The position numbers were made by a program, and so were the translations under genes. This document shows, one piece after another, positions 1-64,000 of a stretch of 64,000 nucleotides of DNA. The notes below the pieces were generated by a model. The model saw nothing but the letters and a program-made list of their open reading frames with translations. It was not told the DNA's origin and searched no databases. Within the stretch, counting starts at the first letter, position 1. Each line of letters begins with the position of its first letter. This DNA comes from Patellaria atrata CBS 101060 (lineage: Eukaryota), in NCBI GenBank assembly GCA_010093705.1, contig MU006109.1, forward strand, positions 62,001 to 126,000, written 5' to 3'.

Positions 1-1
1 C

Positions 2-349
2 TACAAGAATCTGCATTCGCAAACATACACCGCACAAAAAGGATTCTGCGAGGATTTGACAGAGGGGAAGTTCTCTTTCCCGGTCATACACTCCATCCGC
101 ACGGATCCACAGAACCAAGTCCTCATCAACATCTTAAAGCAAAAGACTGAAGATATTGAAGTCAAAAAGTATGCAATAAGTTATATGGAAAAGACAGAGA
201 GCTTCGACTATACCAAGAAGGTATTAGTACAGCTGAGAACGAAAGCATTGGAACAAGTAGCAACCCTAGAGGAAGCAGTTGGCGGAGAGCGAGGTGCCAA
301 AGGTGCTCAAGCTTTGAGGGCATACCTAGAGGAGATGAAAGTTGCTTGA
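2..349 (+). CDS. BTS1: Geranylgeranyl diphosphate synthase, 3' end (5' part outside window)
   Basis: Frame open from base 2: YKNLHSQTYTAQKGFCEDLTEGKFSFPVIHSI...LINILKQKT, matching the KGxxEDLTEGKFSFP motif of fungal GGPP synthases; stop TGA at 347-349. Confidence 0.9.
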   Translation, partial: YKNLHSQTYTAQKGFCEDLTEGKFSFPVIHSIRTDPQNQVLINILKQKTEDIEVKKYAISYMEKTESFDYTKKVLVQLRTKALEQVATLEEAVGGERGAKGAQALRAYLEEMKVA

Positions 350-708
350 GTATGAGATGTTGCTTTGGAAGTAGTACTTGCATTTCCGAGGGGATATCAG
401 CGTGACACGATTGAATTTAGCGTGTGCCTTACCTTGGGTTGTATAATACCAGAGCTGTACAATCGATCAAATGGTTCATTTTCTGATTATATCACTTTTA
501 GAGTACTATGCTGTTTTAGCGCTGATAATGTCTATTACTCTGCCAGTCGTGCCCTGACCAGAACATATTACTCGTACAAGCTGTACAAGCCACATGTTCA
601 TATTTGACATTCATTGTACAGAATATGTACAGTATTTGAAGAGGAGAGGTTTGAGGATAGGGTCCTACTGTGGCTGCGTTTGGGATAAAGTATTTCATCA
701 ACTGAAAA

Positions 709-1758
709 TCACAGTTTACTCCTACCTTTCTCTTCTGCGTTTTGCTGCCGCTTATCCCTATTCTCTTGGGCCATGCGCAAGAGAGCATATAAAGTTTGCA
801 ACCTCGGCATCTCAATCCCCTTTTCCCTTGCCATTCGAATTGGATTCCCCATAATTACTTCCAACTCCATCCGCGCCCCCTTTTCCCAGTCAAACCACAT
901 GCTTGGCCGACTGCCGCTCGTGTTCTTCCGTGTAGACGCGAGAATCCTCTCTGGGGTTGCAAATTCGGCTGGAAGCGGTTGCCCTAGTACTTTCGGCGCT
1001 GTAGCCAAAACTTCTTCCATGACACCATTCAGGTGTATGGCCAATTCTGTGTCTAAAGACATTGCGTTATTAGACGATCCGCCACTAAGTACAGATGAGG
1101 GGTTCATAGATGCATTGATGGCTATCTTATGCCACCTCACCATCTGTAGCTTCCCGTGGGTGTACGCTTCCGCATCCTTAACACCCCCTTCTTGTAACAA
1201 TGCAACAAATTCCGCGTTTTGTTTCTCCGCCTCTCTATCACTGTCTTTCGTTCCCTCTTCCCCGCTATCTAAATGTGGTAAATACGGTCCTATGCTTATC
1301 CTCGTCCAGCGATTATGTGCAATCTTTCCATGCTCCGGTTGCGCCGCGCTCACGACCGTTACCGCGCTTAAAACTAATGTATCGGGAAACCGAACAACGT
1401 ACGGTGCTTCGATCCCCAGCCCGTTTTGGATCAGGACCACCACCGTCCGCGACCTGACCAACCCAGCCAAGATTGCGGAGTCATCACTCACGTCCGGCAG
1501 GGCCTTCGTCGACACGACGATGTAGTCCCACTCGATGTTCGCACCTCTCGCTTCATCTGGATTCGCAAAGACACGTGCGGGTTTGAAGATGTAGGAGCCG
1601 TATTGGGGAGATGTGACGTGGAAGCCAGATGCTTTGACAGCAGAGTAGTTGGAGCGGCAGATGACAGAGACAGAGGTGAAGGCGGCGAGGGCGAGACGAG
1701 AGGCGTAAAATGCACCTACGGCGCCAGCGCCGACGATGAGGATGTTAGTTCTGGACAT
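709..1758 (-). CDS. 2-dehydropantoate 2-reductase (ApbA/PanE family)
   Basis: 349-aa intronless ORF with Rossmann motif ILIVGAGAVG, VVSTKA, LIQNGLGIE, WHKIAINASMNP, RPSM and MELE. Confidence 0.92.
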   Translation of the reverse strand: MSRTNILIVGAGAVGAFYASRLALAAFTSVSVICRSNYSAVKASGFHVTSPQYGSYIFKPARVFANPDEARGANIEWDYIVVSTKALPDVSDDSAILAGLVRSRTVVVLIQNGLGIEAPYVVRFPDTLVLSAVTVVSAAQPEHGKIAHNRWTRISIGPYLPHLDSGEEGTKDSDREAEKQNAEFVALLQEGGVKDAEAYTHGKLQMVRWHKIAINASMNPSSVLSGGSSNNAMSLDTELAIHLNGVMEEVLATAPKVLGQPLPAEFATPERILASTRKNTSGSRPSMWFDWEKGARMELEVIMGNPIRMAREKGIEMPRLQTLYALLRMAQENRDKRQQNAEEKGRSKL

Positions 1759-2772
1759 TGGGGGTGTAAATGGGGGAGCATGATGATGGCGGGTTGTTGG
1801 GTTAAAGTGAAGATCTGTTGCGGGATGCCGAATGGCGTCACACCGAGTGGAGGTCCGCGTTCGCTGACTAATCAGATGATACTGTTCTGGTTGCTCAAGG
1901 GAGTTGGGTATGCCACTTCAACTACTTCTCTACTAAGAATATCGGCTTTCTTCTATCTATGACATTAGAACTCCTGGCGGGGTTTTTACTCTCTATCGTA
2001 TTCTTTCTCTCCAGCGTCAGGAGTATCATCCACCCGACTTGTACTCGTCCCTGTGCTGTTCTGTGAGTACTGGAAGGGACATCAGACTGCAGCAACGTAC
2101 AAGTGATTAAGCGTACCTAAAGCATAATGATGTACTGTACAGCTAGAACACTGCTATTCTTACCACGTAGGGAAATGTTCCAAAGTCTCCACAGCCACAT
2201 ATGTGCATATGGATTCGATTGTGAGTAGTTGTTGGGAGTCAGGGGGTTTGTCCCATCTAATATGATTCTCCTGATACCTCATAATTTGTGGCTGAGTAGG
2301 TATCCAAAGCTACAGCATCTTACCTTACCCCACCTCGATACCTTAAATGTCCCGTTAGACCAGATACATACCTTAAGGTAATACTATGGTAAGACAATAC
2401 GCAGAGTGCTGACGGAGGAAGGGAGGTGGGCAGTGTAGGGAAGAGTACAGTAAGGTACCGTATACCCTCCCGTTCCAGCCCAAATGTACTGGTAAGGTGG
2501 CCAAAGTGGCGCTGATTATTGTATATATCTTAATTATGTAGAGAGGCTGAGTCGAATTAGCTCCGTGGGTCATAACAATGAAACTGTGACAAGTCAGCTC
2601 GGCCTAGTTCTAGTTCAAGCTTCTCAGCCTTTTGGAGTCAGCCTTCGTTTATACAAACTACCTACTTCCTCTACCTTTTGCCATCTATTTTTCTCTTCAT
2701 CTCGACTTGAACACTACTGATCGTGAATATCGAAAACCGAAGATAGTGGAAAGTTTACCAGCTGAAAATACG

Positions 2773-5173
2773 ATGGGAGTATGTTCCATCCATTCTTCTT
2801 TTTGCCCCTCCATCACTTCTAGATGATAGACAACCCCTCCATACACCAGATACCTCAAGGTAATGGGATAGACGTCATGCATACTAACATCCAACTTCTC
2901 TCAATCAGTTTGCTTCGAAATTGAACGCTGCAGGAGCCGGTGCAGGAGCCGGTGCAGGTGCAGGTGCAGGTGCATATCCTCCATATCCGGCTCAAGGAAG
3001 TCAGCCTGGACAGCAACAAGGCGCACCTCAGGTGAGAACTACCTTCCGTTACGCTTCTATTATCACAAGGTACCTTTCTGTTTGTTCTTGCTTGGGCACT
3101 AACGGCAATATCAGTACCAGGCCTATTCTGGCGGACCCGGTGCACCTGGTGGTTATCCTGTAAGTCATTGCTTAGTCTCTTAGCCTTTAATATCCGCTTT
3201 GTCTCTCAATCTTTCGTCACCTTTCGCTTGGCCATTGCATCAAGTTTGGCCGATACCCTATCCTTCTCATATGCTACCGCATTGGACATACACACATCAA
3301 AAGAACGGTTTGGAACAATCCTACAGTCAGTTCCGATGTATCCTGGACCACCTCGACCTCCACAGTCGCACTCGCCCTATCCTCAATCTCCCAATGGAGC
3401 TCCACCATCTGGCCCTCCCCATGGTTTAGGATACGACCAGAATCAATACGGTCAACAACTCCATCACGGGCAGACGTCGTATGGCCAGGCTCCACCGCCG
3501 CTTCCAGCTCGTTCTCCGTACCCACCACAATACAACGCATACCAACCGCCCACCGCAGCACCGCCACAATCATACCAGCAGGGATCAGCCTATGGATACG
3601 TCCGTTACAGCTCTACTACTATTGATTGCACATGTTATCTATGCAACATGGAAGCTGACGTTATATTTCTTTGTAGGGACAACAACAGCAAGGCGGCTAT
3701 CCACCCCAAGGTGGTTCCCAACCCCCATACGGAGCTCAGCAACAGTATGGAGGGCCCCAAGGTGCCTCTGCTGATGCTGGGGCGTATAGGCGTGTCTTGG
3801 AGACATGTATTCAAGAGAATAAACTGCAGAATTTCTATCCTCCAAACTCCCCAGCCATAGATCAGATTGCAAACCGCGCTGCTGGACAGGTTCCCCAACT
3901 TTGTCAGCGCTGGAACCTTCCCCGTGAAATCGGTCAGGATGTTGCCAAACTGGGGCTTTTTGATGTTTGGATCTACATTGGTAAGGCGAACGTATCTTTA
4001 GCAGTCGTAAGTTTCCGAAACAGACAACTGACTGGGTATAGATGACAGTGGTTCCATGTCGTTTAGCCAGAATGGAAAACGCATCAAGCAGCTTAAGGAG
4101 ATCCTGCAAAGAGTAGCATATGCAGCAACATTGTTTGACGAAGACGGTGTCAACGTCAGATTCATGAATACTCCACGCCGGGAGAGGCCACCGAGGTTTC
4201 CATTAGTCCTTGATGGTATCAAGTCTGATCAGCAAATCGAGCAATTAATTTCGGGAGTGGATTTCACGGGTGTAACACCCATGGGCGAAAAGCTTCTCGA
4301 AAGGATCATTGAGCCGACCCTCGCTTCGGCTCGTAACGGTCAAATGAGGAAACCCGTTCTCATTATCGCCATCACTGATGGTGCTCCTACTGACTCGCAG
4401 CCTCATCATCATGTCCGCAATGTTATCAACCGCGCAGTTTCAGAGATGGGAAGAACACGTTACGGTCCGACCGGAATCCGATTCCAATTTGCTCAGGTCG
4501 GCGATGATGAAGAGGCTCGCGCGTTTCTAAACGGACTCGATAGCGATTCGAGCCTCGGTGATGCAGTGGATTGCACATCGGGTGAATACTCCAATCAAAT
4601 CGACGTACGAATAATTAACTGACGTCAATAGACTTTGAAAACGAAGCGGAACAGATGTTGAAGCTCAACCCTCCAACGCACCTTACTGTAGAGCTTTGGG
4701 TATGACAACCCGATCACGTCTTTATAGAAAACTAACAGCAACTGTAGAACGTCAAACTCCTTCTTGGGTCCATCGATAAATCATATGATCTTAAAGACGA
4801 AGCGGTCAATCCTGGCAGTCAGCAGGGATACCCTCCGCAGCCTTCTTATGGTCAGCAACAAGGATACGGTCAACCACCACAACAAGGCCAAGCTTATGGA
4901 CAACAACCGAGTTACGGCCAACAGCCAGCTTATGGACAGCAGCCAAGTTATGGGCAACAGCAAAACTACGGTCAACAACCGAGCTACGGACAGCAACAGG
5001 GCTATGGCCAGCAACCCAACTATGGCCAGCAACCGGGCTACGGACAGCAACCGAATTACGGAGGACAACAGGGTTATGGACAGCAGCAGGGTTACGGGCA
5101 GCAGCAGCAGCAGCCAGGCTATGGCCATCCTCCCAATAACCAGCAACAGGGATATGGCGGTCCAAGATATTGA
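2773..5173 (+). CDS. von Willebrand A (VWA) domain protein with Q/P/G/Y-rich N- and C-terminal low-complexity regions (RfeF-like)
   Basis: Manual splicing: ATGGGA|GTATGT intron 2779-2908 gives [13 protein letters not shown]...; about 7 introns in total; MIDAS motif IDDSGSM across the intron at about 3981-4040, plus IIAITDG and FQFAQVG; last exon [14 protein letters not shown]...YGQQ repeats ending at TGA 5171-5173. Confidence 0.8.
4845..5125 (+). repeat. Coding 18-bp degenerate tandem repeat encoding x-Y-G-Q-Q-(P/Q) hexapeptides
   Basis: Recurrent TAYGGNCARCAR units, e.g. [42 protein letters not shown]. Confidence 0.9.
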
Positions 5174-5551
5174 TTCTAGTACCAGGTGCTGGAATCCATA
5201 CGGGTAGAGTTTTACACAGCTGTTGGAGTATACTCTCTAGGTGGACAACCTACCAACTCAGAGACTCCGGCAACTTGGCCTCATTCCTAAGGCCTTCTTT
5301 TTGACAGAGCTTCGGCTCCCTATTTTTCCATATTTAGTGTTGAAACTGTCCCTTTCCGACTGGTTAGAGGATTGATGAAAAGTTTGCTGTTCGGTTCCAA
5401 AGAGCATGCTCTATAAAATAGGGATTATGAAACTCTTTCCCGCGATTTGTTCTGCCGCGTGTTTCCCGCTGTGATAAATGCTTCCTGCTTCTTCACTAGG
5501 AGTACAACCGTGATCCAGCGCTCTACTTCGCCCCTAACGACATAGCTTACC

Positions 5552-6976
5552 TCACGGCAACAGCTGCTCGAAACCTGTCGCTGATCTGGAGCAGCCATAA
5601 CACAAAGAAGACCCCTGTTTATCATCCTCCAACCCATTCCAATTCCCATTCCCATTCCCATTCCCATTCCCATTCCCATTCCCATTCCCATTCCCATTCC
5701 CATTCCCATTCCCATTTCCATTTCCATCGCCATCATCTCGCGATCCCATGACCGCCTGATCACCACCCCAGCCGAGAATCCCGAAACCACCCGCAGGAAC
5801 CGGCATGCGGCAGAGCCTACACCGACGCGGGCCATCAGATCCCTCATCGTTAGAAGACGTTTGGGGCGCCACGAGCCGACTCGCCGTCTTGACGACGTTC
5901 GTGACGATGTTCGGATAGCTCGCTTCCACGTCAGTGAAAAAGCGAGTCACTAATTCGTCGATCGTCGTTGTCTTTGCGCTTGCAGGTGTCGGGACGGTTT
6001 TGCCATTGTTCTCGTGTGTCATACTGGAGGGTAGACATAACGATGCTAGGGATGATGGGAGCACTGCGGTGGCGTATGTCTCAAGTTCTTGCTTGAGAAG
6101 GTCTCGGCAGGGGAAGTGCTGTGAAAGCCCCGAAAGGTGGGTGGGTCCTTCGGCGAGAAGGTGGCCGAGGGTGTGACCTCGGCCTTTGGCGCAGGTGGAG
6201 AGGGTTAAGGATGCCAGACTTGTGCTTGTGCTTGAGAGGAGAAGGGTGGATGCGTTGAGACTGAGTGCGGTGTGGTAGAGGAGGGATGTGCGGAGTTGCA
6301 GCAGGACATCTGCCCGCGAGGTTGGTGATAGGGGGTTCAGGAGGTTTGTGAGCTGGGCGAGTGGGGTTGCACGGGAAGATGAGGCGGAAACGGGGGAAGG
6401 ATTTAAGGCGTCATTATGGGATGATGAGATAGAGAGAGAAGATAGGGTTTCGGTTAAGATAGAGTCCGAAGGTTGATCGTAGACGGCTTCTAGCGGAATT
6501 AGATGGTAGTTGTGTAACGGGTAATGTTGCTTCAGTAGCTGGAGTTTCGTGGTTGGAGATGGAGAGGAAGCCTCAGGTGGATTTTGGGACGCAGCTGTCG
6601 TATCGATATGCACGATTTCAAGTTCGTAATCGGCATTACCAGGTCGTCCTCTTTGCCGTTGCAATCTGGCATCAAGAATATGGAGTAGGGAAAGCGAGGA
6701 GGCACCGAAAGAGACCGGAAGGAGATATTTCCTTGGCGATTTCTTGGAGGAGTGTCGCGGACGAAAAGTTTCGAGACGTTTGATAATTTTACTGTTTATA
6801 TACTTGATAAAGCAATCACTTATAAGGGTGTAAGATACTAGATATAGAATGTTTAGGAGAGATTCTTACTCGCACAGTGGCTCGGTACGGACCACCATGG
6901 TCGCCTGAACGATTTGACATCTTCTACATATGGAGCTCAGACTATCTGAACGTCCGTTAACAGCTGTTCCTGGCAT
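5552..6976 (-). CDS. NCS2: Cytoplasmic tRNA 2-thiolation protein 2
   Basis: Exon 1 MPGTAVNG...CRRCQ...RTEPLC, one intron at about 6821-6869, then DCFIKY...[17 protein letters not shown]; later [24 protein letters not shown] and C-terminal LCYGC. Confidence 0.88.
5633..5726. repeat. (TTCCCA)n hexanucleotide microsatellite encoding poly-(GN) in NCS2
   Basis: About 15 consecutive, mostly perfect CCCATT units, in frame on the minus strand. Confidence 0.95.
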
Positions 6977-7281
6977 TTTTGGATCCTGATAGCGAATGAA
7001 TGGAGGTTGAAAGAATATTGATTAAGATATACTTGATATACGTATTGCCGAACTTTACCCGGGGTTGTGTTCTACCTAGTCGGGGTACGCGGTGTTTCTG
7101 AACTTTCGATTAGGAGCTTGATAGACGACAAATTCAGTAGGAAACGTTTCATCTTTTATCTTGATATCATTCCGGCGTCATATGGAAAACGACTAGCCCT
7201 CCGAGTGATATCCTAAAGCCCCGTGAAGAACGTCTGAACAACCGCAACAGGAAACCTTCTACCTAGCCCGTTAGGGGCATC

Positions 7282-9092
7282 ATGAAAAGATGGGCGCATA
7301 TTCTATGGCTGCTTCTAGCTTCAGCATTAGCAGTGCAAGCGATCGAAATACAATTGGTACACCACCTGTTTCCTCCGAAATTTTGTCTTACTGATACCGG
7401 CTCAGGATCAAAGTGAGGAGAACCGTCAGCGATGCTCCGGCATGTATAGCAGGAAATCATGGGGTGGAAGTGTAGACCCTTTTATATTGGTGACATTTCA
7501 GAAACAAGAAGGACAATCTGGAGATCCAAACAAAATGGTCAGCTTGATCATGTTTGAATGGCAGGATGAGCATCTCCTTGGGAAGATTGTAAATGAGGAT
7601 GAACCATTCAAAGTACGAATCTGTCCCCTCTTGGATCATACTCTCTATACTAATACCCAATCAGAAAGAGTATATCTGTGATGACGATGCTATCAATCTC
7701 AATCTCTGTAATGCAACAACCCGAGGGCAATGGATACTTGCGGAGAACGCTGAGGAGGTATCCAAGAACATCATCGAAACCGACGCTATCGACCTCACGC
7801 AACCCAAACCAGTCAACTACGAAATCCTACGGACCGGCTACTACTGCGTTGGAACATATGCACCAGACGGTGTAGAATACAAAGTTGTTGTTGAATTCAG
7901 GGAAGCGTATGGCGAGCTGCCAGCGGCTCAAATTGCGAAATTACCTTTCTATGGAGGAATTACTATCATGTATGCGCTCGTCGGTATATTCTGGGCCTTC
8001 CTTTACGTGCAACATCGGCACGACATTCTACCGGTTCAGAACTACATTACGGCTATCATTGGCTTCCTCGTGGTCGAAATGCTTATGACTTGGCTATTCT
8101 ACGACTATCAGAATCGACACGGCGCGAACATCGGTAGCAAAGTGCTTATGATTGTCGTTGCTATTCTAAATGCTTTCCGCAACTCCTTCTCCTTTTTCTT
8201 GCTTCTTATTGTTTGCATGGGTTATGGTGTTGTCAAACCGTCGTTAGGCAAGACTATGATATATGTCCGCTGGTTGGCTGCCGCACACTTCGTTTTCGGT
8301 GTCGTCTACGCTGTGGCAAGCTTGACTGTCCGTCCTGAAGACGCCGGACCTATCGTTTTGCTTGTCATTTTACCCCTATCTGGGACTCTTACTGCGTTTT
8401 ACATATGGACTCTCAACTCGTTGAGTATGACCATGAAGGATCTCTTTGACCGCAAACAACATGTTAAAGGCATGATGTACAAGAGACTTTGGTGGTGTAT
8501 CCTTGGTAGCATCCTTGTCATCTTTGCCTTTTTCTTCTTCAACTCCTTTTCCTTTGCTGGTGTAGGAGATCCAGATTTTGCACCAACACATTGGCAGACG
8601 AGGTGGTTCGTGTTGGATGGGTGGTTGAATCTCGTCTATTTCGCGGATGTGTGTTTTGTTGCTTACTTGTGGAGACCGACGGCTAATAATAGGAGATTTG
8701 CGATGAGTGATGAGGTATGTCTGATTGGTTTCTTCTGTAAGAGGTAACTTGACTAATGATTCGTCTAGATTGCGCAAGATGATGAAGGGTTTGAAATTGC
8801 ATCCCTCCGCGATTCGATTTCAGATGACGATATCAATACTCCTCCCTCCACCGCACCACCCGCTTACGACGCACCCCGCTCGCAGTATAATCCTGTCGCG
8901 ACATCGTCCGCTCAAAACAGAGACCAATCTCCGCTACCAGCTCCGAAACCTCAGAAGCCCACCCCTCTACCTAGGGAGAGCTTGGATGAGAACACCATTT
9001 TTGCGGTAGGTGAAGGTGATCGGTGGAGTGATGACGAGGACGACGAGTTTGAGAAAGGGGAGCGGGAGGGACTGACTGGTAAAGGGTCATAG
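7282..9092 (+). CDS. PTM1: PTM1-like GOST / lung seven-transmembrane Golgi protein
   Basis: Signal peptide MKRWAHILWLLLASALAVQA; three GT-AG introns (about 7356-7405, 7613-7663, 8715-8768); motifs CSGMYS, TGYYCV, GELPAAQI, ILPVQNYI, VCMGYGVVKP, LWRPTANNRRFAMSDE|IAQDDEG; stop TAG 9090-9092. Confidence 0.88.
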
Positions 9093-9628
9093 GAAAGAAT
9101 ACCATGTGGGGCTCGGCAATATTTAGATACTGTCTGAGGCAGTGAATGTGGAGGTGTAGATTTATACCATGCATGGGAGGCGTAGTCTTTTACTATCATC
9201 ATTTGACTTTCATGTGCCTTGTTACTCGCGACCTCAGTTCATCCCTGTTGAAATCATTGGTCGTGGTGATGGCTCGTTGATAGGCCAATGTTCCTTCGAG
9301 ATCCACTGGCATGACCGCCTATTTCTGATAACGAGATTTTCGTATCGCGCTTTTTCAGGGTGTATCGCTTCCAACGTCGAGATATTGCGAATACTATGGT
9401 ACATATGCATCTGCTTTACAGTCTCAAGATCCACAGGCTACCTCAAAATATGCGTTCACGATGTGGTCAAGCCTTGAAGTTGCCGTATTTGAAAAGCCAT
9501 CCGGCATCTCTGCTGCCCAAGCCGGCAAGACGCCAACAGCGATGAGTAATCGCTTAGCACTAGCGCCGTATTGCGAATATATCTTTCCGTCTCGCCGCAA
9601 CTTATTTCTCCTTTCTTTTTTCTTCTTT

Positions 9629-9889
9629 AGCTCTCTTTGCCTTTTGGTAAGCCCACCCCTACATCCCTCCCAGCTCGCTATATCTTCCTGAACCTTATAC
9701 TAATTAACCTTTTCTCAACAGGCTTAGATCAAGTGTAGTATCTGTTCTTCGAAGTTTAATCGCTTCGACACCGCTACGGCGGTACTGACGATTATGCTTA
9801 TTTTTGCAAATCGAGGAGTTGGCGCTGGGCTTGCCTATCTTTCTCCTCACCGTGTCGCTCGTATTTTACTACTTCGAGCTGACGCGAAC
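9629..9889 (+). ncRNA. U2 spliceosomal snRNA, two exons (about 9629-9646 and 9722-9889)
   Basis: Spliced 5' end AGCUCUCUUUGCCUUUUG|GCUUAGAUCAAGUGUAGUAUCUGUUCUU matches the fungal U2 5' region including the branch-recognition GUAGUA. Stem IIa TCGAAG/CTTCGA, stem IIb ACCGC-TACG-GCGGT, Sm site ATTTTTG at 9800-9806, stem III GAGGAG/CTCCTC, stem IV 9851-9886, then a T-tract. Exact termini are approximate. Confidence 0.95.
9647..9721 (+). other. Spliceosomal intron (75 nt) inside the U2 snRNA gene
   Basis: 5' site GTAAGC, branch-like TACTAAT (9698-9704), pyrimidine tract and CAG 3' site; removing it restores the contiguous conserved U2 sequence GCCTTTTGGCTTAGATC. Confidence 0.92.
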
Positions 9890-10166
9890 TTTTTTTTTCT
9901 TTCATTATGCTTCTCAGCCTGGCTGGGTGCATGAGGAAAGAACATGAGTTTGTTTATTTTGATGATTTTATGAATCGTTTTTGGAGTAACCTCTGTCATC
10001 TAGAGTACCTGCGTAGTAGCAAGGACGATTCATTCTACCTTCACTGTTAACGCTATCGATAAGCAAGAATTGGTGATTCGGAGGAACTTGGTGCGAACGC
10101 TATCTACCCCTCATACTTAGCCTCCATCAGTCGAACTGGGCTTAAGCTATAAAACCTATCCCAAAC

Positions 10167-11205
10167 TCAGGTATCCTTAGGAATCAAGTTCCGGAGGGAC
10201 AAATCATATACCACATCCTCGACTTCTTTGACCTGTGAAGCCGTACGTGTTAGTTACTAGTAGCAACCTGACCCCTTTTGATAACTCACCCGATACTTGA
10301 TCCCATCACTCCGACGTCTTAGGGCATCATTCTTCAGATTTAAGATCTGGAAGCCCGCATGTACGTCTTTAATGAACTTGCTTATCTGCAATGGTCGGGT
10401 GTAGTCACCTAAAGTGACCGAGTTTCGTGCAAGACGCGCTAACTCCTCGATCAATGTTATGAGGGCTAGCAGATACTCTTCGAGTGAGAGGTGAAAAGTA
10501 TCTTTGTTCTTGATATTGACAGGAACTGAAGGATATGTCAACATAGTACATACGAGGAGTTTATCAGTCATCATACCTCCTAAGATATTGCCAACCTCTT
10601 CGATAGTGAGAAGACGTCCGGTCTGCCTCGCTTCTGAAGAATTAGTAGATGTGAATCCGCCTAGGAAACCGGAGAGCAGGATCATGTAAGTCTTGAACAG
10701 TTAGTAAGGGATACAAAGTGCCGGAATCGGGAGGCGTTACTAGGTCCTGGATTTGATGAGACCAGACATGGTTATACTTATAGTACGGATGTCGCGACGC
10801 TGCTTCAGCAAGTTCACTGACGGTATCAATCTGGTACCTCAAGGCACCCTCTGCACCCTCAACGACATTGCAGACTAGAAACTTTGAGCCACATAGCAGA
10901 TGATGAGAACCTATGAAGCCTTACGGGAATCCGATGAAGTAGAGTGAGCTTTGGATAGAATAGCTTGGGTCGAACGTCCTAATCTCACTCATCAATAAGA
11001 TAATGGCAGCAGAGGTCGATAAATAGATTCACCTTGTTTTTCAAGGGTTTTGAGGATCTCGCGCAATTCCTAGAAGCTGTCATTGAAAGCTTTCATCTCC
11101 AAGATAAAAACATCGTATTACATCTCTGATCTCTGTATCTTGATCAATGATATCTTGCAATTGCTCAAATATGGCGGGATCTATCATCCCAGTTTGAGAG
11201 GCCAT
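10167..11205 (-). CDS. TSN1: Translin
   Basis: Multi-exon gene from MASQTGMIDPAIFEQLQDIIDQD; motifs YYKYNHVW, FHLSLEEYLLAL, LARNSVTLGDY, GFQILNLKNDALRRRSDGIKY, VEDVVYDLSLRNL; stop TGA on the minus strand at 10167-10169. Confidence 0.92.
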
Positions 11206-11510
11206 GGTATATCAACTGGTTAAGGATTGAGTCTGCTCCTACACAAGAATTGTCATAGAAAGAAGATTCATCTATCCTTTGCTCATCCGAAATCCATTGG
11301 AGATGAAGATCCCCGGTGCCGGTGCGTCCATCATGCTAACGGAAGTCGACCAAATTGACGTGGATATAAAGTTTGCTTACTAAGAATCTTTAAATCAAGG
11401 TACTCCCGTCCCATCTACCTCACCAAGGAGTCTTCGGTGGATAAGTAAAACTCCAGCAAACTTACTCGACCTCTATTTGTCCTATTGCTCGTTTATCTTA
11501 TGTTTAAGGG

Positions 11511-12406
11511 ATGAGTTCCACAACTACGGTTACTAGGCCTACAGAACCGAGTACGATTGCCCTTCCAATTGAACCGTTAGCTACAGACTTTGCGAAAATC
11601 TATATCCACATCCATCCATTTCTCCTCTTGTCCCTCTACATATATCGATTCGATGCTATTGTAGGTGACCCTGTCTCAACGCTACCCACGCTTCTGGTGG
11701 GTTCTGTGGGCCTTCAACTCGTATATATCTTAACATGCCTCCCACCTACTACCGCCGGCACAAAATCGAACCCACCTATGCTTGCGAAGATAGGATTGAA
11801 GAAAAAGCGTACAAAACAGAATGAGCAAGGATATGGTGATAAGGTTATTGTATGTGGCTATTAGGAGATCTCAACACTATCGTCCAAGTTTTCGACCTAA
11901 GACGCTAACTAATTGGTTTCCCTAGCCAGCAGTCCTCTCACTCATCCTCACTGCTCTCCTTGGGGTCCCGTTGATCTATATTTTCGTTGTCCTTTTTGGC
12001 GGCCCTCTAACGACTCATTTCCTCCATACTTTTTTTTGTGCCGCACATATTGCCTTTCTTGCCGTACTCCCGCTTGTATATGTTTTTGGCGTGGACTCTG
12101 GACGTTGGAGGGAGCTCGCAGGATTGCTGATACCACTAGATGATGTTGTGGGTGGAGCATTAGGAACCGTTTTTGGGGCTTGGGTTGGTGCTGTTCCAAT
12201 CCCTTTAGATTGGTAGGTCAACCCGCTTGTGACATTCGCTATATGAGTGGGCCGCGGATTGTCTAGAATTGCAGCACTAACTTGTTATTAGGGATCGAGA
12301 GTGGCAGAAATGGCCGGTGACTATTGTGACCGGAGCGTATGGTGGGTATGTTATGGGGAAGCTTCTTGGTGGACAAATACTAAAAGGGAAAGTAATCGAA
12401 ATATGA
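11511..12406 (+). CDS. GPI11: GPI-anchor biosynthesis protein PIG-F
   Basis: Three exons; motifs VLFGGPLT and GAWVGAVPIPLDW|DREWQKWPVT; stop TGA 12404-12406. Confidence 0.92.
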
Positions 12407-13923
12407 GTAAGACAGCCCATATATATCAAATCATCACTATACGTATATCAGAGCCTAGGAAAGCTAAGGAGTGTTGCGGCGTTCGCTACAATCTACCTGA
12501 ACTATACACCAACGAGCTCAACTATCCAGTTGATTACTTTCAGCGAACCTCTTCAGAGACTCTTGTAGACGCAAATTTGGCTATAGGACATTCGGTCGGC
12601 GGTTTCTCGAGGTGTCTCAAGGAGTTTCCGGAGTATAGAGACGCAGTTGTTGAGATGTTGAGGTTCTGTGAATGTCAACACATAATTCTGTGTGCAAGTA
12701 CCCTTTTCTGACTACTGGCGTTTACATTATGGTCAGTTCAGGTTCCAATTGAAAGCTCTTCGACTCCCGTCTGGATTACCACCTGTCAATTTGTATGGTC
12801 GATGTTAGTATCTTGTTCGAAGATCCGAACGACTTGAGTTGCGCTACCCAAGTGAACCATCTATAACCAGAACGAACTGATATATTGAGGTCATAGAACT
12901 CGAGGACCGTTAGGTAACTGGTTCCAGGCTTCAAGAGGCGATCGTACCTGGCCAGCACATAGTCGCGAGGCCCAATGGATCACGTTGTTTTGTAGAGACA
13001 GATGCTCACACTTCCCTAAATACTCCAGCGCTCACAACCTTGTGGTCTTCTTCGGATGATGTCAAGGATAATGTACCGGAACACTGCAGATGGCCGTATC
13101 CTCAACAATTCCAGGCGGATAGCTTATAATTGGTGAGTAAAGGGCATGTTAGGGTTTGGTACTACCAAAGGGGCCGAGAAAAGGTATTACTGAGAATTCC
13201 ACACATTGTTTTACGTCGGTTTATCTAATAACTTTGGGTTTCCGTGAAGAGCATGGACAAGTTGGTATTGTTCAATATTGGTGATTTGACGTGGACTTGG
13301 AAACCCGCAATTGAATCAGGTATTGTTCTCGATCAGTTCATCTTCTTGCCAGCTCCACTGTCAATAAGAGCGTCCAATCCATTGTCCCTGAATTTACAAG
13401 AGCGGAATTGACGGTGGTTCTGGCAAGCTCTTCACTTCAAAATAATCAGATGATGTCATGGTATTTCATGTGTTTCATAACATATCCTACATTCACTGAA
13501 TTTAACAATGTTGTTACTCTTATCTGTACATCTGACTGGGACAACCTATGGTCATATGCCATGCCGTTCGCGCTAGTTCACGCTAGTTCTCAATAGGTGT
13601 GAAGATTCACGTTATATCACAACAATAGTCACCACTATTGTTAACAAATTCACCACCTCTATAGTCACGCCATTGTTATACACATGCTACTTGGATAAGA
13701 ACCCCGCTAGTAATGCTGCCTGCTACCAAGCTCCTCATTCTTAAGTTCTAATATTTTCCCTCCATTTGTCTCCATCCTTTCTTTTCTCACACAACGGCAA
13801 ATCTTCTGTTACAGACATTCTCATACCACAAACAACTCTCTGTTACCAGTATACTTACTTCCCATTGCAACACCAATTCAACCTGTTATACAAGCAGTTT
13901 ATCGAACTCAAACTTAGCTCAAC

Positions 13924-16158
13924 ATGACTTCCTTCACCAACATCAATCCTTGCGAGAACACGCAGACCAGCGAAACCGAAACTTCCATTTCAATTGATAG
14001 TCCCCTCAATATGCATAGCACTGCTGGACGTAGGGCCTGGGCTGCGAAAGGCCTTCCGAAGTCTTATCCCAATCTCGATCATCAGGATTCTTCCGATGGC
14101 GAATCTACAAACGGTCTCACTCGTCCAGCAACTGGCGGCAGAGGTCTCAAGTTTACATGCGATGATGAATCCGACGATGAAGAAGCTTACGAACTCCCCG
14201 CCGCCGTCGGTGGTAAGGATCTACTTGATTTTACAGTTGAGGATGAGTCTGAAGAAGAAGACGATGACGACATCCATCCAACCGTGGGTGGTAAAGGTTT
14301 ATCAGGACCTGAAGTGACTGAGCTATATGACAACGACAATGACAGTGATGCTTCTGAAATTCACCCTTCTACAGGCGGCAAGTCTGTTGCGAGCCTTAAG
14401 AAGATCCTGGAACAATTGAAGGAGGACAATGCTTCAACTACATTGTCGATTAATTCGACTGACTCGACTGACAAATTGATGATGACGTTGGATGATAACG
14501 GAGAAGACGGGCAGAGTGGTGAAGCTACCGAAGCTGGCGCAAAGACGAACAATGATACTCCAATGGAGGATCATGATCAGACCACCAATAGCAGAAAACG
14601 CAAGGGACAAACCGATAAGGTCGATCCACCATCATCGCAAGCGCAAGTCACGACGAAGGATGGCAAAGCGGCAAAGAAGACAAAGGCCACTACTAAGAAC
14701 GAGGGTCTTACAAGCAAGAGGCAACATTGGAGTCAAGAAGAAAAAGAATGGATTTTTAACTACTTTCGAAAGAACCGTGACCACATCGACGAGCAGGCTA
14801 CTGTAGCATTCAACGATCACTTCCGCGGTAAAGTCATCAACGGAGTCCTATTCAAAGAGAGAACCAAATCTGCCATTTCCGCCATGTGTAACAATGCTGA
14901 GATGCGAGAAGTCCGGGTGAAGGTGCAAGATAGGGGCAAGAACGCATTGCGCAAGAAGCAGAGTGCTGAGAAGCGGAAGGCAGCAGAATCGTCTACCAAG
15001 CTGGCACCGAAGAAACTTGCCATCAAGAAGAAGCAGGAGACTGGTCCCGATGTTGGCACCATCGATGGAGCTGAGTCAATGAAGAATGATAAAGGAAAGC
15101 TGCATCTCAAGGTGAAGGCGACCAAGTCCAGTTCGACTATACAAGATAGGCCTCAAACCGATGGTTCCGATTCGAACGACTCGACTGTCTCTCGTCCCAT
15201 ACTAAAATCAAAGAAGACGAACACCAGTTCTACAAGCAGCCTCTCATCTCCACCGTCCAGCTCTGGTATCCAATGGGCTGCAGTAAACACTCCAAAGACC
15301 TTCCGCCCGGCGAAAGACGATACCAACACTACGTCGACCAACTCTGATACCGATTCCGATTCCGATTCTGACGCCGAAAACTCAGTCATGGCGAAAGATT
15401 CCGTATACGGTGGTCGATCATTCGACTCACTCAGCCAAAATGAGAAGGTCGACTGGACCAAGAGGTTGAGGAACCACCTCCACCTGAAGCTGATCTACGA
15501 GCGCATTCTCAAAGACCCCAACGCGGTCCGCCTCATCGTCCTGCCGCAATACAAGAGCAGCGGCGAACCGAGAGCGAGCCGCCTCCGGTATCCGGAGACG
15601 CACGTCGACGTTCTCGGCCTCCTCCAGATGGGCGGCGTATACGCCGACATGCAACCCATCTTGGAAGCGCCGTGCAACAATCCCCTGCTGGCCCCGATGA
15701 GGTGTGGTGGCGCCGAGTACACTCCGGCGAACGCGGCCGAGGTTGTCACTATCAACAACGCCGCAGCTGCGCTCCGTTCCGTGTCTTCCCGTCCTGCCTC
15801 TGCTCTTGAACCGACAAAGCGTATCAAACGCGACAAGAAGCAGAGGCTCTCGGTCCTCGCTTCCCCTGCCCAGGTGGTGGGTGGTAAGAAGCGGAAGAGG
15901 GATGCCGATGTTGAGGGTGGTGGCGCGGAGCGGAGCGCAGCCAAGCGCATTCGTACGGAGGCTGAGAGTGTGTCCGGAGCGGAGACCTTGGTTGAAACTC
16001 CTGTGGTGACTGGTGGTGCTGGCGTACGGGGTTCGTCGGAGGCTGCAACCAATGCGGCGGTGGGAATTCTGGAGGGAGGTGGGAAGAAGAGGCACCGAGA
16101 TGATGATGTGGAGGATGAGGATGAGGGTAGGAGCAGCAAGAGGTCGAGATCGATGTAA
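13924..16158 (+). CDS. Uncharacterised 744-aa putative nuclear protein with acidic GGK repeats and a Myb/SANT-like segment
   Basis: Long intronless ORF with ATG start; QHWSQEEKEWI...AFNDHFRG...ERTKSAI resembles a Myb-like helix-turn-helix; several basic NLS-like clusters (KKRKR, KKRHR). No family recognised. Confidence 0.75.
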   Translation: MTSFTNINPCENTQTSETETSISIDSPLNMHSTAGRRAWAAKGLPKSYPNLDHQDSSDGESTNGLTRPATGGRGLKFTCDDESDDEEAYELPAAVGGKDLLDFTVEDESEEEDDDDIHPTVGGKGLSGPEVTELYDNDNDSDASEIHPSTGGKSVASLKKILEQLKEDNASTTLSINSTDSTDKLMMTLDDNGEDGQSGEATEAGAKTNNDTPMEDHDQTTNSRKRKGQTDKVDPPSSQAQVTTKDGKAAKKTKATTKNEGLTSKRQHWSQEEKEWIFNYFRKNRDHIDEQATVAFNDHFRGKVINGVLFKERTKSAISAMCNNAEMREVRVKVQDRGKNALRKKQSAEKRKAAESSTKLAPKKLAIKKKQETGPDVGTIDGAESMKNDKGKLHLKVKATKSSSTIQDRPQTDGSDSNDSTVSRPILKSKKTNTSSTSSLSSPPSSSGIQWAAVNTPKTFRPAKDDTNTTSTNSDTDSDSDSDAENSVMAKDSVYGGRSFDSLSQNEKVDWTKRLRNHLHLKLIYERILKDPNAVRLIVLPQYKSSGEPRASRLRYPETHVDVLGLLQMGGVYADMQPILEAPCNNPLLAPMRCGGAEYTPANAAEVVTINNAAAALRSVSSRPASALEPTKRIKRDKKQRLSVLASPAQVVGGKKRKRDADVEGGGAERSAAKRIRTEAESVSGAETLVETPVVTGGAGVRGSSEAATNAAVGILEGGGKKRHRDDDVEDEDEGRSSKRSRSM

Positions 16159-16215
16159 AGAGTCTTTGAGGAATTGGATAGGGATGTGGTAACGGTGTGG
16201 GGCTGGCCATTTTGA

Positions 16216-16358
16216 ACGAAAATTGCTAGTTCTAGGATTAGTTCTTTGGTTGTGGGATTGTACGAAAATTGCTCATTCTGGTTATTTCTTTGGTTTATGG
16301 GATTGTACGAAAATTGCTCATTCTATAGTTATTGCTTTGGGATGTGGGATATGTACGA
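16216..16358. repeat. Minisatellite, three copies of a 45-48 bp unit
   Basis: Units start ACGAAAATTGCT at 16216, 16262 and 16307 and end in TGGGAT(A/T)TGT-like sequence, followed by a partial ACGA at 16355. Confidence 0.85.
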
Positions 16359-16674
16359 GCTAGGGGCAGATTGCTAAGTGTGGGTATGGAGTATGGTGCA
16401 AGTTTAGTTTTCAGGGTCTTCCTTATTGCATTACATCTATAGCGGACACCATAGCGTACGGGATTTCCGGCTATCAAATGGTGAACATGGGAGTTGGAGC
16501 TAAGTATTCCAGTAAAAACTGAGTAATAGTCATATCTATTAAATGTTCTATGTTCTGTATTTCTCTACCATGAAAGAGTGAAGTGCACCGCCTATGTACG
16601 GTATTTTGCAAGAGACTGTGAGATGCCATGATTGAAACCTTCAAACCAAGTAAAACCAGGCGGAGTCTTATCAA

Positions 16675-18353
16675 TCAGTCAGACACACATGAGGGAGAGT
16701 CAGTACTCACGCTCTCACTCGTGAGAGCAGGGTAGAGTAGGCAAGAATTCCCAAGTACCGTTTCCGTACTTTCTTCCCCATATAGCTTGCCCTTCTTACG
16801 TTCTGGTTCCGCCATCTCCTCGTCCATTTCACACTTCGTCTTTGCATCTGGTCCCTTCATAGCCCTTTGTGCCCTCCTTTCCTTTTCTTCCTTGGTCGTA
16901 ATGTGAAGTTTCGGTTTCAATTTCCCCGAAAAGGGCATCATTTTGTCATCTACTTTCCTAAAGTCCCAAGCTTCATTCCATGTTGCACCATTCTCGAGCA
17001 CGGTAGTTGGGATGGGCGGAATATTGAATGCGTGGCATACATCGCGGACCAAGGCGACATACTCAATAACCTCTAGTAGGTTATTAGCAACATGATGAAG
17101 GTGAGAGTGGAACAACTTTTCCAAATCTTGGGCTAGGTGCAGTTAGTCAGAAACATTAGAATAGAACGGGGTGACAGGTTTACCTTGGTAATGTTTGCAT
17201 ATCCAAATCATGAGGTTGGGAGTCGCGACGCGGATGAGCGCGCATGCCTAACACTTGAAAGAGGATGTGTAAAGGAGCACACTTGACATCGTTACCATCT
17301 GTTTCGATGAAACGGCGTCCTACGCGGTTTGTTACAGAGAGGTCATCAATCGGGATCGCATCAGAAACCTTCTCCATGTGATATTCATCAGATCGGCACA
17401 AGGATGGATGTAGGGCTCGACGTCCTGCAACTAAGCGTTGGTAAAGGCCTGTAGGTGCATAACTCTTGGGGACGACGAGCTCTGGATATATTCGAAGGAG
17501 TCTATCGGAGATAATATCGTTTAGATTCGCATGTCAATGCTAGTATCATTATAACGCACGACACCGTAAGACAAAGTCTCATGACTGAACTTTCGTGGAT
17601 GAAGCTTTCCTTGTGCTAGACATGACCCCCCCTCATATTTATCAACCTCGTACATCCTGTGAGGGATAAGCGCCGGGTAGAAGGGGCTGGGACGTCCTGC
17701 AGGAGCTGTTCTGGTTGTGGTGGTAGTCGCATTCCTTGTGTCTATTGCTGCGATATAGCAGTGCTGTTGTTCTTTCAATGCCCTACCTTGGCAATGAATG
17801 GAGGAAAAATAGAGACCCAGTCCACGATAGGAACGGACTCGGCTGCGGGTTCGACCTCTGCAAATGCAGTCCCACTATACGCTTCACTTCTCCTTTCGTC
17901 ATCTCGTCTCGACAATCTTGGAAAAGATGTTTATCCACTGCAGATCGGAACACCTTGGGCGACGAATAACCCTGTGTTCGAGCACTTGTACTTGAATTCT
18001 TAGGTGAGCTAAGCATGGGATATGCACGGAATTGAAGAAAAGGTACAGTTGATTTTGACTCTGTAAACTAATTAGGTACGGAATGCTAAGAGAAGAAAGA
18101 CTGGTAGACCTTCAATAATAGTTCTTTCTTGCTGCGACAGCATTTCTACCCATTTAGGCTTCTTTAATCTGTCGATGGTTGCTTGATACTCTGGTTCACG
18201 ACCGGGATTGATGATACTCAAGGAGTTCTGGGGTAGATATCGATGTGAGCTTCGTGAAGCACACTCTAGATCTTTAATCCTGGGTCTTTGGCAGGGTTTC
18301 TCCAACTTTATGGGTTCTTCGCGGCCCTCATCATCGGAGGTTGTAACTTCCAC
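16675..18353 (-). pseudogene. Frameshifted gene remnant resembling fungal DUF7587 (ADP-ribosyltransferase-like) proteins
   Basis: Consecutive minus-strand segments in different frames: HLQRSNPQPSPFLSWTGSLFF / IHCQGRALKEQQHCYIAAIDT...HETLSYGVV / ANLNDIISDRLLRIYPEL / LMIWICKHYQ, then an intact intron and DLEKLF...NNLLEVIEY. Apparent shifts near 17805, 17535 and 17215. The 5' end is uncertain and the family call is from recalled motifs. Confidence 0.5.
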
Positions 18354-19212
18354 TTAGCTTATCACTATCCATTGTAGATGTGATTCACAATCGTTGAACG
18401 ATGCAAAGGGAGGATCCTCGATATCTGACCGCGGTCCTATGGCTCAGCTCAACGAAACGTAACAGGTAGGGTTGAGACTACTAGAACAAGAAAGAGAAGA
18501 GACGATGTGAAGATCAAATAGATATTTATCATCCAACTACAAACGATTTCTACCACAACAAACGTCGTTAGTTGAAAGGAGGGACGAATGAGGGTGCAGT
18601 AATGGAGACGGGGCGTTCGACTTCAAAGAGGGCGCAGTTTCAGTCAATTTCTGATGATTTCGGGTATTAGTGTTGATTAAACGTTTATTTGAGTATATTT
18701 TGCAACTGAGGATAGTCGGTACGAGTTCACTTACATCTCACTTTCACTCGCAAGAGCATATGATAGTAGACATAGAGATTGACAAGATAGGGGGATAGAT
18801 CATTTAGCATTGGTGTATCATCTGATTATGCTCCCACGGAGCCATCTCGACATATATCATGGACCATCCGAAACTCGTATACGGAGTCCAATGAATTAAG
18901 AGACATTTTGCCGTCGGCTACAAAACCAAAGCCAAACGATAAGCCATCAAGAATTACTCATAAGAGCTTCATAGAAGTTGGAAAGACTCACTGGTATTTC
19001 CCCGAGCAAAGACAATCTCATAAAGCGCCGTTCCATGTGACCATACACTCATTGCCCAACCTCACGCGTACCTTCTAGAATGATAAATCATCGTTTCTGG
19101 ACCAGAACTCCGTAACCATCCTCTAATACCATGGTGCACTGTTGTTGCATACGATCCAAAAAGAAATCCACAGCCCAAGAGAAATTCCTTCCGCCATCCA
19201 TCACATAGAAGC

Positions 19213-19521
19213 TCAAACGCCGAAACCCATCGAACTCGTTTCCTCACTGGTAGCAACTTCCCTCTCGTGCACTCTCTCTTTGCGCATCGCCTTTCCTTTA
19301 GGTGGTAGATGTATGCGGGCAATCGAGTAGAGGTATCGAAGATTTGCTTGTCGTACGGCGTGCATGTACCGGTCTTGCTCCGGAGTCCGGTCAAGGAAGT
19401 TTGTCGCGGCCTCATCATTGCCACCCGGACCGGCGAGGACGTGTTTGTGGATGACGAAACCCATGATGGTGACGACGGCGGCGCCAAGGAGTCCGAGAAA
19501 GAGGATTAAGAAGGGGTTCAT
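19213..19521 (-). CDS. Small (102-aa) single-pass membrane protein of unknown function
   Basis: ATG start, hydrophobic N-terminus MNPFLILFLGLLGAAVVTIMGFVIH, then EQDRYMHAVRQANL, resembling a motif I recall from small fungal membrane proteins. Confidence 0.6.
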   Translation of the reverse strand: MNPFLILFLGLLGAAVVTIMGFVIHKHVLAGPGGNDEAATNFLDRTPEQDRYMHAVRQANLRYLYSIARIHLPPKGKAMRKERVHEREVATSEETSSMGFGV

Positions 19522-20743
19522 GATTGTATTGCGAGCGCACCTTCAGGCTTGTGGCGTTCAGAAAAACGACTTTTGACAATAAATGAAAGTCGCTTATGAA
19601 TGGAATGATGATGTTGTGGTGAGGTTGATAAAGGAACAAACAAAGCGAATAGCTGATAAGCAGAGGTCGGAAAGCGGCGGATTCGATGTCAGCTGACTAA
19701 AGTGAATTTCTCTTTCACTTTGCAGGAAGATGGCGGAAAGGACAATATTATTCAAAAATCGGGAATGATGGGAAAGTGAGTGTTAGAAGAATAGTTGAGG
19801 GTATCGTGATGGAAAATGGGTAGCTGGAACTATTCTGAGAATGAGTTTGTCGAGATAATGAACAAGAAGGTGGGAGAGGAAGTACAAAGAGAGTTATAGT
19901 CCACACAGGTCAATGAAGTACTCCATTACCACCTTAGAACTAGTAGTAGTTCCTTCCTGGGAGACCTGATGCAAGTGCGAGTGCGAGTACGACTTACTGA
20001 CAAGCATCACTACAGTAAATACCTTACAGTTAGTACATACAGTATGACGTCTACACAGCCACAGACAGTACGTCCTCCCCTAATAAATTCTCTATATACT
20101 CTCAACCTATATCCATGGTGTTTACAACGGTGTTTAGTATGCATCGGCAGATTACCGTCCCTAAACAAGTTAACGATACGAAAAGAGTCAAGTAGTCGCA
20201 ACGAAGGAGGGTACTCTCGAAAGTGCACCTTTTGGGGAGACGTTTCGAAACGACCATGGATAACTCTACCTTTTTTTTTTGACACAGCCAAGTGAGCGTC
20301 GTAAGCAAACACGAGGCGGATTCACGGAAAAGGAAAAAAAGGGGGAACGGGAGGGATATGGTGGACGTTGATGGAAAGGAACATTTAAGCACCCGAGCCG
20401 AACGCTAAATCAGTTATCGATCCAAGCACTTACCCCTTAACCGATCATACCTTGCGCAATAATATCGTATCTCTTAAAAGAAATGTACAAAACTCGATAT
20501 TCGATTCTATATTTAGTTTCATAGTTCATGTATACATGATAATGTGAGAGAGCACTCCATTATTTCTCTATGTCCTGTTCCCGGGACACCCTTCTCCTGA
20601 CTCGATATTGCCGCATATCAACCATGCTTGATCCTACCACTACCACTTAACTTCAGTGATAAAGAAAGAAGGAGGATATTCAAAAATGGAATATAGTTTA
20701 CCATTCTTGTCACCACCTCATAAGTCATCAACATCAAAAGTCA

Positions 20744-22814
20744 TCACACAGACAAAAAGAATCCGGTAACACCGAGCAATCCTGAAAGACACCAAACACC
20801 TAATACAACAACATATCCACTTCGACCTCTAAACGGATTTGCATTGCTCGCAGCAGCATCTGTAGCGTCAGGACCACTTCCATTAGAGTTACTACCAGCT
20901 GAAGCACTTCCCTCGGCTGTTCTCATGGCTTCCTCTAGAACGGCAGTCGCGGCCGCAAACCCCTCATCATCACCGTAGACGAGGCACATTGTTGGCAGCG
21001 GCTTGCTCATATTCCACAGTATATCATCATGCTCCAAATTGTAATGGGGAATCAAAAATTCGGCACTGACCTCCCATCCCAGTCCTACATCCACGAACGG
21101 TTCGATATGAGTTAAATCACCGAAGAGTTCTCCTATCAATCTATTTTCTGTCTCAGAAGAGGTGAGAGGTTCACATGTTGCACCCACACCAGACAACCGG
21201 GATATGTTGGCGTGGAGACGTGGAAGCTCGAGGTAGATGCCTGCCTCAGCCGTTGCACTCTCGTTCAAAAAACTCACACTTCCCACTTCTTCGAACGTGA
21301 AACCTAAGGCGAACCGTGGACGGAAGGCAATCCCGACATTCAAAGTTAGATCCTCTATGCTTGCATTGAACGGTATAGTCTCAAATGTCGTGTCTGGACT
21401 GCGTAACTAGTAAGAAAGTGTTCAAAATAATCGTAGGAGAAACAACCTACAAGCCTTCAATAAGAGGATCATTAAGTTCGCCCATGTCAATCCTTAGGCG
21501 AGAACCATCGGGGACCTACAACTATTAGACAAAAATGAAGAGTATGAGACGAATGGACTTACCGTCACCTTAAACCCCCAAGTAAGTTCAAGAGCGGCAT
21601 AGATTGCAACATCACCGCGAACTGCGGGTTCAAACCATAATCCTGCAGCTCCAAAATTTGGAATCTATTGTCCAGAGTCAGCTAGGTCTAAACTATGACG
21701 GATGGTCTACTTACAGTGACCCCTAGAACAGGAACCCTCCAAAGCGTCTCTAGAAATACGAAAGGCTCAGTACTCATCACTGCCTTCAATTCAATCCAAG
21801 CAGAAACATCGTTTGCAACAATATCAATGAAACCACTTTTGAAGAAAGAGACATCGGTCTCCGCGATGTCTGTAGAGTTAATATTAATATTTGGATCGAA
21901 ATCAAAGCTCCCAAAGCCGACATCAAGGGTGCCTGTGGTGGTGCAGTTCTTGCAACCCACTTCAAATGACGCTCCATTACTGATCGCAAAGGTACTGTCA
22001 AGTATCTGAGTAGCAACACTAATCTGCGTTGTCGTTGCAGTCGCTGTAACTACGTCGGTAGACGTTGGAAATAGATCGGCGGTACTTATGATGGTTTGGG
22101 ATAGGGCACTGCGTTTTTTCAGACGACGGTGATCTAGAATGGAATGACCCTCATTTGTATGGCCGTACTCCATACGGAACTTTGGGAATGCCTCCCGCCA
22201 TTCCATTGGCGTGACTTGTAAAGTAAGCGCACCATCATTTCCTATTGAGCCTTCATTGACCCTGGAATTTCTGTTAATCTAAGGCTTCTTTGACAGAATC
22301 ATCTATTTCATACCTGTATGGCATCCGACTGCTTTCAAGGTTGCATCCTGAGTGGAATGTGATAACATAGGAACCCCCAAGTTCCCTAAGAACCTCGACT
22401 GCATCTCCTAGAGTAGCACTGGATAAGAACTCGACAACGATCTTGTCGTCATAGCATTCGACATCCCGTATCAAATGATCAAAATCCTCTAGATAAAGAG
22501 CTGGAATAGCAGACGAAATGTGGATATTGGCCGCAAAGGTAATACCCCCATAACTATTGTCGACTATGATACTTTCAGCGGACGTGCAACAGAAATTCCG
22601 AAGAGATAATACCTTCTGCGTATACCATTCGAAAATCGTGTAGCAACTCGAGTGAAGAGCTACGTGCAGATAGTCGAGAGACGGGTCTAGCGGCAGCTAC
22701 CCTTCGGTTCACAGATGATTTTGTGAACACGTCGTATACAGATGTTACGGCGTGGGATAACGCAGAGAAAAGGTAAAATACGAACAAGCCATACCTGGAC
22801 GAGGAATACATCAT
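20744..22814 (-). CDS. Secreted, probably GPI-anchored protein (DUF7029/DUF7223-like)
   Basis: Signal peptide MMYSSSRYGLFVFYLFSALSHA; about 5 introns; LYLEDFDHLIRDVEC, VITFHSGCN, CKNCTTTG, PLPTMCL; S/A/G-rich stretch followed by a hydrophobic C-terminus. Domain names are from recalled patterns. Confidence 0.72.
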
Positions 22815-24486
22815 CGAATACTCAACTGAGACTGATGGAACAAAATTGGATATCTTGAGCTTCACCTTCGAGGTTATGTACTGCACGCTCAAGTCTGTAT
22901 AATAAACCACAACGTCGAGGTTGTGAGCCAACACCAATGGTTGAGTTCTCTTCCCATGTTTACAGGTATGATTAACCGCCAAGAAGCACCCTCGATCAAC
23001 CTTCACCGGAGACGGAATTGGAACCACGAACCTCAGACTCGGACTTGACGTGCGTCTTCAGGGTGACAGTAGATATGCAGGGTCTGCGTTGGGTTTTTCT
23101 GCATATGCCAAAATGTCCGAGTTCTAGCTCGTGGGTCAAGTTGCAGTGACCCTATTTAAAATTACTCCCATCTGAAAGGCTAAATTCTGAGACAATGTCC
23201 CGCTGACCTTGAATTTCCGATAGGTAGTCGAGATTGTTCGTTGTATATTCGATAGCCTGGGGCGCGGTTTCATGCCCCACGACACTGCGGCAGTGCGGCA
23301 CAGCAAACAAACAATGTGCGAATTTCGCAAAACGAGCACCATGCTGGCGAACAGGTTCGCGGCTAATATGCTGGTTCAGAGGATTCGAAAGGGTCGATGC
23401 TTTGAGCGTTTCGAGCGCTTGTAGTAGCCATATTCGCTGATGATACTGGATGTATATTTTCTTCACGCTATGAGCCATCAATCAATGGAGATATCTCATG
23501 GGAGAACAAGAAAAACAATCAATAGACAGTAGTACATACTTTTACAACCACATTTAAGAGTAACCAGGTGCAAGTCTGACAGCAATCGCTGCAATAGAGT
23601 GTTGTGGCCATACCAAACCTTGATTCAGTACCAGGAGTCGGGAGAAAGCTCATGTGTTACAGCATGCGCCTTAAAAAGGATAGGGACGTTTTTGTACTTT
23701 TCTACGCAGTAAAAGGGAATGCGATACGTCTGCTACATCTGCTGTGCGATAAGGTTAATTGTTTAACAGCTGAAACTAATGTAGAAGGCAACCATAATTA
23801 GAAGTCATGACAGCTTGTACTATACCCTGCTGCTGACATGCAACATTACGTTTTACCATTTGAAGAGCAACCGGTGTAGAAAATGCTTGATGCTTCACAA
23901 AAAAATTTTCGTATCCTTTGAGTATGGCCTGATAAAGAGAGGGGGAAAAAATTGTGGTTTTACCGTCCCTATATAAGATTTTGAAGCCCTTCTAGGATTG
24001 AGGTCCTGAAGCTATTCTTGACCGAGTTCTCGCTGCGTCTGCGAGTAGGTTTCTAAAAGAGATCTCCCCTTGACTATTCCTGAAAAAATATTAGGCTGAC
24101 GGAACATTGACTAAAATCAACGTGAGGATAAGATCTCGCTGTACTGCTGTGGCCGGCATAGTGTTGGTTGTACAAGTCGAACACGAATGTTCTCCCTTCT
24201 TGAAGCGCGACCTAAAAAGCTTTTAATCCAACGGTCGCCGGGAGCTTATATCGTACTGGTGCTCCCTGGGCTACCATGCGAGGAACATATCAAGAATAAC
24301 GATAATAAGGGTGGCCATCAAAGACGAACCGAGAATTGAGAAACTACACCGATAGAGATAGAGAAGCCAAGTAAATGGAAAAATTCGACTAGTACCTCGT
24401 GATTTTTGTACCATATATCTTGCTCTACCATAATCCCACACCTGGATTATTCCTTACCTACACTCACCATGTATAACCTAGGATGA

Positions 24487-25284
24487 TCATCCTGAAGGTT
24501 TTCTCGGTTCCTCCAACCCATTACACTCCCCCACATCCAACGCGACCAGAAACCTGCTCACACAATTATATGCCGCTACCGTTGCTGTAATTTCCACAAC
24601 CTCCCTATCCGTGAACAGTTTTCTCAACTGCTCCATGACAGTGTCTAAAACCCGGATATCTTTTGTCATCTGGTCCGTGTACATCAGGACGGCCGCGTGC
24701 TCCCGATCAAACGGACCTGCTTCATTTGCGTCCACTCCTGCCGGTGATTCTAAGATATACTTGATGCCTTCTTCGGATACTACACCAGCGTGACGCAGGA
24801 GCGGGGCGTGCGCGTCCCATTCGAACCAAGCTTTGTTAAGGGCAGCTATTTGGCCGTATCAATGGAATTGGAGGGAGACACCGTAACTTTGCGGGTTGGT
24901 GGGCTCACCGATGCGGCATATGGCCGTTTCACGAATGCTTGTGCTGATGTTGGTTCGGTTGCGTATAGAGCCGAGGAAGGTGTTCCTATATAAAAGTATG
25001 ATTGTTAATGTCTAAGGTGTCTATGGTTGCGCTATGACAGGAGGAAAGTAGGACCCGAGTTACTTGAGAGAAATGAGTCAAGATAGAATGATGCTATCCA
25101 CATTGACGATGTATATAGTCGTAAAGCACGCTCACCATCCATCTGCTACGGGTGGAGAGTGAAGGAGGGTCAGATCAAGAGGGATCAGTCCTCTACCTCC
25201 TCTTCGTTCCTGTACGCGCTGAACAATGGCTTGATCTGCCTCGTTCTCAAAATTTGGAGGATTATCAACATATGGCAGACGCAT
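24487..25284 (-). CDS. Carboxymuconolactone decarboxylase / AhpD-like protein
   Basis: Three exons: MRLPYV...LDLTLLHSPPVADGW|NTFLGSIR...RETAICRI|AALNKAWFEWDAH...VVEITATVAAYNCVSRFLVALDVGE. Confidence 0.88.
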
Positions 25285-25471
25285 TGCGAACGTATCGCTG
25301 CAATTGAACAGTACGATGTTGAAGTAAGGTGAGGAGTTATCGTCTCTTTCCACTTCGGTAGTTCTAAATTCTAAAAAACGAGGCGGAACCCTTCCGCGTC
25401 CCTCGACGTCAACTCGATAACTTTTCTAAAGCTTTAATGAACACGTCCTTCAACGTCACATATTTCCCAAA

Positions 25472-26605
25472 ATGCCTCAGTCCCCCAGGAAATATACACC
25501 TAAACCTTCCTCAAAGCAGACGCAACCAAAAGCTAAGAAACCCTCTCCATCTGAGGCTGAAATCCTTCCCACGTATACGCCTACACCCCTACCCCCCCCA
25601 TCCCTCTCCCAAAAGCTCCTCACCACCTTCTCGACCGCATTTCTGGTATCTAACTCCCCAAACTTCAATTCCACCCTCCAAGCCATAAAATCCGACCTCT
25701 ATAACCGCAACTTCAACTCCGCCTTCGGGACCGAGGAACGACGGGCAGCGTACGCGGCAAGGTGGAGTGCGGGAAGAGCATTGGGATACCTGCAAGTCTT
25801 TAGGGATGTCGGAGAGTATATATCGGAGACTCTAGAGAGTAGATTGCTGAATGAGGAGGCACAAAATGAGTTAAGGGCGATATGTCTGGGTGGCGGAGCG
25901 GGAGCAGAAGTTGCAGCATTGGCGGGATGGTTGAAGATGGCGCGGGAAAATGAGGGAGAACGTAGTAGTAAAGACACTGCAATTACAACACTAAGCGGAG
26001 AACTAGAGAGTCTCGAAATCACCTCAAGCACTCCTCCCACCCTTGTCCCCTCCGAGCTCACGCTCTCCCTCACCGCCGTCGACTTGGCAGACTGGTCCTC
26101 TACGCTGCAACTCCTAACCTCCAACCTCACTCATAACCTCTTCCGTCATTGTTCCCATCCCCCGCTCACCACAAAATTCCTCCAACACAATCTCCTCCAG
26201 CCCCTTCCTACTCCGATCTCAGACACCATCCAGCACATCCACTTAGTCACCCTTCTCTTCACGCTAAACGAACTCTATACTGCTTCCCTGCCACAAACAC
26301 AGCGATTCCTATTCTCCCTTACCGAATTGGCTCGGCCGGGAACGCTGTTCCTGGTCGTCGACTCGGCCGGATCTTATTCGGAAATCAGTCTGGGTAAAGG
26401 GCAGAAGCGAAAATATCCGATGGCATGGTTGTTGGATCATACATTGTTAAGAAAGGAAGACGACGATGCAGATGGTCATGGTAATGCCGAATGGGAAAAA
26501 CTCGAGTCGGTCGGGTCACGTTGGTTCCGGTTACCGGCTGGACTGAAATATTCGATTGAGTTGGAAAATATGCGGTATCAGCTGCATTTGTACAGGCGGC
26601 TTTAA
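25472..26605 (+). CDS. BMT6: 25S rRNA (uridine-N3) methyltransferase, DUF3115 family
   Basis: AYAARWS, ICLGGGAGAE (SAM-binding motif), LLFTLNEL, VVDSAGSYS, YPMAWLLD, WFRLP, LENMRYQLHLY. Confidence 0.85.
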   Translation: MPQSPRKYTPKPSSKQTQPKAKKPSPSEAEILPTYTPTPLPPPSLSQKLLTTFSTAFLVSNSPNFNSTLQAIKSDLYNRNFNSAFGTEERRAAYAARWSAGRALGYLQVFRDVGEYISETLESRLLNEEAQNELRAICLGGGAGAEVAALAGWLKMARENEGERSSKDTAITTLSGELESLEITSSTPPTLVPSELTLSLTAVDLADWSSTLQLLTSNLTHNLFRHCSHPPLTTKFLQHNLLQPLPTPISDTIQHIHLVTLLFTLNELYTASLPQTQRFLFSLTELARPGTLFLVVDSAGSYSEISLGKGQKRKYPMAWLLDHTLLRKEDDDADGHGNAEWEKLESVGSRWFRLPAGLKYSIELENMRYQLHLYRRL

Positions 26606-26845
26606 AAGCTTTCACCACGTATGAGTGAAAGCCCCACGAATCTGCATGACATTCTGAGCGATTAGATCGTCTAGATGGAATATCAGGGATTAAGCTCGGA
26701 AGAATATCATCTTGATTTCTACGATACCACACGCACAAGCATGGAAGCACTTATAGCGTTTCAGTCTATATATAATTTTCACATCACCCTTTCCCTTAGC
26801 CCGCTCCACGAAACTGAGCCCTTAACCCAAAATACGTCCCCAAGC

Positions 26846-29479
26846 TTAGATGAGCTGTAGGAATGCACGGTTGATAGGCGAGCGTAGGGGCTTGACCTCC
26901 TTGTAGTAGTCGATGGTGGCAACGGCCCTCTTGGCGATACCCTCAGGGGTGAATTCGAATTTCTATCAGATAATCAGCTGGACATCCCTTTTTTTCACAC
27001 TGGTGACAGTATATCACATACCGCATAGACCTCCTTATACGGTCCAGATGCACCGAACCTGTTGAGGCCGAACTGCTCATGACTGTATTTCTCCCAACCC
27101 ATGGTAGACATGACCTCTACGCTCAAGGAGGGGATACCGTCTGGAATGACTTTGAGTTTGTACTCCTTGGGTTGCGCATCAAACACTTCCCAGCAGGGCA
27201 GCGAGACGACACGGGCAGTGATGTTTTTCTTCTCCTTGAGGTACTTGACCGCCTCCAATGCGATGGAGACCTCGGAACCCGTGGATACCAGGGTGATTTG
27301 CGCACCCTCGTTCTCAAGAGCGGTGTATCCACCCTTGATCGCATCACCGAGCGTTGAACCCTCGAGTTGCGGAAGGTTCTGTCTGGTGAGTGCGATGATG
27401 GAAGGAGTTTCCTTTGAGGTAAGCGCCATATAGTACGCTGCGCTGGTCTCGTTACCATCCGCGGGCCTCCACACCATAATGTTGGGTAGAGCACGGAAAT
27501 GGGCGAGAGTTTCGATAGGCTGATGGGTGGGTCCATCCTCACCGAGACCGATGGAATCGTGCGTAGCGATGTAGATGACACGTTGATGAGAAAGAGCTGA
27601 AAGGCGTACGGAACCAGCCGCGTAGGAAACGAAGTTCAGGAAAGTACCACCGGCAGGAATGATAGTACCATAGGCAGACATACCGTTCATGATACCGGCC
27701 ATACCATGTTCACGCACACCGTAGCGCATATAGCGACCCTCCCATGATCCGAGACCAGTGCTGGGGGGTTGGAAGTCAACGGCCTTCTTCCACCTTGTAT
27801 TATTTGAGCCGGTCAAATCTGCGGAACCAGAAATGAGTTCCGGGAGGACGTCGTGAATTGCCTCCAGAACGGACTCTGAAAGTTTACGCGACGCAATAGC
27901 TGGATCTGAGGGCTTATACGTGGGAAGCTTTTCTTGCCATCCCTCTGGTAGATCTCTTGTCAATCGCCTGGCAAGATCGGCACCGAGTTCCTTGTGCTCC
28001 TCCTTATACTTGGCGAACAGCTTGTTCCACTCCTCTTCCGCTGCAGCGCCCTCATCAGCGTGCTTGTGGTACATATCGTAGACTTCCTGTGGTACGACGA
28101 AGCTCTTTTCGGGATCGAAGCCGAACTTTTGCTTTACACCCTTGATGTCGTTCGACTTGAGCGGGTTACCGTGTACGCCGTGGGTTCCTTGAAGTTCAGA
28201 TCCGTAACCGATGGTAGTAGTGAGCTTAATGACCGAGGGCTTGTCCTTAACCTGGCGAGCCTTCTCGATAGCGGCCTCGATTGCATCAAGGTCAGTATCT
28301 CCCTGCTCGACCCACTGTGTGTGCCAGCCATATGCCTCAAATCTCTTCATCACGTCTTCGGTGAATGCAACCGCAGTGTCCCCATCTATGACAACACGAT
28401 TAGACTAATTTCGCCATGTAGATGTGGTCTTCCACTTACCGATTGAAATATGATTATCGTCATAAATGGCGATCAAGTTACCCAATTGCAAGTGACCGGC
28501 AGTACTGGCAGCTTCGCTGGCAATACCCTCCATAGCACACCCATCACCGAAAAAGACGTAGGTGTGGTTATTGATGAGGTCGTATCCAGGTTTGTTGAAC
28601 ACCGCGGCGGAATGTGCTTGCGCAATGGCAAGGCCAACGGCATTAGCAAATCCCTGTCCGAGGGGACCAGTTGTGACCTCTACACCAGGGGTATCATGCG
28701 CTTCAGGATGTCCGGGCGTAATGCTATCCACTTGCTACAAGCTCATCAGAGACCGTTCACGGACTGGTAAAGGTCGTGTGTACATACTCGGAAGTTTTTG
28801 ATATCATCCATGCTGAGAGCATAGCCGAAAAGATGGAGGAGAGCATACTGTAGCATGCAGCCGTGCCCGTTACTGAGAGGATATGGTCAGCGCATTTCCC
28901 TAATTGTAAGACACAAACATCTAAGCATCCACAGCACCACCATAGTGTTCTAAACACATTGTAGCAACGTATGATAAGTTTCGGAAACGCTTCTTGTTCT
29001 TAGAGATAACAGTCCAAAAGCAAAGTTGCTTATTTTGCCCATCTCCGCGGCCATGGCGGTGATGTAGAATGCGAGACCTTGGAGGACGGGGAAAGCCCGG
29101 AGATCCGTACTACTGAAAGATGACGAAACGGAAGAATATGGTACGTACGAGAGGACAAATCTGTCGCGATTGAGCCAATCCGGGTTCTTTGGGTTGAAGG
29201 TCATGAACTTATTGAAGAGGATGTGGGAGACTGGGGCCATTCCCATGGGCGCACCAGGATGGCCCGAATTCGACTTCGCTGTGGCATCGACCTTGGGGAG
29301 AGTCAGCAATTGATTCTCATTCAATCCTTGAGGGGAGATCTTGGGAATGAATTTCTGCAGCGGGGCAGCGGGGCAGTGGGAGTGAATGATATCGGGAGGA
29401 TTGGAGGGGTAGTTGAATGACTTACGGCGAGAATTCGAATGGTGTTGATTGCAAGCTGGTCTAAATCTCCGTAAGGCAT
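26846..29479 (-). CDS. TKL1: Transketolase
   Basis: [21 protein letters not shown]...[28 protein letters not shown] motif GDGCAMEG...[30 protein letters not shown]; about 5 introns; ends RAFLQLI at TAA 26846-26848. Confidence 0.97.
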
Positions 29480-30017
29480 CTTTGCGGTTGGCTTTGAAGT
29501 CAAAGAAGAACTGGAGTTTAGGAAGAAGAAAATTTGATGTAGGTGTTGAGAGAGAGAGTGCCGTAATTATTAGTAGTTCTCCCACTACCTTATTAGTCCC
29601 TGTGGTGGGGCAAAGCGCGCTGTCTCTTTTAGCCAGACCACCAAAGTGTCAATCGGCACTTTAAACCCTTAAGGTATGAGTAAGGCGATTAGAAAGCAAT
29701 TATGAGAATTGAAGAGGAAAAAGATATTTGATTATCAGGGAGGAATTGAATTGCTATCTATACTTTACTCTACAAATCACCGGAGATTTTCACCTTCTCA
29801 CAGTGCGTATAGAAATGCTCCATCCGACGGGCATTCCCAACACCAGACGGATCTCCGGAAAGCAGACACCGACCCAACAGGCATCCAACCCCGATGGCGA
29901 CGGCATGAGTTTTTCACCATGATATGAATGAAAGAGAGGAACATTGATCATTCATTCTTCTGCTGTCTCTGATGCTATATAGCTATCTACTCTTCTATGC
30001 CTCGTACTGGACAGTAG

Positions 30018-30042
30018 TGTACTGTACTGTACTGTACTGTAC
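30018..30042. repeat. (TGTAC)5 microsatellite
   Basis: TGTACTGTACTGTACTGTACTGTAC between TKL1 and the CFEM gene. Confidence 0.85.
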
Positions 30043-30263
30043 CAGAAAATTTCCACATTGGGAAACGCGTCGGAATAAGAAAAACCCAGGCCTTATAAAA
30101 TTCATAACTCCCGCCCTGACTCCGATCCTATCTTGATATAAAGGAACAAACGAGTGGGTATCTTATCTTACAATTGAAACCAACCAGCCAGAAACACTAT
30201 CGTAAATGCCCATTAAAAATGAAATGTTAAGAAGTATTTTTACAGAGGAAAAGAGAAAGAAAG

Positions 30264-32330
30264 TTACTGGACGGAAATGAATAACTCATCTCCTCGTCGC
30301 GTTGGCGTAAGCTTGGGGGCCCAAAGTGGACTCTTAAGCGCAACGACCTGCATGCCTGGGCTTTTTGTACCATTCCATTGGTAGTCAACGTCTGAATTGA
30401 AGCTTGACGGTCCATCCGTTCTGCTCGCCTGTCTCATGGTACTCTCACTGGCATCTCTGGTATGTTGTCCAGTGTACGTAGTGCCATTACTTGACCGATT
30501 AGCGTTCATCGTTCGGATGCTAGGATTGTTCGAATTCGTGATCCATAATCCCTTGCCCAGAACCTGTGCTGCATCGGGGCCTTTACGTCTCGACAAAAGA
30601 GATGATGGTTGTGAGTCGGTCTGTCGGTGCCCGCGCGGACTCACTGGACTTCTGGGAACAGCCTGATTCGACGCTCGTGGGATTTTGGGATATCGCAAAC
30701 CCGCTATAGGGGATTCTGCTACCGGCGAGAGCTGTTTATCCTCGTCATCCGGCGTCGGATCAAATGAGTCAGTCGATTCGAACGAAGTAACTGAACCTCT
30801 TGAGCTACGTCTGCTTGGATTGGAAGGTTTTCTTGGCGGTTGTGCCTGTTGTCGACGTTTTTGCTGCCGTTTGTCTTCCGAAGAAGTCCTAGCATTAGTG
30901 TAATAGTCGTCAATGTAGTCTTCGCTACCCCGAGGGCTCCGCTTGGGGACGGGTTCGCGAGAGTTTGAAGTTACATTGCCATTACCAGATTCAACTCGCC
31001 GAGGAAAGTTGAAAGCGGGTAATTGTTGAGAAGACTTGGGTGGAATATTAAGTGGAGGAGGGGGTTGAGGCCTTGGTGGAGGTGGCCGTTGAATATTACT
31101 AGGCTGCGGCATAACACCCCCGTTCGGTACCGGAATTGGATAGTCAACTCCGGGTGCTGTTAGAGGGTAATGCGGCGGTAACACAGATTTGCGTAGTGGT
31201 CCGTCTTCCTCGAAAACCGTCATTTGGGTCATTGCGCTTGCTGGTCGCATTGTTCGCTGGGATGATTCCTCAATCACGGGTAATGGTTTGTCCGGTAGTA
31301 GACGAGATACAGTTCTGATGCTGGCGATGCTTGCAGGGGTTCCGGGTTGCTCGATCTCCGGGCTCAACGCGATGCCGATCATTTGTGACTGTCTGTTCGT
31401 AGTGTAAGATGGCTGATCTGATTGCGGTTTCGCGCCGACTCTCGGAATAGCCGCAACTCCAACCCCGCCCGTGCCTCCTCTAGGATCTCTAAATGTATTT
31501 TTAGGGGGTTCGTATCGACTATAATCTGGCGTTGGTGTTTGAGGTTCTGGAGCAGCTTTTTCGGCGAGATACTGCTGGTTTTCAAAGTCTCGCTTCTTGT
31601 CTCTTCTTTTCACAAGAGCTAGTAGGATGATGATTCCAACAGCAACGATCACGGTCGCGCCACCTGCAACAGATATACCAACGATCTGGGAAGTGGTCAA
31701 AGATCGAGTCTCTGTACCACTAACTGTAGTATTGGTAGAAGCAGTCTCTACAGCAGACGGAGGTGCAATACTGGTCGGCAATGAGGTTTCCCTCTCTGGA
31801 GGGGATTCGGACGAGGTCTGAACAGGAGTTGATCTTGACGAAGAAGTAGATGTTGAGGAGGTTGAGGGCGACGTTGTTACAATACTAGACGCTCTGCTGG
31901 TAGATGTTGTAGTTGGTGGAATTGTTGCCTTAGAAGTAACCGACGTCGCACTTCTTAATGCATCGGTGATGACCAAAGTGCCGTGTGTTGGTGCAACGGC
32001 GTTTCTCCTTCCCACACAGATATTGTACACCGAGGCGGAGACGCTGGAGTCTTCATTGCATCTGGTATGAACACAGGCGAGAGCAGCTTCTCCCAGTGTG
32101 TATCCACCCTCGCTATATCTAGAGCAAAGACAATCAAGATCCCCAGAGTTCGAACAAGACAAAGGAAATTCGTTGGTGAGGAATGATGCCAAACAGGTTC
32201 TGGCACATTCTGGAGTTAACGCTTGAAGCGAGGGATGCAAAAGCGTATTTTCTGACTGCTGTGGAAATGCTGATGCTGATGCTGTGGATAGTGCAAAGAT
32301 GTAGTAACGTCTAAGATAGCTAAAGAGCAT
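30264..32330 (-). CDS. CFEM-domain single-pass membrane protein with S/T-rich stalk and long cytoplasmic tail
   Basis: Signal peptide; 8-Cys CFEM-like pattern (CARTC...C...CLC...CVHTRC...C); S/T-rich linker; TM segment IVGISVAGGATVIVAVGIIILLALV followed by KRR; Pro-rich tail ending LTPTRRGDELFISVQ. Confidence 0.82.
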   Translation of the reverse strand: MLFSYLRRYYIFALSTASASAFPQQSENTLLHPSLQALTPECARTCLASFLTNEFPLSCSNSGDLDCLCSRYSEGGYTLGEAALACVHTRCNEDSSVSASVYNICVGRRNAVAPTHGTLVITDALRSATSVTSKATIPPTTTSTSRASSIVTTSPSTSSTSTSSSRSTPVQTSSESPPERETSLPTSIAPPSAVETASTNTTVSGTETRSLTTSQIVGISVAGGATVIVAVGIIILLALVKRRDKKRDFENQQYLAEKAAPEPQTPTPDYSRYEPPKNTFRDPRGGTGGVGVAAIPRVGAKPQSDQPSYTTNRQSQMIGIALSPEIEQPGTPASIASIRTVSRLLPDKPLPVIEESSQRTMRPASAMTQMTVFEEDGPLRKSVLPPHYPLTAPGVDYPIPVPNGGVMPQPSNIQRPPPPRPQPPPPLNIPPKSSQQLPAFNFPRRVESGNGNVTSNSREPVPKRSPRGSEDYIDDYYTNARTSSEDKRQQKRRQQAQPPRKPSNPSRRSSRGSVTSFESTDSFDPTPDDEDKQLSPVAESPIAGLRYPKIPRASNQAVPRSPVSPRGHRQTDSQPSSLLSRRKGPDAAQVLGKGLWITNSNNPSIRTMNANRSSNGTTYTGQHTRDASESTMRQASRTDGPSSFNSDVDYQWNGTKSPGMQVVALKSPLWAPKLTPTRRGDELFISVQ

Positions 32331-34323
32331 ATTTTACAATTGCTACTCAAATGAGCCTTCATTCTTAGATTATGGAATAATTCGGTGGAGGGTCACGAAC
32401 CTGCAGACCGTTGAAAAGGTAGCATTAGGGAAATCCAAAGATATTAGGAAAGCCGGTCAACAGCTGAAACGTAGGGAACAATCAGAAGAAATGAGGAAAT
32501 GAAAGGAAGAGGGAAAAGGACGAAAAGGAAAAAGGTCAAACGAAAAACGTGTCGAAAAATGCTTCTAAGAACAAAGATTGAAGCTCCTTTCAATGTTGGC
32601 GGTAGGGTTTAGATATGTATAGAGGTCAATCACTTGACGAAGAAGAATGGACGCGCCGACGATGCGTCATTCGCAGTGAACCTACAGTAAAATCCCGTTT
32701 CTTAGCGCCTACATCCATCTTTGAGGAAGAAGGTTATAAGAAGTATTCGATTGAATGGTGTTTGTCCTACACCGAACGAAAAAGGTACGTCTTGCAACGG
32801 GTTATTAATGGCTTGTCATTGGTTAGCTAAAATAAGTGCAGCTCGTGCAGCGCTTAAAACTTATCGTCGGGAGAACATAAACACATCTCAAAGCCCCCGA
32901 AAAGCAGCGTGTGCATCGCATCAGTTGGAATAGAAGAGACCCGCTTCATTGCGTACTGTTGCTCTGAATCGACGAAAAGTGTAGATTTTGGGGGTGGCGA
33001 GGTATGAAGCATCTCAATGTTGTTGCAATATAATACCTAGTGGAGAGAGAGGCTCAACCTCGCCGAGGTCAGGGAAGCTATTTTGAAGGTTTGCTGCGTC
33101 AGCATTCAATTGTCCAGAAGTAAAATAAAATGTTGTACGGCAGATGATTGGCAGCGACTGCAGATAGAAATGTTGGTTCTAGTATGTTGAACGTGTGGAG
33201 AGAGATGGAGGATTTTCTAGGTACTGAGAGCATTCAGATGCCTTGGTAATTTTGCTGCATTTACAAATTTCCACGTGATCTCCTACCTGAACCCCGCATT
33301 TCACGTGATGGGTAAAGTTCTTTGCCGCAAGCGGCGGGGATTCCTCGGTTCCTTGATCCTCGGAGTCCAAATCGTTGGGAATTCGAGAGGGGCCACCTCA
33401 TGCACGAGCCACCGTTGATTTTTTGACGTCCAAGCTAAGGTAAAAGGGGGTCATATCAACAGTTTATACCTTACAGTAGCTGCATCTTTGATTGATCCTT
33501 TTCTTTACTACTGAAGTACGTCTATCATAATTACTACCCTGATGACTAGCGTGAATTACCTGCTTGTGACGTTTAGGTTTGCTCTATAGCACCAAAGATA
33601 CTCTCAATCCAGCCTTTGACGTAGCATGTCGTGCATATTCAACATGAAAATATCGGTCCAGAAGGCTGCAGAGACCTCCAGATAGGTACTCTGTAGGTCC
33701 GCACTGGTACCGGATATTGAATTCGTATTGATGATAGACGTTACGGAGTGCTTCAATTCCTACCTACTCTCCCCATTCTAGCAAAACTAATACGAATTGA
33801 CCGTTTTCTTTCAAGACCCACAAAATCCCTCTCGGCAATCCAATTTCTTATCTCTACCCTCTTCTTTCGTCCCTTTGTGAAGAGTACGAGAAAATTCTTT
33901 CAAAGCTGAAGTGACAAATCCCCTTATCGTTCTCTCGGTACAAAATTCCTTCCAGACATTTTCTTTCCATTTCTAGCTGTCTATTCTTCTACCCTTCCCC
34001 ACTTACTCCCTTTCATAACCCTACCACACCTCATGCCTGCCTGCTTTACATATACCTACACTTTGTACTACTAGCTTCTCACTCGTTCCTCTCATCATCG
34101 CTCGCTTCTATCCATATCCCGCCTGGGCTCGATAAGCTTTGCCATTGCAACTCTCACCAAAGCTTTAGTATCATTACCGTTCGTTCTTTGTTAATTCCAA
34201 ATCCCGTCTTCCGCATTTGGGCGGATGTAAATTTGATATTGTCAATACACTGCTTGTAATACTTAATTGTCCCGTTTTAAGAAACTCGACCTTATACATC
34301 AATCTTTTAGCCTTTCTGAATTC

Positions 34324-37149
34324 ATGGACACTCCTCGAGAATCCGGTTATCAGGGCTCTGATCGACCATCCCCGACCAGGGAAGAAGATAATAATATCCC
34401 AGAAAGTCACTCTAGACCTAGTAATGGCCGTAAACCGCAAAAGAAACGCGTCGGGTTTACATCCGGAGACTCATCTGAACCACATAGCCGCCGCTCAACA
34501 AGTTATCCCGATATACAGATCACGGACGATGAAAGCCCACTGGATACCAGAGAGTTGACTGGAGAATTCAGTCGTGCCATGTCTGGATACTTCAATGGTT
34601 CTGATACTCCTCTGTCTGACCGCTTGCAAGATAGGACGCCATCATACCAAGAACTTTCCTCCGAGTTACACAAAATTCTTAGCCAACCTTTTGTAGCTAA
34701 GCCTAAACCGGCTATTCGAAAAACCGGATCATCTAACCATTCTCCGGCTGAGTTTGCTTATGATGGGGCTTCGTATGATTCCGCCACCGACGATGATGAT
34801 ACATACGCCGAGAAGTTACAGTCTACTCTCCGAGCGCAGGAACGAGCAAAAAAGTTAGCAGTAGATCTTGGGAGTAACTCTGAACCCTTATCTCGCAAGA
34901 ATTCGATCGAGTTGACAACCTTTCCGCCAGGGCATGGTAGCTCCGCGCACCTTATGGGTGATCGGGTCGGTCAGAGCCGCCAAGAACCCCGAAGACCGAA
35001 TGATGGGTGCTACGATTCTGAGGATGACCATTCAGGAACTGAAAAAGAATACCAAAAGCGTGTCCATGACGAAGCACGTAATCTCGTAAGGTCACATACT
35101 TGGGAACTTAATGAAGAGAATACATCCGCAGGCTTTCGTTCTGGTCAAGTAACTCCGGATGAAGAACAAAGATTTATCCATAATTATGTTCCTAAGCCAA
35201 AGAAGTATAAAGGGGGTATTCTATCGTCTCTGATGAAGTTATATGGAGCGGGTTCAGAGTCTCTACAAGTAGGCTTTGGAGGACATCTCCCAGGTAGCCG
35301 TAGTCGACGAAATAGTTTTGAGACACTAGAAACTCCCCGCGGTTCGCCACCAGAATCGGGGACTACCACACCGAGGACAAAACATTGGTATCAACGAAGC
35401 TCTGATCGTCCATCTTCAGTTTCATCCCTTGCACAGCTTGTGGGGTCATCATCAACCCTGGCCGGTACTGCTGGTAAAGAATTCAGTGAAGATGTTACCG
35501 ATAAACTCCGAAAGTACGGCCGACAGGCAATGACTAAGCGCCCGAAGTCTAGCTCAAAGCAGAAAAAAGCACGACTAGAGGATGAAATCAAAATTACCGT
35601 ACATATCGCTGAGATTATCTCACGTCAAAAGTACCTAGTGAGACTCTGCCGAGCACTGATGCAGTATGGAGCACCGACACATCGGCTAGAAGAGTACATG
35701 AAAATGTCTGCTAGAGTACTCGAGATTGAGAGCCAATTCCTTTATATCCCTGGCTGTATGATCATATCTTTTGACGATTCATCGACGCATACGACCGATA
35801 TTAGGCTTATCCGAACACCTCAAGGTATAGATCTCGGAAAGCTACGAGACACTCATGAGATTTATAAAGAAGTTGTTCACGACATAATAGGTGTCGAAGA
35901 AGCGACGCAACGACTCAAGAGCGTTATGGACAGACCACCTAAGCATAAGCCATGGAAATTGATCCCCATATACGGTCTTGCGTCCCTGGCTGTCGGTCCT
36001 TTTGCGTTTCAGGCTAGACCAATTGATCTTCCAATTTCTTTCTTCCTAGGGTGCCTTCTCGGTATTATGCAGCTTATTTTAGCTCCCAGGTCTGATTTAT
36101 ATTCCAACGTCTTTGAGATCTCCGCAGCAGTTATAACGTCTTTTTTAGCCCGCGCTTTTGGTTCTATTGAGTTACATGGTGAACCTCTGTTTTGCTTTTC
36201 CGCTTTAGCGCAATCAAGCATTGCCCTCATTCTCCCCGGATATACCGTACTCTGTGCAAGTTTGGAATTGCAATCTCGCTCCATCGTAGCTGGTTCCGTA
36301 CGCATGGTTTACGCTATTATCTATTCCCTGTTCCTAGGTTTTGGCATAACTATTGGTACCACTATATATGGTATTATGGACCACAAGGCGACATCAGCAA
36401 CGACTTGTACCGATTCGATGTCTTCTGGCTGGTACTTTCTGTTCGTTCCGGTATTTACCCTCTGCCTTATTATCATAAACCAAGGAAAGTGGAAACAGGT
36501 TCCTGTGATGATGTTTATCGCCTTTACTGGCTATATCGTCAACTTTTTCTCATCGAAGCGCTTTCCGGGGAACACACAAATCAGCAACACGCTTGGTGCG
36601 CTCGCTATAGGTACGATGGCGAACCTCTACTCCCGGCTAGGACGTCATGTAGACAACTGGTGGATGGATATATGGGAACACCATATTGAACCAAGCTTAA
36701 AGCGTGTTAAAAACGTCTTCCGCTCAAAAACACAAATTTCTCACGAACGTCGTGAATCCAAACGTTCAGCTTCGTCCGGTGCTTCTAGTCCAACTTTGAC
36801 GAATGAAACTTACTCCCCTAATATTCCTCGTTCTCGAAAGGTCGGCTACGGACTCGCTGCTGCGGCCATGCTTCCTGCCATATTTGTCCAGGTTCCGTCT
36901 GGTTTAGCAGTCAGTGGATCCTTAGTTAGCGGTATCACATCTGCGGATCAAATTACACGAAATGTAACTGGGACTACGGTAGTAACCAGTGGAAATGATA
37001 TGGTGGCGAATGCAAGAATAAACAGTGTAGCGTTCACTGTCGGATTCAGCGTCATTCAAGTTGCTATCGGCATCACTGTGGGGCTATTCTTGAGCGCTCT
37101 TCTTGTTTATCCATTTGGAAAGAAGCGAAGTGGACTCTTTAGCTTTTGA
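34324..37149 (+). CDS. PRM10: Pheromone-regulated membrane protein 10 (ThrE family exporter)
   Basis: First ATG at 34324 (the ORF-track start is TTG); LCRALMQYGAPTHRLEEY, QFLYIPGCMIISFDD, ILPGY...SLELQSRSIVAGSVR, PAIFVQVPSG, C-terminal YPFGKKRSGLFSF. Confidence 0.9.
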   Translation: MDTPRESGYQGSDRPSPTREEDNNIPESHSRPSNGRKPQKKRVGFTSGDSSEPHSRRSTSYPDIQITDDESPLDTRELTGEFSRAMSGYFNGSDTPLSDRLQDRTPSYQELSSELHKILSQPFVAKPKPAIRKTGSSNHSPAEFAYDGASYDSATDDDDTYAEKLQSTLRAQERAKKLAVDLGSNSEPLSRKNSIELTTFPPGHGSSAHLMGDRVGQSRQEPRRPNDGCYDSEDDHSGTEKEYQKRVHDEARNLVRSHTWELNEENTSAGFRSGQVTPDEEQRFIHNYVPKPKKYKGGILSSLMKLYGAGSESLQVGFGGHLPGSRSRRNSFETLETPRGSPPESGTTTPRTKHWYQRSSDRPSSVSSLAQLVGSSSTLAGTAGKEFSEDVTDKLRKYGRQAMTKRPKSSSKQKKARLEDEIKITVHIAEIISRQKYLVRLCRALMQYGAPTHRLEEYMKMSARVLEIESQFLYIPGCMIISFDDSSTHTTDIRLIRTPQGIDLGKLRDTHEIYKEVVHDIIGVEEATQRLKSVMDRPPKHKPWKLIPIYGLASLAVGPFAFQARPIDLPISFFLGCLLGIMQLILAPRSDLYSNVFEISAAVITSFLARAFGSIELHGEPLFCFSALAQSSIALILPGYTVLCASLELQSRSIVAGSVRMVYAIIYSLFLGFGITIGTTIYGIMDHKATSATTCTDSMSSGWYFLFVPVFTLCLIIINQGKWKQVPVMMFIAFTGYIVNFFSSKRFPGNTQISNTLGALAIGTMANLYSRLGRHVDNWWMDIWEHHIEPSLKRVKNVFRSKTQISHERRESKRSASSGASSPTLTNETYSPNIPRSRKVGYGLAAAAMLPAIFVQVPSGLAVSGSLVSGITSADQITRNVTGTTVVTSGNDMVANARINSVAFTVGFSVIQVAIGITVGLFLSALLVYPFGKKRSGLFSF

Positions 37150-37362
37150 TCTGAGGTTTCCGTCGTTTTGATGTTTATAGACAAAGTTTTTTCTGTAGGG
37201 AGTTGATATTTCCCTCCACTGTTAATAGCTATAAACGTGCTCCTCTATTTCAATGGGATGCATGGTTTAACACCCGAGGGGTGGTACCTTATGTCACGCG
37301 TTGCCGCAGGGTGTTGGAAACTGAGCAATTTCACCAATTAAAAGTTACAACTAAAAAATCTT

Positions 37363-39390
37363 TCAAGTGCTAATCTGACACTGAGCAGTAGCAATAACCG
37401 ACTCGGCCGACTCCGATATCACTGTCAGTTCGACAGTAGCAGCTTGCGTAGCATTAGTCGTAGCAGCGACAGCGACGATAGCAACAGCGAAACCACCGAA
37501 TTCAACTGCAACGAGATCATTAGGTAACTCGACACGCCAACCTTCCTCGCTCGTTTGCGCACTGAGTCGGTATACGTCTGACTTGAGGTATCTCGATAGA
37601 TCTTGCGGATGCTGCCCACCAGCAACATAAGACCCGGTATTCGTCAGTTGGAAAACGCACGCGGTGCTCCTTTCCCTCAATGTGGTATTATACCCAGGTG
37701 CTACCTTTCCTTGGGACAGTTCTACACCGTGCTTACTCGAGCCGCTCCCGTCTAGTGACCGGACCGCAACCGTGTAGGACAGCATACCCATCTCATCACG
37801 GTGCTTCTCAATGACGTAGAGATGCAATCTATTCGCCTCGTCCACATATTCAAACTCGCTTCCTGATCGTGTCCCGGCGTGGAAAAGCGCATCAGCCAAC
37901 TGTCGATAATCTCCTAACGTGATCATCGCCACCGTTCCGTCAGGTCGGTAAAAGTCAATAAGCTCGATATCCTGAGGGTTTGCGTCGATGGTCCATTGGA
38001 ACGGTGCCGGCGCCCTTCCGGCATCTTTTGACTTGCTGATCATGACACCTGAGTCTGGCGTGAAACTATCAGCGCCCATACGATCAACTACCTCCAACAT
38101 GTAGCTGTTGAAACCACCACCGTCGCAAAAGACATCGCTACTGATATTGCACCGTGGTGAACGGTCCGTGTCCATCAGGACCCGGATTCCTAGTAAGCCT
38201 TCTGGACCAGGATCTACGGCCCGCGCCGTCAGTCGCGCAACGACGACTCCCGAGTCCGCTAATGCCTCTCGTGAAACCCGCAACACACTTTCGTTTGACG
38301 CCAGTCCGAGCTGCAATTTATCCCGCACTGTATGTAATGACCCCAGGGACCCCCCTTGCACCGCCGGAATCTGCCACCGCGTATGCGGACCACCCGGGCC
38401 ATTAAAGGAGCCTCTCGACATCATGGACCATGGCCCCGTGTACGATCGTCTTAGGGGCACACCATACGGGTTATTGTAATTATCCCCGATATCAAGTAAA
38501 TGGCTAAGTTCATGGGCATAGACACCCATACCTGAGCTCTCCGCCTGGGTCGACGACCCACCTCCGGCATTCGGCCATATCGTCGCCGCGGCTGCCCACG
38601 AAGTCCAGTCCACATATCTTGTACGGGCGTAATTAGTGTCATTGTTTATGCCCGGTTGCTTCGGGGGTCCAAACGCATCTGGCACCGCTTCTTTCGTCTG
38701 GAACTTCATCTCGCCGAACTCCTGCCATGTTGAGGACTCGTCTTGGCCTGCGGACAGAATGAAAACGAGCTCGTACGCGTCGGCTGAGGCATTGCCGATG
38801 TCAGCCCGCCAGGCGTTTATGGCATCGGTCCGGATGTTCAGGTTGCATCGGAAGCCGGTGACACATTCGCCTGGGTTCATGTCTTGGCTGATGCCGTACT
38901 GGAAGGATTGTGCGGGCATCTTGTATGGCCCAAAGGCCGTGAGATCAACCCCGAAACGGCCTCCTGAGTCCCCCATCCAGTACTCATGTAGGGTGTGTCC
39001 CCTATTTATCGAGGATGGTGTGTTTAAAAGGTCACGGTAGAATTCCGAGACGTCCGCGCGGGTGAGGTTCGAAGCGATAGGTTGCGGGTTCCCGAAGATA
39101 GTAGAGTTTGGCGGTTTCGTGATGGTGAAAGTCACGTCCGGGTAGTCCAGGACGAGCAGTGCGATGTTGAAGTTGCGAAGCCTACCCCGTTTAGATGGGT
39201 TGGACCAGTCAGTAGAGGGGATAGGAACGTAATCGGCCCAAGTCATTGCCGCGGGATCGACCCAGTTTTGAGGATCCAGGACCGCGAAGGGGTCGGTAGG
39301 GGCGGAGACGGGGAAGGTAGAGGTGAGAATAGGGAGGAGAGATAGGGCTGTTAGGAAGACCCAGAGGTCTCTAATACGTAGACCTTTCAT
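37363..39390 (-). CDS. Secreted M6-family (immune inhibitor A-like) zinc metalloprotease
   Basis: Signal peptide; zinc motif AHELSHLLDIGDNY followed by GPWSMMSRGSFNG (Met-turn-like); intronless, 675 aa. Confidence 0.85.
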   Translation of the reverse strand: MKGLRIRDLWVFLTALSLLPILTSTFPVSAPTDPFAVLDPQNWVDPAAMTWADYVPIPSTDWSNPSKRGRLRNFNIALLVLDYPDVTFTITKPPNSTIFGNPQPIASNLTRADVSEFYRDLLNTPSSINRGHTLHEYWMGDSGGRFGVDLTAFGPYKMPAQSFQYGISQDMNPGECVTGFRCNLNIRTDAINAWRADIGNASADAYELVFILSAGQDESSTWQEFGEMKFQTKEAVPDAFGPPKQPGINNDTNYARTRYVDWTSWAAAATIWPNAGGGSSTQAESSGMGVYAHELSHLLDIGDNYNNPYGVPLRRSYTGPWSMMSRGSFNGPGGPHTRWQIPAVQGGSLGSLHTVRDKLQLGLASNESVLRVSREALADSGVVVARLTARAVDPGPEGLLGIRVLMDTDRSPRCNISSDVFCDGGGFNSYMLEVVDRMGADSFTPDSGVMISKSKDAGRAPAPFQWTIDANPQDIELIDFYRPDGTVAMITLGDYRQLADALFHAGTRSGSEFEYVDEANRLHLYVIEKHRDEMGMLSYTVAVRSLDGSGSSKHGVELSQGKVAPGYNTTLRERSTACVFQLTNTGSYVAGGQHPQDLSRYLKSDVYRLSAQTSEEGWRVELPNDLVAVEFGGFAVAIVAVAATTNATQAATVELTVISESAESVIATAQCQIST

Positions 39391-40924
39391 CCTGTTCCTT
39401 CAATCTCAATTGAAAGTTTCTAGCTGGGTACAGTATAGTATGGAATATCACTCCCCCCTCTATTATCCACGCTCACTTCCTGCGCCGGCCAATATCACAA
39501 GAAAGAACTTCGTCAACGAGCGAGCGTAGCTTAACAGCTCCATCACATATGCTGGTGGGAGAGTCCGTTTCTAAATACAAGTCTGCCCCCCCTCCTCCCC
39601 CAACCCCCCGTACCACAAACGGCGGGGCCGCACAATAGCAGGTACAAGAGGTATATATTGGCAAACTTTTCTCCGCATGCCAAGCTGCGCGTTCCCCTGT
39701 CCCGCATCATCGTTGATAGCTTAAGGTGCTACCACCTGCTAGAACGGGTTTGGAACGTCGTTTTGTGTGTAGATAACCGTTATTGAAGGCGTACCAGAGC
39801 ACCGATGCTTGTCGACGTATGACGAATTGATATGGTACAAGAGGTGAGGTATCTTTAAGCGAGGGAGATGAGTTAATGTAGGTTAGATACGGTTTGTGCG
39901 GGTCGTGATTATGTAAGCAGAGCTTTTCTTGACGACATGGGAGTTGATGGGTGTCATCAGGGTATGTCTTCGACAATGTTCATCATTTACTTTTGCTGGG
40001 GAATATCCTCATTTGCAATGGTTCTTGCAGCTTACCAACAGTACGAAGCACTACTTCTACGGAGGTAATTATAGGCAAACTCTTTTCCACTCTCACATTG
40101 AAGACTAAGGGGGCCTCCCCTTCCCCATAGTCGCTTCTCCTGCGCTTGGCGATAACGCTCTTTTAGTCCTGATGAGACCAAGAATAGCTTCTTTCAAACC
40201 GTTGTGTGCATATGGAATGTAGAATTATGATTGTTGTTTGAAGAAGTTACAGATCTAGGTCAAGGTACTTAAATAATAGTGCGATTGCAGCGAAAGAGAC
40301 CATATAAATCACACGGCCCAGCTAAATCATGGACTTTACTAGACCAGGGTATTTCTCACACGAACCCAGATTATGCACCGTGACCGACCGATCATGTAGC
40401 AAAGACTATAACCTGCGAGCGCTATCTCCCTGGGCGCATGGAGCTTGTCAGTGAGGTATAAAACGCAAAGCTTCCTTTATATCTATCTTTCTTCCATATC
40501 AATTTGAAAAATATTCCCCTTCTCCGCGATCAGGTCGATACAATTGTTGTCTGCTTCAGAACTGGAATCAATATTGAGGAAGAGTATACTCTGTGCAACC
40601 AGCAATTCTCACATCATTGGTAGTGAGGTATATCATGACTACAAGATGGAGACTGCGGTCATCATTCCTTCCTCCTTAAATAGACATGTTACTGGATTAT
40701 AATTGTGAGAATACCAACTATGTCGGATAGACTCCTGTACTGCTTCCGCTGCTTCATTCCTTGGGTTAGAAACGAGTCCGAGTCCCTCAAAACCCTGGAA
40801 TTGCGGTAATACTCCGACCACCAAGAAAAGAAATGCTGAGGTTGACGAGCAATACCGGGTGAGGTTTGTCAAGGCTCAACCTCAGATGGAAGCTGAAAGG
40901 TATATTGCTACATATACATGAAGC

Positions 40925-41109
40925 TTAAACTTAAGGAAAGAAAGTAAAAGAGAGTATTAGAACAGCGTGAGCTGTTCTATTAAAGTACAACATGACTAAG
41001 CTACTGGATCATGCATGGAGATTAAACTTAAGGAAAGAAAGTAAGAGAAAGTGCCAGAACAGCGTAAGTTGTTCTATTAAAGTATAGCATAGCTAAGCCG
41101 CTGGATCAT
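40925..41109. repeat. Direct tandem duplication, two 88-bp copies (40925-41012 and 41022-41109)
   Basis: Ungapped manual alignment gives 75/88 identity; all 13 differences are C/T or G/A. Confidence 0.92.
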
Positions 41110-43132
41110 CCAAGGCACTTATACCTATCGGGTCTAACCCGTGACAAGGTTGATCACGATCATTACTGAAGAACTGCATAGACATAAGGAACCATCCTCT
41201 GCTGCTAAAAGAAAAACGCCACAATTGAGAACCTCCTTTTTCAACGAAGACTTAGGCGACAATTTCACGTTGAGAATACTTACATAGAGAAGTCCGATCT
41301 CTCAACAATGAGCGGGGAATCGCTGGTGTTAGGTTTCCCTTCACCCGGACGTACATTTTGAGGAAGATCGAGAGAAGGAGGCTTCTAGTTGAGGGGATTT
41401 ATACCCCTTTTCCCCACAGTCTGTAGAGGTCGGCGGACAGTCACAGTTGACTGTCCTGTGTCATCCCCCTGGCGTGCCATAGTATAAGTGGGTCTCGTCA
41501 TAACTCCGTTTTCCACACCGCTTTTTCAGGATGCATTCAAGATATGGTATTTATTAAGTCCTTTCTCTTCACTTTTGGTACATCTTTTCAGTATTGTGTG
41601 AAGCTTAATTATTGACATGGGTATCATCTCGCGGATCTTGTGTTCGAATGGAAGATTAAAATTGCCGTAAGTCGCCATAATCTTCGAAAGAGCGCAAAAG
41701 AAAAGTAATAAATCCTGCGAGCTAACCAGTAGAGATATGTCACATCTTCGATACAACACAGTCTTCCATTAAACTCGGGGTTTCCCTGGTTGTATGACAG
41801 AGCTTCATATATCTTAGGTGAGATTCGGACATCGTCTTATGATGAAACCTAGGTATCCATGTGATGCACTTACCAAGTTCCATGAAGATGATGAAGAGCA
41901 TTGCCAGCTCTAGAGAGTCCCTTTGCCACAGATCTCAGAGTACAAGAAAATATGCGATAATCTCGAACATGACTAGCAAAAGCTGAAGAGGATCACCATA
42001 TTAAATCATTTACGAGCCCTTTTACAGACACAATACAACAGAGCAATGGCTTCAAAGCCCCTTGAGAGTGGCCGAACACAAAGCACACAGATGGTCAAGG
42101 TCTCGGCTATCTGAAGATGAGTAACAGAAGTTTTCTTTTGTCATCCCATCCCTAGACCTCTATGCGTCTATATCAACAAAGATTTATGTTGATGCTAGAT
42201 TTAAGAGCGACGGCAGAACTTATATTCCCTTATTCCTTGGCCCACGAATAGGAAGTGCTGAGCTGTATGCTCAGGAGAACCGGTCACTGGGCTGCTTCTC
42301 CTGCACATAGCGTCAGACCAACGGTACCATGATTCGATCCGCTGATCTTTCCCTGTGTCGTGCATTCAAGTAGATAAGGGGAGGCTGTCATTAAGGTCTT
42401 CTCTTATCCACTTACTACAATCATTCGAATCCACAGTCCCCTCTCGAAAATGGTATGATTGATTTAAAGTACGAGGAAGGTCGGGAATTAACGGGATCGT
42501 CTTGTTCCTCAACCACAGATACAAGATAATGGGTTCAATCCAGGGATCCTGCCCGAAGGAAGCTAAAATACATTATTATATTATTATAGAGCAGAATCCT
42601 ATGATTTGTGACCGGGAGCAAGGAGATGTAATGACACTGATGAATAACTTTCGCTTGTGATAATAATGCTCTTAGACTAGCGTGGATGGTATGTACCATC
42701 ATCGCGAAGTGTGAATTAACATGGAAAGAAAATTCGGATTGGTAGGACTGATCTGGGATTTGCTCGCTCGAAGGACGAACACCGGATTTTGAGAATAGGA
42801 GCAGATAAACATTTGAAAATTGTCCCCGACCAAAATCCACCCTTAGCAAACAGTATTGAATTTTGTGCATTGACGGATCCATAAGGATGTGGAACATTGT
42901 GGGTTTATATAATCTTGGATTAGCCGTTGATCGGGCAGGTCACGGTGGACAATTGCATGACTATCTAGACGTCAGTAGCATGATGTGATCTGGTGCTATT
43001 TTATGATGCATTCTGTCACTTGGGGCTATGTCTCCGTGACTGAAAGATCCATCCACCAGCTAAAGGTATTCGCACCCGAATTGTAATTGACTTGCTCATT
43101 TTCCATTGACCTTGAAACTCGACACTACCACA

Positions 43133-46100
43133 TCACCTCCTTCCCCTTCCTCCCCAACCCCTCCTCCACTCATACATCACGACCGCAGCTGCAGTTTGCA
43201 CATTCAAGCTCCTTGTGATACCCCACTGCCTAACTTCAACACAGATATTGCACTCTGCCAGTATCTTCCCCGGTATCCCCTCCTTTTCACTTCCCATGAT
43301 TAGAACACATCTCTTCGGAATTTTGCACTCTCCTATGTTATCCTTGTTCCCGTCTCCGAGTATGATTGACCTATCCGTCTGCTCCACACCAACGACGGTG
43401 TAACCCTCACGCTTCCTCTCTACAATCCAGTTTACTAGTACTTCTGGCGAGAGCTCTTGAATTGTAAGGTGCAGATGACTAGATACACTGACAGTGGTGA
43501 AGACTTGATTGGTTAGAATTGTCAGATTAGGGACCTGCAATGAGCTGGCCCCGAAAATTTCAGCTGCCCGGGATAGACCACCAAGATTTGGCGGTGAAGA
43601 GATGAGCGAAGCGACTAACAGGAGAGACGGTTGGTCACTTGAGGACGGATCAGACGGTTTAGATAGCGGATCGTGGTAGACTGCTCCTTTGGTCTGGAGG
43701 AATGTCGCATCTACTGGGTCAACCCTTGCGGTAGAGTCATCGTGGGCCGAGGGCATCCTTTTTGCAATAGTAGTGCTATCATCCAGAAATGGAAGCCCAA
43801 CAGGTGGACGACCTAGTTCCATGCGAGGAGGAGGTAACGAATCAAATCCTATACTCCTATCATTCGCATAGACGGCTTCAAAGTCGGCAGTCGTAGTGAG
43901 AGGAGCTTCTCGGGGATCGATCGTGAGATATGCACCCTGGAACAGATTGGCCAGTGTGTGACCACTCACTGGATTGAGCCTCTCTAGCATTCGAGGAGCT
44001 GGAATATTCATATGCTTCTCTAGTGCTTTCAGTTGTGTATACAACGCTTCAAATGCAGTATTTCCAACCACCTTGTTCCAACCCATTCGGATAGCGTGCT
44101 CCCATACCGGAGGAACGCTCCACTGAGCTTCGTGGCGAACCATAATCTTTGGACTCGCCGATAAAGCGACTAGACAGGTCATGAGTGCATCTGTATATTC
44201 TTCCGTGGAGTTGGGAAGAAGCGCGATCGTCGTCGCCATTTTCATCACTGATGCTAGAAATTTTGGATGTGCATGATCCGTTGTGGACAACTCTTTTAAT
44301 ATTCCCTTCCCTACATCCTTGGAATGGAGACTCAAGCGCGCGATAGCCCACTCCAATAAATACCTATGTCTAGGCAGTGACTCAATGAAAATAAAATTCT
44401 TGAACATGCTAAAGTACCGCAAGACATCCTGAGGATTATTCTTGACTATCGGTTCCAGAAGGAGTAGTAAAACTTGGAGCTGGGAAGTATGCTTAGACTT
44501 GGAAAATACAGGAGGAGGTATCTTCTGACTAATCCAAAAGGTCAATACTGAATCCATGATACTCTGTAACAAGTCAACATCAGTTGATCTGATCCGGTTG
44601 ATGAGATCCATAAGACATGCGAAACCGAATTGCTCTGGAAGACCGTAGTACGAATCATAAGAGATGTTTGGGACAAATTCTTGAACCTTCTGTGCAATGG
44701 TAGCCTCGAGCAAGAACTCTGGTTTTGGAGATGGAGGATTGTTGGTGAAGTGCCCAATTATCCTTTCGAAAGGTATGTATTCGACAGATGATGGAGAGGT
44801 ACAGTATGCGATACGTAGGGCTTGTATGAGGGGTGAGAATGCATATATTCTGCCTTGACAGAGTTGGCTGATATATAGAGCGGAAGATGAAAGAAGGGAT
44901 GCCAACTCTGAACTCTGCCCGCATAGCACAATGCATTTTGGATGGAATAACACCTCCGGTATAGCTACTAAAGCAGCTTTCATATAGTCCTGGATTTCCA
45001 ACTCGTTCCAGAGAGCATCAAGAGCTTTGAAAAGCTGTTCAGGAGCCAAGTCTTCTTCGGTATCAAGTATTTCTCTAATATGTTTGATTCCTGAAACTAA
45101 TCCAGAGCCACTTAAACATTTGTATTTCGTAATATCTAGCTTTTCAAGGAAATGCTTGAGGGTTTTCTCTCTACTCTCATCCTGATCTTGTCGAGTGCCG
45201 GAAGATCTGAGGTTTTCATACCGGGATGAAAGCAATTGAAGGCCCCGGGGCAGTTTGGAATCTTGTACCGTCTTCAGATCAATATTTTTACAGAGTATTG
45301 CAGCATAACTAGTAAAAATATCCTGTTGCAGGTCCGAGATATGAGTGGTTGCTGGAATTTTAACGAGCATCTCTGCTTCAGCAGCGCTAAGACAAGGTAG
45401 TCTCTTGGATAGTGCTGATGCTAAACCATGTAATATGAAGGCCATAGCAGGGGGAAACATATAACCACGTTTACTGTCTATATACGCTATGATACTTGAG
45501 ACATATGACTGCGTAGTCCTGTCATCTTGTAGATCCGATACTAGAGAGTTGAAATATCGTGTTAATCTCTCGCCGTGCTTGCAGATCAATGATCCATTAT
45601 GTTTGCGAGTGCTATAGATAAAAAGGTGCCCCTGAGTGGCCCATGGGAGTAAGTGCGTTAGTAGAAAATCCAAGTAACTTGCGTGTGATCCAAGAGGAGG
45701 TTCAGCTAAATCCATATACCATGAAATGACCATTTTTCGAACATTATCTTGCATTCCCGGTCGAAATAATGAGGCAAAAAGGGTTATGATCCACGTCTCG
45801 TGTAGCTTCGACTGTGACCGCATCAAAGCCTGTAAACCTGGGAGACTTTCCTCGACTTGATTGATGTATCGACCTACAGCAATGATCTCGACAAGAGTGC
45901 CGTACTGTTCATATTGTTGGATGTACTCATCTTTCTCTTCATTGATAAATTTCAAATGTGAAGTGCTTATATCATACTTCAATAACTTTATAGAAAGCTT
46001 AAGGATCTGAACGCAGAACTTCCGTTGTTCGTATGATCCATATCGCACTCCATCTTGAATGAGTGTCCAGTATTGATCGTTTGCAAAGTATTCTCTGGTG

Positions 46101-46928
46101 GGGAGATACTCTGCGGGCAAGGCCAGCCACATCATCCAAAGGTTATAGCCCATCAAAGAATCCTTCGACTGTGACAATTGGCTTACCGTAGTCCATACTA
46201 TGGAGTTTAGTGAGCGAGGCTCGAACGATATCAGGACATTGTTTCGATGGGCAGGACTCGAAACGCATGAGCGAATACATGCGAAAGATGCGGCGATGGC
46301 CTCTCGAGCCTCTTGCTGTTCCATACCAGAAGAGAGCGGTAAGAAGAGGATAAGAGCGAATAGTATGCTGTTATACACCTTACTCCCCAAGTCCGGCCGA
46401 GACCAGAAGAAATGCTTCAACCATCTCACATATGCCAAACAACGAGAAAGAGGAACCCCGAGACCAAGTTTCGGTAGCTCATTCGAGTTTTGAGATGAGG
46501 AAATTATAGCGACATCCTCTTCAAACCGTTTACTCACAATAGAGAACACATTTAACCCGAACTCCCCATAGGTCCTACATATATCAAGTGATGCTCGAAC
46601 GTCTTCAAGCTTTGTGATAGAACTATCTAAGCAAGATACGAGTTTTCCAGAAAGAAAGACTATAGCATCAGCCTATATAAGGAATTAGAATAGGTATAGG
46701 GTAGCATAAGTTATGTGTCGTACCTTGCTGGCCATTGCTCGACATGATTATACTTACATCTGGATATCTTTGGAGCAGCTCAAGTGCAAATCGAGTAGTG
46801 CTCAGAATCTCGGGGATATTCTGTAACTTTTCGATACTAGTCGCTATATCTCTAATTGCATCCGATCTGCTTGAGGCAGGAATGTGCGTGAGGAATGCCT
46901 CGACGAGCACCTGTGTTGATGACTCCAT
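43133..46928 (-). CDS. TRM3: tRNA (guanosine-18 2'-O)-methyltransferase, SpoU family
   Basis: Exon 1 MESSTQVLVEAF..., one intron at about 46661-46723, long helical N-terminal region, C-terminal SPOUT motifs NLGGLSRAAEIFG, IMGSEKEGIP, GITRSLNVQTAAAVVMYEW. Confidence 0.9.
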
Positions 46929-47315
46929 CCTCGACGGCTGATACAACCTCTATCGCCTCTAAATCAAAAATGAATAATCACAGTATGGATTTCTTTCCCT
47001 TTTTCAAACTAAGGTATTCAAGGAGATTTATGAATGATGTTGCTGGCTCTCTGCATGTCGTCCGAAATAGGGCGATCTGGTATCCCTCTTCGCTTAACGG
47101 AAAATTGTCGGCCTCAACCTCAGCGCTCGCTGACTCGCGCAGTCCCAAAACGGCAAAACATAAACATTGGCATTGTGTCTCCGTGCACTGCGCTTACCTC
47201 ACCGGTCTCCGTGCCCTGTCGCTCGTTTCGAATGTACTATCATCAGCGACAACAGTATCACGAAACTATCTCTACCTGTGAAAAGCTTTTTGTTCAGTAC
47301 GCTTGGATACCCACC

Positions 47316-49199
47316 ATGTATCGGGGTCTGTCTCACGACAACCACCATTTCGAAAGCAGCGCTTCGGCACCATCGATGCGCGCGAGCGGATATATCGACC
47401 CAGCGACATCGATGGGAGATGCGCAGGATGAGGCGGGAAATATCAAGGTAGTGGTGAGGTGTAGGGCGTTCGTACAGCGAGGTTGGTAGCTACAATACCA
47501 ATATTAAGTTGTATATCTGCTGAGTGACTTTCGGATTGTAGAAAAAGACCGCAATGCAGATTGTCTGATACGTATGGACCCAGACACACAAATGACAACC
47601 CTATTTCCACCCGTCCCCGATTCTCGTCACAATGCTCGAGGCAAAATCTACGAAGAGAAGTCTTTCACATTTGACAAGTCGTTCTGGTCGCACGACACCC
47701 ACGACGAACACTATGCGACTCAGGAAGCTGTCTACCACTCGTTTGGTGAAGAATTCCTCGACCATAACTTCGACGGTTACCATACTTGTATTTTTGCCTA
47801 CGGTCAGACGGGAAGCGGGAAGTCATACACCATGATGGGCACACCAGACAATCCAGGACTCATCCCAAGGACCTGCGAAGCTCTCTTCTCCCGTATTGAG
47901 GACGAACCCTCGCCAAACACCACATACAACGTGCACGTATCTTACTTCGAAGTATACAACGAGCACGTTCGAGATCTCCTAGTCCCTCGAACCGACCCCC
48001 CATATTACCTCAAGATTCGCGAATCTACGACCGATGGTGTGTACGTGCAGGGTCTAACTGATCAGCCCGTTCGTAGTTACAAAGATGTTACTCGCTTAAT
48101 GCGCATGGGCGATGTAAACCGTACGACTGCGGCAACCAAGATGAACGACACTTCTTCTCGCTCACATGCAGTCTTCACAATCATGCTGAAGCAAATCCAG
48201 CATGACCTTCTCTCTGATGAAACCATCGAACGTTGCGCCCGCATGCGTCTCGTCGATCTCGCTGGCTCAGAACGTCCTAAATCGACTGAAGCTACGGGCG
48301 CTCGCCTGGCTGAAGGGGGCAAAATCAACAAATCCCTTTCCACTCTCGGTCGTGTCATTGCCGCGCTGGCCGACCCTGCACGACAAACTCCCGGCCGCAG
48401 CCGCAAGCCCAAAGAAGTCGTCCCATACCGAGACTCCGTGCTTACCTGGCTTTTGAAAGATAGCCTAGGCGGGAACTCCAAAACCGCAATGGTGGCCTGC
48501 ATCTCGCCAACCGACTACGACGAGACTCTCTCCACACTGCGGTACGCCGACCAAGCTAAACGCATCCGCACCCGCGCTACCGTCAACCAAGACGCCATCA
48601 CGACTGCCGAGCGCGACGCGCAGATCTCTGCAATGGCAGAACAGATACGCCTGCTGCAGACTTCTATGACAGCGGCGAGCGTGCGGCGGAGGGAAGAGGC
48701 GACCGAGCTCGAAGATTACCAGAAGCAGGTTGAGAAGATGCAGCGACTGATGGAAGAAACCAAAATGGTGTCCGAGAGTAAGATACGCGGTCTGACAGCC
48801 GAGGTGGAGGAACTGGCGCCGGAGTGCTTGCGACTCAGGGACGAGAACGAGGCGCTGAGACGGCATTTAGCGCTTGTGGTAGGCGAGTTGAGGAATCCGA
48901 TAAGATTGCCTGAGATGGCGAAGCCATTTGATCTGGAGAGCTTGGATCTGGATTCGGAGGCTGGGAGTTTGAGCGAGAAGGATGATGAGAGGAGCGGAGA
49001 GGACGAGATGGAAGGAAAAAAGAGCCCTCATCCGGCTATTGTGGACGAGGATGAGACTGAGGAGTCGGCGATCGATGTACAAGAGGAGGCGCGTCGCTTG
49101 CTTGACGAGCTAGGAACCTTGCGCATAAAGATGAAAGATGACTATGGGCGATTTAGCGCCGGGACAGAGGCCAAGACTCCACTAAGGGAAGGACGGTGA
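47316..49199 (+). CDS. Short fungal kinesin-3 (UncB/NcKin3-like)
   Basis: CACCATG start; NIKVVVRCR, intron at about 47482-47541; FDKSFWSH, P-loop GQTGSGKS, NDTSSRSH, DLAGSER, VPYRDSVLTWLLKDSLGGNSKT; short coiled-coil tail with no recognisable FHA or PH domain. Confidence 0.88.
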
Positions 49200-49461
49200 A
49201 CGGACTGAGCGACGGTGTGTAATGATGTGATGAGCAGGAGACCAACTCGTATTTGTAGGTATTGATACGCATGGCGCGGCGTTCTGGCTGTGCTTTCTTG
49301 GATATTATGGCAGCTCTGGCCATATCACAGATGGTGAGCAGATTATGTTATAATCGTCTTGTTGCCAAGATAATAATTGTGAATGGTCGGATATGAAACA
49401 CGTGAAATATCAGGTTATCGAGTATATTAATAATACTCCGGGAAAGGATAGCTACACTACC

Positions 49462-52217
49462 TTACCCTCTCCTACCCTTGGCCAACTCCCTGATCATAGC
49501 ATCAATTTCATGCACTGTCGTCCCAGTAGCCTTCTGCTTCAGCTCTGCCAGGGAATTCATATCCTTTGCCTTGAGCGCTTCCTCACCAGCTTTGACCAAC
49601 TGTCCACATTTAACCCACATTTCTATGCGGTCGGTGACAGGAAGATTCGAGCACTTGGGTATGAATACCGCCGCGGTACGCGGATTGCCAGCAGAAAGAC
49701 ATTCGTTGAAGAAAGGCTATGGGTAAGTTAGTATTGTTGCAAATAGTTCATAAGGAAAGACTTTGGGAGAAATATAAGTGAACAATACGTACCTCCCACC
49801 CAATAGGACTCTTACGATGTTTCGCAACCTCTTCCAACTCAGACCAATCCCTCTTCGCCACCAGCGCCCTGAGCCTCGTCCACCAGAACGTCCTATCAGA
49901 GACCTTAAACTCTGACTGCACCTTAAGCGCACGTTTATTATTGCCCGTTCTGATGAGTTTGAAGATCATCTCGTTAACCGAGAGTCCCGAGAATCCGGTT
50001 CCAAGATCCTTTTCAAACCCATCTTGCATCTTGATAAGGCGCTGGCTCTCATCCATCGCTTTCAAGACGTTCACATTCTCCTTGGAATCGGCGAGCAGTT
50101 TGTAGGCAGATTTGAGCTTGTCAATGCGGGTCAGAGGGTCTTCTTGGTCTAGAGCTTCTGCTACGAGAAGGTTTGCACCGTCTAGCCTTCGGTCATCTTG
50201 GTAGTACAAATCTTTAAGTAAGCCCCTATCTTGGGACATAGCCGAAGACTCCACTAAAGCAGTGGCTACCGGACGTGTGTTGATAGTACGAAAGAAGCTG
50301 GCCAGTGGAAGTTTCTTCCTAAGCTCGAGAAGAACATAGTAGACCAGGTCAGTATCCCCACTTTCAATAGCCTTATCAAGCGCGATTGTGTCTTCTTTCA
50401 TATCCAGAAGTAAAGGAACCTGCTTTCCAGCCCGAGGTTCGTAATTCAGTAATTCGGTGGCCAGTGTAGCTCTCCCTTCATCGTAGGCAGCTTTAGCAAT
50501 CTGCTCGAAGGAGACACCGCGTTTACCGTCGAGCCGTTTCACGATAAGTCTGCATATGCTTTCTTCATCCTCTGTTGAGACACGGACCTTTTGACTCGCC
50601 CAGTGCACATAAACTCTATCAGTAGGAAGGCGGAGATAATCCGATACACGTAGTGCCAGTAGGTACTCATGTCTATTGATCAGTCTTTCGATCAGTCTTT
50701 CCGGTGTGAGACGGATATATTGTTCGTATGATAAAGGTAAGCCAATCTCATTGAAGCGTACAGCGTTGAGAACACGAAGAGTCTCGGTCATATCGACGAA
50801 ATCATCGCTATTATAGAGATCCAACACCGATTTACCGAAGGATGCCGCCTTCAGGAGCTGTTTCTGGACCGCGATATTGAATTCGTGTCCAGCAGCTTTG
50901 ACACATGCATCAACAGCTTCATCCAGGGTTGAGCGGATCATCTGTATATTCTCATCTGCTTTAGGTGATTTCTGCTCGAGCTGTTCTATGGCGTCGACTA
51001 GGACAGCTGCTGGTGACGTGGAGCCAAACTTGAACGTATTTTCGGTCACATCTAATATATTTAAAATAGTCCACGACATCTCGTGCAGCAGTCACTTACC
51101 TGGAACTCTCTGTAGAAACTCACACAGATTATTAGTGAGTAGGCGAATGCCATCGATATCAGCCAATAGATGAACAGCACCGTTGTAGAAGTATTGATTG
51201 GCGGCACCATTTGGGCCTACGAGGTGTACTTCATCTTCCCACGCCAGCGCAACAGCATCATTTCCGCACCATTCCATATGGTTTGGTACTGTCTTCGCGC
51301 GAGAGTTATATTCACTGAGGCGATCCTGAAAATCACTACTGACCACCCACACCTTGCCGTCATCTGTGTATAGAGCCACATATTTCCCGTTGGGAGACAC
51401 ACCGATGTGCCTGAATGGACCCTGCTGTAAACCTTGATCTAGCGAGTCCGATGCATCTACGACGTGTATTGTTTGTCCAATTGCTAACAAAACTTCTACT
51501 GAACGTGAGAGTGTGTATGCCGGTGGAATTAGATTCCATGAGGAGACTGGTCCTTCGGGGGGTATAGCGAGAAGCTTTGGACGAGGTTCGTCGTATTTCG
51601 TAACAGATATCAGGTTATTGTTTCCCAGGAGAGCAACGAAACCAGTAGACCAGAATCGGCATGATTGGACTCCATGTTCTTGAGCACCCTGAACAACTAT
51701 TAGAAAAGGTGGATGATTGCGGTAGAGAGGATAGCATACATGACCCAATGTAAAAGGTGTGAAGTCGCCTTGCAGATCGTAGTAGCAGCGGACCGTACCG
51801 TCTGCAGTCACGACAAGTAGCTTCTCGTCTTCTGACCACCCTAGTGCTTTTATCTTCCCTCTATCCCACTATATAGTTGTCAGATTCCGAGCCATAATAT
51901 AAACATTTGCGAGACAGTACATCTATTCTCCTTATAAGCTTCCCCGCGCAGCTGTAGATGTCTATACTGGATTTGGCAGCCTGAGTACCGCGATAAACAT
52001 GTATCTTGTCCTCATCGCGATATATTGCTAGATACTCATTAGTACTTCAAGCTAGAACTCGTAGGCAGGATTGCATACCTACAGCACCACTGTATGGAGC
52101 TCCCTCAACGATGTAGTTCTCCAGCTCCAGATCTTGGTCGAAGACATCTTGATAGATCTTTACCTTGCGGTAGAAGCGACCACCGACCTTCTCCCAATCT
52201 GCAGTGGGCTTAGACAT
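49462..52217 (-). CDS. VPS16: Vacuolar protein sorting 16 (HOPS/CORVET subunit)
   Basis: MSKPTADWEKVG...FYRK...GAPYSGA; about 5 introns; WCGND, LLKAASFGK, LRVLNAVR, AIESGDTDL, KSPIGWE|PFF; stop TAA 49462-49464. Confidence 0.93.
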
Positions 52218-53389
52218 TACGGGTGAAAGGCAAGGCTTGAGGCATTAGTCATTATATCGTATTGGTATGCATTATCATCATCAGGGTTTGGAGTTCCGTG
52301 TTGAGTACCTGAACCTTAATAAGGTACTGTAGCCCTACGGGATAGACGGAATGGACGGGATGGAGGCCAAAATAAGCTTATGGCCCAAGCGTCAAGCTTT
52401 GTTTCAAATGAACGGTGTCTACACTTGTAACACCTTGATCCGACAACACGATAATAAATGATATAGCAACTGAAAAGTACACACCGCCTGCACAGCTTAT
52501 ATGTAGTCACCCGTCACCCGTCACACATATCCGGCTTACCTGAACCACAAAGAGATAGCCAAATTCCCGCAGATATGTAATGTTCGGATCATACCTGACG
52601 AGCCGGCTTTACGTACAACCCAAGCGGCCTTGTCCAGTGGTTATATAGTACATGATTGACGTTGATCGTCGCCCCAAGATGTGGACTGAGCCGCCAGGGG
52701 AAGACGGGATTACAGCCTTATCGCCGCCATTTCAATCTGACCATGTTGATGAAAAATGTCCTGGACCGGAGTTAAGATTATGACATGACAGGCGGGCAAT
52801 CACTGACCGGTACGTATGAGGAGATAATAAATGTACTCTTTACTGAACAGTCTGTACTGTATTTAAAGAAGAACAAACCAAGAAAGAGAACTGATGAGTA
52901 TGACGCTAAATTCCGAAAACGCGCCTAGCGTTACTGCAAGTTTGGCACAGTTCAAACAAATAAAAAAGCACTTATGATGCCCCTTGCTTGCGTCTAGTTT
53001 TCGATGATATCAGCCTTGATCTCCAGTTGCTTAGAACTTTGAAATTTTACATTATTCAGCCGATATTGTGTGCTGTTATCCTTGCCCTTACGTTTACTCT
53101 TTAAAGACCACAGTCTTCTATAATCCCCGACCGTAATTATATTTCCTTTCCATTCTTCCTCGACGGAATATCCAAAAGTTCGTTCTTTTTTTTTTATCTA
53201 AATACCTCGCCACAATTCCACCAGTTCCCTTTCACATCTTTTGTTTTGTGTGTGATCATCTCTTAGTACATCTATAGAAGGAATCAAAACAATAGATCAC
53301 TTTCTTCTTCAATTCCCTCATAGCGTTGTTCATCACATTCATCTATCGACTTACGGAGTACACCTTATCTCCGTCAAAACTCCGTCAGG

Positions 53390-56300
53390 ATGTGGGGCTC
53401 TTCCGTGCCTGACGATGAGCCGCCGAAAGATTCAAAAGAGGGGAAAAGTGCTGAAGGCGTCACTGACCTTGAATCCTCCGATAGCAACGAAAACATGGCA
53501 GGCACGTGGGGTGAAAAGGACGCCGGAATTGGCTCTACCCAAGAGGCAATGGAAGAATTCGATGCTCTAAGGAAAGAGCTCACAAACTTATCCAGGGCTC
53601 ATTCCAATTCATCACGGCCCCGAAGTCGCCGTGAGGAATCCATTTTTCGCACATTTACGGGTAGGAGTGCGCGCCGTATGGATACGAAGAAGTCCACGAA
53701 GACCCAATCTTCCATTCCTGACGGGTCAATCAGTGATAGTGAAGCTGAAGCATTCAATGAGAAAGAAGATGGATTCCAGCTCGAGCAATTCATGCGCGAA
53801 GGACACTTCGAAAAACGCATCGAAAGCCGGTCCGCAAAGAAATTGGGAGTAATTTTCAAGAACTTGACGGTGAGAGGTACCGGTTCCACCGCAACCTTCG
53901 TTCGAACGCTCCCAGATGCAATTCTGGGGACATTCGGTCCTGATCTATATCGTATCGTCACCGGATTCTTCCCAACCCTAAGATTCAAACAACATGTGGA
54001 TACTCGTACCCTAATAGACGATTTCACTGGAGTGGTACGCGATGGTGAAATGATGCTTGTACTTGGGCGCCCGGGTTCCGGCTGCTCTACCTTTCTTAAA
54101 GCGATTGGTAATAAACGGGAAGGATATGCCGAAGTCACCGGTGAGGTCTCTTACGGCGGCATCCCGGCTTCAAAGCATAAATCGTCCTACCGAGGGGAAA
54201 CTATCTACTACCCAGAAGATGATAAGCATTTCGCTCCTTTGAATGTTTGGCAGACGCTAAGATTTGCGTTAATGATGAAAACTCGGAAGCGAGAAAAGGA
54301 GCAAATACCTGTCATTATTAATGCTCTCCTTAAGATATTCGGCATCTCCCACACAAAATATACCCCAGTAGGTGATGAATTCGTCAGAGGTATCTCTGGT
54401 GGTGAACGAAAGCGTGTGTCTATCGCTGAAGGGCTTGCCGGTAAAAGGTATGTAAAAAGAACTGCTATCTTCCAATAATTGACTAACATCTCTCAGTACT
54501 CTTGGCCTCTTTGACAATAGTACAAGAGGTCTCGATAGCAGTACCGCGTTAGATTACGCGAAGTCACTTCGCATAATGACAGATATCAGTAATCGTACCA
54601 CTTTAGTTACACTTTACCAAGTGAGTTGCCCGTACAACGTTTGGATCTTAGCTTGATTCTAACTATCTTCCAATAGGCCGGCGAGGATATATACTCACTA
54701 ATGGACAAAGTACTGGTCATTGACGCTGGCAAATGCATCTACCAAGGACCGGCCAGTAAGGCGAAGCAATATTTCATCGAGCTTGGTTTCGAATGTCCAG
54801 AGCGGCAGACAACACCAGATTTCCTCACTTCGATTGCCGATCCTGCCGCGAGACATTTCCGCAAGGGCTTTGAAGCAAGAGCCCCAAAGTCACCTGAGGA
54901 GTTGGCACAAGCTTTCAGAACCTCCTCGGTCTATCGTGAAGTCCTTCAAGATGTGACGGACTATGAAAAAGAGCTTCACGATACTGACTTCCTTGATGCG
55001 AAGAGATTCAAGGATACAACGCGGGAACAAAAGAGTAAAACTGTCCCGAAGAGCTCCAGTTACACTATCAGCTTTTTCCGACAAGTCATGGCTTGTATAA
55101 GCCGGGAATACTGGCTACTTTTTGGCGATCGCACCACGCTTTATACAAAAGCATTCATTATCGTCAGCATGGGGCTTATCGTAGGTAGTCTATTCCACGG
55201 TGAATCGCTCAATACTTCTGGTGCTTTCCCGCGCGGAGGCGCTCTCTTCTTTTCGATATTGTTCCTCGGCTGGCTGCAGCTTTCCGAACTTATGAAGGCA
55301 GTTGGCGGTCGTATTGTAATCGCTAGGCACAAAGACTATGCATTCTATCGTCCGTCAGCTGTTGTTATTGCTCGGTGTCTTCTAGATCTACCAGTCGTCT
55401 TCGTTCAAGTCGCTATCTTTGCTTTGATCATGTATTTCACGACCGATCTTGATGTTGATGTTTCAAAGTTCTTCATCTACTTACTGTTCATCTTTACAAC
55501 TACCATCAACCTCACGTCGTTGTATCGAATGTTTGCGAGTCTTTCTCCAACTATCAATGATGCAGTTCGCTTTTCTGGTCTCGCGCTCAATCTGCTACTA
55601 ATATTCACTGGCTACGTGATTCCAAAGCCGCAACTTCTGGATCAGTATATCTGGGTAAGTACACCATGTTGCTAACAAGAGGACCAATTGCTGATGTTTT
55701 CAAGTTTGGGTGGTTGTACTGGGTGAACCCAGTTGGATACTCGTTTGAAGCTGTCCTTGCAAACGAATTCAGCGATCGCATTATGGGATGCTCCCCGCAG
55801 CAACTCGTACCCCAGGGCCCCGACATAGATCCTAGATATCAGGGATGCGCTATCACTGGTGCGTCATTGAACTTGAAGAGCGTTGCCGGTGCCGACTATT
55901 TGAAAACTACGTACAATTACAGCCGCAGTCATCTTTGGAGAAACTTCGGTGTACTTATTGCATATTCGGTTCTCTACATACTGATTACTATTGCTGCGGC
56001 TGAAGTTCTCGATTTTGCAGGTTCTGGCCCTGGAGCCCTTGTTTTCAAAAGATCGAGAAAGTCTAAGGCCGCTGTAAAACAAGCTTCCAATGACGAGGAG
56101 AGAAACATGGGAGAAGTTGCAAATATTCGCAAGGACCGGGAGGTAACGCGCTCAAATACGGGGATTAATGCCGATGACCTCCCGAAGCTTAGTAGCGACG
56201 ACTCGATATTCACGTGGAAAGATGTTGAATATAGTGTGCCTTATTTGGGCTCAGAGCGGAAACTACTCAACAAAGTTAGTGGTTATGTGAAACCAGGCGT

Positions 56301-58286
56301 TATGATTGCCCTGATGGGTGCCAGTGGAGCCGGTAAGACCACATTACTGAACACGTTGTCCCAACGACAAAGAATTGGGGTGGTATCCGGTTCAATGTTG
56401 GTGGATGGACAGGAACTAAAGCAAGATTTTCGACGTCGAACAGGGTAAGGACAGCCTCGAATGCACCAGTTTTGTTCGTACTGATCACTCTTTTAGATTT
56501 TGTGAGCAACAAGATGTAAGTGACCTAACGGCAACGGTCAGGGAGGCATTGGAATTCTCGGCGACCCTTAGACAGGACCGCACGATTCCCTACCGAGAGA
56601 AAATGGACTACGTTGAAAAGATAATCGACCTCTTGGAACTTCGCGATAGACAGGATGCTATTTTGAGTAGTCTTGATATTGAGCAGAGAAAGCGAGTCAC
56701 GATCGGTGTCGAGCTAGCGGCAAAACCCAGCCTTCTTCTCTTCTTAGATGTAAGCTTACTCCTAATTTCAGCCACCTTGAAGAACCAACTGACTTTCTCA
56801 AAAGGAGCCAACCTCTGGGTTAGACTCTAACAGTGCTTACTTAATTATCAAGTTCCTCCAAAAGCTCAGTCGAGCCGGCCAAGCTATCATTTGTACTATC
56901 CATCAACCTAGCTCTCTTCTTGTTCAACAGTTCGACATGATTCTCGCATTGAACCCTGGTGGCAACACATTTTACTTCGGCCCCGTTGGAAAGAATGGCG
57001 AGGATGTTATTAAGTACTTCGCCGACCGAGGCGTCCAATGTCCTCCCGACAAGAACATTGCAGAATTTATTCTCGAGACCGCGGCGAAAGGCGCAAAGGG
57101 TAAAGATGGAAGGAAGATTAAATGGAATGAAGAATGGAGAACTTCCGAGAATCACAAAGAAGTACTTGCAGAAATTGACCGTATTAACTCCACTCGCGAT
57201 AAAGCTGTACAAGGCAATACCCAACGACCCGAATACGAGTTCGCTGCACCAGTCTGGCTCCAAACCACCACGCTCACCCGCCGTATCTTCATCCAGTACT
57301 GGCGCGATTCGGCATACCTTTATGGGAAATTCTTCACCGCTGTAGTTATTGCCATCTTCAACGGCTTCACCTTCTACATGCTTGGTAACTCTATCTTAGA
57401 TATGCAGAACCGTATGTTTACCTCCTTCCTGATCCTGCTCATTCCTCCTACCGTCGTCAACGCTGTCGTCCCGAAGTTCTTTCAAAATATGGCAATCTGG
57501 CAGGCGCGTGAATTCCCATCGCGGATCTACGGATGGTTCGCTTTCGTCACGGCGCAGGTTGTTGCAGAGATACCCTGGGCCGTCATCACGGCGGTACTGT
57601 ACTTTCTCCTTTGGTACTATCCCACCGGCTTGCCAACCGATTCATCATCCGCAGGGTACGTCTTCCTAATGGTACTTCTCTTCTTTCTCTTCCAAACCAG
57701 CTGGGGTCAGTGGATTTGCGCCTTCGCGCCCTCCTTCACCGTTATCGCCAACGTTCTTCCCTTCTTCTTCGTCATGGTATCTCTCTTCAACGGCGTCATT
57801 AGACCCTGGGACCAGCTCCCGGCGATTTGGAGGTACTTCATGTACTATGCCAACCCCTCGACCTATTGGATCGGCGGTGTACTCGCTGCTACGCTTCCCG
57901 GTACTGCTGTCCAATGTACACCTGCAGAGACAGCAAATTTCAATCCACCTCCAAACATGACCTGCCAGGATTACGCGGGAAGTTTCGCGGTATCGGCAGG
58001 AGGATATTTCCTCAACCCGGACGCGAGAGCTGAATGCCAGTACTGCCCGTTTTCGGATGGAAGAGGTTACCTCCAGACCCTTAATATCAATGAAGACGAT
58101 AAGTGGAGGAACTTTGGAATCTTCCTTGCCTTCGTGATCAGTAATTGGGCGCTCGTGTATTTCTTCATCTGGACGGTGAGAATCAAGGGATGGTCGTTCG
58201 GGTTAGGATACGTGTTTGGAGCTTTGGGAAAGTTAGTGGATGATGTCAAAGGTATTTTCAAGAGGCAAAGTAAGGCAGAGGAGTAG
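53390..58286 (+). CDS. Full-size ABCG / PDR-type ABC transporter
   Basis: NBD1 with [24 protein letters not shown] and [11 protein letters not shown]1; NBD2 with [33 protein letters not shown] and CTIHQP; TMD2 with CQYC and WRNFGIF; about 5 introns. Confidence 0.95.
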
Positions 58287-59957
58287 ATAAGGTGAAGACA
58301 AGAGCCAAGGGGGCTCTTCATTTAAATGTGTTAATAGATAGATAGATTAATTGAAGTATTCCACGAAGCTACACCTACTTTTTTTCTTCCATATCCCATG
58401 ATGTTCCGGCCTTCGACTGTAGGTCAACCATATCCGGCCGCTAAGCCCTACCGGCGTCTCGTTTCCCCGGCAACCGATCTAAAACAACCATCTAATTGGT
58501 CAATTCTAACGTCAAGATTCTGCAGACGTTCGACGAAATATATTATTTCCTAATCAGGTATGGCGGTCCCTCAAGTTCTTATTGCAATATCTAACAAGAT
58601 ATCTGAGCGATATCTAAGCACTACCGGCACGACACAACCCGCCCACGAGGCGGATTTGATGATTATAGTACGGTTTGGATGCTGGAGAGACCTCACTGGG
58701 ATATAGTCAAGCATGACAGAAGTGATAGATGTAGTGCACCTTCCGCAATGTGCCTCTGTTTACTGAATGGCATCCCAGAAACGTTCAGTCAGTTGAAACC
58801 TGTATTTTTGCGTACCACTTTCCCTTTGCCCCTTCGATGATTGTCTCACGTGATGTAGACTTGGTGGATCAGGCAGGTGTTTCCATTTTCCATCAGTCTA
58901 GGCAATGGGGCATGAGTCTACACGGTTTCGTTGCTTATAAGTCCCTGTCCTTCTATGCTATCAAGCTATCCATATCCTCCATTGTAGGCCATTGTACGTC
59001 TCCCAATAACGGTAGAAGGCTAGCCCATTTTCCAAATCGCCATATTATTCCACTGCCTTATCATGTATGTAGTCGAATTTCTCTCTGATAGATCCAGTCT
59101 GATACACAATAGTGCCGATGGTAACTATCCCACTGCCGACAACAGCAACTACCGACCCGACGCACGCGACGATGATTGCGTCATGTACGTCTATGAAAAA
59201 CAGTTAATGGGCAAGTAATATATACGTATAATCATCTAATATGTAGATATTGCGTTGGATTGAAAGTAGGTAATGTAGGTATCAGTCTTGGGTTGATTGT
59301 AGGCAATGTGGGAATACATACGCTGGGGGAGGGGAACATAGTCTTCCTTGATTGCTACTGAGTCTGGCGTAGGTCTGATGAGGCTTGGTGGTAAGGTATA
59401 ACCGCTTCTGAATCTTGAATAGCAGGTGTGATGGTATCCAGCTAAGAATGTAACGTATCAAGCGAGTCAAATGAGGCGTATAGAAGGAATTTTCCTACCA
59501 TAATGCTGTAGGGTAGGAGGGACGAGGTTGGAAGTATTTCTGGCGTTTGCCCTTATAATGAGTCGGGTGGCTCTTCCTTTCACTATTTACATTATCCATA
59601 AATTCTTCTACTCTCAGTTTTGATGGTGGCTTATTTTGCATCAATATTACTGTTTCTGCCGGCGCGGTTGAGGTAGAGTTGACGGCAGGTAGAGGTGCGT
59701 CTTAGTCAGCAGCATTTTGTCAATCATTTCCGCAAGCTCAAGTTAGAGATTTTTCATTAGGTATTCAAAATATTCGACGAGAACAATCAATTCCTTGTTA
59801 AGAGACAAAATATTCTCCAATTATTCTGAAACTATCGATATCTCCCTATTCCAAGCGTCTCTCATCCGCAAAACCCCGCTATCTCCCAAAGCATGCATAA
59901 GAATTTACCTACCTTAGCTCCACTAGACCTTTAACTACCTCAACCTTCGACACTCAC

Positions 59958-61232
59958 ATGCGCGGCCAAACAACCCGAATCCTCAACCTCATGGCCTCCG
60001 ACACCAAAATCTACGAAGGCGTCTTCGCAATCAACAAGCCCACCTCCATCTCCTCCGCTCAAGTTCTACGCGACCTCCAAAGGCACTTCAACCCCTCTTC
60101 TCTCTTCGCGCCCTGGCTCGAGCACGCCCGCGCAAAGCGCACCCAGGAATCGCGGTTTCAGAGACAACGGCGGCGGGAGAAAGGGCGTATACAGGTCAAA
60201 TTGGGCCATGGCGGGACCCTGGACCCGCTCGCAACGGGTGTGCTGATTACAGGCGTGGGATCGGGGACAAAGGCTCTCAGTCGGTTTTTGGAATGCACGA
60301 AGAGCTATGAGGCTGTGGTGTTATTTGGCGCGGCGACGGATACATATGATACCGAGGGGAAGGTTGTTGCGAGGGCGCCGTATTCTCACGTCACGCGAGA
60401 AGCGGTGGAGGCGGCATTGCAAAAGTTTAGAGGGAAGGGGATGCAAAGACCACCAGTGTTCAGCGCACTGAGAGTGGGCGGGAAGAGATTGTACGAGTAT
60501 GCCCGAGAGGGAGGGGCGATTCCGGAGATCAAGGAGAGGGAGGTCGATGTGCTGGAGCTGGAATTGGTGGAGTGGATGGAGCCCGGGACCCACGGATACA
60601 AGTGGCCTGAACGCGAAGCGGAGAAGGTGGAAAAGGAGGCTGCGAGTAAACTCATGAATATGGAAGAGGTGGAGGGCATCAGTCTGAAGACTCCACCACC
60701 CGATGAGCAACCAAATACGGTTGTATCAGACTCGCCGGATCTCAAACGGAAGAGGGAGGAGGGTTCAGTCGACGAGACCACAGATGATGCGGCGAAGAAA
60801 CTCAAGTCTGACACCGACACTAATACCGAGCGAACCTCTACAGCGCCGCAACCACAACTCGCAGATTCCATCCCATACCAACTCCCAGAATTGGCATCTG
60901 TATCCACGCCAGCTCCCCAGCCGCAAATCCAACCCCAGCCACCCGCCGCTCGCCTCCGCATGACCGTGACCTCTGGATTCTACGTGCGCAGCTTGTGCCA
61001 CGATCTCGGGCCCGCCGTGAAATCTCTTGGCATAATGGCTGCTCTAGTCCGGACGCGGCAAGGAGACTTCGAGCTAAGGAAGAACGTGCTAGAGTATGAT
61101 GATCTAGCTAAAGGCGAGGAGGTATGGGGAGAGAAAGTTAAGGGGATGCTTGAGGAATGGGACGAGAAGGAAAACGGGGGCGATAGAAGAAGTAGAAGTA
61201 GGTCGAGGGAAAGAGAGGCGGATATAGAGTAA
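59958..61232 (+). CDS. PUS4: tRNA pseudouridine-55 synthase (TruB family)
   Basis: FAINKP, catalytic GHGGTLDPLATG, QRPPVFSALRVGGKRLYEYAR, VTSGFYVRSLCHDLG, LVRTRQG. Confidence 0.94.
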   Translation: MRGQTTRILNLMASDTKIYEGVFAINKPTSISSAQVLRDLQRHFNPSSLFAPWLEHARAKRTQESRFQRQRRREKGRIQVKLGHGGTLDPLATGVLITGVGSGTKALSRFLECTKSYEAVVLFGAATDTYDTEGKVVARAPYSHVTREAVEAALQKFRGKGMQRPPVFSALRVGGKRLYEYAREGGAIPEIKEREVDVLELELVEWMEPGTHGYKWPEREAEKVEKEAASKLMNMEEVEGISLKTPPPDEQPNTVVSDSPDLKRKREEGSVDETTDDAAKKLKSDTDTNTERTSTAPQPQLADSIPYQLPELASVSTPAPQPQIQPQPPAARLRMTVTSGFYVRSLCHDLGPAVKSLGIMAALVRTRQGDFELRKNVLEYDDLAKGEEVWGEKVKGMLEEWDEKENGGDRRSRSRSREREADIE

Positions 61233-61444
61233 TACGGTAGCTATTGAGAGAGAGAGAAATGTTTAGCCTCGAGGCTTTGTATCATAGTTCTTCTATTTCC
61301 CATGTATATAAACTTGGATACCGGTTTGGCGTAGGAGCAAAAAGCTCGCACCACTAATGCTGTGTCATCTTGAGTGGTCTCGTTCATTTCAAATCATCAT
61401 AGGATACGTCAATCATCAATATCACCCAATTGTAAAAGTCACAA

Positions 61445-62955
61445 TCACAACCTCCCCTCTCCAACCATGCCCTCCAGCTCCTCCACGGCTCTCTCTTCCT
61501 CTTCTTCCACTTCTTCTCGATTCACCAAAATAAAGCTAAAGAAGACAATGATCGCGCCAATCCAGTACACAAAACCGGAAGACTGACCATGGATAATGAT
61601 CTGTCCGACCAGGGACACAGGGATAGTCAGGTTAAGGCCGACAGTCACGAGAAGTGGAGAGGTAAGCAGCAATGCGTATGCCCAGGAGAAATCAGAGATG
61701 ATAGACATAACTCCATTTGCCTGTTGGGTAAAATTAGCAATAGTACCCGCAAAGGAGTCAAAGAAGGGTACGCACAATCAAAATCTTCCAGACCGTCCCA
61801 GTAGGGGGTAAATCAAACCTCTCGATCCCCACCAAATGCAAAATAAAGAACCCCGGCCACAACATCGTGGTGTTGAACAAACCGACTAGGCCAAAGAAAA
61901 GCGGCATGTTCACTCTACTCTCATCCCCGACCCGCTTTTTCAGCATAACGATATACACTCCGTAGCAAAATGCGGAGAATACCGCCATGACGTCTCCCAC
62001 CGCCAGCTCTGCGGATGTCTTACTGGGGAAACTGCCTCTCGACTCATCATCCGTGCCGCCGGAGTCGACGAGACTGATCAACCCAACCCCGGCCAGTGAT
62101 AGCAAGACCCCAATAACTTTTCCTCTAGTGAAGCGCTCTACCCCGATGACGGAGCCGAGGATCAACGTCCAGATCGAGGAGGTCGAGGAGAGGATCGTCG
62201 AGGATGCGACGGTGGTGTAGGAAAGGCAAGCGGTCATGAAGTAGTTCGCGATGAACCAAAGGATGCTAAATCGGAGAGAGAGGTGTGCGGTTTCGGCTAG
62301 CGTGAGACCCTTGGGGATGCTTCTGCTATGAGAGAGGATGGGGAGGGCCGAGAGGGAGTCATCCATGTTTATGGTGGTGGAGGGGGTGCTTCCGCGGAGA
62401 CTGGTGGGTGGTTCGTCAGGTTTGAGGAAGGCCTCTGATTCTTCATTTTCGTCGGCAATCAGGTCGGATGAGGGAGAGGGGGCGTGAGGGGATGAGACTC
62501 TGGTTTGTAGGAGGTCTTGAAATGATGATATCGAATGTCGATGTTTTTGTATGTGGCGGAGTAGCATAGGGATTAGAGGACCGATGAAGAAGAGGGAGTT
62601 GAAGTAGGTCACGAAAAAGGGTTTAGAATATGTGTTATTGGCGAACACGCTCTGTGAATTTGACCATTAGCTCCGTAGTTTTCGCCGTTACGATTTATTA
62701 TCTTCCTTCTCTCCATGTATCTGATGGACTCACACTCGCCAAAAAGTTACCTCCAGTCCATAAGAGGACCACTAGTAGCATCAAAGTAACGCCCAAAGAA
62801 TGTCTAAAGCCCTTCTTCTTTGTAACGCTCTGCCATATTCTCCGCATCCGCCTTACTCTTTGAGACCCTATGTTTGAAGACCGCCATGAGTTCACATCCG
62901 TTGTCGAATAAGTCCTCGATGGATACCCATCCTGTAGAGTAGGTCTTATCGGCAT
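61445..62955 (-). CDS. EamA/DMT-superfamily transporter (SLC35F5 / Thi74-like)
   Basis: Three exons; VVLLWTGGNFLAS, YSKPFFVTYFN, LWFIANY, YTTVASSTILSSTSS, FFGLVGLFN, LTSPLLVTVGLNLTIP. Confidence 0.85.
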
Positions 62956-63579
62956 TATGTATTTATGTTCTAGGTATTCACCGCGCAATATTTCTATTTG
63001 TTTTCGTACTAAGAGAGTCTCGTCGGGTTACCAGCGCGGTACTGGTCCTCCTTAGACATAGAGGATGCTGTGAGATAAACGAATGAGTGACATAGTAGTG
63101 TAGAATTCGGTTGCGCGAGATACAACGCTTCGGTGGGGGTGATCGGGTGAAATTGTGGTTAGAATAATGGTCGCAGAGATAAAACTAAGGTAGTTGAGAG
63201 GGGATTCGAGATGACGCGCATTTGCTCCAAGGTTCCGTCTGGTTTCCGAGCCCATCGCGCCAGACAAGGTATTCCTTACAACATCTACATGTCCACATTC
63301 ACTATTGATTGGAATACGAGTCGAAAGTACCGGCGTATAGTACAAGACTGTACACCGGTATGGGTAATTTGCGCGATACTTTCACAACTACTATCTACAG
63401 CGCCTACCAACTCCTGAAAACGAGGGATATACAAAACACCATCCGTTCGGCAGGACAGAAATCCCATCATTAGCGTACCCCTGTGTATGTAGTTTGCCCG
63501 GACGCCATTGCAATGATTGAAGCGAAGCCAAAAGAATCGAACCAAGCCAGCATGGTAGGAATCCTATGTTTGAAATGCA

Positions 63580-64000
63580 TCAGCAGGCGCAGCCATCCCT
63601 ATCATTATCTAAGTTGATGGGTATCGTCTCTGGAAAGTCGGAATTGAAGTCGTTGTTTGCCTCTTCTTGGGCGAGGGCTTGTCGTGCAATCACTGGGAAC
63701 CGGTCAGAAAATATGAACATTCCGTTGGAACAGGGTATTGTTACCTTCAAATGCTTGCTCAACATTAACAGCTTCCTTTGCGCTAGTCTCGAAGTATGGA
63801 ATTCCTCCTTTAGATTGACAGAAGGTCATAGCTCGTTTTGACGAGATCTTAACTTTGATCAGCTTTGGTCGAAAGGTACGATGAATGTGGCCTACCATGC
63901 GCTTGCTCTCTTCGACGTCGATCTTGTTGCCAAGGACAACCTAGCAATTTATCAGCTCGGTGTTCGGCGACGATAGAAATGCAATATTACAAATGGGAAG
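63580..64000 (-). CDS. YPT7: Rab7 GTPase, 3' exons (5' part outside window)
   Basis: [58 protein letters not shown] and a C-terminal CAC (CXC prenylation motif). Confidence 0.94.

Follow-up and report, generated by a model that had tools for sequence, protein, structure and literature searches.

Within the 64-kb window of Patellaria atrata DNA (i.e. the whole stretch that was analysed), the sole Rfam match is to U2 snRNA (RF00004), at positions 9707-9893 of the forward strand, with a score of 116.6 bits versus a gathering score of 46, an E value of 6.2e-23 and model positions 1-192 covered. The conserved 5' end of U2, which is 18 nt long, is found at 9629-9646, and the rest of the RNA at 9722-9893, 75 nt downstream. 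The 17-mer of the first part (exon 1, AGCTCTCTTTGCCTTTTG) occurs once in the window, where 0.01 occurrences are expected by chance; the second part (exon 2) opens with GCTTAGATCAAGTGTAGTATCTGTTCTT. The contiguous form of the conserved 5' end (GCCUUUUGGCU...) is absent from the window DNA, continuity being restored upon removal of 9647-9721. The Rfam search, which the first-pass annotation of this DNA had proposed as a check, confirms the gene but places the first 20 model positions wrongly, at 9707-9726, on the 3' end of the intron, so that automatic annotation would misassign the 5' end of the gene and overlook the intron. The features of the locus are as follows:

9576-9582, forward strand: TATA-like AATATAT, at -53 to -47 with respect to the presumed start; putative promoter element
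9605-9628, forward strand: pure pyrimidine tract of 24 nt, abutting the presumed start A9629
9629-9646, forward strand: U2 exon 1, 18 nt, with the helix II strand and the 5' strand and loop of stem I; A9629 is the putative start
9647-9721, forward strand: GT-AG intron, 75 nt, identified by its sequence signals and skipped exactly in a paralogue
9647-9652, forward strand: 5' splice site GTAAGC, at the intron start
9653-9665, forward strand: intron element CCACCCCTACATC (+7 to +19), conserved with respect to groups A and B of the metagenome loci described below
9698-9704, forward strand: branch site TACTAAT, with branch A9703 at 18 nt from the intron 3' end
9719-9721, forward strand: 3' splice site CAG, at the intron end
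9722-9893, forward strand: U2 exon 2, 172 nt, from Rfam alignment, fold and covariation
9722-9724, forward strand: GCT, helix Ib strand, the first 3 nt of exon 2
9735-9740, forward strand: GTAGTA, branch-site recognition sequence, in exon 2
9749-9768, forward strand: stem IIa, from Rfam alignment and fold
9770-9783, forward strand: stem IIb, from Rfam alignment and fold
9800-9806, forward strand: Sm site ATTTTTG, followed by stem III and the 3' stem-loop
9890-9898, forward strand: run of nine T, at and after the 3' end of the U2 match; possible role in 3' end formation

Exon 2 is predicted to fold with an energy of -56.4 kcal/mol (z -3.86). Elsewhere in the window, a Prm10/ThrE-like protein is encoded at 34267-37149, the best named relatives of which are all from Dothideomycetes, at no more than 70% identity, and a CFEM-domain protein is also encoded. 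The host thus belongs to Pezizomycotina and is Dothideomycetes-like, with no close sequenced relative among the matches to the Prm10/ThrE-like protein.

The insert has the properties of an mRNA-type intron, namely a 5' splice site of the GURNGY form, a CURAY branch site located 10-40 nt from the end, a terminal YAG and a length typical of fungi. Three cuts fit the U2 sequence equally well, and only 9646|9722 yields GT..AG. The description of the locus as a U2 snRNA gene interrupted by an mRNA-type intron beside the helix Ib strand, which had been proposed without database searches, is therefore upheld in both its parts: a gene scored at 116.6 bits contains GTAAGC, TACTAAT and CAG, and the split is read directly at G|GCU, 13 nt upstream of GUAGUA, where the 75-nt insert lies. 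The GCT at the start of exon 2 is, from what is established on U2/U6 helix I, the partner of the U6 AGC triad in helix Ib, and the split would presumably correspond to G20|G21 in yeast U2 numbering; on the U6 side, helix Ia/Ib spans nt 55-61. Exact removal of 9647-9721 gives the joined sequence found in the intronless U2 of Aspergillus, Fusarium and Chaetomium and in the paralogue, in all of which the exon-1 18-mer is contiguous with GCTTAGATCAAG. A transposon or a self-splicing intron was also considered, and is excluded by the length of these introns (53-75 nt, including those from the metagenomes), by the GT-AG ends along with the branch site, and by the lack of any coding capacity. The insert would be a U2-type GT-AG spliceosomal intron, the splicing of which we infer from these signals.

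Copies of the U2 gene were sought by comparing the region 9300-10200 with the contigs of two probable-DNA runs, both from one sample, at a likeness of at least 80%, copies less similar to the window than this escaping the comparison. One 12,367-nt contig from the P. atrata DNA runs reproduces the window U2 with its intron. A second U2 locus is present on contig X1 (4078 nt), at a depth of 331.8 when the window's own contigs are at 313-316, and also on contig X2 (2950 nt), at a depth of 472.2 when the window's own contig is at 442.5. In X1, 9618-9645/6 runs directly into 9721/2-9865, with 20 differences in 145 nt and unlike sequence beyond; X2 begins at the junction and covers 9721-9865 only, with the same 20 letters. 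When taken as GT..AG, the join is exactly 9646|9722, and upstream of it the second locus is identical to the window from 9618 on, including the end of the pyrimidine tract. The equal depth, the kilobases of unrelated flanking sequence and the 20 differences identify this locus as a genomic paralogue and not a cDNA. Three pairs in stems IIa/IIb, as assigned by the fold, differ between window and paralogue on both sides in a compensated manner (9751 G>T with 9766 C>A; 9771 C>T with 9782 G>A; 9772 C>G with 9781 G>C), which indicates that both copies evolved under the constraint of U2 structure. Most simply, the paralogue would have lost the intron. A 55-nt unitig of X2 (window 9619-9748, depth 15.4) has the 9645/9721 join as well, and differs at two letters in its exon 1 part; it could represent an error bubble, a third variant of U2 or a sequence from another organism.

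The counting of other U2 copies, which had been listed among the possible checks, has thus brought out an intronless gene joined at 9646|9722 in the contigs of the same genome. Since this paralogue is found at about single-copy depth, the supply of U2 does not depend on the window intron, and the earlier supposition that U2 would be needed to mature its own precursor is not supported in that form for this fungus, where this precursor need not be the only source of U2. The idea of a feedback loop is weakened here, and is still conceivable for lineages like group A, in which all copies seen bear the intron.

The presence of an intronless copy at single-copy depth also lends itself to a different explanation, namely that the insert has inactivated the window U2, or that the gene is silent, and that the paralogue supplies all mature U2. 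In keeping with this, stem IIa and the 3' stem-loop of the window copy differ from those usual in Pezizomycotina U2; in the 3' stem-loop the window copy is the more deviant of the two genes, the 3' part of the paralogue beyond the match looking more canonical. However, all the deviations of stem IIa are compensated, three of its pairs having changed on both sides with respect to the consensus while still pairing (UA to CG, UA to GC and CG to AU), double-sided changes are seen in 9/23 alifold pairs across the aligned set, and the GUAGUA box, the Sm site, the GCU and all the stems are intact. The window copy could also be a minor U2 variant.

Loci from other fungi bear directly on this issue. 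Metagenome contigs were scanned with a pattern made of the two exon ends around GT, 25-55 nt, CTRAY, 3-33 nt and AG, so that GT, CTRAY and AG are present in all matches by construction. One such scan yielded 23 U2 loci, distributed over 19 contigs, in which the intron occupies the nucleotide position seen in the window. The introns are 53-59 nt long, and there are 20 distinct sequences among the 23 loci. Of the 20 loci scanned with Rfam (L008, L013 and L022 being omitted as duplicates of L017 and L002), each gave a single U2 match, with scores of 83.9-134.4 bits. The loci fall in at least six lineages other than that of the window:

Group A: L003, L004, L005, L007, L009, L011, L012, L014, L015 and L023; four on a 117.9-kb contig and two on a 12-kb contig
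Group B: L001, L006, L016, L019 and L020; upstream block in common with group A
Group C: L008, L017 and L018; beside a spermidine synthase gene
Group D: L002, L013 and L022; seemingly three U2 introns
Group E: L010; single locus
Group F: L021; single locus, Agaricomycete-like

When the 23 loci and the window are considered together for features that lie outside the scan pattern, G is found at +5 in 24/24, a pyrimidine precedes the AG in 24/24, and the branch A lies 11 nt from the 3' end in 19/24 and 12 nt from it in 3 more (i.e. 22/24). The exon-1 18-mer is identical in 19/23 metagenome loci, and exon 2 shows no variation over its first 28 nt in the 14 aligned copies (six near-duplicates, the decayed L014 and the three group D copies, with their extra insert, being left out of the alignment). 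Between groups, identity is 0.68-0.86 for exon 2 and 0.53-0.67 for the intron, the latter being about the level of unrelated short sequences in global alignment; within a four-copy array of group A, the corresponding values are 0.94-0.98 and 0.74-0.86. Fixed ends, a free interior and constrained exons make up the pattern of a spliced intron.

The four-copy array just mentioned (L003, L004, L005 and L007, at 33169-51949 of the 117,856-nt contig) consists of U2 genes in the same orientation, spaced by 3.6-8 kb over about 19 kb, and 4/4 of the U2 copies found on this contig carry the intron. Such an arrangement is hard to reconcile with a dead insert, as is the retention of this site by six or more other lineages, in which the signals are intact although the interior diverges. 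Decay of intron-bearing copies does nevertheless occur, as illustrated by L014 (1545-1732), which has lost an internal segment in the region of stem III and scores lowest with Rfam (83.9 bits), and which is probably a decaying copy, accompanied by the intact L015 on the same contig. On the whole, a disrupted or silent window copy appears unlikely. The reading that we favour, with a probability of about 0.72, is that the window copy is a working U2 gene with an old intron, which would be spliced out at G9646/G9722; the intron itself is real and old, and probably functional.

Group D presents an apparently more elaborate organization. In L002 (1435-1644, reverse strand; also L013 and L022), the U2 gene seemingly has three introns: a first one of 59 nt with GC-AG ends (1586-1644), after only 5 nt (AGCTC) of RNA, the same-site intron of 53 nt (1520-1572), and a third one of 57 nt (1435-1491), directly after ...GTAGTATCTGTTCTT. 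When joined, the four exon pieces match the opening 66 nt of groups A and C at 65/66 positions.

With respect to the host lineages, the flanking protein of group D has its best named relatives (73-76%) all among Teratosphaeriaceae-like Dothideomycetes, and the spermidine synthase of group C finds its best named matches in Teloschistales lichens (91-92%), its strong conservation giving poor resolution at the class level. For groups A, B and E (L010), the term Pezizomycotina-like is based on the U2 5' end alone; the ORFs flanking groups A and B gave zero Pfam matches, and one of them, tried as a taxon marker, gave weak bacterial clusters in the Atlas, at 0.78, and is probably not a gene. Exon 1 and the 3' region of L021 match the U2 prediction of Coprinus cinereus (Lopez 2008 supplement) and are of the Agaricomycete type. 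In this locus (808-1053), the intron at the same nucleotide is 58 nt long and an epoxide-hydrolase-like ORF is found downstream. The U2 predictions of the same supplement are intronless at G|GCU in Aspergillus, Coccidioides, Ascosphaera, Chaetomium and Fusarium/Gibberella, and six stem IIb motifs of the metagenome loci gave 0 matches in it, both comparisons being made without Neurospora, Magnaporthe, Sclerotinia and Phaeosphaeria. With intron-bearing and intronless U2 genes found among these fungi, the distribution of the intron is patchy across Pezizomycotina, and reaches Basidiomycota.

Upstream of the gene, several elements recur. In groups A, B and D, TATATAAA is found 44-50 nt before the AGCTC start, and a pyrimidine tract followed by (C/T)AGCTCTC is present in 20/23 metagenome loci, the tract preceding the split AGCTC in group D and being absent in L021. 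Pyrimidine tract and start are also seen in the U2 predictions of Aspergillus, Fusarium and Chaetomium (Lopez 2008 supplement). The window geometry, with AATATAT and a pyrimidine tract, is as in the other groups and suggests a promoter role. Groups A and B also have in common an upstream block, about 45-100 nt before the U2 start, of the form CCCTAAA...GAGCGGCCAAAA...TCTTGGCAC...CTATATAAA (L001, L003-L007, L009, L011, L012, L014-L016, L019, L020 and L023), which may be a fungal snRNA promoter element. The block was not found before the window U2, where only the TATA-like AATATAT is seen.

The likeness between the window and groups A and B extends into the intron, in that a C-rich 13-nt element, CCACC[A/C]C[A/T]AC[A/T]TC, lies behind the 5' splice site in all three. 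The window element (9653-9665) is identical to that of group B at 12/13 positions and to that of group A at 10/13, the first 19 nt of the intron being nearly alike in the window and group B, and the remaining intron is not alignable. Such likeness implies common ancestry or constraint, and places the intron before the genome's two U2 copies. A more elaborate possibility is that the output of the window gene is set by splicing efficiency, the gene acting as an autoregulatory sensor of splicing capacity with +7 to +19 as the control site. The occurrence of two diverged U2 copies, one with and one without the intron, would suit such a role, as would the conservation of the element between the window and groups A and B while other intron sequence diverges, and an equivalent idea is raised for intron-bearing U6 paralogues in the available text of a 2018 review (PMC5855946). 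However, groups C, D and E lack the element (3-5/13 identical), and in 13 predicted precursor folds it is mostly unpaired, with no consistent partner; apart from a small GCC-UUUU-GG(U) hairpin located at the 5' splice site, these folds showed no common helix. Furthermore, C-rich motifs of the CCACC type are also abundant in the core promoters of groups A and B, so that the element may be a DNA-level promoter feature or a trace of shared ancestry. A regulated U2 variant of this kind is, in our view, improbable, even more so than a disrupted copy.

If the window copy is indeed a working gene with an old intron, as we favour, RNA polymerase II would start transcription near A9629 and produce a precursor in which the capped first exon is 18 nt long. 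Spliceosomes that contain previously matured U2 would then remove 9647-9721 co-transcriptionally in the nucleus, and G9646 would be joined to G9722, with restoration of the universal ...GCCUUUUG|GCUUAGAUCAAGUGUAGUA... sequence. Stem I and U2/U6 helix Ib could form only after removal of the intron, as in the precursor 75 nt would separate the helix Ib strand and the 3' strand of stem I from their partners. The usual snRNP maturation would follow.

The intron gain that the first-pass annotation had suggested would not be a local one, as the site is occupied in 23 loci from at least six other lineages and the +7 to +19 element is 12/13 identical to that of group B. The sharing of the site with these lineages, along with the near identity of the first 19 nt to group B, indicates that the intron is old. 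It would have been kept in several Pezizomycotina lineages and in one Agaricomycete-like fungus, and lost, or never present, in other fungi and in the paralogue. As to its origin, the position beside the GCU strand fits reverse splicing into the RNA of the catalytic core, and its sharing across lineages is compatible with a single old event followed by losses and, equally, with recurrent hits. The basidiomycete intron may descend from this same old one, or may represent a second, separate hit on this nucleotide.

Introns in the genes of spliceosomal RNAs gave the first hint that U6 and U2 are at the catalytic centre, and that splicing is reversible. Across helix Ib, the intron site of S. pombe U6 is presumably located opposite that of the window U2, at the same end of the helix. 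The U2 intron of Rhodotorula hasegawae is said to lie just downstream of the branch-site recognition sequence, i.e. about where the third intron of group D is found, whereas the window intron is 13 nt upstream of GUAGUA. The R. hasegawae intron is likewise a GT-AG intron in the conserved 5' region of a fungal U2 (Takahashi 1993, via PMC5855946), and is taken in that review as support for reverse splicing into spliceosomal RNAs, an idea that is set out there for U6 introns. R. hasegawae is a basidiomycete yeast, and in the available parts of PMC5855946 and PMC2396436 no cross-lineage conservation is described for its site, in contrast with that of the window U2. The S. pombe U6 intron (Tani and Ohshima 1989; PMC5855946) is also of the mRNA type and lies immediately beside the catalytic AGC triad, the window intron adjoining the GCU that is the partner of this triad in helix Ib. 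The S. pombe U6 is, however, a sole-copy gene transcribed by polymerase III, whereas the window U2 would be transcribed by polymerase II, and has an 18-nt first exon and an intronless paralogue. As in the set described here, fungal U6 introns have canonical signals and interiors that are not conserved, with up to four introns per gene (Canzler et al. 2016, via the available text of PMC5855946). Fungal U3 snoRNA genes (Myslinski 1990; Canzler et al. 2017, PMC5832005) offer a further parallel, with spliceosomal introns in independently transcribed, often multicopy genes for a capped small RNA; U3, unlike U2, is not a component of the spliceosome.

An intron at G|GCU of U2 was not found reported in full-text searches of the literature, a scope outside which lie Takahashi 1993 and Canzler 2016, so that a prior report is possible; with this proviso, the earlier statement that the position was not known in a Pezizomycotina U2 is borne out. 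Within the available text of the 2018 U6 review (PMC5855946), Takahashi 1993 is the sole case of a U2 intron that is cited, and the position is not reported in the available text or in supplement 1 of PMC2396436, the Lopez figure that marks introns being outside this comparison. Thus, mRNA-type introns in snRNA genes were already known, and what is apparently new is the G|GCU position in U2 and its conservation across lineages. According to the part of PMC5832005 considered here, frequent interruption is known, among small structured RNAs, for U3 and U6 only, and the present set suggests that U2 may belong with them.

In a broader and distinctly tentative picture, splicing of the U2 precursor would be a regular and hitherto unreported step of spliceosome biogenesis in much of the filamentous fungi, with G|GCU as an ancient or recurrent site that mirrors the S. 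pombe U6 intron, some lineages bearing three introns in the first 50 nt of U2 (one of them leaving a 5-nt exon), and the +7 to +19 element tuning U2 output to splicing capacity. At a practical level, annotation with covariance models misplaces the 5' end of intron-bearing U2 genes, as seen here with Rfam. For the biology of these fungi, a U2 intron that adjoins the partner strand of the U6 AGC triad, and that many of them have at one and the same position, provides a second data point, for the U2 strand of helix Ib, and a natural set of sequences that bears on whether such introns mark hot spots or are relics, on how an 18-nt (or 5-nt) capped first exon may be spliced, and on whether the spliceosome may be regulated in fungi through the splicing of the U2 precursor.
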